A DNA stretch of 63,591 bases, filler included, from Cercozoa sp. M6MM (GCA_040357565.1; 8 parts of 8 records of this genome joined end to end with filler, not necessarily neighbours in it); one strand, 5' to 3'. Counted from the first letter of the whole stretch, positions 1 through 63,591 are shown. The notes: generated by a model from the letters alone, not told the origin. Numbers and translations are program-made.

Positions 1-440
1 TGAACGAACTGCAGTGTGACTGGTATGATCTCTGCTATTCACTAGGCAGTACGTAGGCCCCCCCCCCCCCCGCGGGGGGGGGGTCACAATCCTGGACGCC
101 GATGACGTCGTGGCCGACGGTCTGGTGCGCACGGTGCGCGCCGAGGCACTGCAGCTGAGGTCGCAAGGCTTTGAGGCCGCCGTGCTGGGCGCTCCTCGTC
201 TGGCGCACCTAATCATCGGCTTCGGCCGCTGTCAGGTCGTGGATCGGCCCGAACGGTATTATTCTGGGTGGTCCGTCGGACAGACGATTATTGCGAGCAA
301 TGAAGTCGTTCACACCGCCTTGATGGACAAGGAGAATAACTTTAATGTATGTTTCCGCTTGTAGCTAGGGTGTCACACACACGCACACACGCACACACAC
401 ACGCACACACACACACACGCACACACCACACAACACACAC

Positions 441-492
<52 letters not shown>

Positions 493-502
493 NNNNNNNN
501 NN

Positions 503-559
<57 letters not shown>

Positions 560-1320
560 ACTGTTTGTGCAGTTGCTGACGCTGTGGGGCCACACGCAAC
601 TACTGCAACTGGTGCGAGAACGAGTGCTAACAGCAAAAACGAAATGCTCCGCTGTGACACGCTTGGTTGCTTTGCTCTTTGTGCTGCTTTGTGCTTGCCG
701 TGTGCTTGCCGTGTGCTTGATGACTGGTTCCTTTTGTTGCTTCACAGATGAAGGAGCAGTCCAAGATGCTACCGAAAGACGAAGAGGAGCTGCGCAAGTA
801 CATGGCCATCGACGACTTCAACGCACAGCTCACAGGTGTCAAGATGATCAACAAGCGCGGCCTAGGCGTCTACATGGCCACGCCGTTGTCGAGTCACTAC
901 CCGTGGAAGCTGCTCGAGTCCTTTCCCGCGTGTGATGGCAAGTTCCAACCCTCTCTATCTCTTGTGTACACCTACCAGCGTGTCCGTACAGAGCAGCAAC
1001 GAGTCAAAGTGAAACAGGCCGCCGCGCACTACGGGTTTGACGTCGGCGCGATCGACTTTGATCGCATTCTCAACGAGGCCGACAGCGGCCTGGCTCCCAT
1101 GGACGCCTGTCTCTCCAACAGTACCACTATCTCTTTGTCGGGTGTTGCTGCCTCTTCAGTTGAATCACATCACTCTCTCTTTTGTTTTGCTTCCCGTGCA
1201 GTGCACTTTGTGCACTCACAGTACAAGGACTACAGACTCTTCAAGAACTACGAGTCCGAGTGCAGCGAACTGGAGGACATCCACATTCCTGTGGTTGACG
1301 ACTGGTTGGAAAGACACTGA
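1..1320 (+). CDS. 5'-truncated multi-exon protein, possibly glycosyltransferase-like (DADD motif)
   Basis: Exons read ..WVTILDADDVVADGL..ENNFN|MKEQSK..N|MHFVHSQYKDY..WLERH* with high GC3. Introns at about 348-747 (CA-rich), 938-991 (GC-AG) and about 1121-1202. The family call rests only on the DxD-like motif. Confidence 0.5.
375..560. repeat. (CA)n microsatellite in an intron; many similar CA/TG, CT/AG and TACA tracts occur in introns across the window
   Basis: Direct. Other examples: 4476-4523, 19079-19123, 23216-23284, 24500-24590, 25860-26085, 27990-28230, 29418-29502, 39184-39286, 42940-43014, 47489-47541. Confidence 0.95.
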
Positions 1321-1417
1321 CCGCGCGCGACCGCGAATCAAACTAAATTTAAACCAAACCACCGTACGTTTAATGGCGCAGTCAAACGAAACTTATGGTA
1401 TCTGAGTTTTGGGAGAT

Positions 1418-2356
1418 TTATGCAACGCGCGCATGGGTCTTCCAGAAGTCCACCGAGGCGCGATAGGCGGCCTCTTGGATCGGCACGCCGCTGCCGCCGT
1501 ACTCGCGACCAAGCGCGTTTCTCATGACCGTGATCGGCTCCATCGGCAGTTCGTGGTCCACATGCTGCGCCTTGATTGAAATGATGCCCCAGGGTGCGTC
1601 CTGCTCCTCCGTGGCCGTGGCGTCCGGCAGCGCGGCCTGCTCCTTGCGGATTTGCTCGCGCGAGTACAGAATCACATCTGCCAAAACCAAAAATATCAAA
1701 AAACCAATATAAAAAATCACTGCACAAGAGTCCACAGTTTGCCAAGTTACCGAGGTAAGTAGCCTCAGGAAGCAAATGGGCCACGTCTGCGCGCTCGAAC
1801 CACCGCGACTAAAGCACCCAAGCTCCAGTCGTTTAAACATTAAAGGCAAGGCGAAAAGGCAAGATGAAGGGAATACCAGGACAGGCAGTTCTTCTGCGCG
1901 GCGAGCCACGTAGTCTGACCGCAGAAAGGGCTGTGTTTCTTCCGTGATGGCAAGCGCACCGGTCTGAACCAAAAAGCCATCGAATCAATGATCATTATAA
2001 ACAGGGTTTCAAGTTGGCACCTTCAGTCCAGCGACAAAGTTCGGCACAAAAACGTGCTTGCAGAACGGAGCATAACCGTCCTTCAAGCATGCCTCTAGAC
2101 CTATAAAAGCCAATTTTTGACGACAACTTCACTGGCGCAAAAGAACAACGAATACCGCCATTGGCTTCAATGTACTCATTGACGCGTTTCTCGAACTCCT
2201 CCGGCGACATCTCAATGTGCTGGCATTTCTTTGACGACTCGCCAAACTGACGCAGCGCGAAACTGTACAAAAAGAAACAGTGCATCTTGAAGGCTACAGG
2301 AATTTCTGGTCTCCTAATCTCGATTACCTGTCCATCACGATGGCGTGCGACGACAT
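1418..2356 (-). CDS. DUF3228 family protein (multi-exon)
   Basis: Spliced translation MSSHAIVMDSFALRQF..DGYAPFCKHVFVPNF..YVARRAEELPVL..DVILYSREQI..PWGIISIKAQ..ELPMEPITVMRNALGREYGGSGVP carries the characteristic family motifs. Confidence 0.85.
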
Positions 2357-2692
2357 GTTGCCAAACTGCACTCTGGTCACAGCTTTTACTCTGCACACTG
2401 ATCTAAAAACGGCAAACATGCCCGGACGCACACGCAGGCGCTCGCAGAACGTTCTGGCTAGGATGCCGGCTACACTTTATGAAAATAAGGAAACGAAACA
2501 CGAGCAGGTTCCGCAGGCCTGGAGCACTCGGAACGTCTTCAGTCACGGAGACAGTCTAGTACAGTGACGCAAAGGTGCGTTTGCACTGCTTTAGGAGCAG
2601 CTCCTGCGTCCATTTTTGGTTTTTGTTTGGCACTTGACAGACCTTTCAATCGAGGGCGATCGCAGTGGGAAAAACGTGCTTGTGTTGTGCAG

Positions 2693-4472
2693 ATGTCGGC
2701 AATCCACTCAATCAACCCGGAGGCCGACGTTATCTCGCGCAACCATGCCCTTACGCTGAACATCGGAGCTGCCAACGCTATGAAGGTAATCTGTCGCTTT
2801 TTTGCAGTTTCAGCGCCAACTTCCAATGAGTTTACTCTCGTTGTGTTAACTCGTTGGATAAAACTTTGCCTGCTTTTGCTTTTCTGCCAGGTCGAAGTTT
2901 TCTTCCCTTTTCGCAAATTAAATTGATTGAGTTGCTTTGCTGTGTTTGCAGGCGCTGGTGTCGAGCAACCTGGGTCCGAGCGGCACGCTGAAGATGCTGA
3001 TCGGTGGCGCAGGCCAGATCAAGCTCACGAAGGTACAAGCTTCCTTGCTGGAGAATATAGACCGTCGGCTGCTCACGTGTTTGTGTGCGTTGTTGTTCTT
3101 GGAACAGGACGGCAGCGTGCTGCTGCGTGAGATGCAGATCCAGCACCCGACGGCCTCGTTGATCGCGCGCACGGCCGTGGCGCAGGACGACATCACGGGC
3201 GACGGCACGACGTCCTCGGTGATCTTCACGGGCGAGCTGCTGCGACAGGCCGAGCGCTACATTTCCGAAGGTACCTGCCATTCCTTTGCTGTGTTGTTTT
3301 TAGCTTTAACCCCGCGGATGTAGGTCTGCACCCGCGGGTGGTCGTTGACGGTTTTGACCTGGCTCGCGATCACGTTGTCGAACTGGTGCGTTTCTTCACA
3401 GCTGCTCAACTGCTGTATTGAGATATCACACACACACGCACACTTTGTGTAGTTGAACGAGTGGAAGGAGCGTTTCAACTTCGATGTGCACGGGTACCAC
3501 ATATGCCTATGTTCCCTCTGCTTCTTTACCCCCTCTGGGTGCAGCGAGAACGTGGACCGCGAGAAGCTGCGCGCAGTGGCGCGAACGTCGCTTGCGACGA
3601 AGCTGCACTCGGACCTGGCCGAGCTGATGACTGATGCTGTGGTACCCTGACTCTCTCTACCCTTCACTTCTTCATTCCGCCCCCCCCCCCCCGCCCGACA
3701 GGTGGACGCAGTGCTGTGCATTCGTCGTCGCGATCCGCGCGACGAGTCACGTTTCTTGCCTCTCGATCTGTTCATGATCGAGGTGCAGAGCATGAAGCAT
3801 CGCACTGACCTCGACACGCGTCTCGTTCGTGGCCTGGTACAGAGTTTTGCATGCTTACCCTTCTATACCCCTATGTATACGCATCAAGTAGGTCCTGGAT
3901 CATGGTTTCCGACACCCTGGCATGTCCAAGGACAACAAGAAGGTAGCTTTCTCTTCTGCATCCCATTCGTGTTTTATCTATACCCTCCTATCGCAGGTGT
4001 TTATCTTGACGTGCAACGTGTCGCTCGAGTACGAAAAGACCGAGGTCAACTCGGGCATCTTCTACAACTCGCCCGAGGAGCGCGAGCGCATGGTCCGCGC
4101 CGAGCGTATGCACGTGGACAACAAGGTGCGCCAGATCATCGCGCTCAAGGAGCAGGTGCGTTTTACCCCTACCCCATTTACCCCTACCCTTACCCACTTA
4201 TCCCTGTAGGTGTGCCAAGGCGAAAACGAGGACTGCTCTTTCTGCGTGGTCAACCAGAAGGGTAACTTTTACCCCACCCCTTCCCCCCCCCCCCCCCGAT
4301 GTGTGTAATTGTATGTGTATGACAGGCGTCGACCCGCTGTCGCTCGATATGCTGAACCGTGCCGGTATGAGTGACTATACCTGCATCCCCCTACCTCTAC
4401 CTCCCTCTCCAGGCATCGTGGCTCTGCGTCGTGCCAAGCGTCGCAACATGGAGCGATTGCAGCTTGCTTGCG

Positions 4473-4527
<55 letters not shown>

Positions 4528-5547
4528 TGGTGAATCCCGGTCCATTTGTAACGCCCGTTTGTAACGCCGGTTTGAATGCAGGCGGTCGTGCTGTGAACTC
4601 GCTGGACAACCTGACGCCAGAGGTGCTGGGCTACGCTGAGCACGTCTACGAGCAGGTGCTGGGCGAGGACAAGTTCACCTTCGTCGAGGGGTACTTCTGT
4701 TGCATTTACCCCCCCCCCCCTGGACTTAACTTGCCTTGTGCCTCAGGTGCCGCCATCCGCACTCATGCACGCTGCTTGTCAAGGGGTACTTTACTGTTTG
4801 GCCCACGCTGTTTGACCCCTCGCTGTTTGACTCCTCGCCCCTTATTCACTCCTGCCTGCATGCAGACCGACGGACCACGCAATCGCGCAGATCAAGGACG
4901 CTCTGCGCGACGGTGAGCGCGCCATCAAGAACGTGCTTGATGACGGCTGTGTGGTGATCTTTGCTCCCTTTCCCCCCCCCCCCCCCCATGTTACTCTTTG
5001 TCGCGTAGATCCCGGGTGCTGGTGCTTTCGAAATTGCTGCCCATCAGGTAGTCTTAGTATCTGTTACTCCCCCTCGCTGTGTTACACTCGCGTGTAGAGT
5101 CTGCGCGAGTTCAAGCGCTCGCTGCGTGGCCGCGCCAAGATCGGCGTGCAGGCCTTTGCTGATGCACTGGTAGACTGGGCTTTTACCTCCCCTCCCTCGT
5201 CCCTGTTACCTGCTTGCCTTGCAGCTCGCGATTCCGAAGACGCTGGCGCAGAACGCCGGCCACGACGCGCAGGAGACCATTGTGTCGCTGCTTGATGAGG
5301 TAGAGACCCTGCCTTTTTCTTGCCTCTCACACACCTTGACCTTTTGGTGGCACAGGCCGAGGATGCGCCGGAGGACAGTCCCGTTGGCATCGACCTCACG
5401 AGCGGCCAGATCTCGTCGCCTGTCGACGAGGGCATCTGGGACAACTTCTGCGTGAAGCGACAGATCGTGCAGCTCGGCGCCATCATCGCCAGCAAGCTCC
5501 TGCTCGTCGACGAAGTCATCCGTGCCGGCCGCCAGATGGGCAAGTAA
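2693..5547 (+). CDS. CCT6: T-complex protein 1 subunit zeta (chaperonin CCT6), 19 exons
   Basis: Motifs [81 protein letters not shown]. Removing 18 GT-AG introns (48-166 nt) leaves a 1647-nt in-frame CDS. Confidence 0.97.
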
Positions 5548-5911
5548 GCCGACTATCTGGAGCCACCCAGGCGATCTGCTCACTTCAGCTTGATTAGCAG
5601 TGATATCGATCGATTATAGACGACTGTACGTCATTTAAGAGGCATTCAGATTAGACTGGACGAACTACTGCGAATGAGACTACGCGGAGAAGCTATTGTG
5701 ACGTACGGTGAACCGAACTTGCAGTAGCACGTCGTTGTTTTCCCAAACTCAACTCCAGTACTGAGTATATTAAGTGGAGGTAATTAACAGAGCACATGGC
5801 TGGGCACTGCTGGCACCACGGCAATGGCGCGCTGCAGACGCAGCTCGAGCAGCCGGCGGAAGATCTGGCGCGCGATACTTTCGATGACCGAGGTCGTTAA
5901 ATGCGACGGCG

Positions 5912-6843
5912 CTACATGTGAATACGTTCGCGCTTGGGACTCACGGCGCCGCGAACAGCAGCCTCCTAAAATTGCAGATGCATCGACCTGAGACTGAGGG
6001 CCAAAGTAAAATTGATACGTTGCCGATCTGGCAGCCCACACATGGGCCGCAGCAGCAGCCCAGCAAGAAGTCTGCGATCCACGAGCCTTCGATACCGTAA
6101 GCGCGTCGTAAATGGTTCCTTGCTATCGCAGGCCTGAGCGTTGTAAAATTTGCTGACAGTACACTAGGGTCGGCCATAGTGATACAGTATGGATGCAGTA
6201 TGACATGACGATATATGAAGAAAGCACTCACGTCAAGCAGCAGCAAGTCGTTGCGACACCGCGTTTGTCGAACTTGCTCCTGCAAATTAAGCACAGAACC
6301 ACCTCTTTAAACTCTCTTCACAGATTATGTACTGTAGCTGCAGAAGTGGTACATAGCATGCGCAATAGAGATTTGCGTGCCGCACACATAGTTGCCAGGA
6401 CAGAGAACGAGCCATAGCACGTTAGACAAACAGTGGAGACGACCGAACGGATGCGCGAGACACGAGCACAGACCACTGCTCCAACCTGGGTTTGCTAATC
6501 TCCTCTTATTGTTCTTCTTGTTCTTCTTTTTCTTCTTCTTGTTCTTCGCCTTCCTGCTTTTGCTGTGGGCGGACCTGCTGTCCTTGCCGCCGTGGATACT
6601 GACGTTACCCCGCACACTACTGCTGTGACTTCTGTTAGCACCACCACGTAGACTACTTGAGTTTGTCCGCGTTGCCTCCTCAAAGGAGGCAATGCTCGTC
6701 AGCGGAGTCGTTTCGCTTCCTGTGTCGTCCAATTCCAGTTCGCTGCTCCGAGTACTCGAGGCGGAAGTATCGCTCGTGTGGCCACCATTCTCACTCAGGT
6801 CGGTACTTCCACTGTGTGTGCAACTACTAGACGTGGTGGACAT
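5912..6843 (-). CDS. PLAC8/cornifelin family Cys-rich protein with S/T-rich and K-rich N-terminus
   Basis: WSSGLCSCL..CPG, then RNHLRRAYGIEGSWIADFLLGCCCGPCVGCQ. The exact last exon is uncertain. Confidence 0.8.
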
Positions 6844-7285
6844 GCTTCAGCATCTGCAATGCAGCGGTTTCAATCAACAGAGCATTGCTCGTACTATACA
6901 GAATTCGTCGGAATCCCGAGCCGTCGGTCGGACCCCAATACCTCGTCGTCCAACGATTTAAATCGATGGGGTCAGTAAAATACGGACGCAGTCAAAACGT
7001 TGCACTACAGCTACTGTAGTTAGTTAGTTTCCTCTACTAGAAGACCGTAGCTAGTTTTAGTTCTGTTAGTACGCAGTACACAGCACGCCTGGAGCAACCG
7101 ATCAACCTGGGTTCATCCCCGCATACCTGAGTCAAGTCGGAGACTGCACGTGCATATCTGAGTCAAGTCTGTAACAGCATGGTAACAACTTGGACGTATA
7201 CCTAGTAGCCTACTAAACAAAAGTGGATTCTCTCGCATCGTTTCGTTTAGGTCGACTCGACTCGACTTGACTCGTCCACATCAGT

Positions 7286-10200
7286 TTAGTAGTCGCGGTG
7301 GTAGGAGCCTGAGTTGTCGCGCCGGTTGTTGTAGCCGCCGCCGTAGCCGTTGTTGCCGCGACGGTTGTTGTAGCCACGCTGATGACCACGCTGATGACCA
7401 CGGTGGTTGCCACGCTGATGACCACGCTGATGACCACGGTGGTTGCCACGCTGATGGCCACGGTGGTTGTTGTAGCCACTGTCGTCGTAGTCACCTTGCT
7501 GCTGGTATTCGTCCTGCTGGTGCTCGTACTGCTGCTGGTCTTGCTGCTCGTCGTGTTGCTGTTGGTGTTCCGACTGCTGCGACACGTTCGACTGTTGTCG
7601 CTGCTGTCGCTGCTTGATCCACTGGGCGCGCTTGTGTGCCTACGGGGGGGGGGGGGGGGGGGCTAAACACCTCTAGGTGGAAAGAGCACCGACAAACCTT
7701 GTGCGTCTGCGGCGGCGGCACGCGACGCAGCCACGCGAAAGTCGACTCGACGTGCAGGTCACGGTCAGTCACCACACTGTCCGTGTAGACTACACACCGC
7801 ACACATTCCTTTATACTAACGCTCCCCCTGTCCCCTGGTACCACTCATGTCGGCCGTGCCGTCAGACAGGGCGACACAGGGCGCACGCGGCGCCTGCGAC
7901 TGAATCTGCGTCTTCTTGCACTTGTCGTACGGCTGCCAGGCCGACTGTACAGAGGCACAGAGTACAGTACACAGTGTGCACTAACTGGACAAATTAAGGA
8001 AGCGACACACGAGGGCCATACCGAAGGATCACCGAGTGCGTGCTTGGGTCGCTGGATCCAACGCTGCTGCACAGCGTGCTCGATGCCGTCGGAAGCTACG
8101 TCGCGCTTCAGCAGCTTGCGACATGCAATCTGGGCCTGTTCAGGTGGGGTAAGGGTAGTACTGAGGGTAGGACAGTACATAAGGTAGGCATAGGGTAGTG
8201 TAGGTGTGGTGTGTAGGGTAGCAAAAATAGGGTAGACATAGGGTAGGACCGGTTAGTATACAGAGTAGTATAAAGATAGCAAAAGAGCAATACATGTAGT
8301 AGCACATAAGGATAAATGTGGGCAACTACCGCAAGGCAACGCAACGTGAGTTCGTGCGGACCGTGAGTCACAACGAAGGGTGTCGAGTGCACCGACAAAA
8401 CACACACGGCGTCCTTCTCGCCTGCCGTCGCTTTGCCGAGATTCACCGTGGTCTCGCCATCTGTGCAGACACAAGCATTTACCTCTCTCTTCACCCCTGT
8501 TTACCCCCCCCCCCAGAAGAAAGCTACCGGTGCCAACGGCGTCCTCGACGCGCTTGCCTTCGATTTCGAAAGTGATGGCGCGACGCACGTCGTCAAACGT
8601 GTCCACAAGTGCCGACTCGGCCAGTGCGCGCGGACGACTGACACCCCACAACGTAGCCTTAACTAAACATGACATACACCAGTACAGCAGGGTACCTGCG
8701 CTTGCGTCGTGAGTGCTCCGACTCGAGTTTCTCGTGTGCTGCGGGGAGAGAGAGAGAGAGAGGGGGTAGAGGGGCAAGGAGGGGCATAGAGGGTGTAAGG
8801 ATAGGGGGGCTACCCTTCTTGCGACGCAGACGGTGCGTGGCCAGCGTGCGCAACTCGTCGAGCCACATGGTCGGGTCGCTCTGCCGCGCGCGATTGAGCG
8901 CGCCAACGCAGCCGACCGACGTGGCCAGCGTCGCCTGCTTGAGTGCCTGCACCAGCGACGGCATGCGCAGCGGCGTCTCCTCGCACGCCTTCTCGGCCTC
9001 GATCAGCACGTGCAATGCTATCACACACGAGGTACTTGGTGTACCTAGAAGTACGATCTATAGGATGTAAGATAATAAAGGGTACCACGTGCACATGCGA
9101 TCTCGGTGGCCATGTAGCGCGACGGAGCGAAACCCGCGGCCACATCGGCACTGGAGGTATCACACACCAGTAAAAACTGCAGGCATCAAGATACCAAAGC
9201 TAAAGTACCCCCAGCCAAAGCGCACAACGCAGCAGTAAACGGCATTGTTGGACGAGTCCGCCTTCTGCGCCAGCGGCGGCAGCGACTTGTCCTCGCGCAG
9301 ACGCGCCGCCAGTCGCTTGCGCAGCAGCCACGTCGGCAGCGAGCGCTCCGACACCGCAAAGTGACCCGCGCGGAACACACGCGTCACTGCAATGAATCGC
9401 TTTCGCGCTGCACACAAGACAAAAGAAATAAAGAAAAAGCAAAAATAAAAGTAAAAGCCAGGCAAAAATAGAAGTAAAAGCCAGGCAAAAATAGAAGTAA
9501 AAGCCAGGCAAAAAGAGGACAAAAGCCAAAGACAAGCTACTCGACTCGTCGGTGCCACACGCGTTGCGCAGAGTCGCCAGACGCTCCAGCAACAGTCCGC
9601 GGAAACTCACAAACTGGCGCGACACGCGCATCACATTTGCGAGCAGCGCCGGCGTCCACAGGTTGTGCACGAAGCTCGTGCTACAGACCACAGATCACAC
9701 TTCAAGAGAGCCCCCCCCACCCCACACGGTTCAAGTCAGCAAATACCTCTGCTTGAGCGGGTCGTAGCCAGAGGTGGCTGCCTTGAGGAAGCAGCATGCC
9801 ACTAGTGCCTCAACCACATCGCCTAGCACCTTGTCGCCGTCCAGATGCGTGCAGAACTATACAAAGTGACTTTATTTTAAATGAACCGAAATGTCCGAAA
9901 ACAAGAAGCAAAACAAAACAAAAACACACCTCCTTGCCGGTCGTAGGCCAGCGCACGAGTGTGTGGATGTTGTGCTTCAGTGCACACCAGCGCTGGCACG
10001 CATTGCTACCGAGTCGCTTGACGTGACGCTCAGCACCCTAAAACCAGAATCACTTTTTTGCAACCCCTTCCCATAAAGCATCACAGCAAGCAGAGCTACC
10101 TCACGCCAGTTGCTCTTGAGTTGCTGCTGCGAGAGAGAGCGATGCGCCACCAAGGTGTACACGGCATCGCCAAGGTACTCGAGACGCTCGTAGCTGCGGC

Positions 10201-11100
10201 GCTTGTCGTCCACGGCCGAGGAGCGCGGCGGCGTCAGCGCCAGCGCGAGCAGCGACTCGTCCACCTGACCGAGCGGACGCAGCACCTTGGCGTGCCCGTC
10301 GGCGAGCGGCAGTTCCTCGAGCTTCTTGACCTTTTCTGCACATATGAGACACACCAATAGACCTAGGTTTATTTAAGTGAACTGAACACGAAAATAAAAC
10401 ACGACAAATGAAACGAGAGAACGAGAGCCGTAGAAAGGTCAAAGTTTACGCTTGCGAGCGAACGGAGCGAGCCAGAGTGCAGCAACTCGACGCGAAGAAG
10501 CCACCGAATAGCGCACAGCACGCTGGATCAGCGAGAAAGACGCCTTCTTGGACTGGGAACATTAAAGCAGAATCAACATACTGACACAGAAAAACGAAAA
10601 AGTATCCAAGAGTACCACGGCCAGAGCGCCAAGCAGAAGCAAAAACTCGCGTCGCATCGCAGCTTCGTCGAGTTCCGGCGAACGAGGGATCACTGCGCGC
10701 GCCATGCGAGCCTGTACAAACAGTCCAGTCATAAAGCAATAGGGGAGGATGGAGGATGGAGGAAAGCGAGCAAGGGTCAGAAGTACCACAACGCAGACGC
10801 GCGTGAGGCGATGAACGTGCGCAGTGAGATTGACGTCGTTCGGATAGGCCTCAAAGCAATGCCATGCGGCAACACACAGCAGCGCGGCCTCACCACACTT
10901 CATCAGCGTGTCAGTCGCCATGTTGTTGAGCTCTTTCGGCGTCAGCTTCTTCAGCGACGCCTCCTCGCCCAGCAACGTCAGGAAGTGCCAGAAGCGACGG
11001 CGCAGCGTGTCCGCCGCGCTGTACTCGCCCGGCACACGACTCTGCATCCGACGTTTCTCTACACAATTCGACACATCACTCACCCACGAAGAGGGGTATT
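7286..11100 (-). CDS. Compact Dicer/Drosha-like protein: degenerate RNase III, intact RNase III, two dsRBD-like segments, Q/RG-rich tail
   Basis: Intact motifs SYERLEYLGDAV (about 10160-10195) and DKVLGDVVEALV (about 9800-9836). The upstream degenerate copy reads DTLMKCGEAAL..CFEAYP and RREFLLLLGAL. The exons traced join in frame and lead to TAA at 7286. The start codon is uncertain (up to about 11310). Confidence 0.8.
9441..9509. repeat. 23-bp tandem repeat x3 in an RNase III gene intron
   Basis: Unit AAAAATAGAAGTAAAAGCCAGGC, which reads GCCTGGCTTTTACTTCTATTTTT on the sense strand. Confidence 0.9.
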
Positions 11101-11447
11101 AATTTTAATCATCGCGCAAGCCTCACTAGAGCTGGGCAGTGTCTCACATATAGTAGAAAACGCACCGATCCCTACGAGCAGCACACGGAACCCTAGCAGT
11201 CGCGACAGGCAGTTAAAAACCGAGTATGATTTTTTTAATATTTGTTCCAACGCTCCCTTAATCACACGGTTTTGTGCAGCTCTTGCACAAGAAGTTTCAC
11301 TCGAGCGCCATTGAAGGACAAGTTTCGGTGCACAACGTATCCCCAGACTCATACAGACCACCACGGTGTTTCTGACAGCAGCGGTGCGTCGATCAAGCCA
11401 GAGCGACCAAACCAGCAAAATTTGAAGAAAGCAGACAAGGCCAAAAA

Positions 11448-12825
11448 ATGAGTGGCAGCGTTGCTGAGTCACAGCGAGAAATCCAGGCGTACTTGGAGGA
11501 GCACCGCATCTCACAGTTGCTGAACGCGTGCTTCACTCGCCTGCTCCTCACGCGGGTAGCTTTTTGCCTTTTCATGCTAAAACTGCAACCAAGAATATTA
11601 CTAGTTCGCTGTTTCAACCGATAGCCCGAGGCACCACGTGCTTTCCTTGCGGAGACTTTTGCGCGCATTCCAGCCATCAAAGTCTTTCGAAATGGCGAAG
11701 CGTCCCAGGAGAATTACCGTGCAATTTTCGAACTGTTTGACGGACACAACAAAGACCAAATTCTGAGCGAGCAGGCCCGGGATGCTCTTGTGTTGGCAGG
11801 TTTTGGTGAAGCGGTGCGTTGCACTTTTGGAACGATCCTCTGTCGGCTTTTGCACATTACTTTGGTCAGGAAGCTGAGGCTGCAGTTAAGCAAGTTTCAG
11901 TCGAAGAAAGTGCCATCTCTTTTGACGCGTTCTATTCACTGTGGTACCTCTGTTTTTCCACTCTGGCTTAGTCATTGTCCCTTGATCAACGCAATTCGGC
12001 GTAGCAAGCCGCAAGTCAAGGACGTCAGCAGCACTGAAGCTGAAAAGGGCACCTCTGTCGAAGAGGTTGAACAAGAAGAGGCTTCGACCGAGTCACTGAA
12101 GGGCGACGAAGAACCCGTCGCTGTCGAAGAGCCCGAGCCCGAGCCCGAGGTCGAAACTGAGCCAGAAGCTACCGAAGAAGCGGTCGAAGCTGAGAAAAAC
12201 GAAGAGGAACAGACGACTGAAGAATCTGTTGCTGCTGGTATGCGTCGGTCCATTCGTTTTTTTTTCACCAACTGGTGTAACCGCAGAGGAACAGCAAGAC
12301 GAGCAGTCGGAGGAGCAAGCATATCAGATGGAAGAGGAAGAAACCCAGCAAGAGGAAGCTCAGCAGGAGGAGGAAGCTCAGCAGGAGGAGGAGGCGCAGC
12401 AAGAGGAAGAGCAACAACAGGAGGACGAGCATCGACAGGAGGAAGAGGAGATGATTTCGGCGGAAGCTCAGGAGCAAGTGCCTGTGGAGGAGCAAGTGCC
12501 TGTGGAGGAGCAAGTGCCTGTGGAGGAGCAAGTGCCTGTGGAAGAAGTGCAGACGCCTGCCAGTGAAGAGCAAGCCCAAGAGGCGCAAGAACAAGAAGTG
12601 TCGCAACAGCACGAAGAGGCCAACGAAGAGGAGCCTGAGGACGTCGCCACCGAGGCCGAGAACGTCGAGTCCGCCGAGTCCGAGGCGCTTGAAGACGCTG
12701 CCACTGAGGCCGAAAACGTCGACTCCGTCGAAGAACAGGCTGAAGAACCGACCACGCCTGAGCAAACGACGGAAGCCAAAGGCTCCGCCGAGCACGCTGA
12801 AGAGCCCAAGCTTTCTGAAGACTGA
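11448..12825 (+). CDS. EFCAB10-like protein (RIIa/Dpy-30-type docking domain + EF-hand) with long E/Q-rich tail
   Basis: MSGSVAESQREIQAYLEEHRISQLLNACFTRLLLTR|PEAPRAFLAETF..NYRAIFELFDGHNKDQILSEQARDAL, followed by an acidic tail with EQVPVE repeats. Confidence 0.65.
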
Positions 12826-13538
12826 GCTGAGACACAACTCGACCGCCCGGCCATCCGAACTGAACTGAACTTGAAGTTCATTCATTGTTTCACTTTTCCG
12901 GGCGCTTGTGCAGAAGCGAAGCTTATTGTTACCGCATGACGGGGCCGAATTGCCAGTAATTTAGCCGAAATTTACATCAAATTCCATTAAACTGTCCTGT
13001 TAAACGTCGACATCAAGGTCATCATCACACTCTGGACCTCCTCATCCTCGTCGTCCACCTCCTCATTGTCGCTCTCGTCGTCCACCTCCTCATCGTCGCT
13101 CTCGTTGTCCACCTCCTCGTCGGTCTTGACGCTCCACCACATCAAGCGCACCGTCATCGACGGACAGCGGATACGCATGGCGGGGCCAAATTACCTTTTG
13201 CCAAAGCTGCAAGTTACCTTTGAAAACAGGCAGAAAGATGGCGAGCTTAAGTGGTCAGACATATACCTACTATGTCATTCCATGCCAGCGGGCGTGCCAA
13301 TGATCAAAGAAACAACATGTCCCGTGGTCGTATCGATTCCTCCACGTCGATTGTGAGCAATCAAACGAATTTGAAACTGACGTGAAGCGAAGTTAGACTT
13401 CAGCCAACGTGAGTGGCGTGTATCCGAATGAATTTCGCGAACGGTGAACTGAAGAAAGAAAAAAAGAATTTCGCAAAAACTGAAACGAAAAGGCTAAAGC
13501 GCTGGGGCAACTCGCTCTCACTCGGTGTGTCAGTTCGG

Positions 13539-14760
13539 TTATTGCTGAAGGAAGGTGCCGGGCATGGGGTCGCGAGCTTGGTGCGCCTCCTCCATGGAAG
13601 GCGGCATGTACTGCTCGAGCACAAAGGCGTCGCCGTGACGGTTCAGTGGGTTCAGTCGCTCGCGCATCTCGCGCGCGAAGGCCTCGTCGTAGCGACGCGG
13701 GTCCTGCACGAAACGCACCGAATCAACACCGACAGAAACAGGAGACAAGGCTAGATGTCGTACCAGGAAACTGAAGGTCTGGTGCATGTGGTGCGGCTTG
13801 ATCTTGAGGTCCTCGAGTGTAAGCACATCCGAAGCACTGCGGTCGCCCGGAATCAAGTACGATGTCGGCGACAGTCGCGGGTGAAGCATGCTACAAACAC
13901 ACACAAGACACATATGTCTCTTATTCTCAAGGCACATGCAAGCAAAGGATACCGCCAGATGTCGACCGGCCAGTACACGGCCTGTCCAGTCTGGACAGGG
14001 TCGTGGTTCTCGGCGAGGTCGAGGTACTCCTCCCTGAGGAAGGTGACACGAGAAGTAACAAGACATATACAAGACAGGCCAAAGGGAGGGTAGCGGGTAC
14101 GTCTCTCGGTCGCTGAGCACGTGCGTCTTGTACAATTCGTGCGTTTGCGAGCCTGTATTAGGCAGGTGCGATAGTTTGCAACACACAAGTCGATGATAGG
14201 GGGGGTACCCTCACGGTAGAGTTCGTCGCACAGCGCCTTGTAGGACACGAGGTCGGGACCAGAGCACTCAACGACACGGCCCTTGCTGGTACGCGGGTAC
14301 TGCAGCACGCGCACCACCGCCTTGGTCACGTCGTTCACGTCGACCGGCGAGAGCGGCGCCAGACCACCTTGGTCACCCCACGGGATCAACTGTGCAAAAG
14401 GCACAAGTCTCAAGGGTACAAGGATACAACAAAGGCTACACAAAGGGCAGAAGGCAAGGCTACCAGTTTGGGTGAACCGGCCACGGCCATAAGCAGGTTG
14501 TTGATGCACCAGTCGCGCGTGCCGAACACGAAAGACGGACGCAGAATGGTGGCCTCGGGCATGTGGTGTCGCACCTTCTCCTCGGAGAGACCCTTGGTGC
14601 GCAGCACCTTGGAGAACGACTCCGGGTGCGCACCGAGGTGCGAGAAGTGCACCATGTGACGCACGCCGCACTCCTTGGCCGACTTGGCGATCATCTCGGC
14701 CGTCAGCGTGTTCACGTCGTGCAACGAGTAGTTCGCCACTGGCCGGTGCGAGCCCACCTG
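13539..14760 (-). CDS. NDUFA9: NADH dehydrogenase (complex I) 39-kDa subunit, 5'-truncated at contig end
   Basis: YSLHDVNTLTAEMIAKSAKECGVRHMVHFSHLGA..RTKGLSEEKVRHHMPEATILRPSFVFG..PVDVNDVTKAV; atypical SDR pattern. Confidence 0.8.
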
Positions 14761-14805
14761 TACACACATATGTATGTATAGTATTTACTTATGATATACA
14801 TATAA

Positions 14806-14842
<37 letters not shown>

Positions 14843-14942
14843 NNNNNNNNNNNNNNNNNNNNNNNNNNNNNNNNNNNNNNNNNNNNTTAATTAATTAANN
14901 NNNNNNNNNNNNNNNNNNNNNNNNNNNNNNNNNNNNNNNNNN
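14843..14942. other. Artificial contig-join spacer (N-run, TTAATTAATTAA, N-run); same at 18979-19078, 36875-36974, 43399-43498, 45154-45253, 55735-55834, 60968-61067
   Basis: The same 100-nt construct with a six-frame stop linker occurs seven times, and genes are truncated beside it. Confidence 0.97.
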
Positions 14943-17900
14943 GGGTAAAGGGACAGGGGTAGTGGGGAGGGGGCAAAAACCTCATGCGTCATGCGGAAGC
15001 GCGACAGGCCAATGTCGATGTTGTAGGCGCGCTTGCTGTCAATAAGCGAGACCTTCTCGACCTTTTTCTTGGCCGGCTTATCGGCACCGCCTGCACCTGT
15101 CAGGCCCACAGGTGTATCACAAGTGTATTCACAGGTGTACTCACAGGTGTGTCCGCGCGGAGACTCAAATATACCAGCTATACAACACAGTAGGTGTACC
15201 AGGCTTCTTGAGTGTCTTGGCCTTCTTGGCGGCAAAGAGCGACTCGAACTCGTCGACGTCCAGCGGCACGTCGTCGTCCTTGAGGTCCTTCCACAGCGTC
15301 TGCTTGATGCTGTTGACACCGACCTGCGCCCACCGCAGTCGCTTCATCTCCACATTCGGCTTGATCTTCGGCCGCTCCGGCAGGTCCGGCGGCCGCTGCG
15401 ACAGGGAGTTAAGACAGAAGGGGACCGGGGGTTAAGACACGGGCAAGTACCTGAGGCTTGCCGAACAGACCGATCGGCGGTGGGCCACCTAGGGTGGGAG
15501 TAAGGGGAATAGGGGGAGGGTAAGAAGGGGGCAAGAAGGGGGCAAGAAGGGGGGTATACCTGCACCGCCAAGTGGCGGCGGTCCTCCCAGAGGCGGCGGA
15601 GCAGCAGCGCCGGGCGGCAGTGCGCCAGGCGGCGGCGCAGCACCTGTCCGCGCGGACACTTCTCGTACAAACCGATACACAAGATTGTAGTACCTGGGGG
15701 ACCTGCACCCGGGGGAGGGGCAGCACCTGGGGGAGGAGCAGCTCCCGGGGGAGGGGCAGCACCAGGAGGAGGAGCAGCACCTGGGGGAGGAGCAGCACCC
15801 GGAGGAGGCGCTGCAGCCGGCACACCCATGCCTGGAGGCGGTGCAGCAGCTGGGAGGGGGTAAAGGTAAGTAGGGTAAATAGGGAGGGGGTAAAGACAAA
15901 GCACCAGGCACACCCATGCCCGGAGGCGGCGCAGCAGCTACGAGAACATGGGGGGTAAAGGGGTAACGGGGGGGGGGGGGGAAAACCCCGGTTACCCGGG
16001 CCCCCCCAACCCCGGGGGGGGGGCACCACCGCGGCCCCCCCCTGGCCGGAGGCGGNNNNNNNNNNNNNNNNNNNNNNNNNNNNNNNNNNNNNNNNNNNNN
16101 NNNNNNNNNNNNNNNNNNNNNNNNNNNNNNNNNNNNNNNNNNNNNNNNNNNNNNNAAAGCCACGTGTACCAGGCACACCCATGCCCGGAGGCGGTGCAGC
16201 AGCCGGCACGCCCATGCCAGGAGGCGGCGCAGCGGCTACACCAGTCCATATCAAGGTCCAGACGGACAGACACACCAGTCCATATGGACACAACTTGCAC
16301 AGACGTACCTGGGATTCCGGGAGGTCCGGCAGCTCGCGGCACGCCTGGTGGCGGGGCTGCAGCTGGGGGGGGGTAAACAGGGGGGTAGAGAGGGAGAAAT
16401 AAGAGAGAGGCAAGAGGGAGGTAGGGGGGGGGGGGTAAAGAGGGGGTAAAGATCTAGCAAGCTACCAGGCACACCCATGCCAGGAGGCGGTGCAGCCGCC
16501 GGTACGCCCATGCCTCCGGGCGGAGGCGGCGCAGCTCCCGGCACTCCGGGCGGACCGGCTGCACGCGCGCCGCCGCCGGCCGGTCGCGTCGCCAGTTGTT
16601 TCTGCAGCTGCTGTACCTTGTCCTCGGCCGACGCCTTGGCCACCTGCGCCTGGTGCAGCTCCCTACGGGGGAAGGGGGTAAAGAGGGGTAAAGAGGGGGG
16701 GGGGGCGGGGGTCAAGAAGGGGGAGTACTGTCGCTGCGCCTCCATCTGCTTCTCGAGTTCGGCGACGCGCGCGTCCGACAGCGAGGTCTCCTCGGCAGCA
16801 CGCGACTCCAGCATCTGCTTCAGCTCGGCGTACTTGACCTTCTTCCAGGCTGTCCAAGTGGCAGTACAAATGGACACGTAGATATGTACAAATGATATGT
16901 ACAAATGGACAGGTACAAATGGACTTGTACAAAGTAGCCACGCAGCTAAGGCTTACCTTCGGCCTCGTCCAGAGCGTCGGGCAGCACGCGCAGTGCGGCC
17001 GCCAGCGTCGTCGTCGCCGTCTGCCAGGCGAACTCGCCCTGTACACAGGTCCATTTGTACAGGTACACAGGTCTATTTACACAGGTCCATTCGGACACAG
17101 ATACAGGGTCCATACGGACCCCCTTGGGACAGCAGCTACCCGCAGTCGGTCGTCCGGCACGTACAGCAGCTCCTGCAGCGTCGTCAGCAAGAAGTGCGAG
17201 AAGGCGTTCTCCTGCGCGCCCTGCTTGAGGAAGTCGTACACGGCGTCAATGTCCGAGAGGTCCAGCGTGTCGCGCGACACCTGCCGCACGTCCTCGCCGC
17301 GCAGTGTATCTACTCGGGGGGGGGGGGGGGCGCAACCGGGGGGTAAACGGGGGGATAAAGGGGGGGGATAAACGGGGGGGGGGGGACAAACAGCGGGCAG
17401 GGACAAACAGGGGGGTAAACAGGGGGTAAACACACCAAACAATTCGATCTGAGTCTTGAGCTGCGCGAACGAGTCGTACGAGTCGTCGCTCGCGTTCTCC
17501 TCCGCCAGTGGACGCAGCTAAAATACAACAACACGCGTGTTTCGACCTGGTCTAGTAGAACAAGATTGCCCAGGTCGTACCTGACACAAGGCAGTGCCCA
17601 GAGCGCAGTCGAAAAGTTCCTGACGCAGTCGCACGCGATCATCCAACGAGTCTTCGGCATTCACCAGCACGTTCACCTGGGGGAGGGGTAACAGAGATAA
17701 ACAGGGGGGGGGTAAACAGGGGGGTAAACGTGTGACAGTCTACCAGAGTGAGCACGTCCTTCTTGAGGTCAATGTTCTTACTGCTCTCCTTGAGCATGTT
17801 GATCAGCAGACTGTAGCGCGACGAGGCCGGGTACTTGCCGCGGTACACCTCCAACGCGTGGTTCAGCAGACCTGCTCGGGAACAGGGGTAAGGGGTAAGG

Positions 17901-18978
17901 GGTAAGGGTGGGTAAGGGGGAAGGGGGAAAACACACCGAGACCGCCCTCGGTGAGCCAGGCAATCACCGTGAGAATCTGTACGACCTCGGTCTTGACGTG
18001 ATCGTTGCGCGTGCGTAGCCATTCCACCAGGTTCACCTGCCCGGGTAAAGAGAGGGTAAAGAGGGAGGCAAAGAGGGGGTAAAGAGGGAGGCAAAGAGGG
18101 GTAAAGAGGGAGGCAAAGAGGGNNNNNNNNNNGGGGTAAAGAGGGAGGCAAAGAGGGGTAAAGAGGGAGGCAAAGAGGGAGCAAAGAGGGAGGCAAAGAG
18201 GGGGTAAAGAGGGAGGCAAAGAGGGGGTAAAGAGGGGGGTATACCACAGCATTTTCGTGCTGCGTGAGTGTCTCGAGACCGAATTCGCTTTTCGCGAACT
18301 TTCGCAGCGCCTTGGCCACTTCCTGTGCGCGTGCGGATTGGTACCACAAACTGATCTCTCACTCACTCTCATGATCCAACAGTCAGTCAGACATTCCCCA
18401 GTCAGTCAGACCAGCCAGTCAGATGATCCTCAGTCTGATACCTCTAGCATGGCGTCACTCGTGTTGAGTCCGAGTTCGAAGAGCGCCGACAGACCGTCTG
18501 CATTCATACGGGGGGAGGGTAAAGGGGGTTAGAGGGGATTAGAGGGGATTAGAGGGTTGGGGGAATGGGGCAAAACAGCACGCACCGCCGTGAGCGAACT
18601 GCTCGATCCAGTCGTCGTTTTTGGCCGACATGACCGCGCGGAAGGTCTGCACGTCGTCCGCCGTCACTGGCGGCTGTGCACAAACAGGGTCATTTTACCC
18701 CCCCCCCCCCCCCCCCGCAAGACAGAAGAACCGTGGTGAGTTGCGTGAGCCAGAATTCGGGTTTCTCGTCCTCCTTGTCGTCGGCAGCGGCCGCTTGAGC
18801 CGATTCCTGCAGGGAGGGTCCAAACGTACAGTACAAAGAGACAGGGTACACACTGGACAGAACAGCACAGTACACACGGACAAAGAAGTGTACCTGACAC
18901 AGGAGCTGCCACTTCATCACCACGGGCAGTTCGCGCATCGGCTTGCGCTTGTCCTCCGAGAAGCCCTGTCACGGGGGG
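14943..18978 (-). CDS. Diaphanous-related formin (GBD/FH3, FH1, FH2), truncated at both contig ends
   Basis: GBD MRELPVVMKWQLLCQ; poly-Pro FH1 (AAPPPGMGVPG)n; FH2 MKRLRWAQV..TLWKDL..EFESLFAAK and VSLIDSKRAYNIDIGLSRF. Confidence 0.92.
18042..18240. repeat. Intronic minisatellite (GGGGTAAAGA/GGGAGGCAAAGA)n
   Basis: Direct; lies inside a formin intron and is C-rich on the sense strand. Confidence 0.9.
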
Positions 18979-19078
18979 NNNNNNNNNNNNNNNNNNNNNN
19001 NNNNNNNNNNNNNNNNNNNNNNTTAATTAATTAANNNNNNNNNNNNNNNNNNNNNNNNNNNNNNNNNNNNNNNNNNNN

Positions 19079-19127
<49 letters not shown>

Positions 19128-19817
19128 ATAACGCTGAGTATCGCTGTGTTTGCTGATCAATTGTTGCTGCTGCCTTGGACGGCGTACTCGTGCTACTTTT
19201 TGCAACAGGTACCCTGCTTTCCAGTCTCTCATCCCCTTCTTGCCTCAAGGGTCTCTCTTACTCCTTGCTAGTCGCTGGACGCCGGCGGCTTGCTCAACAT
19301 GGTGATATGACGCGCTGCCCAAGTCGTTATCGCATGGCACTTTCGTTTTGTCCACTTGGCAACTGAAGCACGTCAGGGCCACTATCATACCCCGGCCGGA
19401 GCTAGCGCGCTCTACCACTCGACTGTACCGTACAACTAAACGCCAACTGAACCGAACCCAAACTTACGTGAATTCGAATTCATTGAAACCAATCGAACGA
19501 ATTGCTGTCGCTTGCAACAAACGAATGAAACTCCGAACACTTTCGTCTTGCGTCCTCAGCTCGTGGTTAACTAAAGGGGATTCCAAACTGAAGGCACAGA
19601 CGGACCAACGGACGGCAAGCCACTCGACTGGCCGACTGTACTCACTCGCCGTAATCGAGGCTCGCATCGCTACGGGTACGTAAAGTACGCAGATCACTCA
19701 GTACTTGTCATTCAACGCGAATTATTCGACTCTCTTCGCCGACCCGTCGCATAATCAGAGCACGGATCCGGATCCGGTCTCGGCTCATCGCATGATCAGA
19801 GTACAGTCGGCACGGAC

Positions 19818-20329
19818 TTACAAAGCGGCCTTGGGTCCCATGGAGCGGCTTTTCTTCTCAATGGCACGTGCCATTTGCTGTGGTATCGAGCGAGATAAAA
19901 CCATATACGTGTGGCCAACCTGGCTCGAGAGTTCAAGAGTACCTCGACTTGCTCCTCGGGCACGAGCGGCGGGCGGTACAGCCATTCGCCGCCATCAACG
20001 ACTAAAGGTTTGGTAGTATATGAGGGGGATAGACCTAGATGATGACAACATGATGGCATGACACGGTACCGAGATTGGTGCCATTGACGTAGCTCGCGGC
20101 AGGACTGCACAGAAACACGGCGGCCTGGCCAATGTCGGTTGTCTTGCCCTGTTGCAGACACCACACATCACAACCGACCAACAGTAGGGAAGGGAGGCAA
20201 GTGAAGGAAAAGGAGGCAGGGAAAAGGGAAGGGTGCGGCGTACCATGCGACCGAGCGGCACGGCTTCCTTCATGATCTGCTCGACCATGGCCTTGGCACC
20301 CGGTGCCAGCTTTGTCATCTGCGTCAGCA

Positions 20330-20377
<48 letters not shown>

Positions 20378-21418
20378 AGTCGGTTAGATAGGATCAAACA
20401 TACGCCGGGTGTGTCAGCAATGGGACCAGGCGCGACACCGACGACGCGAATGCCGTGCTTGCCCCACTGCACTCAGTGCACATCAGGCATAACACCACAC
20501 TAGGCAGAGATGGCCACAAGGCCTACCTCAAGACCGAGCGTACGCGTAAGCGAGTCGATGGCGGCCTTGGCGGCTGACGAGTGTGCCTGCAAGTAGGGGG
20601 CATCAAGAGCACATCCAAGACAATTTAAAGAGCGCACCTGGAACCACGTGGCACCGTAGTGCAGCGTCATGGAGACACTCAGGATGACCGAGTCCTTCTT
20701 TTCGTTGCTCTTGAGAGCCTCCTGTATCATAACATATACACATATGCATATACAAGAGAGGCCAGTGCAACTGCAGGAGAGGAGTACAAAGCAGGTGCGA
20801 CTCATGTTAAACGTGCCAACCGTGTCGATCTCCATCACGGTGCGGAACGCGCGGAGAGACAACTGCTTGGCCGGGCACCTTTCAACGCACACACAGACAG
20901 ACACAGACAGATATCAGGAGTGTGCATCAGCAGGAGAAGGGAGGGGAGTTAAAGAGCTACAGGAAGTTGCCGGCAGCAGCGTTGATGAGCGTGTCGACGT
21001 GGCCGTAGAGTTTCACCGTGCTGTCCAGCACGCGCTGCGCGTCCTCACCACTGCGCACCTGTCCAAACGCACAGCGTTTCCTTTCGCTCTTCTTGCACGA
21101 CACACACTGTGCTTGCAGACACAAAAGGCAGCGCTACATCGCCGGCAGTGAAAGCGGCGCGAATGCCCTCCGCCTCGAGCGCCGCAACGGCCTTCTGCAG
21201 GAAGCTCTCGCGCCGGCCCATCAGCATCAGCGACGTGCCGTGCAGACCCAGCTGCCGCGCGATCTCAAAACCGATGCCGCTGCCGCCGCCAGTCACTTCG
21301 CAAACAACACGCACAAAGGTATATCCTTCTCCTGACACAGCGAGCGAATGGGAAAAAACACACCAATCGCGACACGACCTTGCAGGCAGTCGCGCTTGAA
21401 AACGGAATCTGATGCCAT
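19818..21418 (-). CDS. DECR2: Peroxisomal 2,4-dienoyl-CoA reductase (SDR), 11 exons
   Basis: VTGGGSGIG, INAAAGNFLCPA..LS..AFRTVMEIDTVGTFN, TLHYGATWFQAHSSAAKAAIDSLTR..LEWG, APGPIADTPG, VVDGGEWL; all introns GT-AG. Confidence 0.92.
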
Positions 21419-21650
21419 GACGAACGTTTAGTGGCTTGGGTATACTCCGTTTGCACACGCACAGAGCTCCTGATGTACAGTAGCGCACAACAATATCTTT
21501 GCAATGACGGTTTTTCCATATTTTTTGCACCATGCGTTTCACGTCGCCACACCGACCATCAAAAAATAAAACGAAAGCACGGCAGTCCGCCCGGTACGGT
21601 AGTACAGACAAACGTCAGTACAGTAGGTAATTCACTAGCAACGGGTATGC

Positions 21651-23236
21651 TTAAAATCGTCGCCTTCGCCGCTGCTGCGAGAGCGAGAGTGACGGCATAC
21701 TCACCGAGCCGGACTGCGAGGCAGAGCGCGAATGCCTGGGCATGCCACAGGTACAGCACCGTACGGTATGACAGTTAGGGGAGTATTGAAAGAGAGGGAG
21801 AAGGGTCCACTGGTGGGCGGGAAGTCTACCTCGGATGCCGGTGTCGCCGGTAGGACTCCATGTCCGGCAGAGGCGACACGCGGTCGCTGTCCTCTGAATG
21901 ATACTGCATGCCGGCTTCCTCTGCACACACCACACACACACACATACACATAGGGCACATACATACATACACGTACCCTCGCTGTTGTACAGAGAGTCCA
22001 TCGGCTCGAGAGGCGGCAACTCGATCTGCGGACGGTTTTTCTGGTCCCGTGGTCGTCTCGAAGTGGTCCGACTGCGGCTCCGGCTTTGGCTCCGACTCCG
22101 GCCCCGGCTCTTGCGCGAACGATAACTCCGCTCGAACTCTTCGTCGCTGTCTTCGATGGCGTACAACCTGCGCACACGGAGGGGGTAAACGGAGGGGAGG
22201 GTCAAGAGGGGGTAAACGGGGGGGGCGCGGGGTAAACAGAGGGTAAAGAGGGGGCTAAACAGGGGTAAAAGCGTCCTACTTGTGTGCGTAGAGATCGGCA
22301 TGCGCACGCGCAACGTTGGGCGACGCCAGCGGCGGTGTCGACGTGGGTGTGCCTGTTTCACACATACTCATTTTGGCAAGGGTCAAGGGGTAAAGAGGTC
22401 AAGGGGCCAAGGGTCAAAGGAAAAGAGGTCAAGGGGTCAAGGTCAAATGGTGGGGGGGGGGGTGAACATAGACCAACCCGGCGTAGAGTCTTCCAGGTCG
22501 TACAGAGGCGACTCTTTGTCGGTGTCTACAGGAGCCCCTAGTATGACGCGCCTTAAACCAAAAGGAAACGTGCGAGTACACTCGGAATGGCGTCGCTTCT
22601 TTTGACAACAGGGGCTACAAATTCGGGTCACAAATGGACAGGACATATGTACAGTACATATGTACAGTACACATGGTGGTCTATGAGAGCAGGTACAACA
22701 AACGGAAGCAGCGACGCACCATGCCCCACTTGTGAGCCAGCACGTTCGCATGCAGGTGCAGTCCGTACACCACCAGGGTCACCGCTGACAATACACGGGG
22801 GTAAACAGGGGGTAAACAGGGAGTAAACAGGGAAAACAGGGCGTATACAGGGGGGTAAGTAAACGGGGGGGGGGATAACAGAAAGGTAAAGCTACCACGC
22901 GCGGCAAAGAGCGCCGTGGGCGACGTGCCCGTCTGACCGACAAAGTGGACAACGAGTGTGCCCACCTGTCCAGTACACACATACACACATATATGTATCT
23001 GCATATGTGTATTTATGTATAGGTGTCTGTATATGTATGTCTATGCATATATATATATAAGTATGCAGATGTGTGTGTGTACGACAGAGAAGAAAGCCAG
23101 CGAGAACACGACGTAGGCGTCGATACGCACATCACCTGGGAGGTAGGGGGACACACACACATACACACATACATATAGATATCTCCATTTATATACATAT
23201 AATATAACTAGGCAGAGAGAGAGAGAGAGAGAGCGC

Positions 23237-23290
<54 letters not shown>

Positions 23291-26200
23291 CGAGAGGCGA
23301 CCCGTGCTTCATCAGCATGGCAGAGAGTACCACTCCTGTCACGACCTACTACATGCGTATGCATAGACAGATATATACAGACATATGCAGATATATACAG
23401 ATATACATATGTATGTATATATACAGATATACATATGTATGTATATATATACAGAGAAGTAAATATGTATGAGGTGGCTACAATGAGGCACACGACGACC
23501 AGCCAGGCGTAAGCATAGCTGTGCAACTCGCTGAGCACTTCGGCACACGTCGGTCGCAGTTGAAGTCCTGTCACACTTGTCTATATCCCCATACCCAGCC
23601 TCCCCGATAGAGGAGTTACTCATGATGACGTCAAAGTCGAGGTCGCGCGAGTCCACTTCGATCTGGGCCTACATCGACCCATCATAACTAGAGCTACTTG
23701 GGGAAAAGTGCTGACTGAGCATAGTCGCGGCACTACCTGCTGCGACGGCGGCATCACACTGAGCACGTGGCCCAGAGTGATCGACAGCACAACGGCCATT
23801 ATTCCCAGGAAGGATATCACGTATTGCACTGTACACACAACACACACACACACACACTTACACGCATGCTCACATACACAGAACAAAGCACAGTTTCTCC
23901 CCCCCCCACCCCTAGACAGCGAACGCACACAGTGGGAAACGATTGAGTTTGGCAAAGTCACGCGAGCCGAACTGCAGTCGCATCACGATCAGTTTCGCCA
24001 CAAGCGCACACAGAGCTAGTGGACTGCCCAAGTGGCGAAGCCACAGCTGCATGCTACACAAAGGCACATTAACACACACACCGAGATACACTAATTTTAG
24101 CACGCCAGAAAAATGTCTATTGTACCGACACAGCGTGGGTCGCGACTCGAGAATGCGGTCATCGAGAAAGCGTTCGTCGATGCCCTGCGCCAGTGCGCCT
24201 AGGTAGCACGCGGCGGCGCATGTGACCACTATGGCATGGGCACAGGCTACGCGCACCGAGTGCTGCTCATTCAAACGTATCCCTATTACTGAGGAGTATA
24301 TCGTAAGTGCACAGACATAGGTACCTGAGGCGAGGCAGCCGGGTTGGCGTAAGAGGACAGCGAGCTCTGTGTTGCGTCTCGTCTGAGTGTGTGCACACAT
24401 GGACGGTCCAGATCATCGATGGCAGGACTGTAGTCCGTCTCGGACACTGCGTTCTGCAGACACACACACACACACCCTTAAGCAGACATGCAAGGAACAC
24501 ATACACACACACACACACACACAACACACACACACACAACACACACACACACACAACACACACACACACACACAACACACACACACACATGGAGAGTTTA
24601 CGGTACTGTCTTCCGCTCGTCCTTGTGTTCTGCTCTGTTCGAGCACACACAGACACAAAAAGAGGGGTAGGCACATGGAAGATCAGGGAGTAAGCAAAGT
24701 AAGAGGAACCGCCGTTCGATGGAAGCGTCGTCCGCGTTTGCGGGTGCTCACAGTTTCGCTGGATTCACTGCACACACAGACGTGTGCACAAGGGCAGACA
24801 CTAGAGGAGGAAACCAGGTCAGGTGAAACACACCTGTAGTCCTCTTCGTACATGTCGTGTTCGTGGTAGTCCGAGTAGTCGTCACCGTCGTAGCTCATTT
24901 CAGACCCTGCAAGACACAAAGGAGAGGCTCAGGCGTCGAACCTAGGCAAGCACACCTGAGACACAACCGACCCTGATGATCAAGCGACTGGTGAGGCGCG
25001 TGACCGCCAATGTCGTCGACTCCGCCCAGTGTTGTCGTATCGTCAATGTCATCGTCTTCCAGCAGGGTGGTACTGCCTGTCAACACAGGTACAGATACGC
25101 AGATTAGTCATGTACACCTACCAGTGTGCAGAAAGGTCACCATCGATGCAGTTGAAGTAGGACAGTGTGCGCGCACCGCCGCTTTCGCTTTGCTTCCTGC
25201 GTCGCCGGAAGGCCAGTGTGTCCAGGAAGAGTCCGAACAGCAAAGTCAGTGCATTGGCCACCAGGAAGACACTTAACACACAAAGAGGCAAGATTCCCAC
25301 AGCCATCGCTTTCGTTCTCCAAGTGGTCAGAGTACCAGACCACTGCGACGGCGACAAAGGTCGAGTCGCCAATGTAGCGCACCTGCACGACATGCGGCAC
25401 GTCGTACGACGGTACCCATGTGTCTTCGTACACCTCCACAAGGTTGTTCGACTACCGCACCCCCCATATCGTAAGACATCCACATAGTCACCCACAATGC
25501 CGGTAGGAGGCGGGGCTACCTCGTTCTGCAGCGAGAAACCGTGCGGCCAGTGCAGGCGCTGCAGCACGTCGCGAGCGTCCGACAGGCGCTGCGAGTTGTC
25601 CAAATGATCCACCAGCACCGAGGTCAGTTCCCTGCGCATTGTGTAGTCGGTGGAAACAATGGCGACACTGTGACCCACTGGTGACTAGTGACCAGTGATC
25701 AGTGACCACTGACCACTGACTAGTGACTGGTTACTGGTTACTGGTGGGGAAGAGGCTACCCATTGACACGCTGCCAGTTGAAGAGTCCCCAGCCACCGAC
25801 ACGGTCGCCGTTGGCATCGAGTGACACCGCTCCTGTTGTGCCCCAACACACAGACACACGCACATACATATACATCCATACAGACAGACATAAATACATA
25901 CATATGTACATACATATATACACACACCCACACATACATACACCCAAACACATACACCCAAACATACATACACCCAAACACACATACACCCAAACATACA
26001 TACACCCAAACATACATGCATAATACTTGCATACATACATAACACTTGCATACATACTAATACACATACATAAATACATACATACAGCACACAGCCCATA
26101 CCAGTAGCGCCAACGAAACTGGTCGTGCGCATCAGTTGCGTCAGGTAGCGTCCCTGTCGTTTGGCGTCCTCGCTGGTCCACACCGAGCAGTCCACCGTCT

Positions 26201-28910
26201 GACCAGACACTCGCACATACGAGTCATACATACGAGTCATACATGTGGGCAAGCCGAAGGTATACCGGTTCTCCAGTGTCGGCATCGTTGGCACTCAGTG
26301 TTTTTGCTTCGAACAGTGGTTCCTACGGACACAGTTAGAGAACTGCGGCAGGGCAGAGAAGGCAGCACATCGAGGCACCTCAACAATTCCGGACAGGTCG
26401 ACGTCAACGGGCGGTGAGAACAGCGGCACTGAGTGGTTCTCAAACTTGGACGGGTACGTTCGCGCGCACACGTCGTAGTTGCGCACGAAACGGTCCACCG
26501 AACGCACCGCCAGGTACACGCAGTCGTGTGCGAAGTCTGATCACGTAGAACACACCCGTATGACATATGGATAGACTACACAGTGTACATATTGTACGCA
26601 GCAGTAGGTTACATGTCCAATAACTGTTGTTCAGTAATTCTTCAACGCTCTCGTCGAACTGTGTCAACTGTCTGTGGCAGCAAGGCACATCCAAGCATCA
26701 GGGGCATCAGTTTGCATGGAAGCACGCGTGTGAGGTACCGTGTCGCATTGGCCCAGTCAAAGAACTTGGAGTCGAACTCGTGTCGCACTTCGTTACGCTT
26801 GCCTGTTTTCGTAGAGACAAGCTGGGTAGACACACCGAGTTCTACTTTCTTTGAGCACTAGTTACCGTCTTTCGAAACCACTGGCGGTGCCATCTATTTA
26901 TAAACAAATACATCACTATATACAGGATACGTATATATAGTATACGTATAGTAGTGTGTCTAGTATATATAATGTATCTAGTATATATATATATATATAT
27001 ATATATGTAACATGAAGGCTACAGGAGCAATTCCGATGGTGCCCTCCAATGCATTTTTCTGTAGACAACCTCAATGTAGAAGAAGCGAACAGGCACCAAG
27101 GTACATACTGAGAACACAGGGAAGGTGGTGTACCGAGTCATCGGACATTATGGCAGAGATCTGATTGTCACCGAACCAGCTGTCGGTGCCCATCCACACG
27201 AAGGGCGACGACCGCATGGCTGCTCATGTGGATATGTGGTCACCTGGTCACCAGTGTCATTCAGTCGCACGTGCATGCAGATTACCCAGTGCACTGGCCT
27301 CGTTTAGGACGGCGGCGGCTTGTTCCCGGTGTGCAATCAGCAGGATCACGGTGATGCGTTGACTGTCCACAACGTGTGCGAGGTAACATAAATAGGTAAA
27401 ATGTAGGCACTCTGACTGGTATATTTACGAAGAGACACCTGCGAATTTCACGCAGTATCGAACGGATCTGGCTGGCGTCGCCCTCCTGAATCTGCTGTGG
27501 CACGGCCGCCTAAACATACAGATGTAGACACACACACACATGGATATCTTTCCCAGGAGGCAACAGGAGGTACCATATGAGAAGCATCGATGCCACGCTT
27601 GGCAGCCTCACCGGTGAACACCTGTGCCAAGGCACCGCCGTAGATGTCGTTCTGAACATGGAGGTAAAATGATAGGTCTTAAAATAATAAGGGCTAACAA
27701 GGAGGACAGGTACCACATAGATCACACCGACTCGAAGCCAGCCGAGAGACTCGCAGACGTTGGCCAGTGCACTGTACCAAGAGAATCAATACACACACAA
27801 AGCATGTCAGGGCTGGGGCTGGGAAGTACGCAGCCTGCTGGTGGTCCGAGCCGATACAGCGCGAGAAGGTGGGTGCCACGCTCTTGTCGCTCAGCAGTGG
27901 CGTCGTTGCACTAAAGGAAAGCTGCGGCAGCGCAAAGTTTCGCAGCACGCGCTGCATGTCCAGCGACAGCGACGACATGCCCTGCAGACACATCATACAT
28001 ACATGCACACATACATACATGCACACATACACACATGAACACATGCACACATGCACATACACACATGCACATACACACATGCACACATGCACACATGCAC
28101 ACATGCACACATACACGCACACAGACACACATGCACGCATACACATACATCTACATACACATACGTAAATACATACATACATATATATATACCTATGCGT
28201 AGACATATACACATACACATACACGTATAAACACAAGAGAAACGACGAGAACACACAAAGCCAATGACGAGTGGCAGCGCTTTCGGCTTGTTTGCGTCGC
28301 GTTCTTGTTGCGCACTGCGAGGCAGACACAGGCATGGCACAGTGAGAGAACAAACCACACACACCAATAAAGGATGGAGGGGTACGGGTAGGACACTGGG
28401 ATCGAGTCGTTACTTGACGTCGACAGGTTCACCTGCGCGAAGCTGAGCGACGCCGTGAAGGCTACACAAACAAGCAATGCAGGCATACCTCCTCCGGACA
28501 AGATATCTATAGCTCTGTAATACATATACATACATATATGTAAAATATATATACGATAAGCATAGTAGTATATTTAAATAGCTTAATATACAAACATATC
28601 AAGTAAACCTTTCGACACAAGCAAAGGAAAGGCACCTTCCTCAAACTTGCCGGCGATTCGCTCGCTCAGTGCGAGCGTGAAATCCGGCAGCAGATCCTCG
28701 CGCAAGTTCTGCCCTCTCAAGCAGATAACAGGCACGCAGATTAATGCTAGAAAGAAATGCACCACTTCATCGGTGATGTACCGAGCCACTGCTAGCATCG
28801 TGGCGCGGTTGGGCTCGAAACCAACACCCAGAACAATCTGGCCTGTTGAGTTTCTCTGCATTCTATTGATCAGACCTGCACCATCAGGATCCTGGCGCCT
28901 TCCCTTGTAA
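21651..28910 (-). CDS. Class C (GABA-B/mGluR-like) GPCR: Venus-flytrap domain + 7TM + RS-rich tail
   Basis: VFT motifs DLLPDFTL, FALPQLSFSATTPLLSDK..PTFSRCIGSDHQQA, FAHDCVYLAV, FVGATGAVSLDANGDR. TM3 MQLWLRHLGSPLALCALVAKL, ECL2 Cys (RPTCAE), DEARV before TM6. The start is uncertain. Confidence 0.8.
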
Positions 28911-29114
28911 ATAAGTTATACAGGCACGTATACACGCATACGTACGTGTCTGAGCACCGTGCAGTTTTTTTTTTCTGAGTTCAGTTTTTTTTTTTTTTGA
29001 TTTTGTTTTCTGAGTAACCTTTGCTGTGTGTGCACGTGCGGCTGATTGCGATTAAGTATCAAAGCAAAGTGCGTGCAGCGAGTTTAAGACGAAAAGAGAA
29101 AAAGAGCGGCAAGG

Positions 29115-29414
29115 ATGGATTTCGATGATGATTTTGACGACATTGCAATGTTCGACGACGAGTTCGAGGACTTTGATGACGACAAAGAAGAGACAAGAGA
29201 ACAGAGTTCTGACCAGCGAAAGCACTCAAAGGCACCATCGAGAGCGCGCTCGGCACCTAGCACGCAAGATTGTACCCCGGGTTTTGCCTCTGTCAGTTGC
29301 AACATTAAATTGAGCAGTGAAAGAGAACACGGCGCGTGCAATGATGCAGGCAGCAGTCAAGCGAAAACTGTGCATTGCTGTTTTTGCTTTCTGTACTGCA
29401 CGGGGGACAAGTCG

Positions 29415-29504
<90 letters not shown>

Positions 29505-29965
29505 GTATAGGTTCGTGTGTGTTGTATAGGTTCGTGTCCATGGTACAGCGCGTGCAAGCTGCCACACGAGAAGAGAGTATGACGGCAACTCCCGAGTTCG
29601 GTACAGATCACTCCAGAGTTTTGCCTTTCCTTGAATACGGCTTTGTGTAGTGTATGCCGTGTGTGAGTTTGCGTACAAGACCATGGTCGCTGCTGCGAAA
29701 GACGCCGACGCGTTCTGTCGGCACGCCAATCGCAAGAAAGTCGCTGCTCGCGATGTCTTGCTGTATGCGAGAAATTACCCTGCTTTGGTAAGTCACTGCC
29801 GTTTCAGACTGCTCCAATTCAGTGACACGCGCTGTGTTGAAGAAACTGGCTGTTTCTTTTTAGCAAGAAGCAATGGAAAAGCGACAGGAGCAGTGGAAGA
29901 AAGACAACCGCGTTACTTCTGGCTCGAAGCGACCAAGGCAATCCAGCGGTGCGTCGGTTGTCTGA
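29115..29965 (+). CDS. CENPS: CENP-S/MHF1 histone-fold protein with acidic N-terminus
   Basis: ATPEFVYAVCEFAYK..AKDADAFCRHANRKKVAARDVLLYARNYPAL matches the CENP-S pattern (D.E.FA.HA.R..I...DV.L.AR). Confidence 0.8.
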
Positions 29966-30493
29966 CGTGCTGCAATGAGCAGCGCTGGGCGTAGGTTCGG
30001 TTGGGTTTAGTCGGATGCGATTAGTCTCGTTCCAACCAGTTCTGCAGTTATTTCGATTCAGCCCAGTCGCTGAACCTGAGTTGGTTTGTTTTGCCGCTGA
30101 TCACGACAGGCTCAAACTAGCACATAAACTTAGATACAAAAGTTGAACTTACGGTCGCCGTGACCGGGACTGGCGGCGGTCACGGTCATACGATAGTTGC
30201 CCAGTCTCTGAGCCCGCCCGAGATAGCCCGCAAGCTATGCTTGGGTAGTGCCCGGGCACACCAGAAGGGGACAAAAATCGGACGGGCGGGGGGGATAGCA
30301 CACACAGTATATCTGACTAGAGCCACACCATATCTCGTCTGACTCGAGTATCTCGCGAGAGTATAGCGAGGGATTCAACTTCTACGATGCAATTAACTGA
30401 CTCGACTCGGACTGACGTGACCTGAGTATCTACCTTACAGTGCCCGACTGTGTGCGATGTCGCGTCGCGTCGGACCCGATCGAGCGTCGCGTT

Positions 30494-31205
30494 TTAACCT
30501 TCGCCAGCGGCGGATTGCTGCAAAGCTTGATCATGCTCCTCAGGTGAAACAGGTTGTCCGTCAATCTTTTTGAGCTGCGGGATGCGACGCAGCAACTCAA
30601 GCCGAGCTTCAGCGGCGTCAACTTCCGAGCAGCAGGGGTTTCCAACCATTACCACTTCCTCCAGTTTCGGTAAATCCGCCTACATCAAACAAACCGCTTT
30701 CAAGGATTGGACGTTCAAACAGCAAATGTGAAGTGACCAAGGCTAGAAATTCGTCAAAACTTCGGATTTGATTGTTGCCGATGAAGAAGCAACGCAAATT
30801 TGTCAACATGTCAACGTGCTGTATTTTGGTGATGCTGTTGTATGACAACCACACTTCTTCCAAGGTATCGGCGAGATCATCGAGCCGTTCGATCTTTTTA
30901 ATGTTGTTTCTGGAGAGGGAGAGGATCTTGAGGTGCGTCAAACTGGACAGGTTCCCGATCTTGTCGATGGCGTTTGTGCTGAGTGACAGGTGCTCACACG
31001 CGGCAAGAGTGTTCAAAGCAGCATCCATCTTTTGGATCGGCGGTGTTTGACAAAACAGCTTCACGTGCGCTTGTTCGCTCTGCGCTTAAAGCCCAAGGAA
31101 TTCTCACATGCGGCGATGGGACTAACTGAACGAACTCACCGCTTTGACGCCGAATTTCTGCTCGAATCGCTTGATGGCGTCTTTGCAACTTGTGCCTTTG
31201 CCCAT
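30494..31205 (-). CDS. DNAL1: Axonemal outer-arm dynein light chain 1 (LRR)
   Basis: MGKGTSCKDAIKRFE..VKLFCQTPPIQKMDAALNTLAACEHLSLSTNAIDKI..LKILSLSRNNIKKIE..DTLEEVWLSYN..PQLKKIDG. Confidence 0.95.
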
Positions 31206-31412
31206 GATGTTTGCGGGTTGCGCTATGACGGTGTTTAGGACGGCTCAACGGAGTGGATAGGACGGAAGCTCGCACATAGTTCGAAGTTGCGCGCCTCCGC
31301 GCGGAACCCACTTGCCAATTCAAAAAACAGACCAGCTGATGAATCCAACTTGAGTCAGATTGACACCAGAGACGGAAGCCTGCGATTCCGTGAGAACAGT
31401 TGCGTCGATGCA

Positions 31413-33337
31413 ATGCCATTAAGCATTGGGGTACCTTTCACCTTCGTTTAACGCCTTGAGAGCGTTCCTAACTTTTGAAGCTGCTGTACAGAATCTAAAT
31501 AATTTATCGCTGGGGCTGCTGGGGTTAATAAACTTACTTCACACTCTCAGGCGGGCCAGAGTCCGTATTTGAAAACCAAGTTCGTAAAACAATGTACACA
31601 AGGTGTCTTTGTTTCGCCGGGTGTCTCCGAACAGTGCGGGACTTTGGTATCGACCAACGAACTGCTCGCTCAACTCAAAGTTCTTCGCTCCCGCCAAGAT
31701 TGGAGGATCATCTCTATTGGAAAAGACACGAAGGGTACGGATGTAAAAACAAGTGCACGGAAGAAGGCACAAACAAACGCGCGCTCGGAGGAAGAGCGAC
31801 AACTTCGAAACTCACACATAAAGCGACTTTCCGCAGGCTGCGAACGCGCACTTCGTTACCAAGACTCATTGGAGTCATTGACTCTGTGTTCGCTTTCTGG
31901 AGCGTGTCTGTCAAGCGAGGCTATCAAAAAGCTCAGAGAATGTCGCACGCTTAAAGAGATTCACTTGCACGGTGTCAAACTCGAATCCCAGCGCTTGTTC
32001 AACTTGCTGTGCGGCGAAGTTAACAGCACCGCCTCAGGTAGCTTCTGGTTGCAGAAACTGTCCCTTCGCAACTGCAACGTCGGCAGCCAGAGTATCTCTG
32101 CCATCAAACGATTCTTACATGTGCAAACTGCTAAGCTTGAGGTAAGCTTTCAGAGAGTACGGTGTGGAAGATCTGGATCCCCGAATTAATTGTTACTCCT
32201 CCAGGAAGCGGAATGGAGGAAAACACTTCGCTCGTGGAAAGCTGCACCCAGCGATGTGCAACAGTTAGATGCCGCGAAACAAAAAAGGAACACAACGCCA
32301 AGGTTGGTTCTAGACCTAAGCGCGAACCCAACCATCGGAAACGAAGAGTTCTTGGTAGGACAATCTTGCATCCCTCACCCCAGGAGTGCCGGTGTGCAAA
32401 TTCGTGCTTTACTTCGTTGCAGGAAATTCTGACAGCGGCAGTGCAAGTAAGATGACGTTGAGGGCTCTTTCCTACGCAATGAAATGTGCTTGCGTAGTCT
32501 CAAAGCGTGGCAATTCTTCGCTTTAACAACTGCAGCATCAGTAAGACGATCGCACACACTCCATGAACGGTTGAAACACATCTTAGAACTTCTTTCAAGC
32601 GACTGTGGTTGTGTAGCATGTGCGGTGTTGAGCCCATTGCAAGAAATACTGAAGTCTTATTACATCGATAACGACGATTCGATTCTACGTATTGAACAAA
32701 TCGAGATGAACAACAACAGTGATATTTCTGACAAGGACCTGCTCGCCTTTCGCAAGTTACTTGCTCAGTTTTCGGGTACCTAAATTTAGCCGCCCCAGTT
32801 TTTCTTGCCTTTGCTGATGATGGCTTTGACGCCTTTTCGCTGGAATATGCTGCAGTAAACATGAAGGTACCTGTTCGGGTAAACCGTGTCACAAACGCAC
32901 GAACATGCTGGGCGCGGGACAAACTCAGGCGTCGACAAAACCATCCGGTTAGCGAGCGCAAGAAGTCATCACGAAATCGAAGTCCGCGACGACGAACGAA
33001 GCGAAGGAATGCATCAAGTAGGTCAGACGATACCAATACCAAGGCTGACGAGGGGTCTGCGGTTGCTGTTGGTTTTACAGTGCACCTCCACAAACCAAAG
33101 CACAAAACACCGAAGCGCTTGCGACTCAATGCTCAGAAAAGTCAGAGCAAAGCGGCGGGATGCGCGACTGAGTCGAAAGCACAAGACAAAGGAAATGGTA
33201 GCTCTAATCCACGCTTCGCCCAGATGAGAACTGACGTTTCGCATAAAGACGTCCAAGGGTTCATTCAAAGCGCTGAGCGTCTCGTTGCCGCATTGGAACA
33301 GTTTAACTCGAAGCAGGGGTTACAGCCGGACACTTGA
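31413..33337 (+). CDS. LRR protein, CEP78-like
   Basis: LRRs (LESLTL, LKEIHL, LQKLSLRNCNVG), then Q..EAEWRKTLR, then LDLSANPTIGN; this order recalls CEP78. Basic disordered C-terminus. Confidence 0.55.
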
Positions 33338-33560
33338 TGCATGTCTTTAGTACTCCTAAACCTAACGCTTCGTTAGTGATCGTTTACTACTTCAAGTTGC
33401 AACTTGTTCACGATGCGTGGTACGGTATGTATGGAACTGAAAACTGAAACGGTTTGAAGGCCAGTTCGGCATCGGTCCCGTGATCGGGCAGGATCGAATT
33501 CGAAGTGACTCACTTCCAGCAAGTCGAAGCTTGACTCTGGGCGGCGTGACTCTAGGAAGA

Positions 33561-34089
33561 TTACTCAAAGTAGATCCCAAACACAATCGCCGTCGCAAAC
33601 AACGTCTTCTGCTCAAGGAAGCCGGTATGGCAAATACGTTGGTAAAGGAAGGAGAGACAAAAATGTATACATTCTGAAAGTTGACGCTGACGTATCGATC
33701 GCGCTTGTCGTCCCACAGGCACCTGCTACCCACTCGCACGCCTTGCTCTCGTCGTTCACCGATGATAACTTGGACAACGTGTCGATGGCGCGGTGCATCG
33801 AGTTCAGCCTTCAGCCGAGACCGTATTTTGGCAGCCACCAGCCTGGCCAACTTCGCTGCTTCGTCGCTATCGTAAGTCACATGCGTGAGTATCTCATCCA
33901 TTACTTCTCTGACAATTTTTTTGGCATCGATTCGCTTCCACTCAAACGAAGGATCGAGTTGATATGTATTTTGCCACACCTAAACTTACACAGAAGTCAA
34001 TTTAGAGACCTGCACCCAACTTCCTGGATCCAAGCCAACTTGACGAAACCAACCTCAATCACAGGTCGCTCGCCAGTGCCTTCGTCCAT
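33561..34089 (-). CDS. Tctex1-domain dynein light chain (TCTEX1D2/DYNLT2B-like)
   Basis: NTYQLDP..PRHRHVVQVIIGERREQGVRVGSRCLWDDKRDRY..N|..LFATAIVFGIYFE*. Confidence 0.88.
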
Positions 34090-34261
34090 TGTCTCCTTGT
34101 AGAGCGTAGGAGGGGGGACACCGAACAAGCTTCGTCGAGTCGAGTTTGAACTGATTTTTGGAAGAATTGCAGCCGCGCGGAAGGGGAAGAAAATAGTTAC
34201 GACATGCGTTTTGCTCGGAAGGAGAGAAAGTCAGCCACAATCGAAGACGCTTTCAGTGCTA

Positions 34262-34917
34262 ATGCGGCCATTGAAGGAAAGATACTATGCGCTTGTACCA
34301 TTTTCTGAAGCGCTGTAAGTAATCTCGTTGCGCTGATAAACTATACTACATTTTGCTTCTGTAGCAACCGTCGCTTCCTTTCGCGGTGATGCTGTTCATG
34401 AGCGCGACCGTGACGCTCTTGGCGGTCCTTTGCGCTACCACGGCCTTGACGCTTACATGTATACTTCATGTCACCGAGTTCCCCATTTCACTTCAAGTTA
34501 GTGTAGATTACAAGAAGAGCGGGTTCCACTCGATCCTCGCCGACGAGGTGAAAATACTCGTGCTCTGGGCAGTCCTCGAAAGTTTGCGCCACTGGATCGG
34601 ACAGAAGGCGAACTTGAGGCTTTCATGGCGTCTCCTCGTCCTGTTTCTGTTCTTGTGTCTTGTGTCGTCGACTTCTGCTGCCTACCGTGTCTGGTGGCAA
34701 AGTTCAGCTTTGTGAGCTTCCTGCTGTTGATTCCAAACTGGAACTGCTCCAACTAAAAACGATGTGTGCTTTGCGCAGTCTGGTCACAGGAAGTGATTGG
34801 CTGAGTGTGTGGCACCAGTTGGAGAGGTACACCGCTTTAACCGTTTGCCTTCTCGGCGGCGTGCAGCTTCTGCACTCGGTTTCGCTCTCTCCGGCGTTCT
34901 TCTACCACTTGGATTGA
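34262..34917 (+). CDS. Transition-zone TMEM216/TMEM17/TMEM80 family membrane protein
   Basis: PSLPFAVML, four hydrophobic segments, ESLRHWIGQKANL (family E..R...G..GNL), WQ...LE. Confidence 0.7.
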
Positions 34918-35367
34918 CCAGGGATTCCGGTCGCCCTAAGCTACTGTACGGTAGCAATCAATTTCGCTGGCAGCCACCTCAGCTCTGCCTGTTCACTGTG
35001 AATTGATTGCGGCGGGATGTCTTCTACTAAATTTATAGCTAGCGTAATACGGTAGTTCAGCTGAGTTTACTCAGTTTCTTGCCGTAGTAATTACTACAAT
35101 GGCAACTGCTCCGAAACTTCCGTTCGGTTCAGTTCAAGCGGGCGTGGACTTAGCGTACGGTAGTTCGTTACAAACTACGCCGGAATGACGATCGCGAGAC
35201 GTGTATGAGAGTCGCCAGCCGGAAAGGCCTAGCTAGGAGCTGGCTCCGAGTCGAAAAAGCGGCGCGGGCACGGCAGAGTGCAACCCGAGACTTCACTCCG
35301 AGACTTGCATTTACGTATACATGCGATGAAGTTTCGGTTTGCCTGGTAACTCGCGTCGACTTTACGT

Positions 35368-36874
35368 TTAGTTGTTCGACAGGACGGACGGCACCGGGAT
35401 GTCCAACACCATCGAGCCGGCGCCAGTCTCCTGTGTTCCACCGGGTTAGTTGAGCACATGTGGTACGGTACACACGCGCCAAAATCATGTGCGCGTGACG
35501 TACCTGCATAGCCTCGAGGAAGACAAAGGCGAGCAACTCGTCCGATGTCATGTTGAGGTCGGTCTTGAGCGCGGCGTAGGACTCAGCCTCGGCCGATGCC
35601 TTCACAAGCACAGCACACAACGATCGACATGCGTGTACATATGCAGTACGTGTGCATGTGGACAGGCTACCTGCAATCGCACTTGGTCGACCTCACCCGC
35701 AGCCTTGTTGCGAATCGCCTGTGCGTCGGCATTGGCATCGGCCACAATAACCTTGGCACTCTCCTACGCCAGGAAGGAAAGTTTGACGGGCAAAGTGAGA
35801 GAACGAGACAGGAGACACATACCTCAGCGGCGAGGACCTTGGTTTCGGCGTCGATACGAGCACGCTCGAGTTCGTTCTCGGCCTGCTGGATGTCCTGAAT
35901 CGCAATCTGCGTCTGCTGGATGGCGTATTCGACCTCGCTCGGCAGTTTGACGTTCTTTACCTGCACGCAACCGACGGGAGGTGGGTGGAAAAGACGACAC
36001 GCACAGGAGGATCATAATCGTACTAGAAGTGAGTCGAGCTGCACGCCGTGGATCGAAAGGAAGGTCTCTTGCACCTTGACTTGCATCTGCTGGTTGATCG
36101 CCTGCCAAATACAAAGAGTGCTTTAGTTATTTTCTCATGTACTTCTGTCAACAGCAGGAAGAACCTCGCGTGTCTCATAGAAGTCCGTGACATTGTACAG
36201 CGACGCCGAGTCACGCACATCGTTGCGAATGATCTTCTGGAAGGCGAGTTCCTGCAGTGCGATGCATAAGTGTGAGGTGCAATTAAAGTTAAGGGTGAAA
36301 GACAGCCTACGTAGTCCTTGGCGTAGTCGTAGTAGAGACCGTGCAGGTTCTCCTTGCTCAGACGGTAGTTCACTGTCACCGACAGTGTCACTGGCTGCAG
36401 GGGGGGGGGGGGGGTAAACAAGAGAAGGAGGCACGGTAAAAACGCACCAGGCCATCGTAGCTGCGCACTTCGATGCTCGAGGCACCTGCCAAAAAGAAGA
36501 AAAGATAGGGTGTAATGCAATCAGACAAGCCAGACAAGGCAAAGGAAGCTGTACCCTCAAAGTTCAAGGTCTGCACCTTCTTGGGGAACTTGACGAACGA
36601 GTGACCCGGTCCGAGCATGTAACGACCGTTCTCATAGACCTGCAGAGTAGGTCAGTTCATATAGGGCGAAGGAAAAGGGTGACACTACTGCAGCACCTTG
36701 TTGGGTTTGATATGCTTCGTGTTGGCGTTGTAGTGCAGACCGTACTCGGTGGGTGATAGACTGTCGATCGATACAGCTGCAAAAAAGCGTAGTATAATGC
36801 TGTGACCGCTGCTTCCGGTGTAAGGTACCAATCAAGATGATAATCACAAGTGTGATACTGCCGCAGATCGACAG
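35368..36874 (-). CDS. SPFH/band-7 domain membrane protein, 5'-truncated
   Basis: N-terminal TM, EYGLHYN, YENGRYMLGPGHSFVKFP, RSYDGLPVTLSVTVNYRL, coiled-coil AE/AD repeats. Confidence 0.85.
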
Positions 36875-37076
36875 NNNNNNNNNNNNNNNNNNNNNNNNNN
36901 NNNNNNNNNNNNNNNNNNTTAATTAATTAANNNNNNNNNNNNNNNNNNNNNNNNNNNNNNNNNNNNNNNNNNNNTGTTTACCCCCCTATTTACCCCCTGT
37001 TTATCTCCCTGTTTACCCCCCTGTTTACCCCTGTTTACCTCCCTGTTTACCCCTGTGTACCCCCTGTTTGGCACAG

Positions 37077-37952
37077 GTAGTGACGGGCGGGGACAGTGAC
37101 AGCACAGTGCGACATGCGCTGTTCACTTCCGACAGCAGCAGCAACAACGACATGAACAAGCTTGTCGCTCTGTACGCTGCGAGGGTAGTTTATACCCCTC
37201 CCTGTTTACCCCCTGTTTACTTCCATGTTTACCTCCTGTTTATCCCCTGTTTACCTGTTTTCCTTTTCCCCCCCCCCCCCCTGTTTACCCACTTTACCCA
37301 CGTGCCGGCAGAGTGGCTCGCTGTGGAAGGGCGACAGCACAAAGCGCTGGCTCCAGGCGACGGTGGCACGTGCCACGGCACTGGTCGACGCACACGCCGT
37401 CCGCGCGGACGCTTTGGTCACTCGAGCACTGCGCGAACGCGCATTTGTCGCCTCTGTGTACTGCTTTGTTTCCCCCCCCCCCCGTTTATCCCTCCCCCCG
37501 TTTACCCCCCCCGTTTGCCCTGCTGTGCAGACCCTGCAGATACGTGCGCGTGCGTGCGGAGGATTTGGGCGACATGGGGTGCATTGTTCCCTCTTACCCC
37601 TTTACCCCTTAACCTCCCCTTAATTAGAGGCACACTGCCGCGCGAGCAGTTGGACATGCTGCTGCGACAGTTCGACGTGCAGCACCAGGACCTGCCGCGT
37701 ATGTTACTTCTCCCCTTTACCCCTTTATAAACCCTCCTTTATCCTTTACCCCTCTCCCCCCCCCCGTGTTCGAGTAGTGGTGGCCGGCGACTTTAACGAG
37801 GAGCTACAGGACGCCGGTGCCTTGCAGGCCTTTCTGCTGTCGCTGCTGCCGTGTACTGCTCTTTCTAACTTGCGTTGAGTGCATTCGATTGTGCACATCT
37901 GTGCAGGGGTGCACGCAAGACAGTAGCCGCTCGCGAAGACTGCTCGTGCTAG
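37077..37952 (+). CDS. TCF25: TCF25/Rqc1 ribosome quality-control factor, 3' part
   Basis: KLVALYAAR|SGSLWKGDSTKRWLQ and terminal ALQAFLLSLLPG match TCF25 C-terminal motifs. Confidence 0.7.
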
Positions 37953-38132
37953 AACTAAATAAACCTAGTCCAGTCGAATTCGATCGGTCAGCTGGCGCTC
38001 GAGGGCCGTCGCAGTGTCCGGTCGGCGTGCTCCATGAGTCGCGCCGCCACGCTGTCGCTCCTACACCCAATTCAGTTCAGTCAGTCAGTTCTGTTGTGCA
38101 TGGTCAGAGCAAAGCTGAGTGCTAGGTGACTG

Positions 38133-39174
38133 CTACATCGAGGGCAGCTGCACGGCGCTGCTGTTGTGCGCGGCGGCGCTGTTGCTGGCGACAGCCAGGA
38201 TGCTCGAGTCGAGGGCCGTGTCGTCGCTGAGTCGACTCACGCTGAGATTGACGCTCGTGTTCAGCGGTGCTATCCTGTGCAGCGCCAGCGCCAGTTCCTG
38301 TGTCGACAAAGCACCTCATAGCACTGCCGAAACAGTACACACATACACCACAAATTAAAGCCCACGGAATCGTGCAGTGCATCCTCGAAGCGATTCAATC
38401 GTCCTGTTAAAACACACCCTCACCCTCTTCCCCCAACTAGCGAAAGTGCTGTCTCGCCTGTACCGAGAGCTATACTGCGCTGCTGGAACAGTTTGCACAC
38501 TGCGTCGACGTCCACTTTCTCCGGCAGTGTGGCTCCTGCGCCCAGCAAAATACAGCTCTCATCACACCCGTAACCAAGTTGTCAAAACTGACACAGCTCG
38601 ATAGGCTACTGTACCTTCTTGAGGAAGCTTGCCAATGTCACCCAGACACGGCAGGACATCTTGTATCTCGCGCACTCTCTCATCCAGCACGCCCAGCGCC
38701 TCAAGTGCTTCCTCTTGCCTGCAAAAACGCCACCTTAACAATCCAGCCGCTCGCATCCCCAAAGATTATGTTTACGTGTGCTTGGCGAGTAAGGTGCGTG
38801 AGAGCTTGACTGTCTTTCGCAGGTGCCGACGATCCACGACGTGATCTTTCCTTGGTCGCTGAAAAAAGAAAAGCTATTCGGACTGAAAGAAACGCAAAAT
38901 TATGAAACACTACCCTGGGCTGAGAGATCGTGGTGTCATTGCTTTCGGTGCGCTCAGTGACGCTGCTGCTCGTGTTTTGGCGTTTCGAACTGCTCGTGCC
39001 CGTGCTCGGGTTAGCAGATTTTGCAGCGTTTGTTGCGACTGTGTTTGCAGTGTTGGTGTTCTCGGCGCTGCTTTCGGTGTCGACACGGCGTCGCTTAGGC
39101 ACACTGCGAAACAGAAGGTTATAACAGTTAACTGAGACGGAGAGAGAGCAGGTAGACTGACAGTCAGGATGTGT

Positions 39175-39229
<55 letters not shown>

Positions 39230-39239
39230 NNNNNNNNNN

Positions 39240-39288
<49 letters not shown>

Positions 39289-41819
39289 ACCGTGCCCTGT
39301 GTCGAGACAACTGAACAGTGTGACTGCGCTTGCCGAGTGTTGACTACACAAAGCTCGAGTTGACAAAGCACACACCAGCAGATTAAGAACTCCTATACGC
39401 ACCTTGTGTGCACTCGGAACACGCGCCGTGTGTCGCTTTATTTTCAATGTAGATCGTCTGCTCCTGCTGCCTGCTAAATGTGTGAGAGTATAAATGTGAG
39501 AGTAGGGGGGGGGGGGTAAAGGGGTAGTATTGAGTACCGGTGCTGCTGCTGGTGCTGTTGCCGGCAGAAGCGGCACTAACGGCCAGTTCTTGCAGCAGCT
39601 CGGCTGCGTCGCGTCCCTCAAACAGCACGCGTCTCTGTGGGTCCTCCTTCTTGCAATCCTACACCAGGGGGGGGGGGGGTAAAGCGTAGGGGTAAAGTCG
39701 AGGGCAACAACACACATTGATGAGAGCCAGCGCATGCGCGTGCAGTTTGTCGACGTGCCGAAACCTTCGTCGAACGCTCTCCTCGCGCTGCAGCAGTTTG
39801 AACGCTCCCGCTTTGCGCAGTCGCTCCGGGTTACGCGACGACTCGACTACTTGCTGCAAAACGTGGAGGTATATAATAGGGGAGTGGAAGTGGGAGGGGT
39901 AAAACACACCTGGTGCTCTTTGTGCAGCGCCACGACACGGGCTACTTCGTCCAGCGCCGGCTGAATCGCCGCCAGCTGCTGTCGCAGTTCCCTGCAGCAC
40001 ACCTTGGTTTTACCCCCCCCATATTGTACATACTTAGCTGATGGGCATACTTCTCCATGCGATCGTGTTCGTCGAGTAACTCGAGAGTGAACTGTGTCTC
40101 CTTGAAGGCCTAGAACATATCGCTATTTTAGCCTTTTTTATCCACCTCTTAGCTTTTGCCGAAGGTACCAAGAACTGCTCACGCGCACTACTTGGCGTGC
40201 CAAGTGCATCCCACAGCTCCTGAACTTTTTCCCTGTACACATGCACCATAAGGTAAGGGCAAGGGTGGAGGGGGTGTGAAGCAACCTGGCACGCGGAACG
40301 AGAACGTCGAGACGCGCCGATGTCATCCGCCGCAACTCGGCCAACACCGCCTCGCCACGCTGCAGTTCCTCCTCACTACAACAAGCATGCTTACAATATT
40401 GTTTATGTTGGTATGTGTTGGTCTCCGCGCGGAAGGTAGGGTCAGCGAGGGAAGGAGAAACGCACGCCAGTGACCGCGGCAGTCGCTCGCGCTGACTGGC
40501 GCGCACCTCATGTCGCACCTCGAGTCGCTGCCAGAGCTGCGTCACCTGCGACACGAGGTCGTCGCGCCGCGCCTCGCGCAGTCGCCGCAGAGACTCGAGT
40601 TCCGCCACGCGCTCACGTAGACGCGACCGGTCCTGTACAGTCCAATACAGTACAGTCCCCGGTCCACTCGGTCGGTCCATTCGGACCGTGCGGACCTCAC
40701 ATACACAAACAACGCACCTCTTCCGAAAAACTTTCGCTCTCGATTTCGGCCTGGTCCTCTGCATGGGGGAAAGTCAGGGAAGGTTCAAGGAAGGTTCCAG
40801 GAAGGCACAAGGAAGTTACGCAGAAGAGTGCCAAGCGACACGGCCAGGTTCGACAGGTGCAGTCGCAACTCGCGCGCCTCTTCCGACGCCTGCTCGCCCA
40901 GCGACTCGATCTGGGGGGGGGGGGGGGTAAGAAAGGGTAGGGGTAAAGAAAAGGGTAGAGGGAGATGAAAGGCAAGAAGGGACACAAGACACCTGCTTCA
41001 GCAGGCCCTGCGCCTCGACGAACTGATCGATGAGCGCCGGCTGCTTGAGCGTCGGGAGCTTGATGCCGATGCGGCCGCACAGCACGTCGATCGAGTGCAC
41101 GACCTGCGCGATCTCCTGCCGCTTCTGCTCGCAGTGCTGCGCCACCGTCTTGCGCACACTCAGCAGAATGTCTCTTCTGTGGAAGGGGGCAGAGGTAGGC
41201 GGGTAAAGGACAAACTCAAGAACTCTGAAGAGCCGAAGTCAACCGACCTTTCCACCAGCGACTTTTGCGCAAAGGTCTGCGCTTCCGAGTGCGTTTCCTG
41301 TCAGCACAAATACAAAAAGGAAATAACAAGTACATACACACATGGCTTGAGTGTACCTCAAAGACACGCATGTGCTGTGCAGCACGCGTGGCACCGCTCA
41401 GATGGGTGCTCAAGTCGCGCACCTCGCTACACACCCCACGTACACTGACATATGATATGAGTCGATGGTTGCTACTACCTTAGCAGATGCTGCACCTCCT
41501 TGTCGAACTCTTTCGCTTCCATATGTGCTGCTGCCACTGCCTGCACTCACAGGTACGAGTAAGGGGTAGGGTACGGGGTGTACAAAGGTTTGGGTTCGTC
41601 TGCAGAAAGACACCTCGTCCATCACGTGCTCGATCTGCTGCTGCAGTGCACTCAGCTTCCGCTCCTGCGCCGCAGCGTCGTATCCCATGGAGCGCCAGAC
41701 CTGTCGAGGATTTCAAAGCACATGTAAGCAGGGAGGGCCACTCTCCCCTTTGCAAGAGGTACCTCGCGCAGACGCTCGGCCGTCTTGCCACACGCCTGCT
41801 CGAGTCGCCCCAGATCCAT
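38133..41819 (-). CDS. MAP65/Ase1/PRC1 microtubule-bundling protein
   Basis: LREVWRSMGY, QLWQRLEV, EKVQELWDALG, SRNPERLRK..KLLQREESVRRR, disordered S/T-rich tail. Confidence 0.82.
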
Positions 41820-42031
41820 GATTCTCAACCACTCGGTGCCTGTCTGCAGATCCACGCATGCAGCACGCCAAATCGTTGTGTGAGCGTTGTGACTCCGAAC
41901 CTCTTAACATCGGCTCACACACATTTCTCGGCTCACTCCAGAAGGTGACGATTTCCCCTAGCGAAGAGAGAATTGACACACTAATTTAGCCTCTCACTAT
42001 GTCAAGAATGCCGAAAATAGCGGCTAAGCCG

Positions 42032-42939
42032 ATGTTGCGCAGCATCCACTTGGGTATGAAGAAGTGGGGGCTCATTTCCTTAAAAACCGTGCTGTAGCCG
42101 CTTGTGTGTTGCAGGCGGCGTAGTGCGCGAGGCAGCGCTGCGTGCGTTCATGTTGCCGTCAGTGACGCCGCAGGCGACGCGGATACTGCGCAGCTTCTTG
42201 GTGTGTCATGCATGTGTCTGACGGGTACCTTGACTGATGTGGTGTGTGTACAGTCTTCGCCGGCCGGTCTGCAGGGTCTGATGCTGCGGCAACCGCCTGT
42301 GAATGTGCCGATCATCTGGCTGTAGCCCTGCTTTCTGCATCTGTGTCTTTGTGTTTAAGTGTGTTGAGTGTTCATTTGTGTGTGCAGACTGTTCGCCTTC
42401 CTGACGCAAGACAGGGACAAGCAGCGCGAGGCACTACGCTTCTGTCGCAGCGACACGCTGCACGGCCTCATGGCGAAACTATCGCCTCGGGAGGTCAGTC
42501 AGGGAGGCGTTTTCTGGGGGCGTTTCTCTGGGCGAAGGGTCGTTCCTCTAGATTGTATTCTGTATGTGGTGATGTGTGGACAGGCGCGTTTTTTGTTGCT
42601 GCGCACGGGCACACGCGAAGAACAGCAAGGCGATGTTGAGGTCGCTTACACTCTTCATTTTACCCCCCTCTTTACCCTTCTAGTTTACCCCCTATACCCC
42701 TCTATACCCTTTATCCCCCCATATCCCTGATTACCCTTACCCCCCCGCCATGTCCCACAGGCGTTGCAGTTCGTGACAGCGCGTGCGCGATTGGCGGCGT
42801 GGCCGAAACTGCCGCGGCACGGCGACGGCGCCAACAACAGGGAGGAGGAAAACAACAAACAAAAACAACAACTGCAGACAGTGGTACAGGGCACGGTGGT
42901 GCAGCACGAGAGACTGGTCGACTTGGAGTCTACGTACTG

Positions 42940-43017
<78 letters not shown>

Positions 43018-43398
43018 ATATGGACTGTCCATGTGTATATAGTCTAGATGTACATGTGTACAGTCCATATTTACGCCAATGGTAGGTACGAACGCATCTT
43101 TGAGACGCTCAGTTTCGCGTGCGGCGACCGTCGCACCGTCAATCCGCGTGCTGTCAATTTGATGCTGCAGAGGTTGTTTTTGCCCTTTTACTCCCTCTTT
43201 ACTCCCTCTTTACCCCCTCTTTACCCCCCTCTTTACCCCGCTCTTTACCCCCTCTTTACTTCCTCTTTATTCCTTGTTTTCCCTTGGTATTCCCACTGTA
43301 CAGAAGTAGGTCGTTTGGAACGCAAGTGTTGCACTCGATTCTCACGTTGCCGGATGTGCGTATCACTGTAATCCGCTGTTTACCTCTCCCCCCCCCCC
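42032..43398 (+). CDS. Hypothetical multi-exon protein, 3'-truncated
   Basis: ATG followed by several GC3-rich exons bounded by GT-AG; no family recognised. Confidence 0.5.
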
Positions 43399-43549
43399 NN
43401 NNNNNNNNNNNNNNNNNNNNNNNNNNNNNNNNNNNNNNNNNNTTAATTAATTAANNNNNNNNNNNNNNNNNNNNNNNNNNNNNNNNNNNNNNNNNNNNGT
43501 AGTTGTTACCCCCCCCCCCCTACCGCCATCTTACCCCCACCCTGGTCAG

Positions 43550-43765
43550 CCGGGTCACGTGGTGTCGCTGCGAGTGAGTGTGGGCGACCGCGTGGAGGCA
43601 GGCGAGACACTGATGGTGCTGGAGGCCATGAAGATGCGGCACGACATCGTGGCCGACAAGAGCGGCGTCGTGCAGGAAGTCTTCGCCGCCGAGGGCGACT
43701 TTGTCGACGCCGACGCTCTCCTGGTCGACGTGCAGCCCGCGCCGCTCGAGCAGCAGCTCGAATAA
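43550..43765 (+). CDS. Last exon of a biotin-dependent carboxylase (biotinyl domain; MCCC1/PCCA-like)
   Basis: PGHVVSLRVSVGDRVEAGETLMVLEAMKMRHDIVA contains the EAMKM biotin-attachment motif. Confidence 0.9.
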   Translation, partial: PGHVVSLRVSVGDRVEAGETLMVLEAMKMRHDIVADKSGVVQEVFAAEGDFVDADALLVDVQPAPLEQQLE

Positions 43766-43877
43766 AGCAGCACGAGTAAAACAGCTCGAATAAAGCAGCT
43801 CGAATAAAGCAGCTCGAGTAAAGCAGCTCGAATAAAGCAGCACGAGTGAAGCAGCACGAGTGAAGCAGCTCGAGTGA
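43753..43877 (+). repeat. 14-bp tandem repeat x9 overlapping the stop codon
   Basis: Consensus GCAGC(T/A)CGA(A/G)T(A/G)AA. Confidence 0.95.
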
Positions 43878-44955
43878 CCCTGATTAGGATGCCTTCCTGC
43901 GGCTGCAGTATTGCTATCTATGTGACTTACAATCTGCTCGTGCAACATATCAAGAACCTCTGAGAAACAGGGCGGCTCAGACGGACAGGGTCTACTAGTT
44001 GGGTGCTGTAGCCGTGGTAGTGGTCTGGGTCGGTGCTGTGGCAGTGGTACGGTAGTAGTCTGCGTCTGATTCTTGATAGGTAGCGCTACAACTGCTTCAA
44101 GAATACAGGAAATGCACGGCAGGGTTGCTTGACTGTAAATTTACCTGTCAGTTTTCAAACTGTAAGTTATGCTCCTTCCCAGAAACGGACCAATCGAAAG
44201 AGTCGGTCTCACTTTGATCGCTCGTGGCGTTCCCTGTATAGTACAAACCTAGCTATGCCGATCGACTGCTTGGACCCCCCCCCCCCCCGTTCAATGCTTG
44301 CTCAGTCGCTACCTTAGTATTCTTGCACGGTACACCTTGCTGGACATATGAACGAAGTTTCTTTTATTACGGAAGTACACTTCCAGCAAGCAACCTGGTA
44401 TTCTTGGGCCGAATTCTAAACGTTGTCGATGCTAACAGTACGGTATGCACATTTCAGAGAGTCTATTTTAAAAAAGGATACTGATAGTCTCTGATATATA
44501 AATAGGAGCGGTTCGCGCTGCCAATGTTCTGGCCGAGAGGAATACACATACAAGTAAACGTAGCAGCAGAACTTCGGCCTTGTTCGTACCGAATACGGAT
44601 ACTCGCCACGACCCGGGAAAAAGCGGGGAATGACCAAAAAGTCAAAACTGCCAGTCTGGGTCGACTGGTCAGTCTGATGACAAAGCGATCTAAACATTTG
44701 AGTACAGAATCTAGCTGCTGTCGGCTGTTTATCAGCTTGGACTCTTTAATGACCTTAATGTACTGTCGCGTCGGTATATCACTACTGCGCTGCCATGTAC
44801 ATTAAATTGGCGGAAAAACACGCGTGCATCGAACCCAAAAATACGAGAATCTTCCGTGTTGCCGTGGCTAAACTTAGAGAAACTGAGCCTTTGACAGTTT
44901 TTTAGACACTGTTTAGACGCCATTGGCGGTTATTGGGTCACTAACAGAGGTCGAA

Positions 44956-45062
44956 ATGTGGAGACGTGTGTTGCTCCTGGGAGTGGCATGTGCCAGTGTC
45001 AGCGAAGCTGCGTCGCTGCCGCGGTCGCTGCGAGCGCACCGTGACACCGTCTGTGAGATCTG
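44956..45062 (+). CDS. First exon of a secreted protein, possibly saposin-like
   Basis: MWRRVLLLGVACASVSEAA signal peptide, then DTVCEI(C/W) at a GT donor; the contig ends here. Confidence 0.4.
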
Positions 45063-45253
45063 GTGCGTTCCTGTTTTAGCCCCCCGTTTGGCGGGGGGGC
45101 CCGGTGGGGGGGGTGGGGGGGGCCGGGGGTGGGGGGGGGGGGGGGGGGGGGGGNNNNNNNNNNNNNNNNNNNNNNNNNNNNNNNNNNNNNNNNNNNNTTA
45201 ATTAATTAANNNNNNNNNNNNNNNNNNNNNNNNNNNNNNNNNNNNNNNNNNNN

Positions 45254-47487
45254 TTGCACAAGCGCCTCGAGGCAGAGAAGTTAGCCACCGCCGAAGAAAA
45301 GCGTCGGCACGCACGCACACGGCGTGAAGTGACCGAACTCCGCGAAAAGCAGGAACGCTACGCAAAGAACAGCTCACACGAGCTAGAATCGCAAAAGCGA
45401 CGCAATGCTGCTCTACAAAACGAAATTTCTTCCTACAAAGCCAAATTGAGTGCAACTGAAGCAACTCTCAGCGTAGAACGAAAGAAACTGTCTGACGACA
45501 AGGTCCGACTTCTGCAAGAAGTGAGCGAAATTCGCAGCAAATACGAGGACGCCATTGCTCAGCTTAAGCGCGTGCGCAGTATCTCGCAAGCGCACGGTGT
45601 GAGTCGTCCTGTCACTGCCGACACTACACGTATGAGGACGCAGAACGAAGAAGACATGACGCTGGAAATGAACGAACTCGCCACAGAGCTCGACAACGCG
45701 TTGCGGCTTTCAAGCGAGCGCGCAATGACGATCGATCTAATGCAGCAAAAACTCGACGACGCCAAAGCTGCTCTCGAGGCAGAAAAGATACGCAGTGCGC
45801 GACGAGAACAGCTGCAAAAAGAGCGCGCAGAAATGGAGAAGCAAGACGATGTTGAGCACTTACAGGTCGAACTTTCGCACGCTCGCCGTGTCGGCGACGA
45901 TGTGCGCCAGAGACTGAACGACGCACGAAGAGAAATCGAAGAAACGCAGCGCAAAAACGAGCGCGCTTTTGTTGAACTTCGCGCCGAATTCGCGAAACAG
46001 CGCGACGCCGCGAAGGAGCGCGCAAGCGCACAGCAGCGACGCTTTGAATGTCTCGGTGAGCGATTCGTCAGTTTCATTCAACACATGGCCGATCTGTGCA
46101 CGCGACCATCCGGGAAACACGACAAGATGAAACTCGACGCTGTTCTCGTGTTTGAAGCGCAACGCAGTGCCTCTGATGCGCAGGCAAAGATGCGCGCGAT
46201 GCGTAAACAAATGAAAAAGAAGAGGCGACACACTTCGAGCAGCGACGTCATCGACGTCACGGTGCACAGCAGCAGGCGCGTTCGTTCGGCACACATTGAG
46301 AGAGAGACGAAAGAGGAAGTGCATTCCAAGCCGAACCAGATTGATGCGAGCGCCGAAGTGCTTAAAGCTCGCGTGGAGACACTGCAAACGCGCCTCGAAG
46401 AGGCACGCGATGCGGCAAGTGAGCTGGAGCAGCGCACGCGGGAACAAGAACACGCAATGACAGCAGAAGCCAACGTTCTCGAAGCTGAGCACGCCAAAGA
46501 GATCGCTAGATTGCAAAAAATGCTTCAGGACAGGTCGAACGAGGTACTGCAAACGCGAAAGGACCTCGCACAGGTCAAGAAGATACTCGGCCAGACACAG
46601 CACAAAGCGAGCCAGGCACTACAAGAACAATGCGAAGCAAACGAACGGCTCGAGCGTCTCCAACGCCGTTGCAAGGACCTCTCTGCCGCAGCTACTCGCC
46701 ATCAGGACGTACCTGCACCTTGTGTGACAATTGATACTTGTTTTGCACTTCTGGTGCTTGTAGCGAATATCGCAACTGCAAGAGCAAGTGTCTCGTCACT
46801 CAAAACGCAACACTGAGACCGAGGAGTCTACCGCGCAACACAACAATCTACAGCAGCAAGTCATGTAAGACTTCCCTAAAGCTACGCAGATTGAGATCTC
46901 TTTGGACACGAACTTTTCCTCAGTATGCTTCGCGAGCAAGTGAAACGACGTGATGATCGACTGAAGAAGCAAGAGGCGCACGTGCGAGCACTCGAGAGCA
47001 GTCGCGATGCATACGATGAGGCCGAGCACCGCGCTGAGTCACTCGCCTCGCAGCTTGCGCGAAAAACCACACGTTTGCGGCACGTCGAGGAAGCGCTCGA
47101 GCGTGAGCGACGCCGACAGCTTGAAGCCGAAATCGGCGAAAACGAAGCACTCAAAACTGCAAAGCACGATGCGCAAAAGTACAGGCGCAAACTGAGAGAT
47201 TTGCAACTCCATTTCGACAAAACGCGGCGCGAACTCGACGAAGCCCGAGAGAAACAGGTCAAACAACGAGAAACTCGAGGTACAGTAAACGCTACAAACT
47301 TAAACAAGAGTTGAGCATCACTGATGCTGGCACTTAGACAAGAAGACAGACGAAGCTTTGCGAAGGATAGTGCACGGCGCTGCATCCGCTTTGCGGCGTG
47401 CCGTCTCGCACAACCGCGCCCTGCGTCGCATGCTCTTCGATCGAGAGCAGCAGCTTGATGACCTGTCTTCTGTAACCATCTTGATGC

Positions 47488-47543
<56 letters not shown>

Positions 47544-48089
47544 CCTACACACCCTGTGTTCCAGGTGAGCGGCTTTTCGACGTCGGACATTGCCGACCTC
47601 AACTCTCACGTTGTGAACTCTGATGCACAGGACGAAAAGTCTGTGGTAGAGTGGATCGACGCCGAGCTGAAGAGAAGCGGCAGCGACTCTGATCGTGTTT
47701 CAGTGAGTCTTAATCAACAAAAGGGATTAATGTATTCTTAGCCTCGGAAGCTGGTTTCGCACATTGCGCAGCGCGAGCGTGCATGGCGAAATCTGCAACG
47801 CACTGCGCACCGCGTGCTGTCGCAGCGTGTGCGTCTTGAAGTGCAGCTTTCGGAAAGCTGTAACAGTCAGAGCAACGGCATCAGCAAGCACTCGACACCT
47901 CGCCACTTACAGTCGCATCGCTCGCAGTCACGCCATTCGCCGTCGCACGACTCGTTGTCGCGCTCACTGTCGCGCCAACTCAATGGTAAGCAAGAGCACG
48001 AAGGCTCGGTCGAGACGCCAATGTGCAGCGTGGGTTCCCACGTCGCGCAGTTTAGGAGTCGCAGCAGCACTCGCAGTGATCACAGATAG
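45254..48089 (+). CDS. Large coiled-coil protein, 5'-truncated
   Basis: A 520-aa heptad-rich ORF plus downstream exons ending in an S/H/R-rich tail; no family assigned. Confidence 0.75.
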
Positions 48090-48137
48090 CATTATAATTC
48101 AAATTTGTCAACGGCACCCGCAGAGGCAAAAAAAGAG

Positions 48138-48210
48138 TGTACCTGGTGGGGATTGAACCCACGACCTTTGGTGTGTAAGACCAACGCGATAACCACTACG
48201 CTACAGATAC
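48138..48210 (-). tRNA. tRNA-Val(TAC)
   Basis: Acceptor stem GTATCTG/CAGGTAC, D-loop AGTGG, anticodon arm TTGGT-CTTACAC-ACCAA, T-loop GTTCAATC, followed by a T7 Pol III terminator. Confidence 0.95.
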
Positions 48211-48426
48211 TGCTTTGCTGCGTTGATTACACATCAACAAGACAGAGTACAGCAAAGCTTTCGGTTGGCTTAAGAGAACAGAATCATGGGCCAGGCTACA
48301 AGCTTTGCTTCGAACGAGCAATACAATCAGTCGAGTGCGAGTGGGTGTAGTTGTAAGCGAAGGAAACCTGACGGGATGGTGCCGAGATTTGGATACGATG
48401 CCTACCGCAACTAGTAAGTTCTAACA

Positions 48427-48629
48427 GGGCGTGTCCCGGATTGGCGGGGCGCTTTTTTCTTTCTTTGGTCTTGTATGTGGAAAACCTTTCAAAGGGGTAC
48501 AGTAATTTAACTACTAAACGTACCAGACACCCAAGGGCAAATAATAAGGTCCGAAGGAAACTTAGGAAAGCCCCACAACACCTAACGGTTGGATTTTTCA
48601 AAAACGCCCCGCCAGTCCGGGGCATACCC
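48427..48629. mobile_element. 203-bp MITE, probably Mutator-like
   Basis: About 30-bp imperfect TIRs (GGGCGTGTCCCGGATTGGCGGGGCG vs reverse complement GGGTATGCCCCGGACTGGCGGGGCG). The 9-bp flanks GTTCTAACA and GTCCGAACA match 7/9. Confidence 0.7.
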
Positions 48630-48701
48630 GTCCGAACACTACGGGAACTAGCGCAATCGAGTTAAACCGCAGTAACGTAAGCCCCGGTGCACGGCGTGTT
48701 A

Positions 48702-50397
48702 TTAGAAAAAGCCAAGATCAACAAGAGATTCGTTTTTGTTGCCTTTTTTGCCCTTCTTGCCCTTTTTGCCTACGAAGAGCACGGCGTTGCTTTATCAAAA
48801 CAAGCAAGCGGTGGAAAAGCGAAGGATACCCTTCTTGCCCTTGCCTTTGTTCTTCTTGAGACCTGTGAGAGATTAGCACATACAACACAAGTACAACACA
48901 AGTAGATATAGAGTGAGATTATACCGCCCATGAGTGCCAGGTCTTCCTCCGGATTCTCCTCCTTGACTTGCACTTGAAACTACTCAGAGAGCCAATAGGT
49001 CAAAACAACGATATCACAGGTAGGAGAGTACCACTTCCTCCACTTCAGGCTCTGGCTCAGGTTCCGGCTCCAATTGCTGCTCAAGCTCTTGTGTCTCTTC
49101 GATCAGCTGATCCTCGTCTGCACAGACACATCAGGATTAACATACTCGCCAGGAACACTCAGTGTACCTTGCTTCACGTCATCGTCAGCATCGACTGCGA
49201 GCACACAAGAAGGGAGTACACGAAAGGTAGAATCTACAGGTAGTGTGTGAACGAAACAACTCACGCTGCCGTTCTTCCTCGAACTCGTCGTCGCTGTAGT
49301 CGTGACCACGTCTCTGCAGACGAGATATACTACCGCAAAGAGTATGAAGGTAGAGGGCAAAATGAGCTACCTTGTCGAACGTCGGATGCAGTGCGACCTT
49401 ACGTCTCTCGTCTTGCGCACGTGCCAGGTAGGCATCTTGGAAGGCCTAAAGCAATAGAAAAGTAAGGTGGACTCACAAGATACAGTTGTCTTCATACCTT
49501 GACTTCGTCACTGTCAGCACACTCGCTGTAGCCATCGAGTAGTTCCCTAAGTGTCACATAATGTCAGAAGCATAGCCGAGGTAGTACAAGACCGAAATCA
49601 GGCTACTGGTTGATCTGAATGAAGCCATGGCCCCATTTGAACTTGCCGAGCAAGTCTACGGCCTCGTCCCAGTAGCCAGCAATCATTAGTGTGCCAGCAA
49701 TGGCCTCGGCACAGTTGAGCTTCCACGGCTTGCCGTAGTTCACCGGATTCGCCGCGTACCTGTGTGCACAGTGAGGTATGCATACCCCCCTCCGATAGAA
49801 AACACAATACAGGTAGGGCAGCAGACGGTCACCGCCCGACGTGCTGCGCACCTTCTGCCACGGCACGGCATCCAGCTCGGCCCAGGAACAGTCGATCACA
49901 GCGAGTCCTTTCTCGCCCACTACCAAAGTGCAAGCACTACAAGGACCAGAGCAAAGGGCGACAGGGTGGCTGCAGGGAGTACCCAACTCGCGATCGGCAG
50001 GACTGACAAACGAGCGTCCTTTGGGCGACAAAACCACGCCGCCAACCTTCTGTCCGAGACGTAGCTCCTTCAAAACGCCCAAACGCGCCAGTTTGCGGCC
50101 ACTGCAGCGCTTCGGATCACATTGCGCCAGGTCCTACATTATCTTGTATTTTCCTGACCGATCTATCTATCGAGGATAAAGCAGGGGTACCCACATGGCC
50201 AATCGGATCGGAAAATCCGGCTGCTCAGTCCACTTGCCTTCTGCACGGCGACGGTTGCGGTCAAACGATTTGTCGCCATAGCCTGGGAAAATACAACAAA
50301 TGCTGACTCTGCGCATCAAGATCGGCGAAAACGCACCCTCAGAATGACGAAGATCGCCACTGTGGCGACTCTTGCCGCTGCCCTTGCCCTTGCCCAT
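48702..50397 (-). CDS. TSR3: 18S rRNA aminocarboxypropyltransferase
   Basis: [71 protein letters not shown]. Confidence 0.95.
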
Positions 50398-50550
50398 TGC
50401 TGCACTTACTCGCTGCTCTAATAAATGCAGGAAAAAGTCAGAAGTGCCCCGATGCCGATCCCGTTATTCTTGTTCCGGCTCGCCGTTTGGGCTCGGCCAA
50501 ACTACCTGCTGCTTCGTGTGCTTTGACAAGGTGCACAGGCACTTGAGCAG

Positions 50551-52717
50551 ATGCCATCTCTTTCAGTGTTTGGCACTGCTATTGCAGCAACTTCTAAAGG
50601 CCTAGTGGTATCAGCCCAAATAACATGATTGCGATTGATATAATGTGCTTGTTGTTTCTGCGAACACAGTCGGCGAATCTGCTGTGGCAGCTGCCGATGT
50701 TTAACGTCGTACGACGGCGCTTGGGTCTTATGCAGCGACTTCGAAACCTGCTTTGGTTCCCGTAAGAGTGCCTGTCTGGACACTGCTGTATAATTTGGTA
50801 CCAACGAAATCGCTTTGTAGAACGGAACTTTCAACGATTGACGAGGCCGGCAAACGTCGCGTTGTTGCTGTTACAGGCTGCGACTTTGGTGCCGGACGGA
50901 GTCTCGCACTTCAGCTCGACGAGTCAGGCTGTCATGTCATCGCTGGCTGTCGGTGAATTCATCTTATTGATAATTCGTTTTTCTCGCGTTTCTTTTGAAG
51001 TTGGTCCAAAATCAGATCTCAAACAGAAGCTGAGAAATTGCACCGAGAGTTACAGAACTCGAAAGCTGTTCATTTGGTATTTTGGTTTGCTTCGTTCTGA
51101 GGACACTTATCTGGTTTGTTCGCAGGACATTTGCGAGTCGGAAAGTGTGCGAGAATTCGCAGACACCATCAAGGATGTAAAATCTGCTATTGTATGCACT
51201 GAAACACTGTTATAGGATGCACTTAAACAGGCATGCGAGGGACAAGCCAACCTCTGGGCTCTCGTAAACAATGCAGGCAGTGTAAGTTCTTAATTATTCG
51301 TGTTGCATATCCTTAGTTCTCAATATGACCGCTTCCCCCCATTTTCTAGGTACCTCCGACAAAGTCGTTCGATGAATTTGCTCCAGAAGATGTAAGACCT
51401 TTACTTCAAGTATTTATTTTGTCGTGTACTTGTGTTTTATGTGTCAATTTAGTTACTGGAAACCATCAATGTCAACTGTGCTGGACACATTGTAAATTTA
51501 GCTTTTTTTCTGTTGCTATCTTGTTGAGCGAAAGATGGGGCTCACAGCAAGTAGTTTCAAAGTGTCGGCATCAGTTGAGAGAAGGAGGACGCGTTCTGGT
51601 AACTTAAACTGTGTCATTGTTTTTGTGTGGTTGATTGACTGTTTTTCTCAGCTTCTGGGTTGCATGAGTGTGCATCAACCGTTGCCGAGTTTCGCACCGC
51701 ACACCTATGTTGCCTGTGATTTTAAATTTACTGCCAGCCTTGATTCTTCAGTTTTGTCGTTTGATTTGATCTATCGTTGCAGCCAAGAGTGCGCTGTCTG
51801 CGTACGCTACCATACTTCGAAGGTGTGATTGATTGCTTGTGTCCTCGTACATTTTCGTCTTATGCTGCTTTCGCTTTCCTTGTTTAGAGAAATGAGGAAG
51901 GACGAAGTCTACGTTTCGCTCGTCGAACCAGGGTAACCTACAATATGACCATTTATGTGTCTAGTTTACTGTACTGGCTTTGCTCAGATTTCATCGTGGC
52001 ACGCACTTTGTCGACGAGTTCTTCACAGAGTAGCGTTCCTTCTTGACTTCAGATGCACCGAGAATAAAAGAGTCCTTTTGACAGGAAACAAGGCGAAAAG
52101 GAAGTCACCGAAAGTGCAAATCATCCTTCTGAAGGTGCTATGTGTCATTTGTGCTTTCTTGCCTCGTAGATTTAGTACTTTTGCCTTTGTCTCGTTGTGT
52201 ATGCAGTGAAACGAATCGATGTGGAACGACTCAGTCGCGATGCTGTGGCACAATTCGCCGAAAAATCGCTCGATCATCTAGTTCGTTCCTCTCTTTTTGT
52301 GGCTGTTGTTTGGTGCTTTCGGTACTCCAAACGATGTACCTGTTATGCAGGTCAACTACCTTGAACACATCGTGCTGGTGCCCGAGCCGCGTGCCACCTA
52401 CAGTATCACTGCCTCTGTTGAGTTAAATACTTTTATTGTGTGCACTGTGCAGGGATAGGCAAGGACGCCAAGATGGCGGCCGTTATGTCGCTACTTCCCA
52501 CCGGCATGGGCGATACTGTCTTCATTATTCTCGTACCAGCAAATCACCTCGCATCATGACGAATGATGCCCAAACACCTTCTTCTTCTGCTGTTTTGAAA
52601 CTACAGGCCAAAGTCCAACGTGGCATTGACTTTGTGGCGCTCTGTTCCAGCAGAATGCGGTACTGGAACCGCCGCGCGCGGCAATTGTTGCTGAGACAGT
52701 CGCCTGGGCCTGAGTGA
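50551..52717 (+). CDS. Short-chain dehydrogenase (RDH/BDH1-like), many small exons
   Basis: VTGCDFGAG, LWALVNNAG, YVA|SK catalytic motif split by an intron, SLVEPG; exons traced in frame to TGA. Confidence 0.82.
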
Positions 52718-52917
52718 CGCGACGTATCGCGTCGTATCGGATCGTCCTCGCCTGCTAACCTGAAGATTATTTTTGTTTGATTTAACTGAACAGTGATTTA
52801 AAAGTTGAGTTTTAACCTCGTACTCGCTCCAACTGAGGTGGTCCGCGCGGAACAGACGAATGCGGATTGATATGTGCTACGCAAACTAACCTTGCGCTTG
52901 CCAAATGGAGCACTACG

Positions 52918-54519
52918 ATGTCCTACAGAGAGCTGAAAGGTAGATGGTTTTGATTCGGTTTGACCGCAGCCCAAATATGCGACTGAGTACTGGTTCATTT
53001 TTCGGCTTCCTTGAGCAGAGTTCGCAGAGCTGACGCAGACGCTGGGTTTCCCGGAAAGGATCGGCGTAAATTCCTTCCGCAAGCCGAACTTTGCGCTGGT
53101 GGCAAAGTTGCTGCAGTGGATAGCGGAACGACTGGCGCCGGATCATTCGACGGGCGGTGCTGAACCTCGAATTCGCACACTCACCGAGCGAGTTCGCTTC
53201 CTCAACGGTGTCCTCGATGCTATAGGAGTAAATTCGCTTTCTTCACTCGTGAAACAACCTTTCAAAATTCGGTAAACTGTAGATGCCATTGGATGCGACA
53301 CAACTGTATCACGCCGACGGACGAGCTGTTCGACAGCTCTTGGTGCCATTGCGTGTCTTGTACCAAGCACACCTGCAAAACTGCGCCCAACCACTTTCGG
53401 GTGAGGAGCTGCAGGAAGCCGACAGTGGCACGCTTGGCGAAGCTCTCCAAGAACAGGTAGAAAAACTCCGACAGAGTGCTTCCGCCAATGCAGCTCGTTC
53501 GTTGCTTCGTTTGGGCGAAGAGTTGGACTCGTTGCTTCTGGCCGAGCGCAGTCAACTGCCGCAGCGTCGAGCAGCCGCGCGCTTTGCCGAGTCACTGGGC
53601 GGCCTCGATCACGATGCGAAGCGCGCGCACGACGAGGTGACGAAAGCTCTGCAACGTCAACAAGAAACTTGGTTGCAAGAACGCACGCAGACGGAGCAGC
53701 AGCTTGAAGCAGCGAAATCAAAGGAGTCAGCACTTCGTGCGCGCGTCCAGCGCAAAGAGGAAGAGCTTGCGCGGGCACACCGTCGCCTTCAAAGTTTGAA
53801 GACAGTGAAGTACACTCTGCTCTACCGTCTCATACTTGTGCTGTACCTCATCATGTGTCCACAGGCCTGCCTTTGCGGCCGAACACGAGCAACTCGAGGC
53901 GCAGCTGGTCAAACTGTACGCCGAGTACATCGAGAGAGTGCGAAACACGCGCTACCTGGATGACGTGCGAGAGACGGCGCTGCGAAAGCGACAACAGCGC
54001 GACGCAAAGGTTCGTGCAGCGCTGCTGGAAGTGCGCGAGGCACTCAAGTCGGAAGAACTGCGCGACATGGACATGGACAGAAACGACCAGGGCGATGAGG
54101 ATTCGGACCTGCTGCCGCCGGAAGAGTTTGACGCCACCGACCAGGCTTACACCGATACGACGCGAACGGCGGGCACTGAGTCATCCGAGCGACCTCTGCG
54201 ACCGCGCGCACTACGTCGACAAGGTTTGTTGTATCTCAATTCTCGTACCGTCGAAGCTAAAGCTGCGTGGATCATATCAGACTCTGCCGTGACACATTCG
54301 TCGAGTGAACACGCGCCCGACGCAGACGCCGAGGTGATGATGCGCATCGCAACACCTTCTGCACGCTTAGAATCACCTCAGCATGGCGAAGTCGAGCACA
54401 GCCTGCCAAACGAGGCGATTTCGAGCGGTCGAGCGACTGGTGGGGAGCCAAAGCCAATGACCCCGAGCACGAGTAGTGACGATGACGAATCCTTCGACAG
54501 CGAGGATGCGAGCTTTTAA
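52918..54519 (+). CDS. CLUAP1: Clusterin-associated protein 1 / IFT38
   Basis: MSYRELK|EFAELTQTLGFPERIGVNSFRKPNFALVAKLLQW, LYHADGRAVRQLL, RRLQSLKTV|RPAF..E..LE.QL..LY. Confidence 0.93.
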
Positions 54520-55361
54520 ATTCGCTTGGACTTTTAAAGCCATCGCGTAATCTCCAGGAATCAACCTAGTAGTAGCACAAACTGGGAGCATGTAATCTGA
54601 GCGCAAACGCAGAGATTTCACACATTCTTGCGGTGGCTACAAGCAGCGCGGCTCGACAAGCGTTCCACCGAGGCAGATTAGAGGTTTGGTGTCGGTTTAC
54701 GAGTTGTAGATGTATCTAGCACTTGCTAGTTGCTCTCTGTGACGTTGTTGACTCGCCGTATTTTGCTGGCCCAAGAATTGTTGATAAATCCCAAGAAGTC
54801 GTCGTGGCGTCAGCTGTCGCTGTGGAACCTGCAAAATCAAAGCCGTCCTGCAGCGATAAATTAATCAAAACGTGGCACACAGGGCCCAGGACACCCGAGG
54901 CAGAGATTTCTGTTTTTCTCTGCAGACGCCGCCATCCGTCAGCTCGTGCAAGACCAGCCACTCGTCGACACGCGCGGCAAGTTCAAGCTGCCTCACCTGC
55001 AGACCGTTTAGTCGCTTCAGCTCAACACTTCACGTTCTATCTGCTGCTGTCGGCGGTCTCGTTGCAGAGCACGCAGCCACACTCGCGCTGCGTCGCGGTA
55101 CGTACGCCCAACAGCAACGCATGCACCAGTGACGTACACACAACTTGAACTCTCTACTGGAGAAGCACTGGTGCCTTTGAATTGAACTGAACTCGCACCG
55201 ACTTGGGTTGTTTGTTTCCTTTGTTCGTAGGCGATGGTAGCTGACGTGAATCGAACGCCGTATCTGATACGTTAAAGCTACGATCGCGTCAGACTCTACC
55301 TCCGTTCAGTTAGCAGTAGTCCGCAGACGCAAGGCCGTCTCTCCATGTGTCTCGTGTCGTC

Positions 55362-55734
55362 TCAGGAGGTCCCCCGCTGTCGACGTGACGACGACGCCAG
55401 TGTCTCCAGGTACGCCTAAGCACAGACACAGCCTCATACGTCTCGGGTAGGTAGAGGAAAATAGAATCCTGGCTACCACAATCATATCGAACGACGGTCT
55501 CTTGTGCGGCTCCTGATGCCAGCAGCTCTTGATCAGCTTGGCCCTGTATTAATCAAACATGAGGGGGGGGGGTAGTGGAAGCAAAGCCCTCGTGTGTGTA
55601 CCACGGATGCGGAATTTTAGCGGCATCGATCTGCGGTCGCAGGCCTCTGTCAAGCATCAGAAAATAGGAGGGTGTAACGGGGGGTAGGGGGCAACAGTAC
55701 CGAGTGACAACGGCGAGCGACACTTGGACGCCGT
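55362..55734 (-). CDS. 3' end of a protein kinase (TKL-like subdomains X-XI)
   Basis: VVTR|GLRPQI..PHPW|AKLIKSCWHQEPHKRPSFDMIV|AYLE. Confidence 0.8.
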
Positions 55735-55834
55735 NNNNNNNNNNNNNNNNNNNNNNNNNNNNNNNNNNNNNNNNNNNNTTAATTAATTAANNNNNNNNNN
55801 NNNNNNNNNNNNNNNNNNNNNNNNNNNNNNNNNN

Positions 55835-56292
55835 AGTTAAAGTCGACTTGAGAGTGTTCCTGTGCATGTAACTTAGAACCATGCAAACCGCAACAGAACG
55901 TCGTCAGACCGGGTTGCTACCCGGGATCCTGCTGTCGACACCGAGAACATCGAGAACACCACCAACATCACCAACAACAACAACAACATTGTCCAGATCT
56001 CTGCCCAAGAGGTATCTAAGTTTTAATTCGTTCTCAATATTTTGCTGCCAGTAAATTTTACTGTACCCGGGGGAACAATATCGTTGGCTTACTTGTTTTG
56101 CCTGGGCAGAATACTGAACACCAACTGCAAGTCGACTGGAGCAACGTCGAGAACGATGCGAACTTTGCCAACCAGCGACGTCCAACAGCGAGAGAACTGC
56201 GCCGCGATCGTGACACCGCCGAGCGAATCCGCATCTACCTCAAGGTGGTGCGAGAACAGCTCAGTCAACTCGCCGTCGTCTTTGGCATCTAG
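55835..56292 (+). CDS. 3' exons of a hypothetical protein
   Basis: Two GC3-rich exons joined by a GT-AG intron (about 56012-56109), ending ..LAVVFGI*. Confidence 0.5.
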
Positions 56293-57249
56293 TCTCGCCG
56301 TCGTCTTCCGGCCGGAGCACAGTCTCCTCCACTGACCCCCTGATCCTTCCACCCTCCTCCCCGACTGTATTCCAACCCGTCGCCCCAGTCCACCAACTGA
56401 AGTTATGTAATTCCACTAACTGCTAGTGATAAAACTGAATCACAAATATAAGTCACTGCCCAGTTTGCTTCTTATAAGTTTACTGCCATCGCGTGTTTTC
56501 TAACGTAAACTTAAACTTAAATTACAATTTTACTGAGGCGAGGGTCAACGAGTTCAGTTGCGTCGTGGAATCGGATTATATTTATAACTTACGTTAAGTT
56601 TACCGTCAGCTAGTTTGCTTCTGATCATCGAACGACCGATGCAGTAAACTTAGCTTACAGTAGGTATGGACGCGAGGGATGAAATTGAAGATCTGAGGCT
56701 TGTGGCCCACCCCAGCCAGACTGGTGCAGGGGAACTACATCATTGGTTTCCTAGAAGACTCAACTAACTGAAGATGTTACCGCAGCCCTCTCAGATAGGG
56801 AACAGGCCTTGGTAAATTGAGGAGGTACTTTGCCAGTGATACAAAAAAAAAACTAAGGAACGTAAGAAAGTCTGTTCTTGGAGGAAGAGTGGCCAAGTGT
56901 CAGTTGGAAAGAGTGAGTTACCCAACGGTTCAGTTGGGCGGCAAAGCACTGGTGGACGGGAAAGTCACCCGTCAGATATTTTATTCGATTGAGTTGGCGA
57001 GGAATGAAGAAAGAAGGGCCTCTGGAAAGGCAGAGGATATTCCAGCGAACACACCGCACGACACGTCAAAATCTTCCACACCTCTCTTGAGGATTTTTGT
57101 AAGTAGAAGGGTTGCTTCCGCGCACGGATACAGTAGTTCGGTTCATGCTGTATCAGAAGCGTGGCTAATGAACGAAGAATAACGCGAAAGTCCTGAGCAA
57201 TCAGACGCCAGTGCAACTGAACTAACAAACAGGGGTTAGTGCTCGTACG

Positions 57250-60200
57250 GTAGGGCACCCTATCAGCGCGGAGCCGTTTTTCGCAGCGCAGCAGCAGCAT
57301 CGCGTCGCTGTCGCTTGGTCTTCTTGCGAGGGGTGACTTTCGCTCCCGCTGCAGAAACGACAGTGAAACACCTGAGACCAGTTGCGAGCTTACATACCAG
57401 AAGAACCATCAGCGTCGGTCTTTTTGACCCACTCGCCAGCCGGTACCTATGACAACAAGTTGGACTATTTGTGGCATCAACCCAACTAAAAATGAACGCA
57501 CAATGACCGCATGGGAGTTAATTTGCTCGCCATCGTAGATCGAGTCGAGCACTCGCACGAGACCTTGTGCCTCGGTTCGTCGCAGCAGCGATACCATCTC
57601 CTTGTCGGTGATCTTGACTCGAATCTGCACGCACACTCAGCGTTTTTTGTTTTTAAGCAAAGCACCCCTTGCGAATGGAGATACCGAACGGGACAACACA
57701 GCAAACTCTTCGCCAAGCTCTTCGAGCACTGCTTGTTTCGCGCGTGTCGTGCATTTGGCAACAAGCTGCAACAACACGAGATATTACCGATCCGAACACA
57801 GGGAGGAACACAACACACCGAGCTTCGCAGGTGACGATATTTCGGGTGTTCAGGTTTAAAGCCGTCGCGCCGTCTACGTCCAAATCCATCACGCAGTGCG
57901 CACTTTTCTGCCAGCACGGCGTGTTTCACACGCTGCACGACGGCATCAATCAGCTTCTCGCGCTGCTTCTGCTGTTCCCTGCAAAAAACGAAAAAGTCTT
58001 GCGCCGACTTTGAGAAAAGATTAAGATCTCACTTGTGCGACTCGCTCAATTCTTCGAGAACGCGCGAGCGCTTGTCCAGTCGTGCCTTTCGCTGTCTCGA
58101 CGTCGGTCTACACTCGGCAGATACGGTGCTGTGCTTGAACGCAGAAAACCGCAATCAATTTACTCTCTGTTCGCAATCAGTTTTTGCACGATTGCAACTG
58201 AGTCATGCGCGTTCCAGTTGCTCGAACCGCACCTGCAAACAGACACAAAATAAAATAAACCGAAAAGAAAGCTGTCTAAACGTGAAATACAGGTCAAAAA
58301 AGTAGATCAGTCGCGGAGTGGCAACTGAACAGCAGGGACATAACACTTGACTGCAGCTGATGAATAGAGACAATATACCGGCAAAGTAGTGTCCACTGGC
58401 AGCAATGCACATAACCGTGTCCTTATGTCGTTCAGCTGTCGGAAAAATATACAGAAAAATGCCAAGATTTGTTAGAAATTTATACGTTCAAGGTGGCTGT
58501 CGATTTGTGCTTCTTGCAGTTCCTGTTTTCACAGAGACAAATAAAAGGCACCTGTAGGCAGGTTGAAACAGGAGCGTAAAGTACATGCTCAATTTGCATA
58601 AGCTGCGACAGAAATGCACCACGCCGAAACACGGCAGGGCGCACAGGACATTGGGATTTCTCAATTCTGGTCAAAACAAGGAAAGATGATTCGCGCGGAC
58701 GCAACATGCAAATAACCTACTCAAAACGCTGCTGCAAATCGCTTTCCAACGGAATGCTGTCCGGTGCTGTCGTTTTGCGCTTGAAAAAGCGGTCGTATTC
58801 ACGATGATCGTCTCGCTTAATCTGTTAAAAGGAGAGTCTTATTGAGAAAAAGCAAATGGTAAAGCTGCTACCAAAAACTCATGCTCAATGTCGATGGCAC
58901 GGAACTTAAGCAGAGGCGGCACAAAAATGTACTCGCTGCGAGTTTCAACAGTATGCCTGCAAAAAGGCACACAAGGCATGGGATGTGAGGAGTAAAATAA
59001 TCAAGAAGGTTCTCATTACGAGATAAAGTCACAGTGATCGCCAGTGCAGTTTTCGAAAGAAGCAACTTGAGCTTTGTTGACTACGTAAAACCACAGCACA
59101 TTCACAAACGAACTATGATGACAGGAACTCACTTGCTGAAACATGAGACAGAGTGGCTACAATCGGTCCTTTCCCGGTTTCCTGCAAGAATCACTAGATG
59201 TAAGTTTTACAGAAAAGAAACTACCCTCTGTACCCATTGTCGTCGGTGCACAAGCTTTCCGTGACGTAGCCTCAACTCTTCACTCGCGCGCAGCACTTGA
59301 TCGACCTTTCGCCAGGCCTTTCCGAGAACAGTGAGTTGAAAGACACAAAAACACGAGAGAGAGCGAAGATACTCCACGAAGAATGCAAAGTCCAGGTCGG
59401 ATGCTACCCACAAGACGACACAGTTTTCTTTTGAAACAAATTAATAATATATCAGTGAGCGTACGCTGCAAGAAGCGTTGATTCCGAATCAGTTAGAACC
59501 GCGCGGATGAGAATTCGAAGCGATCGAGCAGTTTCAATCACTCGTAGAACCTAAGCCACACTCGAAGAAATGAGAACATCCCAAACAAACCACATTGTTC
59601 AATTAGCCAAGTAGACTGCAGATACCACAATCGGCCGTTTTTTCCACTGAACAAAGATGGTGTGTTCGTGCTCATTGACATGTTCGGTCTTGCTGTGCGT
59701 CTGCGTGATGGCAAGGTGCGTCACAGCGCCAGGTCGCTTGTTGGTGTGAAGCGACCTGATCACATCGCCCAGGTTTAGAGTGACAGGCGTGTTGCAGCCA
59801 TTCATGAGATCGCGGATGCTCTGCAACTTGAGGATCCCGGTCGTTCCTGCGTACAAGCTAAAGGCAGCACGAGGGCATAAGAGGAGAAATGGTACCGATC
59901 ACGGCACGTAAATGACGGTTCGAAGCTCGCAACACGTTCTGCGTCGAGTTGACCGAGAGCATAGTGAGTGGTGCTTGCTGACTGCAGACGAATTCGTGTC
60001 GCTCGCGGTCAAAAACGTTGCGGCAAGTGCGCGTGCTGCTCTGGATCCAGACTTCGAGCTGCGAGATGTCCGCGTTCTTCGCGCTGCCGTTGTACTCGAT
60101 CCAGTACCTTGTGTACGGTGATCCTACAGGAAAGGAGGTTCTACGAGCTCACGCGAAGGGACTCAAATGTCTTCTACCCGCGTAGCGAACTTGGAAGGCT

Positions 60201-60950
60201 TCATCGGGTCGGTCGAGGTGAAATACAACAAAGCCGTTGTCCTTGTGAGGAACACAGATGTGTCGCGACCTCCAGTCGACCTACCGAATAGTTTAGCCAA
60301 CGCAATAAAACAAGCAATCTCAACAGGGCGTACCTGCAAGGCAAAGTCGTGCCGCATCGGAACCATGTCGCGTGTGATGCATCTAAACAGAAAGAAAGAA
60401 GTAAGGTAGGTAGAAGAACCACAGCACAGGGAAGTCAGAATGATACCTTGCAATGCGTGCCACACCATCCGACTGTGTAGTGTCCCAGGAGATCAAGACA
60501 AGAACGCCGTCCGACAGACGGAGCAAGGCCTCTCGTGTCACTGGGTTGAGCGACATATTGCGCACCTTGTGCTGCGACAGGTCCACGTGGACACTGCCGT
60601 CATCCTGCACGTGCTCGCAGTTGTGATCAAACACAGCAGTCAGCGGCAGTGACAACATGTCCTTTGTGTCCTGAGGAAGGGCAGACACAAGAGTCAAACA
60701 ATGCCAAACATTCGACAAGCAAGAGACTAGACTAGGAAAGTACATGGAGAACATGAGTCGCAGCAACGGCCGCACTGAGGGAATCCTCATACACTGCCAC
60801 CTGCAACAACAACACACTGCAGGCAGGAAGGCTACAGTACCAAAACAGAAGCATACCTTCTGCTTGGCCTCCGAGCGTCGAATGCGCGGAAAGCGCGACG
60901 ACAGCACTGCGAGTGATTCGCCTAATGACAAGGAGCAGAGTAATTGACAT
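57250..60950 (-). CDS. Large multi-exon hypothetical protein (beta-rich N-part, helical C-part), probably 5'-truncated
   Basis: Successive in-frame GT-AG exons (GESLAVLS.., DTKDMLSL.., VDWRSRHICV.., IRVKITDKEMVSLL..). The family is not recognised and both ends are approximate. Confidence 0.6.
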
Positions 60951-61154
60951 GTAAGTTAAGGGGGGGGNNNNNNNNNNNNNNNNNNNNNNNNNNNNNNNNN
61001 NNNNNNNNNNNTTAATTAATTAANNNNNNNNNNNNNNNNNNNNNNNNNNNNNNNNNNNNNNNNNNNNTCTTCGTCCTCGTCCTCGATCTTGGGAGCCAGG
61101 AAGAAGCGCAGGTATTGGGCCGGCCTGGCGCTTTACCCATCCCCCGATGAGTAG

Positions 61155-61256
61155 AACGCGCCCCTCGTGGTCGAGTACCAGATGGAGGAGGAGCGCGGCT
61201 ACCTGCGCTTCTTCCTGGCTCCCAAGATCGAGGACGAGGACGAAGACGACGAGTAG
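61155..61256 (+). CDS. PCNA: Last exon of proliferating cell nuclear antigen
   Basis: NAPLVVEYQMEEERGYLRFFLAPKIEDEDEDDE*. Confidence 0.9.
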   Translation, partial: NAPLVVEYQMEEERGYLRFFLAPKIEDEDEDDE

Positions 61257-61888
61257 TGTTTCGGAGTATCTCTGGGTTTACTGCAACTGGCTGTCCGGCT
61301 GCCTAGGCCAGGCTGGCCCCAGATCTCCATTCCGTTCCAATCGGTCCCAAAAATTACGTACCGCTTAAGAAATTGGGTGTACAAACGCTACGGTACTCTG
61401 CTGTACGTGTTACCGCACCGGCCCAGATGACGCCGCGGGTACTTTTTGGGGTGTGTACACGGTACGGTGCGCCAAGTTGGTTTCTGAGCATGTTGAACAA
61501 ACCGACCCGGCGGTGCCCTGGCGCTGCGAGTCTACTGTGATTGTACTGCCAGTGTGCGGTACCTGGGTGCGCCCAGCCTGTCAATGCCCAAGCTGTCGGT
61601 TTACGTTTTTAGCGATCGAAACTAACTGTCTCCTGCAGGCAGGTATCCATTGCAACGTAGGTTGGGGGTCCCACTCGCACGTGCGATCAAGTGAGCGATC
61701 GCGGATTCTGGGATGACTGTGCGCCACATAGCAAGTAGTTGTGCACCCCCTTGTAGTTGTTTGCAAGTAGTCTGGTCGATAGTATCAGCGCGGGCGTGTT
61801 GCGCATTAAGCTCACATTTGCAGAAACGGGCGACCATTACAGGGTCTGACTTGGTCTGTGTGACTGCTGTATGAGCTAAGGTACATCG

Positions 61889-63591
61889 ATGCTACCGCTG
61901 TTGTTGAATCTTCTTCCCTGGGCGACGGTCATTGCCGACAAGGCGTGTTTCCGAGAGGTATCGATACCCTGTATACATTTTTAATTTAGTTCGCTTCCTA
62001 AGCCTGGGATGCAACAATGCAAAATATGACTGAACGGAACCTTGACAGAATTTGTCGGGCCTCGCACTACGCGCACTTGAGTGCGTTGATGTCACTGCCG
62101 TTCTGCACGCCGAGCTGAACGTCAACGATCAGGAAAGGTGTGTCAAGGCCGTATGAATCAATGCCTCCGACTAATGGTTTTTGTAAACTTAGAAGTCGCA
62201 CTCGCATGTGTGACGACACCAAGCTGTCTGCAGAGTGGGAAACCTGCAAGTAGGCCTTCCTTCCGACGCATATGCTTACGCTGCATCCCCTTTACCCCCT
62301 ACTCGGTCGTGTTGCAGCGAGGTTGTGACGCAATTCATGGCGAGTCAGGAGGCACAGCAGCAACTGCACGATGCGCACAACTCAACCTGCGTATCTGCCG
62401 AGGATGCCAGTATCGTTGCCAGCACAATGTGCCAGGTATACTAAACACTTTACTCCGATCCTTTGAAATTGAACACCGCACACTCACTGCACAGTACCAC
62501 ACTACGGACGGCTACGCTGCCGCCTTTGAACAGGGTCTGTGCATGCATGACGACATCAATGGGTATGGCTCCATTTCCTGTTACTCGTAGATGTACATAT
62601 TCTTGCACGATAGCGACTACTGCATTGACAACTACGGCGCCTACGTTGGTGGATTTAACAAGTCGTAAATTTACCTTGCTTCCAGTCGGAATGCCATTCT
62701 TTGTCACGAGTTTCTTTTGTACTACCGCACAGAGCTACAGGTCTACTGAAGCTGCGGGACGGTCACTGTCAAGAATGTGCCAAGCAAGGCTACAGCGCCC
62801 AGGCCACGCTGTTTGACACCGACTACGCCTTCCAGACCTGTGTGGTGCAGTCGGTACATTGTGTCCTTCGGCTTCCTTCACGTCGCTCAACTTCCTGTAG
62901 GGCGGGGCGAGACCAAATGCCACAGACGAGATTAGCCACGACTGGCATGCTTTTGTGATGGATCAGCGAAACGTCATTATGTCGGTCTGTGCGCCGTCCG
63001 GGCAGGGTATATGCCATTCACTCTCATTTTCCGTCAGGGTAATTCACTGACAGTATGCCTGGTTTTTCGTGACAGACAAAAATCAGACCTGCGGTTCGGT
63101 GCTAATCGATACCATCGAGGCCAGCTACGAATCCGTGCAGCAGCAAGAGTAAAACTACCTTTGACTCTATCTTTGTCGAGCAATGCCTCCTCACCCCGGT
63201 ACAGGCACGCGGAACTAGCGCAGCAGATGACGGCGCAGACGCAGTGGATCCTCAACATGTGCTCGGACGACTGCAGTGTCGACGTCGTGCGGGTATCTTC
63301 TTCCTCCCCCTGTGACCTACTGAGTGTTCTGTGGATCTACTGCATCATGTACAGGCAGAGAACAAGCTGAACTTTGACCTGCTGTTAGATGCCACGTGCG
63401 AGTGCGCCCAGCAACTGCACGACTGTAACATCACACGCTCACACCGACATTATGGCATGTATGCACACGTGCTATTGTGACAGACGTGCTAAGCAAGGTG
63501 CCTGCCGTGTACGAAGCGATGCAAGAGCCCGACTCGGTGCTGTTGGAGTACGCACCCATCATGAGTGCCAATGGTACCGCCCCCCCCCCCC
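61889..63591 (+). CDS. Secreted Cys-rich hypothetical protein, 3'-truncated
   Basis: MLPLLLNLLPWATVIA signal-like start, then multiple short GT-AG exons with regularly spaced Cys. Confidence 0.55.

Follow-up and report, generated by a model that had tools for sequence, protein, structure and literature searches.

In Dicer and Drosha, two RNase III domains in tandem pair within the chain as a pseudo-dimer that has two cutting sites, and dimers holding one site nick double-stranded RNA (dsRNA) (PMC3867540). Of the two domains, RIIIa acts on the 3' arm and RIIIb on the 5' arm; Dicer with a dead RIIIa, known as the engineered mutant D1320A, leaves a nick in the 5' arm (PMC12700799). In the single chain of Mimivirus R343, as described, the first RNase III-like domain is live and the second is without metal ligands, and in vitro the protein cleaves mRNA hairpins internally (PMC4402537). 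The KREN1-3 and KREPB proteins of trypanosomes pair a catalytic RNase III domain with a non-catalytic one and make a single-strand cut (PMC3867540; PMC9508840). Degenerate RNase III domains were also reported for Trichoplax, diatoms, Naegleria and Albugo in a survey of 72 Dicer homologues (PMC4791657). In the Rhizaria, PbDRL of Plasmodiophora brassicae is described as a PAZ-less Drosha-like enzyme able to run RNAi (PMC13547706). Thorough tests of one-site RNase III are limited to the heterodimers of trypanosomes, to engineered mutants and to R343 of Mimivirus. A single chain native to a cell, with a dead first domain, would show how a Dicer/Drosha scaffold becomes a nickase, and would provide a second data point for the almost unstudied RNA-processing machinery of the Rhizaria.

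The rhizarian gene described here is real and encodes an intact RNase III domain with a probably dead tandem partner, and its product is a candidate natural dsRNA nickase to characterise. Like Mimivirus R343 and Megavirus Mg559, for which hairpin nicking was proposed (PMC4402537), the predicted protein combines tandem live and dead RNase III-like domains with dsRNA-binding domains. By the published description, however, the live domain comes first in R343 and the dead domain first here, the tails also differ, and R343 is viral and lies beside a poly(A) polymerase gene, whereas the present gene belongs to a cell, has 16 introns and lies among other neighbours. The trypanosome pairs differ in being separate polypeptides of the mitochondrial editosome, with zinc fingers and directed by guide RNA (PMC3867540; PMC9508840). 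With the animal Drosha/Dicer core the protein shares a predicted RIIIa-RIIIb-dsRBD order and residues N5 and K6, and its inter-domain spacing is like that of fungal Dicers. In the animal enzymes both domains are active; helicase, DUF283, platform and PAZ are absent here, as is any counterpart in length of the N-terminal/central domain of Drosha. PbDRL, compared by description, gives 21-nt products and has the Drosha Bump helix and one dsRBD (PMC13547706), whereas this protein has a putatively dead first domain, two dsRBDs (one of them predicted) and about 10 residues before domain 1. The yeast enzymes Rnt1 and Pac1 and plant RTL2-type class I/II enzymes, which act in nuclear RNA maturation, have a comparable layout, in which one live RNase III domain lies between a helical N-terminal segment and the dsRBD(s), but they are two-site homodimers, and the N-terminal part of this protein has a predicted RNase III fold. 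In RNC1 and mL44 all RNase III domains are without catalytic residues, whereas domain 2 of this protein is intact. The degenerate Dicers show natural loss of ExxGD/DxxE in one domain, including RIIIa of T. adhaerens DCL1b; they are known as motif deviations and are likened here by motifs, not layouts (PMC4791657).

A single chain with one live and one dead RNase III domain is thus a known design, in a new order (dead first) and in a cellular host; with R343 and the degenerate Dicer domains as precedents, it is less surprising than it would otherwise be. The best reading is that the protein would work like R343 or KREN/KREPB, and not as a canonical Dicer/Drosha. An earlier sequence-only reading of this DNA had taken the kinetoplastid KREN-KREPB pairs as its precedent. 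One-site pairs do nick (PMC3867540), but R343, the closer single-chain precedent, and the degenerate Dicer domains were omitted.

A 17-exon gene of Lemnamoeba sinaloensis

The window, that is, the whole stretch of DNA analysed (63,591 nucleotides, filler included), comes from Cercozoa sp. M6MM, an amoeba of the Apofilosa, Rhizaria (PMC11069148), whose current name is Lemnamoeba sinaloensis (PMC13746701). M6MM is a marine amoeba; the locus is eukaryotic and its introns are short. Three-frame reading with GT-AG joining gave a minus-strand gene (11047-7286) of 17 exons, which encodes 822 aa in a single frame ending in one stop. All 16 introns are GT-AG and measure about 50-194 nt. The features of the gene are as follows.

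7286..11047, minus strand: complete gene of 17 exons, 822 aa, open to a single stop at its end
11047-10787, 10711-10616, 10552-10450, 10335-10100, 10037-9930 and 9856-9747, minus strand: exons 1-6
9680-9541, 9407-9209, 9150-9086, 9017-8814, 8738-8696 and 8637-8528, minus strand: exons 7-12
8460-8330, 8135-8022, 7944-7842, 7789-7698 and 7639-7286, minus strand: exons 13-17
10451..11017, minus strand: domain 1, RNase III fold by prediction, lacking the catalytic residues, about residues 11-153 (ESM Atlas structure, helix pattern)
9623..10309, minus strand: domain 2, intact RNase III, about residues 163-324 (Pfam, HMM, AF2 model)
8983..9604, minus strand: dsRBD1 with insertions, about residues 331-451 (profile score, model fold)
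8082..8883, minus strand: predicted dsRBD2 with large insertions, about residues 485-620, or 485-645 in MHM6MM_005216 (predicted structure)
7698..8081, minus strand: region of about 85 aa without family match (none in Pfam up to E 10), coding-like (GC3 0.80 over residues 621-710)
7286..7639, minus strand: Gln-rich acidic stretch (pI 4.4), then basic GHQR/RG-repeat tail (pI 11.7), read from the sequence

A search with exon 4 retrieved one protein, the NCBI hypothetical protein MHM6MM_005216 (P0001, 847 aa) of Cercozoa sp. M6MM. The 822-aa model is identical to it, save that intron 10 is translated in the database protein, as a read-through of 25 residues. This match and the single-frame splicing indicate, as the sequence-only reading had assumed, that the exons constitute one gene and are not separate genes. 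The motifs that it quoted all lie on the minus strand, in one frame through the 16 introns. Its span (8000..11100) does contain these motifs, but the gene runs about 700 bases further, to 7286, and this part encodes the region of about 85 aa and then the Gln-rich and RGH/RG-repeat tail. The read-through of MHM6MM_005216 was rejected, since intron 10 is a GT-AG intron of 75 nt with 83% pyrimidine; from its sequence, the read-through is a probable annotation error.

Domain 2 is an intact RNase III

Residues 179-295 matched PF00636 (E 3e-10) and PF14622 (E 1e-9), both past the cut-off, and domain 2 scored 53.5 bits with an RNase III HMM, a value reached by none of 200 shuffles. Domain 2 is an RNase III that retains the full set of catalytic acids, E206 (E1), D210 (D2), D281 (D3) and E284 (E4), in agreement with what had been read from its motifs. 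It also has N244 (N5) and K277 (K6), the additional catalytic residues of eukaryotic RNase III (PMC9291653). Lysine occupies the K6 site in 27 of 58 viral RNase III domains as well, so K277 is not exclusive to eukaryotic enzymes. In an AF2 model guided by an alignment with 29 bacterial RNase III sequences, domain 2 was confident and fitted a solved RNase III with Z 17.1 and rmsd 1.9 over 142 aligned residues.

The protein is very divergent. In a tree of domain 2 and 107 other domains (a quick version, no Drosha included), domain 2 formed a long branch, with an end branch of 2.74. No placement is claimed, because of this long branch and because the nearby fungal RIIIa rows had been pre-selected by similarity to the query.

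Predicted fold of domain 1

Residues 1-160, as modelled in the ESM Atlas, superposed on an oomycete RNase III cluster with TM 0.71 over 148 residues, and on a giant-virus RNase III cluster, the aligned part of which is PF14622, with TM 0.64 over 134. Both values are below the bar at which the tool names a family, and query and targets are predicted structures. These were the top two of 10 rows, and the remaining eight had TM of 0.36 or less. Among the six feature rows shown for the same residues, three were RNase III clusters (0.86-0.88, lead level), and the top rows were DUF3871. The segment has normal coding composition (GC3 0.72), and its landmarks LTP, GEA, FEAYP and LGA occur in RNase III order.

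Sequence tests gave a different result. Against a local HMM of the 107 RNase III domains, domain 1 was not above chance (335 of 2000 shuffles scored as high), and other local profile sets gave 1959/3000, 2039/3000 and 786/2000. Comparison with domain 2 was also negative (261/3000), and glocal scoring at eight settings, where 4 to 172 of 300 shuffles scored as high, was marginal at best. In neither of our own AF2 models did domain 1 take up an RNase III fold: the single-sequence model (pLDDT 40) was unusable, and in the guided model MAFFT had set bacterial helix 1 on residues 115-137, pulling 118-137 into domain 2. The tandem pair, and with it the earlier claim that domain 1 keeps the landmarks of the fold, is therefore favoured by predicted structure but not by the sequence tests of domain 1. 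Judged by the structure prediction, domain 1 very likely adopts an RNase III fold.

The main alternative is that the N-terminal 160 residues are a helical dimerisation or scaffold domain as in Rnt1, and that a two-site homodimer cuts both strands. Rnt1/Pac1 have the layout of a helical N-terminal domain followed by RNase III and dsRBD(s), and their homodimer is stabilised by the N-terminal part (PMC8708148). The sequence tests, in which domain 1 does not stand out as RNase III, agree with this, and so does K50, which takes in domain 1 the aromatic signature position held by Y207 in domain 2. The superposition of residues 1-160 on RNase III over 134-148 residues argues against it, however, as do the RNase III order of the landmarks and the Pfam search at E up to 10, in which no Rnt1 N-terminal family was found. 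We consider this homodimer unlikely.

Catalytic residues of domain 1

In an unguided hhalign alignment (E 0.07), DTLMKCGEA was paired with ERLEFLGDA, and FEAYP with the F..FP motif; the G-D of the signature fell on G52-E53 in 8/8 glocal runs. Because both approaches agree on this register, E1 of domain 1 is read as Met and D2 as Glu, with M49 and E53 in the signature MKCGE. Run on exon 2 by itself, hhalign found a weak register unrelated to this one.

The second motif is less settled. The favoured register, RREFLLLLGAL (R108, L111, then LLLGA), sets R108 and L111 at the second motif, V84 at the Asn site and A104 at the Lys site. It fits a buried helix (residues 103-119) present in both models, and puts 92 residues between E4 of domain 1 and the domain 2 signature, versus 85-89 in 13/13 fungal Dicers. 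It was picked in 0/8 glocal runs, however, and 6/8 set the motif ALI on S126-L127-I128. It also gives a signature-to-D3 distance of 62, whereas the distance is at least 75 in all 97 domains measured (of 107; 10 were without a matchable motif). Residues 110-159 contain no Asp or Glu, and hence the choice of register for the second motif leaves the conclusion unchanged: domain 1 is probably catalytically dead in the leading registers. An acid would be kept in the second motif only through an E100/E103 or E109 register, which is unlikely from the sequence. The earlier statement that three acids are lost and one is D>E thus agrees with the register of the signature, whereas its RREFLLLLGAL register found no support in the glocal runs, although residues 110-159 are free of acids.

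In E. coli RNase III, E41A, D45E, D114A and changes of E117 each impair cutting (PMC8708148 Table 1). With M49, E53 and no acid in 110-159, domain 1 is without the intact catalytic set, unlike what Dicer and Drosha require.

dsRNA-binding domains and basic cluster

Two dsRBD-like segments had been proposed behind domain 2. The first is supported by sequence: dsRBD1 scored 10.6 bits with a 94-sequence profile (0/2000 shuffles as high), and with a 19-sequence profile 89/2000 shuffles scored as high. Its model has the order alpha-beta-beta-beta-alpha and fits a dsRBD chain with Z 7.6 and rmsd 2.4 over 74 aligned residues. The second was negative by sequence (503/2000 shuffles as high) and comes from predicted structure only, the ESM Atlas model aligning with 79/83 residues of a dsRBD cluster (TM 0.73 by target). 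The protein has a C-terminal dsRBD as Dicer and Drosha do, dsRBD1 by its sequence and dsRBD2 by prediction. A basic cluster inside dsRBD2 (8835-8628, residues 501-525) looks NLS-like by eye. Read in the same way, this cluster and the RG-rich tail give a hint of the nucleus.

Upstream limit, neighbours and searches

The divergent neighbour has its ATG at 11448. The sole minus-strand frame upstream of the gene is non-coding-like, with GC3 0.42 versus 0.72-0.81 in the gene. An extra upstream coding exon was rejected, since it would need a 29-nt intron and its codon use is non-coding-like. Given this frame and the start of the neighbour, PAZ or helicase could not be accommodated, which bears out the sequence-only reading that no space is left for a helicase and little for PAZ. 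Consistently, no PAZ, platform or helicase family of Pfam was found in the protein, in which about 10 residues precede domain 1. The neighbouring genes (PLAC8-like, TCP-1 chaperonin, DUF3228 and a weak EF-hand) give no clue to function. A six-frame scan of the window (1554 frames) gave no RNase III match outside this gene.

Exons 1-2 with intron 1, searched against 1.84 billion representatives, retrieved the protein itself and one repetitive protein. Residues 1-340 retrieved, besides the protein itself, 12 fungal Dicer-like proteins (E 0.03-0.9), and residues 150-735 one further match (E 5.2). No orthologue was found among the protein representatives, metagenome contigs or viral contigs. A plasmid search gave two weak matches, one of them annotated rnc, and a phage search four matches at chance level. 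A search of the supplements of two M6MM papers gave no Dicer, Argonaute or Piwi rows (annotation tables may lie elsewhere), and no publication on this protein was found in a literature search with most subscription papers outside its scope.

Proposed activity and alternatives

The one-strand-cutting pair of dead and live domains put forward in the sequence-only reading is also our best reading, supported by the predicted fold of domain 1 and by analogy. We think it likely that both domains form an intramolecular pair in a monomer that nicks one strand of dsRNA. The predicted dead domain 1 would fold against live domain 2, leaving one cutting site; pairing within one chain is taken from Dicer and Drosha, not from a joint model. 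Domain 1 would complete the dsRNA-binding valley, and the dsRBDs may select the cut site. If RIIIa-mutant Dicer is a guide, a hairpin would be nicked in its 5' arm.

As to its task, we tentatively suggest that such a single-site nickase works mainly in the maturation of structured or hairpin RNA. This would be site-specific processing of structured nuclear RNA, such as pre-rRNA, sn/snoRNA or mRNA 3' ends, a substrate class that we infer by analogy; R343 does the like for the mRNA of its virus. Hairpin-directed maturation is favoured over silencing because a single nick is enough to sever a linear transcript, whereas a small-RNA duplex takes two cuts and a ruler.

The same one-site nickase might instead serve RNA silencing, either by two rounds of binding (or two molecules) or by handing nicked hairpins to Argonaute, replacing a missing Dicer. 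Budding-yeast Dicer also has two dsRBDs and no PAZ, which counts in favour of this. The rhizarian Plasmodiophora, described as without Dicer, makes 21-nt RNAs with a Drosha-like protein of two RNase III domains and a dsRBD (PMC13547706), and nicked precursors are loaded by Argonaute in Dicer-mutant cells (PMC12700799). A one-site enzyme without a PAZ ruler is nevertheless ill suited to the production of duplexes, and a role in silencing appears improbable. A more specific proposal, which we regard as more doubtful still, is that a ruler-less, RIIIa-dead Drosha/Dicer that nicks only the 5' arms of hairpins runs the small-RNA or RNA-maturation pathway of Lemnamoeba, as a natural, cellular mirror image of R343 and of human DICER1 hotspot mutants. 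If this were true, and the protein were the sole RNase III beside an Argonaute, it would amount to a nick-based silencing route in the Rhizaria.

A mainly non-catalytic function, in dsRNA binding or ribosome assembly as for RNC1 or mitoribosomal mL44, in which the protein would cut only incidentally or not at all, has a small probability. The best feature rows for residues 300-735 were mL44-type dsRBD clusters (0.82-0.84, lead level), and the protein is strongly diverged (end branch 2.74). In this highly diverged domain 2, however, the six catalytic residues all survive; RNC1 is described with two dead domains (PMC3867540), and the early acids E8 and D13 make the N-terminus, by eye, unlike a mitochondrial presequence. 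Finally, it is very unlikely that domain 1 has been misregistered and still cuts through E53 with E100/E103 or E109, as in an ordinary two-site Drosha-like nuclease: acids are present at 53, 100, 102, 103 and 109 and the glocal runs disagree with the favoured register of the second motif, but the register common to all runs has M49 for E1 and E53 for D2, and the E100/E103 register would reduce the signature-to-D3 distance to 54 and set an Arg at the conserved Gly.

The preferred reading of a single-site nickase can be put to the test, since L. sinaloensis is cultured and a chromosome-level genome exists (PMC13746701).

Introns of the RNase III gene

The NCBI model (MHM6MM_005216) translates through intron 10 of the RNase III gene, a 75-nt, in-frame intron (window 8739-8813, minus strand), and thereby acquires an extra Pro/Leu-rich 25-mer. 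This read-through is likely an annotation error or a retained intron. Introns of the gene (window 7286-11047) range from about 50 to 194 nt; the donor starts with GTA in 14 of the 16, and most donors are preceded by an exonic G.

Unassigned region of the protein

Between dsRBD2 and the Gln-rich/RG-repeat tail, the motif HALGD is followed about 28 residues on by VALSDG, a spacing reminiscent of PP2C phosphatase motifs. Since Pfam lists no family for this region (window 7842-8060, minus strand), the resemblance is probably due to chance.

Neighbouring genes

The following genes flank the RNase III gene:

1400-2000, minus strand: DUF3228 gene
2900-5550, plus strand: TCP-1/cpn60 chaperonin gene
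5700-6900, minus strand: PLAC8-family gene
11448-12900, plus strand: divergent gene whose EF-hand match, to EFCAB10, is weak (E 0.026)

The divergent neighbour carries a long, repetitive, Glu-rich tail, and its start codon lies just 400 bases from that of the RNase III gene. Paired N runs of 44 bases each were observed at window 14843-14942 and at six like sites. Since the contig listed for MHM6MM_005216 is 14842 bases long and the first run starts at the very next base, the window appears to be joined from several contigs or scaffold pieces.
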